Shown here one piece after another: positions 1 to 11,179 of a DNA stretch of 11,179 nucleotides (position 1 is the first letter of the stretch; every line of letters begins with the position of its first letter). The notes below the pieces were generated by a model. It had not been told where the DNA came from. It was given only the letters and a program-made list of their open reading frames with translations, and ran no database searches. This DNA comes from Nitrospinota bacterium (lineage in GTDB: Bacteria > Nitrospinota > Nitrospinia > Nitrospinales > VA-1). The DNA lies in NCBI GenBank assembly GCA_038108555.1, contig JAYNIA010000039.1, positions 13,259-24,437 on the forward strand, written 5' to 3'. Both the position numbers and the translations under genes were made by a program.

Positions 1-1
1 T

Positions 2-604
2 GGCGGAGATGCCAGTGACGATGCGGATGGAGTTGAGATAAGAAGAATCATTCAACTTCCACCTGTGGACTTTACCTGTACTATAGGAAGCTCTGGCGGT
101 GAGGTTTGTCAAAATGTTCCGGGAGCCCATCAGGCATTTTTGATGGATGGCATAGGGCTGTCTGTAGATGGCACCGCCATACCAAATGTGACCCATTTCA
201 ACACACTGCTGAACACACTCCCCTCGCAGGCCCCGGGAGGAAATGTCCAGGTCGTAAGCCCCAACATTCTTAATGTTTTCGTCCCATCAAACATTATTGC
301 CAGTGGCCATGGTGCGCATCGATTCAAGTTGGATAACAGCAATGGTCGATCGCATTTTGATTTCACAGGTGTAATTAGCCTTGGGCATGAGATTGTTTCT
401 GAATCTTTTGCCAATCCAGGAGGGTTTACAAGCTTTGACAGAACTGTATTCTGCCCTCCAGGGAAAGTTGCAACAGGAGGAGGTTTAAGCGACTCAGGAA
501 ACATAAACGTTTCAGGGCCGGTCGGAAACAATGGTTGGAGAGTTGATGGAACTACAAGCTCAAATCCTTATACAGTTTCCGTTATTTGCGTGAATGATTT
601 TTAG
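2..604 (+). CDS. 5'-truncated modular, probably extracellular protein: Ig/IPT-like beta-sandwich plus C-terminal CPxGxxAxGGG...W...C domain
   Basis: The frame is open from nt 2 (GGDASDDADGVEIRRIIQLPPV...), so the GTG at 65 is probably internal. It is Gly/Ser/Asn/Val-rich with beta-strand patterning (VQVVSPNILNVFVP...G.HRFKLDNSNGRSHFDFT). It ends in TVFCPPGKVATGGG...GWRV...VSVIC, a head module seen on collagen-like/fibre proteins. A terminator follows directly. Confidence 0.75.
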   Translation, partial: GGDASDDADGVEIRRIIQLPPVDFTCTIGSSGGEVCQNVPGAHQAFLMDGIGLSVDGTAIPNVTHFNTLLNTLPSQAPGGNVQVVSPNILNVFVPSNIIASGHGAHRFKLDNSNGRSHFDFTGVISLGHEIVSESFANPGGFTSFDRTVFCPPGKVATGGGLSDSGNINVSGPVGNNGWRVDGTTSSNPYTVSVICVNDF

Positions 605-622
605 CGAGTTTGAAGTAGCAAT

Positions 623-660
623 AAGGGCTCACGGTGACTTACCGTGAGCCTTTTTTGTTT
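623..660 (+). terminator. Rho-independent terminator
   Basis: Perfect 10-bp stem GGCTCACGGT (626-635) / ACCGTGAGCC (641-650), 5-nt loop GACTT, then TTTTTTGTTT. It lies about 20 nt after the stop at 604. Confidence 0.92.
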
Positions 661-684
661 TAAAGTTTCTAGTAATGGTATTAT
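655..684 (+). promoter_or_regulatory. Putative sigma70 extended -10 promoter for the TMTC-like gene
   Basis: TTGTTT (655-660), 18-nt spacer, TATTAT (679-684) preceded by TG-n (676-678). The -10 ends 6 nt before ATG 691. Confidence 0.5.
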
Positions 685-690
685 TAAATC

Positions 691-2424
691 ATGGAGGGAA
701 TTGATCGGAAACCACTAGCCCTGTTTTTTATTTCAATCTTTTTTCTTCTTGTCCTGAGTTATGGGGATACCCTGCACCACCCATTTAACTTCGATGACAG
801 TCTGATATTAAAAACGGAAATCACTCCAACCGGCGATAAATATTTCCAATCCCCTCTTCAATACCGCCATCTGTTTTACCTGAGTTTTGCCTTAAACTAT
901 GACCTGGGGAAAACAGATCCCCAGGGCTACCACGTTTTAAATATTTCATTCCACTTTTTAACAACTCTCCTTGTTTTCTTTATTTCCTGGTCCACTTTTT
1001 CAAGAGGATTGGATTACAATCCCAAGAAAGCAGCCGCTATTGCCGGAATCACCACCCTCTTCTTCGCAATCAGCCCGGTCCACACAGAAACGGTGACCTA
1101 TATTTCCGGTCGTGCTACGGGGCTGGCGGGGTTTTTCTTTTTATTAGCTTTGCTATTTTTCATTCTTGCAAACTTCCGCGAGAAAACGTTGACCTCAAGG
1201 GTGATTTTGTTTTTGCTTTCGGCGCTCTTTTTCTTTGCTGCGGTTTTAAGTAAAGAAACCAGCCTTACACTTCCCGCAATTATGTTGCTTTATGATTACT
1301 GTTTTATGAACGGAGAGAAATGGTTCCCCCGTAAAAACCGTCTCCTTTATTTTTATCTTCCCGCAGGATCAGTGGGAGCCTTGGCCTTGTTTCAAACAGG
1401 ATTCATGAAGTCCCTGATTCTGGAGTGGGCACAAAAAATGGACTTCAATTATGCTTTGCAGCAAACAAGAATTATTGGTCATGCCATCCACTTACTGCTG
1501 TTTCCTATCGGCCTGACATTGGACTATGATTTCCCCGACAGTTTTTTTCCTCATCCCGTTTTAACAGCATGGCCACTTCTGCTAATAGCTGTGCTACTTT
1601 GGGGAACTTCAAAATATTTTCCCAACTCAAAAAGAATAATCATTTTTGGTGTTGCCTGGTTTCTTTTAACCCTTGCCCCAACAAACAGTTTTCTTCCACG
1701 CTTGGATTTGTTAAGCGAACGAAATCTATACCTCCCCTCCTTCGGCCTGTTTTTTATAGGAGCTTTCGCTTTGGGTCATTCCTTTTTGTTTTCCGGGAAA
1801 ACAATCTTAAAAAAAACTGGAACGGCATGTTTAATAGCAATTCTTTCTTTTCAAGCTTTCTTGTTAATCGAGAGAAATGGCGATTATCGGTCAAACATTA
1901 TTCTTTGGGAGGATACGGTCAAAAAAGCTCCCGGGAAAACCCGGGCATGGCAAAACCTAAGCCATTACTACTTGATAGAATTAAATTACGAAAAGACACT
2001 TGAAGCGATTCAGGGTCTAATGCGGTCGAACCCTTCTGACAAATATCTCTCGCAGGCCCATAGCAAACTGGGGGTTATACACAGCCGCCAGGGACAACAT
2101 GCAAGCGCGATTGCTTCCTATGAAAAGGCCATCCAACTCGACCCTTCCACCCCGGTAAACCACCTCAATCTGGGCGGCCTTTATATTAAGCAGGGGAAAT
2201 TCAAAGAAGCAAAAACCGCCTATGATAATGCCGAGCGACTTTTTAAAAACCAAGTTCCTCCGAGCCCTCTTCCACCCACTGTTTACCTGAACAAGGCCTT
2301 CATTCTTTTTAATTTGGGATCATTTCATCCTGCAAAATCGGCGATTGAAACTTATCTCATCCACAATCCCGAATCTCAATACACTCAAACGCTTCTTGGA
2401 AATATTAATTTGGCATTAAGGTAG
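691..2424 (+). CDS. TMTC-like integral membrane protein O-glycosyltransferase (GT-C fold) with C-terminal TPR repeats
   Basis: About 10-11 hydrophobic segments. TMTC-family motifs occur in the expected order: FNFDD in the first loop, YHVLNISFH, FAISPVHTETVTYISGR, LSKE, LFPIGLTLDY, SERNLYLPS, RN..Y...IILW. TPRs follow (AHSKLGVIHSRQGQHASAIASYEKAIQLDP; NHLNLGGLYIKQGKFKEAKTAYDNA). Confidence 0.85.
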   Translation: MEGIDRKPLALFFISIFFLLVLSYGDTLHHPFNFDDSLILKTEITPTGDKYFQSPLQYRHLFYLSFALNYDLGKTDPQGYHVLNISFHFLTTLLVFFISWSTFSRGLDYNPKKAAAIAGITTLFFAISPVHTETVTYISGRATGLAGFFFLLALLFFILANFREKTLTSRVILFLLSALFFFAAVLSKETSLTLPAIMLLYDYCFMNGEKWFPRKNRLLYFYLPAGSVGALALFQTGFMKSLILEWAQKMDFNYALQQTRIIGHAIHLLLFPIGLTLDYDFPDSFFPHPVLTAWPLLLIAVLLWGTSKYFPNSKRIIIFGVAWFLLTLAPTNSFLPRLDLLSERNLYLPSFGLFFIGAFALGHSFLFSGKTILKKTGTACLIAILSFQAFLLIERNGDYRSNIILWEDTVKKAPGKTRAWQNLSHYYLIELNYEKTLEAIQGLMRSNPSDKYLSQAHSKLGVIHSRQGQHASAIASYEKAIQLDPSTPVNHLNLGGLYIKQGKFKEAKTAYDNAERLFKNQVPPSPLPPTVYLNKAFILFNLGSFHPAKSAIETYLIHNPESQYTQTLLGNINLALR

Positions 2425-2491
2425 ATGAATCAAAGGGGTTATTCTTTGACTCACTCTTAAAAAGTTTAATTCTGGCACTTTTAAGAAGCAA

Positions 2492-2511
2492 TATCCCCCA
2501 TTTGGGGGATA
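2492..2511. promoter_or_regulatory. Perfect 9-2-9 inverted repeat, candidate dimeric transcription-factor operator
   Basis: TATCCCCCA-TT-TGGGGGATA, a GC-rich island in an AT-rich 241-nt intergenic region. No long U-tract follows directly. Confidence 0.55.
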
Positions 2512-2583
2512 CCCATTTCTTCTTAAAAATATTAAATTACCCTTGTAAATGTAATGCTCTTATTTCTCCACCCTTTCGTTTAA

Positions 2584-2608
2584 TAACTTGTTGAAAATCA
2601 GCAAGTTA
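2584..2608. promoter_or_regulatory. Inverted repeat containing an IHF-consensus site
   Basis: TAACTTGTTGA-AAA-TCAGCAAGTTA (10/11 match). AATCAGCAAGTTA (2596-2608) fits WATCAR-N4-TTR exactly, and the opposite strand has a one-mismatch copy. Confidence 0.5.
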
Positions 2609-2665
2609 CCTCAAATAAAAAGAATACCTTGTAATTTTAAAGTTTAACTGTCAACGGGGGACAAA

Positions 2666-3550
2666 ATGAAAAAACAAGCTTTTATTTCCTTAATGTCGGG
2701 CTGTCTGGCGATTGTTTTCCTTATTAGCGGGACACCTTTAGCTTTCGCACAAGGCAAAAGTAACGGAAACAGCAACCCAGGGGTTAGTATCCCACAACAA
2801 ATCGATAATCTTCGACAGGACCTTTCCAACTCCGTCAATGATCTCCAGCAACAAATTGATACTATTGAGTTGATACCTGGACCGCAAGGGCCTAAAGGAG
2901 ACAAGGGGGATACGGGAGCGACCGGCCCCCAGGGACCCTCCTGCACCGTGGTGGATGATGGCGAAGGTACAGCAACGCTGTCATGTCCGGATGGAAGCAG
3001 TGTCAGTTTCCCGGTACCCATTCCCGTTGTGCCTGGTTTTAACGGATCGGTTTTGATCAGTGAAGCTGAGGCAAACCAAATCAACAGCTGGGTGGGCACA
3101 CCCCAGGATCAAGCCTGGACTCTCTGCTATCGTCGTAGTGATGATGGGCCTTCGGCCAGTACCTTTCATAACAAATGTAATGACAAGGGTCCGACCGTTA
3201 CAGTCATCACATTAAGTACCGGAAAGAAGATTGGCGGGTATGCGGCGGCTAGCTGGGCAGGCCAGGGTTATAGGGGAAACAGCACCAACTTCCTGTTTTC
3301 CTTGACGAACAACTACAAGCATTCCTGGTATCGGTATGGGTACTACCAGTATAACCATAATGGATATGGCCCCACATGGGGAGGAGGGCACGACTTCTAT
3401 ACCAATTTACTCAGTTCCAGCTATTGTAATATTGGTTATTCCTACCGTTGCCGGGTGGGGAGTTATGGTTCATCGACCTGCAGGAATGATTTCTGCGGCA
3501 CTTACCGGCCGGGAATTGTAAATCTGGAAGTCTGGTATAAGGCCAACTAA
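2666..3550 (+). CDS. Secreted protein: signal peptide, short coiled coil, collagen (G-X-Y)7, Cys-hairpin linker, C-terminal TLDc domain
   Basis: RBS GGGGGA at 2656-2661. Sec signal ending AFA|Q. Heptads IPQQIDNLRQDLSNSVNDLQQQIDTI. TLDc motifs: SVLI...INSW, WTLCYRRSDDG.SASTFHNKCNDKGPTVTVI, IGGY...W, FLFSL, YGPTWGGGHD, LEVW. Confidence 0.88.
   Translation: MKKQAFISLMSGCLAIVFLISGTPLAFAQGKSNGNSNPGVSIPQQIDNLRQDLSNSVNDLQQQIDTIELIPGPQGPKGDKGDTGATGPQGPSCTVVDDGEGTATLSCPDGSSVSFPVPIPVVPGFNGSVLISEAEANQINSWVGTPQDQAWTLCYRRSDDGPSASTFHNKCNDKGPTVTVITLSTGKKIGGYAAASWAGQGYRGNSTNFLFSLTNNYKHSWYRYGYYQYNHNGYGPTWGGGHDFYTNLLSSSYCNIGYSYRCRVGSYGSSTCRNDFCGTYRPGIVNLEVWYKAN
2879..2941 (+). repeat. Collagen-like G-X-Y repeat (7 triplets)
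   Basis: Encodes GPQ GPK GDK GDT GAT GPQ GPS (aa 72-92). Confidence 0.9.
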
Positions 3551-3560
3551 AAATAAATAT

Positions 3561-3596
3561 GGGAAGGAAAAGGGGCCCTCCCTTTTCCTTCCTTTT
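3561..3596 (+). terminator. Rho-independent terminator after the TLDc gene
   Basis: Perfect 13-bp stem GGAAGGAAAAGGG (3562-3574) / CCCTTTTCCTTCC (3580-3592), 5-nt loop, then TTTT. It starts 11 nt after the stop at 3550. Confidence 0.85.
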
Positions 3597-3651
3597 ACCC
3601 GAATTTTTGGGTATACTCGGGCTAGTATTTCTCGCCTGGTGGAGGATGGGG

Positions 3652-4452
3652 ATGAAGCATTGGATCAAAACAACTCTGGGAATCGGATTGGCCGTTGGCT
3701 TGTGGCAAGTATCGGCTGACGCGCGTTTTCTGGATTTAAAAAAACAGGAACAAATTCCTGCGAGTCCGGCTCCTATCCCGCAAACCCAAACAATTCCTCA
3801 ACCGTCAACCCCTGGCACCAGTTACAACACGGAAGTAGCGCCCCAGGGAATCAGCCTTCGGTTTGAGAATCTTTCTTTAATCAGTGTTCTGCGAAACATC
3901 CAGGAAGAAACCGGCATTCTTTTTTCCATCGACCCGGAAATGGAATCTGTTCCTTTTAGTGCCACCATTCAGGCCGACAACTGGGAAGCCGCAGTCAGGG
4001 AACTGCTTAAAGGTTTCAGCCGCGTAGAAATTTGGACAGACAACCTGGAAACAAGTCGTGTCTGGTTATTATCAGGCCAGGGACTCTCCCCCGAAGACTT
4101 TAAAAGCAACGCAGATATCCGCTTGAGTCGCCAGGCACCGCAAAAACAGTCACAGCCAAAGGTTCAAAAGAAGCAACGTTTCCGATCCGCGCCAACTCCA
4201 GTGCCTGCACCCGCTCCTGTTAAAAAAGCATCTTTACGCATTGAAGATTTGCCCCCGCATATTCTCTTTGAACCTGGTGTCCTGACTTTCTTTAAATCCA
4301 AAGGAATTGCACTTCCACAAAACGTGAAAAACATGTTTGGGCCCAATCTTGAAGGATTGCCCGCAAACATGCCCATCTCCCCCCACATTCTTAACGATCC
4401 GACTTTCACAGGGTTTCTGGAATCTCAAGGGATTCAACCTCCACAATCCTAA
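3652..4452 (+). CDS. Secreted protein (266 aa) with an STN/secretin-N0-like domain, Pro/Gln/Lys linkers and a twin C-terminal repeat
   Basis: Start reassigned to ATG 3652: GGAGG at 3641-3645 is 6 nt upstream, and this start gives the signal peptide MKHWIKTTLGIGLAVGLWQVSADA|R. STN-like segment: ISLRFENLSLISVLRNIQEETGILFSIDPEM...FSATIQADNWEAAVRELLKG. Confidence 0.75.
   Translation: MKHWIKTTLGIGLAVGLWQVSADARFLDLKKQEQIPASPAPIPQTQTIPQPSTPGTSYNTEVAPQGISLRFENLSLISVLRNIQEETGILFSIDPEMESVPFSATIQADNWEAAVRELLKGFSRVEIWTDNLETSRVWLLSGQGLSPEDFKSNADIRLSRQAPQKQSQPKVQKKQRFRSAPTPVPAPAPVKKASLRIEDLPPHILFEPGVLTFFKSKGIALPQNVKNMFGPNLEGLPANMPISPHILNDPTFTGFLESQGIQPPQS
4255..4443 (+). repeat. Two-copy 21-aa protein repeat, 42-aa period
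   Basis: PHILFEPGVLTFFKSKGIALP (4255-4317) vs PHILNDPTFTGFLESQGIQPP (4381-4443): 10/21 identical, ungapped. Confidence 0.75.
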
Positions 4453-4510
4453 ACTTGCTTTCCCCACCAAATCATTTCACCCAATCAGTTTGATTAGGTT
4501 CGTTTGACTT

Positions 4511-5344
4511 ATGCCTCAAGATATAAAAGTAAATTTGGGAACCCATCTTCTAGAAGAAGGAAAAAATGTAGCAATCAATGACCCTCTTTCAAAAAAAATT
4601 GGTGCCAAATTTGATGAGGGGTTGCCAGACACTATCATCCTTCATTACACGGCAGGTCCCAGCGTTGAGTCAGCAATAAACACCCTGGTTCATTCCGACA
4701 CCAAGGCCTCCGCCCATTTGGTGGTGGGACGGGATGGTTCGGTCACCCAACTCGTTCCTTTTGACACAATCGCCTGGCATGCTGGAAGAAGCTCTTTTGG
4801 AGGGCGCTCCGGATTCAACAAATATTCGATTGGAATAGAAATCGTAAATGCTGGGCATCTACAAAAGGAAAGAGATCAATACAAAGCCTGGTTTGGAAAA
4901 ACGTATCCCCAGGATCAGGTTTTGGAAGCCTCTCACCAAAACCATTCTTCACCTAGGTTTTGGCACACTTACACAAAAGAGCAGATCGATTGTGTTTTAA
5001 ACTTATGCACCCAACTAAAAGAAGCATACTCCATCAAAGAAATCCTCGGACATGATGAAATTGCCCCGAGCCGAAAAACAGATCCGGGTCCGGCGTTTCC
5101 TCTTGAAAGCGTTCGCTCCCAAGTATTGGGTCGCGAAGAAGATTCCGGTGATGGAATTGCATCAGAAGGCGTTGTCATTGCGACTAAACTGAACATCCGG
5201 CATGGCCCCAACAGCAATGCCGACCTGGCAGGACCGCCGCTTCCCGGAGGAACGAAGGTCAAAATTTTAAATGAAAAAGAAGGGTGGTATGAAGTCGAAG
5301 TCACCAAGCGCGGATGGGTCAGCAAGAATTTTATCGAATCCTAA
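4511..5344 (+). CDS. N-acetylmuramoyl-L-alanine amidase (Amidase_2, AmpD/AmiD-like) with C-terminal SH3b domain
   Basis: IILHYTA, SAHLVV..DG..TQLVP...AWHAGRS, SIGIEIVN and GHDEIAPSRKTDPGPAFP (His/His/Asp Zn ligands). C-terminal KLNIRHGP...GTKVKIL...GWYEV...GWVSKNFI is SH3b-like. Confidence 0.92.
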   Translation: MPQDIKVNLGTHLLEEGKNVAINDPLSKKIGAKFDEGLPDTIILHYTAGPSVESAINTLVHSDTKASAHLVVGRDGSVTQLVPFDTIAWHAGRSSFGGRSGFNKYSIGIEIVNAGHLQKERDQYKAWFGKTYPQDQVLEASHQNHSSPRFWHTYTKEQIDCVLNLCTQLKEAYSIKEILGHDEIAPSRKTDPGPAFPLESVRSQVLGREEDSGDGIASEGVVIATKLNIRHGPNSNADLAGPPLPGGTKVKILNEKEGWYEVEVTKRGWVSKNFIES

Positions 5345-5354
5345 ATAGTAATCC

Positions 5355-6179
5355 TTATTTTGTTGTTCCAACAGCCCTCAAAAAACTCATCACCTGGATC
5401 AACTGATCCACGGTAACAAATTGCTCAACATCCTGTTTATCTGCGTTGTTTTTATCATGGAAATTTTTAAAGTCCTTCAAAAACTTTTTTTGTTCCGCCA
5501 GATCAGAAAGCTGGTATTTTTTATTGATACGGATACCCTTGTTACCCCCTCGCCCTCTAAGGCTGTGGCAAAACAGACAGTTATTTTTATAAACTTCAAA
5601 CCCTTTTTCCGCTTCTCCAGAAATTTTCGATAACTTTTTGAGGGGGGAATAGTAATCACTCAGTCTCACAAATTTGAGTTCTCTTATATTTGCGGTTAAG
5701 AATCTTTCTTCAAAGGGAGGATTTTTTCCATCAGGAACCAGTACGAGAAGTGGATTCAACCAGCCCGGCCTGGAGGAGCCGTTTTCCAATTTAATTCGAG
5801 TGGCCAAATACAGGTCGTATTTAAGAATATCTGATATTGGGAGAATTCCCTGGTAATCATCAAAGCAATTAAGCAAAATGGCATCTTCACCACTTTTTAA
5901 TCGAAACTGACTGACAATTTTTAAAAGGGAAACGGCTTTAAACTCGGTATGACTGTATCTCAACGCCCGGTCAAAGTAGGAGCTGGACAGTTTTTTCACC
6001 CCTAAAGCTTCTAATTTGGGTACGGTCCAGAACTCAGAAGAAATTCTACCGAAGGGATCTGATACCGTAATTCGGTACAACCTTTCCGTATCTACTTCGG
6101 CTATCTGTTCCTGTTTGGGGGCACACGAAACACAAACTAGTAAAAAAGTGGCTACAAATCCGCAATATATTTGTTTCAC
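5355..6179 (-). CDS. Monoheme c-type cytochrome lipoprotein with an N-terminal molybdopterin-oxidoreductase-like domain
   Basis: GTG start and lipoprotein-like signal (..LLVCVS|C19). CXXCH occurs in the class I context AEKGFEVYKNNCLFCH (nt 5565-5579). The N-domain motifs FKAVSLLKIV, LNCFDDYQGILPISD..YDLYLA, PLLVLVP and IRELKF resemble the Oxidored_molyb fold. Confidence 0.72.
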   Translation of the reverse strand: MKQIYCGFVATFLLVCVSCAPKQEQIAEVDTERLYRITVSDPFGRISSEFWTVPKLEALGVKKLSSSYFDRALRYSHTEFKAVSLLKIVSQFRLKSGEDAILLNCFDDYQGILPISDILKYDLYLATRIKLENGSSRPGWLNPLLVLVPDGKNPPFEERFLTANIRELKFVRLSDYYSPLKKLSKISGEAEKGFEVYKNNCLFCHSLRGRGGNKGIRINKKYQLSDLAEQKKFLKDFKNFHDKNNADKQDVEQFVTVDQLIQVMSFLRAVGTTK

Positions 6180-6265
6180 CTGCTAAAACCTTCTATTATA
6201 GATAAAAGTTTTCAACGACTTACTATAAACGAATAAACCCAAGGTCTATTTGCCTTTAATTTAAC

Positions 6266-7606
6266 ATGGAACCAACACCTACACTTGCAATCAGTCCGGA
6301 AAAGATGGATTTTCGTGCCTATTCCATTTCCTGGAATCTCACCAAGCGGTGCAATCTCAATTGTGACCACTGCTATCTCGATGCTGATTTCCGCGGCGGA
6401 ATAAAAACTGATGAACTGAGCACCGAAGAATGTTTTCGTGTCATTGACCAGATCGCGGAAGTCAATCCAAATGCGTTTTTGATTCTCACCGGAGGAGAAC
6501 CTCTTTTAAGACCTGACATTTACGAAATCATCCGTTACGCGGCAGACAAAAAATTCATGGTCGTTCTGGGAACCAACGGCACGATGATCAACCGTGTCAA
6601 TGCGGAAAAAATTAAAGCCGCAGGCGCCCACGGAGTGGGAATCAGCATTGACTCCATGAATCCAGACAAACACAACAAATTTCGTGGAGTGGAAAAAGCC
6701 TGGGAGCTTTCGATGGAAGCCTTTGATATTTTGAATGAGGTCGGCGTTGACTTTCTCGTGCAAATGTCAGTTTCGGATATGAACTACAAAGAAATTCCCG
6801 AGGTGGTCGAGTTCACCGAAAAAATTGGTGCCATTGCCTTCAATCTTTATTTTCTGGTGTGCACCGGTCGTGGACAGGGCAACACCGACATTTCAAATGA
6901 AGCTTATGAAGAAGCATTGAAAATGCTTTACGATCAGCAGATGAAATACAAAGGTAAGTTGATGATCAACTCTAAATGCGCACCGCAATACAAACGCGTG
7001 GTGTATGAGAATGATCCAGAATCAGTTTACACCCGCACCTACTCGGGGGGATGCCCGGCGGCAACACATTACAGCCGAATATCACCAGAAGGCAATCTGA
7101 CCCCCTGCCCTTTCATTGAAGAATCAGTGGGAAATTTAAAATCGCGTTCCTTTAAAGACCTCTGGGAAAATGCTCCACTGATGGTTCAGTTGCGCGACCG
7201 GAAAGAACTCGATGGAAAGTGTGGTGATTGCGAATTCTCTGCCATGTGTTCCGGGTGCCGAGCACGTGCCTTTGCCGAAACCGGAAATTATATGGACCCC
7301 GACCCTTCCTGCGATTACGAACCGGGAAAATATGGCGGTCAGGCGTTCACCTTAAAAGTAGAAGACACATTGGGACTGGAAGTTGAATTCGAAACTCAAT
7401 GGACCCCTGAAGCAAAAGCACGGTTGGAACGCATCCCCTCTTTCGCCCGTGGCATGGTGGTCAAAGGGATTGAAAAGTTCGCCACCGAACGAAATATTCG
7501 AATTATTGATGAAGCGGTGGTTAAAAAATCACGTGAGGAAATGATTGAAAAACGCGGCGCCATGTTTCCCTTCCTGAAAAAATTCATCAATTCTGAGAAA
7601 CTTTAA
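6266..7606 (+). CDS. Radical SAM/SPASM enzyme of the AhbD/NirJ heme-biosynthesis group with a C-terminal PCP_red-like domain
   Basis: SWNLTKRCNLNCDHC (CxxxCxxC, 6350-6373), LTGGEPLLRPD, TNGT, ISIDS, H..FRG, FLV.TGRG, CAPQY. SPASM: GCPA...PCP...KCGDCEF..MCSGCRARA...DPSC. Tail WTPEAKARLERIPSFARGMVVKGIEKFATERNI..I. Confidence 0.85.
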   Translation: MEPTPTLAISPEKMDFRAYSISWNLTKRCNLNCDHCYLDADFRGGIKTDELSTEECFRVIDQIAEVNPNAFLILTGGEPLLRPDIYEIIRYAADKKFMVVLGTNGTMINRVNAEKIKAAGAHGVGISIDSMNPDKHNKFRGVEKAWELSMEAFDILNEVGVDFLVQMSVSDMNYKEIPEVVEFTEKIGAIAFNLYFLVCTGRGQGNTDISNEAYEEALKMLYDQQMKYKGKLMINSKCAPQYKRVVYENDPESVYTRTYSGGCPAATHYSRISPEGNLTPCPFIEESVGNLKSRSFKDLWENAPLMVQLRDRKELDGKCGDCEFSAMCSGCRARAFAETGNYMDPDPSCDYEPGKYGGQAFTLKVEDTLGLEVEFETQWTPEAKARLERIPSFARGMVVKGIEKFATERNIRIIDEAVVKKSREEMIEKRGAMFPFLKKFINSEKL

Positions 7607-7661
7607 GCCTACAGCTCGTGGCAAAGGGCCATAAGAAAAGGTCCGATTCTCTTGGGGTAGG

Positions 7662-8288
7662 CTAAGAAACAAAGTTTCCGGTTTTCCAGTTAACTTCAAG
7701 TTTGAGGGGATTACCGGACCGGCTTTGGTAATTGACATACCCGTGTTCCTCGCCAAACAGGAACAGGTCGCGTGTGATTTCGACATCCTGTTTGCAGTAA
7801 TGGATGATCTTGTCAATTTTTCCTTCCTTATACCATTGCAGGGAAATCAAACCATCGGCAGATTTTTTGGCACCCAGGGTATGTTGCGCCAGATGATTGA
7901 GGCTCAATCGAAAGTTTAAAAGTTTCTTTACATCAATCAACATATCGAAAGTGTTGATCTCCTGAAGATCAAAATCCGAATACGGTTGCAAGACGGTATA
8001 GTCAAATCCGATCACGTTAAAACCCACTACGAGATCTGCTGTCCTGAGTTTTTCGACGAGTTTTTTGGCGTCTCTTTCTTCATAGACGAAATAATCCTGG
8101 TCCACGCTATCCCAAACCACCCCGACAGCCAGCCCCATTTTGTGGATATTTCCCCAACCTCCCACCTCATCGGCACTTTTCTGGGTTTCCAAGTCAAAAT
8201 ATTGGATACGCGGTGCGGTTTCCAGGTTGGTTGTTTTGGAGGGTTCTTCGTCCTCTGATTCGCCAAATAAACCGAGTTGTTCTGACAT
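7662..8288 (-). CDS. Stand-alone RNase_H_2 / DEDD-type 3'-5' exonuclease-like protein (YprB/MrfB-related domain)
   Basis: YFDLETQ (Exo I), VVGFN...FD (Exo II), LSLNHLA..TLG..KSADG, YCKQDV.IT (Exo III). Confidence 0.85.
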   Translation of the reverse strand: MSEQLGLFGESEDEEPSKTTNLETAPRIQYFDLETQKSADEVGGWGNIHKMGLAVGVVWDSVDQDYFVYEERDAKKLVEKLRTADLVVGFNVIGFDYTVLQPYSDFDLQEINTFDMLIDVKKLLNFRLSLNHLAQHTLGAKKSADGLISLQWYKEGKIDKIIHYCKQDVEITRDLFLFGEEHGYVNYQSRSGNPLKLEVNWKTGNFVS

Positions 8289-8456
8289 AAAATTTAATTC
8301 TTAATTAAGGATAATTTTAAATTTAGCATCCTTAGATGCCAAATCAACATTTATTTAACAAACCCTTATTTTATATGGACTTACCGACAATTCAATTGCC
8401 CCGACCATCGACAGGTGCTAGATAGGCCTTCAAAATCCATTAGCCCTTTAAAACGT

Positions 8457-8484
8457 TAAAGTTTGCCAATTTTAAGACCGATAA
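8457..8484 (+). promoter_or_regulatory. sigma28 (FliA) promoter of fliD-fliS
   Basis: TAAAGTTT (8457-8464) - N12 - ACCGATAA (8477-8484), against consensus TAAAGTTT-N11-GCCGATAA. It lies 54 nt upstream of fliD, a known sigma28-class gene. Confidence 0.82.
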
Positions 8485-8538
8485 ATCTTTAGATAGACGG
8501 TTAAAGCAGTCTAAGTAAATCAACTGAAAGGCTAATCA

Positions 8539-10167
8539 GTGGCTGAAAATCAAATATTCGGTATCAATTCCAACCTGGATACAGGTGGGATCATTGATAA
8601 CCTGGTAACTCTCCAACGCCAACCCATCACCATTGTCGAAGCAAAGCGGGCTTTAGAAGAAGCCAAACTGCTCAGCTTTCAGGATCTCAAAGACCGTCTG
8701 CAAAACTTCAAAAGTATCGTAAACACCCTGAATACAGAATCGCGATTTCTTACCACTGAGGGAGTATTTTCAAATAACAGTGCCACCGACACCAACAAAG
8801 TTGTAAGCCTGACCACATCAACTTCGGCAACCTCCGGAACTTTCTCTTTAGTAGTAAATAACCTGGCGCGCGAATCCAAACTCTTATCAACTGGATTTGC
8901 AGATACCTCCAGCGCCCTTGGAAATGGAACGGTTTCAATTACAGTAGGAACCACTACCACTGAGATTACCATTGATGAAACTAACAATACTCTGGATGGC
9001 CTCAGACTGGCCATAAATAACTCCGGAGCAAATGTTCAAGCCACTTTTATTAACGATGGAAGTGCCACTGACCCGGTTAAGCTTCTTATATCCGGAACGG
9101 AAACTGGACTTGATAATGCTGTTTCCATCGCAGCTTCAAATACATTGTTTGGTTTTGGACAGCAGAGTCCCATAACCTTTTCAGAAACCCAGGCCGCGCA
9201 GAACGCAAGTTTTGTATTGGATGGGGTAGCTGTAACCAAGGCAGATAACACGGTTACGGATGTAATCACAGGAACCACCTTGCAGTTGGAGTCTGCAGGT
9301 TCCGGCACCATCACCTTGAGCCCGGATGAAGATGCCATAAAAGAAAAAATTCAGAACTATGTCGACGGGTTCAACGAACTTATGCTGCACCTGAACTCCG
9401 AACTGGCGTTAACAGAATCGACGGGTGAAACCGGTGTCCTGTTTGCAAACTTCACCGTACAAAATCTGCAACAGACTTTGAGGGAAACTATAACGGATGA
9501 AGTGTTGGGTGTTACCGGAGATTTTACTTATCTTTCTCAAATAGGAATAAAGACATCCTCCGATGGAACACTCACTATCGACGATGGAGACTTGAGCACA
9601 GCAATAGCCACCAACATAGAAAACGTTACTCAGTTATTCTCAAGTAGCGGAAGAACCACCAATAGTGCGGTGACCTTTGTCGGGTTTACAGATGATACTG
9701 TCCCAGGAACCTATAGCGTAAAGGTAACCAACGGGACACCCCAGCTAGCCGCTTCTGGAACGACTACCTTTACCGATGCTACTGGTAATGGAAACTTTTT
9801 TGCTGGAGCCTCTGGAACCGATGCAGAAGGTCTGAATTTTAGAATTGGTAATCTTACTGACGGAAGCTATGGAGAGATCGTCCTATCAGTGGGCGTGGCT
9901 CAAATAACAAACCGTGTTTTAGCCCGATTAACAGACGCCTCTCTTGATGGTCCCCTTGAAGCGGAAATTGACAGTGCCAACGAAACAATCGCCGAATTTG
10001 ACTCTACGATTACCGAACTGGAAGAAAGGATTGTGTTATTCGAGTCGAATCTGCGGGATCGTTTCACCAATCTGGAGGTTGTTCTGGGTAGGTTGAATTC
10101 GCAACGCGAGGCCTTTGACAATTCAATTGCAGGAATACAATCCCTATTCCAAGGTGGCGGAAATTAA
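8539..10167 (+). CDS. fliD: Flagellar filament cap protein FliD
   Basis: N-terminal GINSNLDTGGIIDNLV; LVVNNLA; TLDGLRLAINNS; AAQNASFVLDG; NTVTDVITGTTL; IQNYVDGFN; LSQIGI...GTLTID; C-terminal coiled coil ending RFTNLEVVLGRLNSQ. GTG start with GAAAGG RBS. Confidence 0.96.
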   Translation: MAENQIFGINSNLDTGGIIDNLVTLQRQPITIVEAKRALEEAKLLSFQDLKDRLQNFKSIVNTLNTESRFLTTEGVFSNNSATDTNKVVSLTTSTSATSGTFSLVVNNLARESKLLSTGFADTSSALGNGTVSITVGTTTTEITIDETNNTLDGLRLAINNSGANVQATFINDGSATDPVKLLISGTETGLDNAVSIAASNTLFGFGQQSPITFSETQAAQNASFVLDGVAVTKADNTVTDVITGTTLQLESAGSGTITLSPDEDAIKEKIQNYVDGFNELMLHLNSELALTESTGETGVLFANFTVQNLQQTLRETITDEVLGVTGDFTYLSQIGIKTSSDGTLTIDDGDLSTAIATNIENVTQLFSSSGRTTNSAVTFVGFTDDTVPGTYSVKVTNGTPQLAASGTTTFTDATGNGNFFAGASGTDAEGLNFRIGNLTDGSYGEIVLSVGVAQITNRVLARLTDASLDGPLEAEIDSANETIAEFDSTITELEERIVLFESNLRDRFTNLEVVLGRLNSQREAFDNSIAGIQSLFQGGGN

Positions 10168-10204
10168 AACAAGAAACAGAAATTATTTTCAGGATAAATT
10201 CTAA

Positions 10205-10633
10205 ATGGTTCCATCCAGATATCACGACCAGTACAAAAAAAACCAAATCTCTACATCCAGTCAGGGACGCCTGATCCTAATGATGTACGAAGGGGCGATC
10301 AAGTTCACAACTCTGGCTGCAGAGAGCATGGGCAAAGGGGATGTCGCCAATCAGGGAAAATACATTCAAAAGGCCCATGATATCGTCAACGAACTTTCAC
10401 TCGCTTTGGATTTTAAAAAAGGCGGCGAGGTTGCTCCCCGGTTGGAATCCCTTTATCAATATACCTTGAGCCAGCTAACCCTTGCCAATATCAAGTCAGA
10501 TAAAAAGCCACTTCAAGTGGTACTCAATATTTTAAATCCCCTTTTAGAAGCCTGGACCCAGCTTTACGAAGCCTCCACCAACACCGGCCAGGACGAAGCC
10601 GCACAACCCAAAAACATCGCTTCAAAATGCTAG
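10205..10633 (+). CDS. fliS: Flagellin export chaperone FliS
   Basis: YKKNQISTSSQGRLILMMYEGAI, KAHDIVNELSLALD..GGEVA..LESLYQY, LLEAW. Directly downstream of fliD. Confidence 0.96.
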   Translation: MVPSRYHDQYKKNQISTSSQGRLILMMYEGAIKFTTLAAESMGKGDVANQGKYIQKAHDIVNELSLALDFKKGGEVAPRLESLYQYTLSQLTLANIKSDKKPLQVVLNILNPLLEAWTQLYEASTNTGQDEAAQPKNIASKC

Positions 10634-10667
10634 GTTTAAAATTGACGAAGCCTTAATCCGAAAAAAC

Positions 10668-11177
10668 TCAGAAAAACTTATTTACTGCTTCCCCAGCTTT
10701 ATCCCTAATCTGGCTTCTTATCTCATAAATGAAATCCAAGTTAAGATTAAGGAATTTGATCGCTTCTTTTTGAAGGAATGGCAAGGCGGGTTCACTGCTT
10801 TTTCCAAATCCAACTTCATATGCTATCAATTCAGCAATATGCAATATTAAAGATTCCTCTTTATAGGTTTGCGCCTTTAGAGGTTCATGATGATTCATCA
10901 CAGGCACATAAATGCTTGCAGGAAGCCTCCACTCTTTTAGCAGAATCCCTCCAATTTGGGCATGATCGTAACCCAACTCTTCCTTTTCAGCTATTATCAA
11001 CCCTTGATCAGAGGAGTTTTTTGACTTCAAACAAACATCAAAATAAATCTCTGGTTCTTTTTGCAAAAGAACCAATTGTCCAATGTCATGCAAAATACCG
11101 GCGAGGTACAACTGCTCTGGACGAGTGGCCTGCCCCCAATAAACTGATCCAATGCCTATGTTAGGATTTGGGTCAAA
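10668..11177 (-). CDS. HDOD domain protein, C-terminal part (frame open to window edge)
   Basis: YLAGILHDIGQLVL, E.EELGYDHAQIGGILLKEWRLP, NHHEP, ILHIAE. The frame stays open for 22 codons upstream of the TTG at 11111. Confidence 0.85.
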   Translation of the reverse strand, partial: FDPNPNIGIGSVYWGQATRPEQLYLAGILHDIGQLVLLQKEPEIYFDVCLKSKNSSDQGLIIAEKEELGYDHAQIGGILLKEWRLPASIYVPVMNHHEPLKAQTYKEESLILHIAELIAYEVGFGKSSEPALPFLQKEAIKFLNLNLDFIYEIRSQIRDKAGEAVNKFF

Positions 11178-11179
11178 AA

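Follow-up and report, generated by a model that had tools for sequence, protein, structure and literature searches.

A TLDc domain as a swappable head on a predicted secreted collagen stalk in a Nitrospinota bacterium

Background

The window investigated here, a stretch of 11,179 nucleotides from a Nitrospinota bacterium, contains an ORF of 294 aa (2666–3550, + strand) in which a collagen stalk, predicted to be secreted, ends in a TLDc domain. Exported bacterial TLD proteins were already known through the NCBI model NF038124; the TLDc domain on such a stalk, as read from the sequence, is what is added here. Comparison with related genomes shows that the TLDc head is an optional and swappable module in a variable surface-gene site. 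On balance we favor the view that this is a binding head of some kind. That its predicted ligand is a glycan is a more tentative proposal, to which we give rather less than an even chance.

The available portions of PMC9263379, PMC8608904 and PMC5614904 treat TLDc as a eukaryotic module of oxidative stress and V-ATPase, and the 54–343 TLDc copies per Entamoeba genome are explained likewise in that of PMC12930195. Among the titles and abstract openings searched, which included few subscription journals, there was no work on bacterial or extracellular TLDc.

Results

The ORF and its predicted export signal

A preliminary description of the window had listed a signal peptide, heptads, (G-X-Y)7, a hairpin neck, a Pro/Val spacer and a set of TLDc motifs, all of which are present in the ORF at 2666–3550. 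The six head cysteines (at 154, 171, 254, 262, 272 and 277) and the Tyr-rich patch are likewise as described. A candidate ribosome site, GGGGG, is located 5' of the ORF at 2656–2660. A terminator-like hairpin, identified by consensus match only and with no strand assigned, is 3' of the stop codon at 3562–3592. Three of four runs from a single study have contigs that cover the ORF, in one case without its last 27 bases, with a few substitutions and no indels; two of these three runs may be the source of the analysed DNA itself. No RNA run is listed among four runs, which weighs neither for nor against expression.

The first 28 residues (2666–2749, +) are a predicted Sec signal peptide. By our own crude rule there is a basic start, a hydrophobic core (11-residue mean up to 2.6) and an A-F-A cut after residue 28, and relatives of the protein finish the signal peptide in the same way, after A-F-A. 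A lipoprotein reading via C13 was dropped, because the h-region before C13 is too short and the relatives are cut after A-F-A. The rule passes 29 of the 47 relatives with an intact start, missing the other 18, compared with 615 of the 2435 genes of this genome. Applied over the whole protein it identifies no transmembrane stretch after the signal peptide, and no anchor to the cell surface is visible in the sequence. Four secretin-family matches in the genome may represent a route for the protein across the outer membrane.

The stalk

Residues 42–70 (2789–2875, +) make up a heptad helix, which is a predicted trimerising coiled coil. AlphaFold2, run on the monomer, predicts the helix at 42–66, hydrophobic residues are found at 42, 46, 49, 53, 57, 60, 64 and 67, and tblastn of the stalk finds this segment again in other genes (see below). 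It is followed by a collagen-like (Gly-X-Y)7 (aa 72–92; 2879–2941, +), an uninterrupted run of seven triplets for which the Pfam Collagen match is 17 bits, below the cut-off of 27.2; relative P0003 has about 40 triplets. The neck (2942–3013, +) has three strands in the AlphaFold2 model, at 94–97, 102–106 and 112–116, and carries C93 and C107, between which we infer a disulfide from their position. Such a three-strand neck precedes the TLD domain also in relatives without collagen, and a weak Pfam CFSR lead on it (E 0.039) is below cut-off. A Pro/Val spacer (aa 117–124; 3014–3037, +) joins the neck to the head.

The layout had been described as collectin-like, which needs one correction: here the coil is N-terminal of the collagen, whereas in collectins it is between collagen and head, and the neck is a three-strand unit. 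As predicted from sequence, the layout of the stalk is closer to that of phage and bacterial coil-collagen-head proteins. In one of these, EPclA, a coil adjoining the collagen trimerises (PMC3368898, in the part available), and by analogy a trimer of the TLDc protein is a reasonable expectation on the basis of its collagen and coil. A three-copy prediction of aa 36–294 scored 0.59, versus 0.68 for the single control, and is taken neither for nor against a trimer. Collagen is present in only 29 of 215 retrieved TLD proteins, so a trimer is not required by the TLD family.

The TLDc head

The head (aa 125–294; 3038–3547, +) is, on the evidence of its sequence and modelled fold, a true TLDc domain, of a Cys-stapled bacterial branch. 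The search against the Pfam TLD profile (PF07534) that had been proposed as a check gave a match on aa 127–290 of 82.1 bits (E 6e-23; cut-off 24.5), over model positions 4–167 of 170. An AlphaFold2 model of the monomer, built from a 38-row alignment, has a mean pLDDT of 84.6, mostly above 90 in the head. Compared with the TLDc domains of NCOA7, OXR2, mEAK-7 and Skywalker, the modelled head gives Z 20–21 and an rmsd of 1.9–2.3 Å over 149–162 residues (for NCOA7, Z 21.4 and 2.3 Å over 161 residues), and the identity to NCOA7, OXR and mEAK-7 is 17–22%. A wider set of solved TLDc domains, including Oxr1 and Rtc5, gives Z 15–21 at 13–22% identity, and Foldseek matches the head to TLDc structures at E 1e-9; the fold that had been proposed is thus borne out in the model. 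The best unrelated fold reaches Z 5.2 and lectin folds only Z 4–5. A fibrinogen/ficolin-like head was ruled out, giving background scores only, with ficolin rows at Foldseek E 0.47–0.92. No precedent for a TLDc domain binding sugar was found in the literature or structures examined.

Residues used by the eukaryotic V-ATPase binders were compared as well. NCOA7 binding needs the Gly of a surface loop (available text of PMC8608904), and by motif G161-x-S163 of the head matches this loop. mEAK-7 contacts V-ATPase subunits A, B and E (available text of PMC9263379). Seven of its contact residues could be aligned with the head, K384 being outside the alignment: two are identical and one is similar, but two are different and two are in gaps, and the Tyr match sits in a hypervariable loop. 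In the 92% complete genome, no T6SS sheath gene and no V/A-ATPase subunit I was found.

Cysteines and the variable loop

Cysteine statistics were derived from 259 domains, reduced to 233 by a gap filter and then to 179 at <72% identity. Among these 179 non-redundant domains, in which kin are not independent, C254 and C277 co-occur with a phi of 0.94 and C262 and C272 with a phi of 0.91, C154 is never found without C171 (128 of 128), and the other pairs are far less sharp (phi 0.21–0.65). The pattern points to predicted head disulfides 154–171, 254–277 and 262–272 around the Tyr-rich loop. C171 and H168 are conserved too in BTB-type, likely cytosolic TLDc domains. A DsbA-like protein is encoded in the genome. 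Proteins crudely called as exported have an even number of cysteines in 81 cases and an odd number in 47, against 558 and 655 in the comparison (p 2.6e-4). Searches of the genome, which is 92% complete, turned up neither DsbB nor VKOR; the re-oxidising partner of the DsbA-like protein may be another protein or may be missing from the assembly.

The Tyr-rich loop (aa 215–235; 3308–3370, +) is a candidate binding loop. It has 8 aromatics, compared with a clade mean of 4.6, and is the most variable long stretch of the family, with a mean top-residue frequency of 0.30 versus 0.58–0.75 in the core blocks and a length of 14–31. A fixed core with variable aromatic loops would fit a recognition domain. 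Such aromatic loops are binders of proteins as well as of sugars.

A variable site with swapped heads

The conserved flank gene (3559–4452, +), downstream of the ORF, has no Pfam family and an STN-like lead (Atlas 0.83), and is matched in 43 of 70 family genomes. Its true start is probably Met32, because the listed start at 3559 overlaps the terminator-like hairpin. The flank gene was ruled out as a dedicated partner of the TLDc protein, being present in most relatives with no collagen gene directly upstream. With this gene as the marker, the site was compared in 24 orthologous loci (at least 57% identity). The site is empty in 16 of these, with a small membrane gene directly upstream of the flank gene. 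In two others a DNA polymerase gene (named by eye) is upstream, and in one no flank is shown. The site is filled in the remaining five, with a collagen-TLD gene in three (this locus included), a TMTC-like gene in one, and another collagen-family head in one. Since the site is empty in 16 loci and filled in five, the collagen-TLD gene belongs to a cassette that is optional.

In both this genome and locus L007 the gene order is collagen paralog, multi-TM/TPR gene, collagen-TLD gene, flank gene. The nearest named relatives of the TLDc protein are from Nitrospina sp., and both of the genomes that hold them share a family with this genome. Of 120 Nitrospinota genomes, 3 have TLD; it is also present in 10 of 151 genomes from the phylum of a myxobacterial relative, and in none of 14 control genomes.

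The stalk is not confined to the TLDc protein. Using tblastn, ten matches to the coil-plus-collagen junction were located in 4 of 17 genus genomes, four of them in this genome, where the stalk coil is common to the TLDc protein and three paralogs. The heads on this common stalk are TLD, a Kelch propeller, DUF1554 (twice), an IPT accompanied by a small beta domain, and domains without a name. Two of the stalk-bearing genes are cut by locus or contig ends. DUF1554 we take to be a C-type-lectin-like fold.

The Kelch propeller is on a paralogous collagen-stalk gene upstream of the window (G000:C39:11339-13862). An IPT/TIG domain (Z 8.6) and a two-Cys small beta domain weakly like the PCSK9 C-terminal modules (Z 5.9) are encoded at 2–604 (+), probably as the end of a paralogous collagen-stalk gene, although that link spans a 100-N gap. 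The Kelch stalk gene and the piece at 2–604 may be one gene or two across this gap.

The multi-TM and TPR gene (691–2424, +) is also part of the variable cassette. From its motifs, we presume that its product is a TMTC-like glycosyltransferase; searches of Pfam, NCBIfam and PDB sequences gave only TPR matches for its family, with no Pfam match for the membrane part. Relatives are beside collagen genes in L007 (where the gene is split), upstream of the flank gene in L100, and present as a remnant in L102, and there are eight related tblastn matches within this genome. The product could glycosylate the collagen-stalk proteins. On the other side of the flank gene, an Amidase_2 and SH3 gene (4511–5344) is present before a cytochrome c gene. 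Where relatives have a visible flank, the cytochrome c gene mostly adjoins the flank gene directly, and the Amidase_2 and SH3 gene looks like a second local insertion.

The bacterial TLD family

From a scan of GTDB contigs, the best 80 of 131 confirmed stretches resolved into 71 loci from at least 8 phyla. Myxococcota account for 33 of these, 17 are labelled Pseudomonadota, 9 are from Bacteroidota, 2 each are from Nitrospinota and Planctomycetota, 3 are from others, and 5 are unassigned. Several Enterobacteriaceae- or Rickettsiales-labelled records cluster with myxobacterial sequences and may be mislabelled. In a representative library, whose entries come without taxonomy, 81 clusters reach E 1e-30 or better, and at 1e-10 their number is 1157. 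The earlier statement that bacterial copies are sporadic is correct in that the distribution is patchy (3/120 and 10/151 genomes, above), but the family is sizeable and has a curated NCBI model, NF038124. That model already names surface-anchored bacterial TLD proteins, and the novelty claimed for a secreted bacterial TLDc was overstated.

Among the proteins of the 71 loci, 43 of the 62 with an intact end finish in TLD, and tandem TLD copies are present in 10 of 72. In the 29 of these 72 run against Pfam, the co-domains are MopE-like repeats (9), Stig1 (4), HYR (3), LamG (3), collagen (3) and C-type lectin (2), with single matches to cadherin, FG-GAP, SprB and a T9SS tail; BTB is absent from these 29. 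Four more-distant TLD proteins have PEP-CTERM-like tails, as judged by eye. The PEP-CTERM members and several from Bacteroidota have no cysteines at all. Giant proteins, one of them in a frame of 6233 aa, are encoded in L010, L021, L026 and L039 (G065:C29), with two to three TLD copies, MopE-like repeats and a C-type lectin.

A phage origin was rejected: tblastn found no match of the TLDc protein in 50,697 phage records, and a viral fold search gave only two matches at E 0.001 or better, both of them from Pandoravirus.

Eukaryotic parallels

In Porites, proteins combine collagen, Ig and TLD, and the Porites TLD is 42% identical to the head investigated here. Proteins of Actinia and Oculina have C-type lectin, H-type lectin, F5/8 or EGF domains joined to TLD, and the ESM Atlas contains a cnidarian EGF-TLD cluster. 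Two of the Porites proteins, P0208 and P0202, combine a hydrophobic stretch at the N terminus with a polybasic site, collagen, Ig and a terminal TLD, a layout that we take to resemble that of those type II membrane collagens from which a trimeric head is shed. Both in other bacteria and in corals, the related TLDc domains are likely to be surface-binding heads.

An IQ-TREE analysis was made of 62 hand-picked and diverse rows, with no OXR1, NCOA7 or mEAK-7 rows and no real root; of its 59 inner branches 29 stay open, and the bootstrap was not yet stable. A single clade of 42 (96/95) takes in every one of the 24 rows from named bacterial loci, and with them a protein labelled as from a dinoflagellate, an IFI44-like protein of a scallop and secreted proteins that are unnamed. 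The five coral rows are a clade of their own (100/99), and the three rows of Nitrospina type cluster together with a Desulfobacteraceae protein (94/84). The scallop IFI44-like TLD (P0213) groups with a Sediminibacterium TLD (L072:4932-10436; 99/94) inside the bacterial clade, by either transfer or tree artefact. Also in the clade of 42 is P0124, which looks secreted and carries a MACPF domain besides four copies of TLD; here TLD may direct a pore-forming protein to its target. In P0196 and P0198, TLD is paired with PAN.

Discussion

How might such a protein work? From its signal-peptide pattern it would be exported by Sec, and four pairs of cysteines (93–107, 154–171, 254–277 and 262–272) would then be oxidised. 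The coil and short collagen would join three chains, as in known collagen biology, into a rod of about 10 nm, given a rise of 2.9 Å per collagen residue (PMC3368898, in the part available). Three disulfide-stapled TLDc domains would be held together as a putative binding head for repeating surface structures, presumed to be glycans on particles or cells, with avid binding via the variable aromatic loops 198–206 and 220–233. With no anchor visible, the trimer would either be set free or stay attached through non-covalent contacts. The earlier suggestion of an adhesin- or lectin-like function stands in part: an exported, disulfide-held head is supported by the co-domains, the head swapping, the cysteine co-conservation and the coral parallels, and the sugar ligand stays tentative.

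Alternatively, variable collagen fibres, perhaps glycosylated by the TMTC-like neighbor, might mask the cell from phages or grazers or absorb them, with the head binding the attacker and not a substrate for settlement. Accessory, head-swapping surface genes are a pattern typical of predator-driven surface variation, and this is an accessory gene (3 of 120 phylum genomes) with swapped heads at a variable site. There is also a precedent in the glycosylated BclA-type collagens (PMC8968730, available text). We nevertheless think such a shield improbable: the glycosyltransferase label of 691–2424 is from motifs, the membrane part having no Pfam match, and the head must still bind something, by which this explanation overlaps with that of a binding head.

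Somewhat less probable again is a TLDc domain without an outside ligand, whose sole task would be to nucleate or cap the collagen triple helix. In prokaryotic collagens a C-terminal domain, such as PfC, can act as a trimerisation module (PMC3368898, available text), and the collagen here is very short. But most members of the TLD family are without collagen (29 of 215 have it), TLD is found alone on a PEP-CTERM anchor, in tandem, and inside giant adhesin-like proteins, and in this protein an N-terminal coil is already there.

An extracellular antioxidant, in which the Cys-rich TLDc would scavenge reactive species of oxygen or nitrogen around the cell and so echo the role of OXR1 in oxidative stress, is quite unlikely. 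TLDc proteins guard cells against oxidative stress, and there are six cysteines in the head; yet the same source, as far as its available text goes, reports no evidence of enzymatic activity for TLDc and places the cysteine oxidation outside the catalytic range (PMC5614904). Furthermore, the head cysteines co-vary as structural pairs, and the PEP-CTERM and several Bacteroidota members are without any.

One form of the effector option of the preliminary description is that a grazer takes up the protein, whose head then attaches to V-ATPase and upsets the acidification of the phagosome. This is very improbable despite the shared fold, the G161-x-S163 motif and the two identical and one similar mEAK-7 contact residues. 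Subunits A, B and E face the cytosol, and an ingested bacterium sits in the lumen, across the membrane from them. The 92% complete genome yielded neither a T6SS sheath gene nor a gene for V/A-ATPase subunit I, four of the seven contact positions differ or are in gaps, identity to the binders is only 17–22%, and the cytosol would reduce the disulfides.

We return, then, to the binding head. If it binds glycans or surface proteins, this would be a second function for the TLDc fold, with a bearing on the many BTB-TLDc and IFI44-like proteins, and those of corals, that have no known role. Many of the TLDc domains described here are placed beyond the reach of any V1 sector and are interchangeable with lectin-type heads. 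A bolder reading, which we put forward as doubtful, is that TLDc is a general recognition fold, comparable to C-type lectin, discoidin and SPRY/LamG. It would have a large branch that binds glycans outside the cell, mounted by bacteria, by marine protists and by corals on adhesins, on collagen stalks and on MACPF proteins and exchanged between lineages, V-ATPase binding being one specialisation. Were it true, a small secreted trimer would offer a direct way to the TLDc ligand site; the domain, of 170 aa, is easy to express. In marine nitrite oxidisers there seems to be a variable set of collagen surface proteins, which may govern particle attachment or predator contact.

Comparison with known systems

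The nearest known system is NF038124, the PEP_CTERM-anchored TLD proteins, which are also exported and bacterial and are on the same bacterial branch of the tree; identity to one member, P0027, is 47%. The TLDc protein scores 79.5 bits against this model (E 2.7e-22), below its 100-bit cut-off. Unlike those proteins it ends with TLD, with no PEP-CTERM tail or TM helix, and it has a coil, collagen and neck. There are six cysteines in its head, where the sampled NF038124-type proteins have 0–2 (one has 4).

With OXR1, NCOA7, TBC1D24/Skywalker, mEAK-7 and yeast Oxr1 and Rtc5, the protein shares the fold (Z 15–21) and the core Gly/Glu motifs. It differs from these V-ATPase binders in its low identity (13–22%), its signal-peptide pattern at 1–28 (crude rule), its F-H-x-x-C and G-P-T-[FW]-G-G-G-H-D motifs, and its Cys-stapled C-terminal insert; of the seven mEAK-7 contact residues compared, two are identical and one is similar. 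The cnidarian TLD proteins, known by database names only, also have a terminal TLD beside extracellular modules, with collagen in two, at 40–43% identity, but they are a separate clade (100/99) without the 254–277 and 262–272 pairs.

In its stalk, the protein resembles EPclA of E. coli prophages, Scl1/2, BclA and Lcl, in which a coil is beside a Gly-X-Y stalk with a globular end domain; it differs in having only 7 triplets, a TLDc head and no anchor. NCBIfam matches to prokaryotic collagens are weak, via the collagen only, and far below all cut-offs. Like the collectins and ficolins, it has a collagen stalk, a Cys-containing globular head and, probably, avidity, although the head is TLDc, not C-type lectin or fibrinogen-like, and the coil precedes the collagen. 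The protein therefore belongs to the TLDc family, and not to NF038124, the V-ATPase binders or the collectins; by analogy, it likely works like a collectin.
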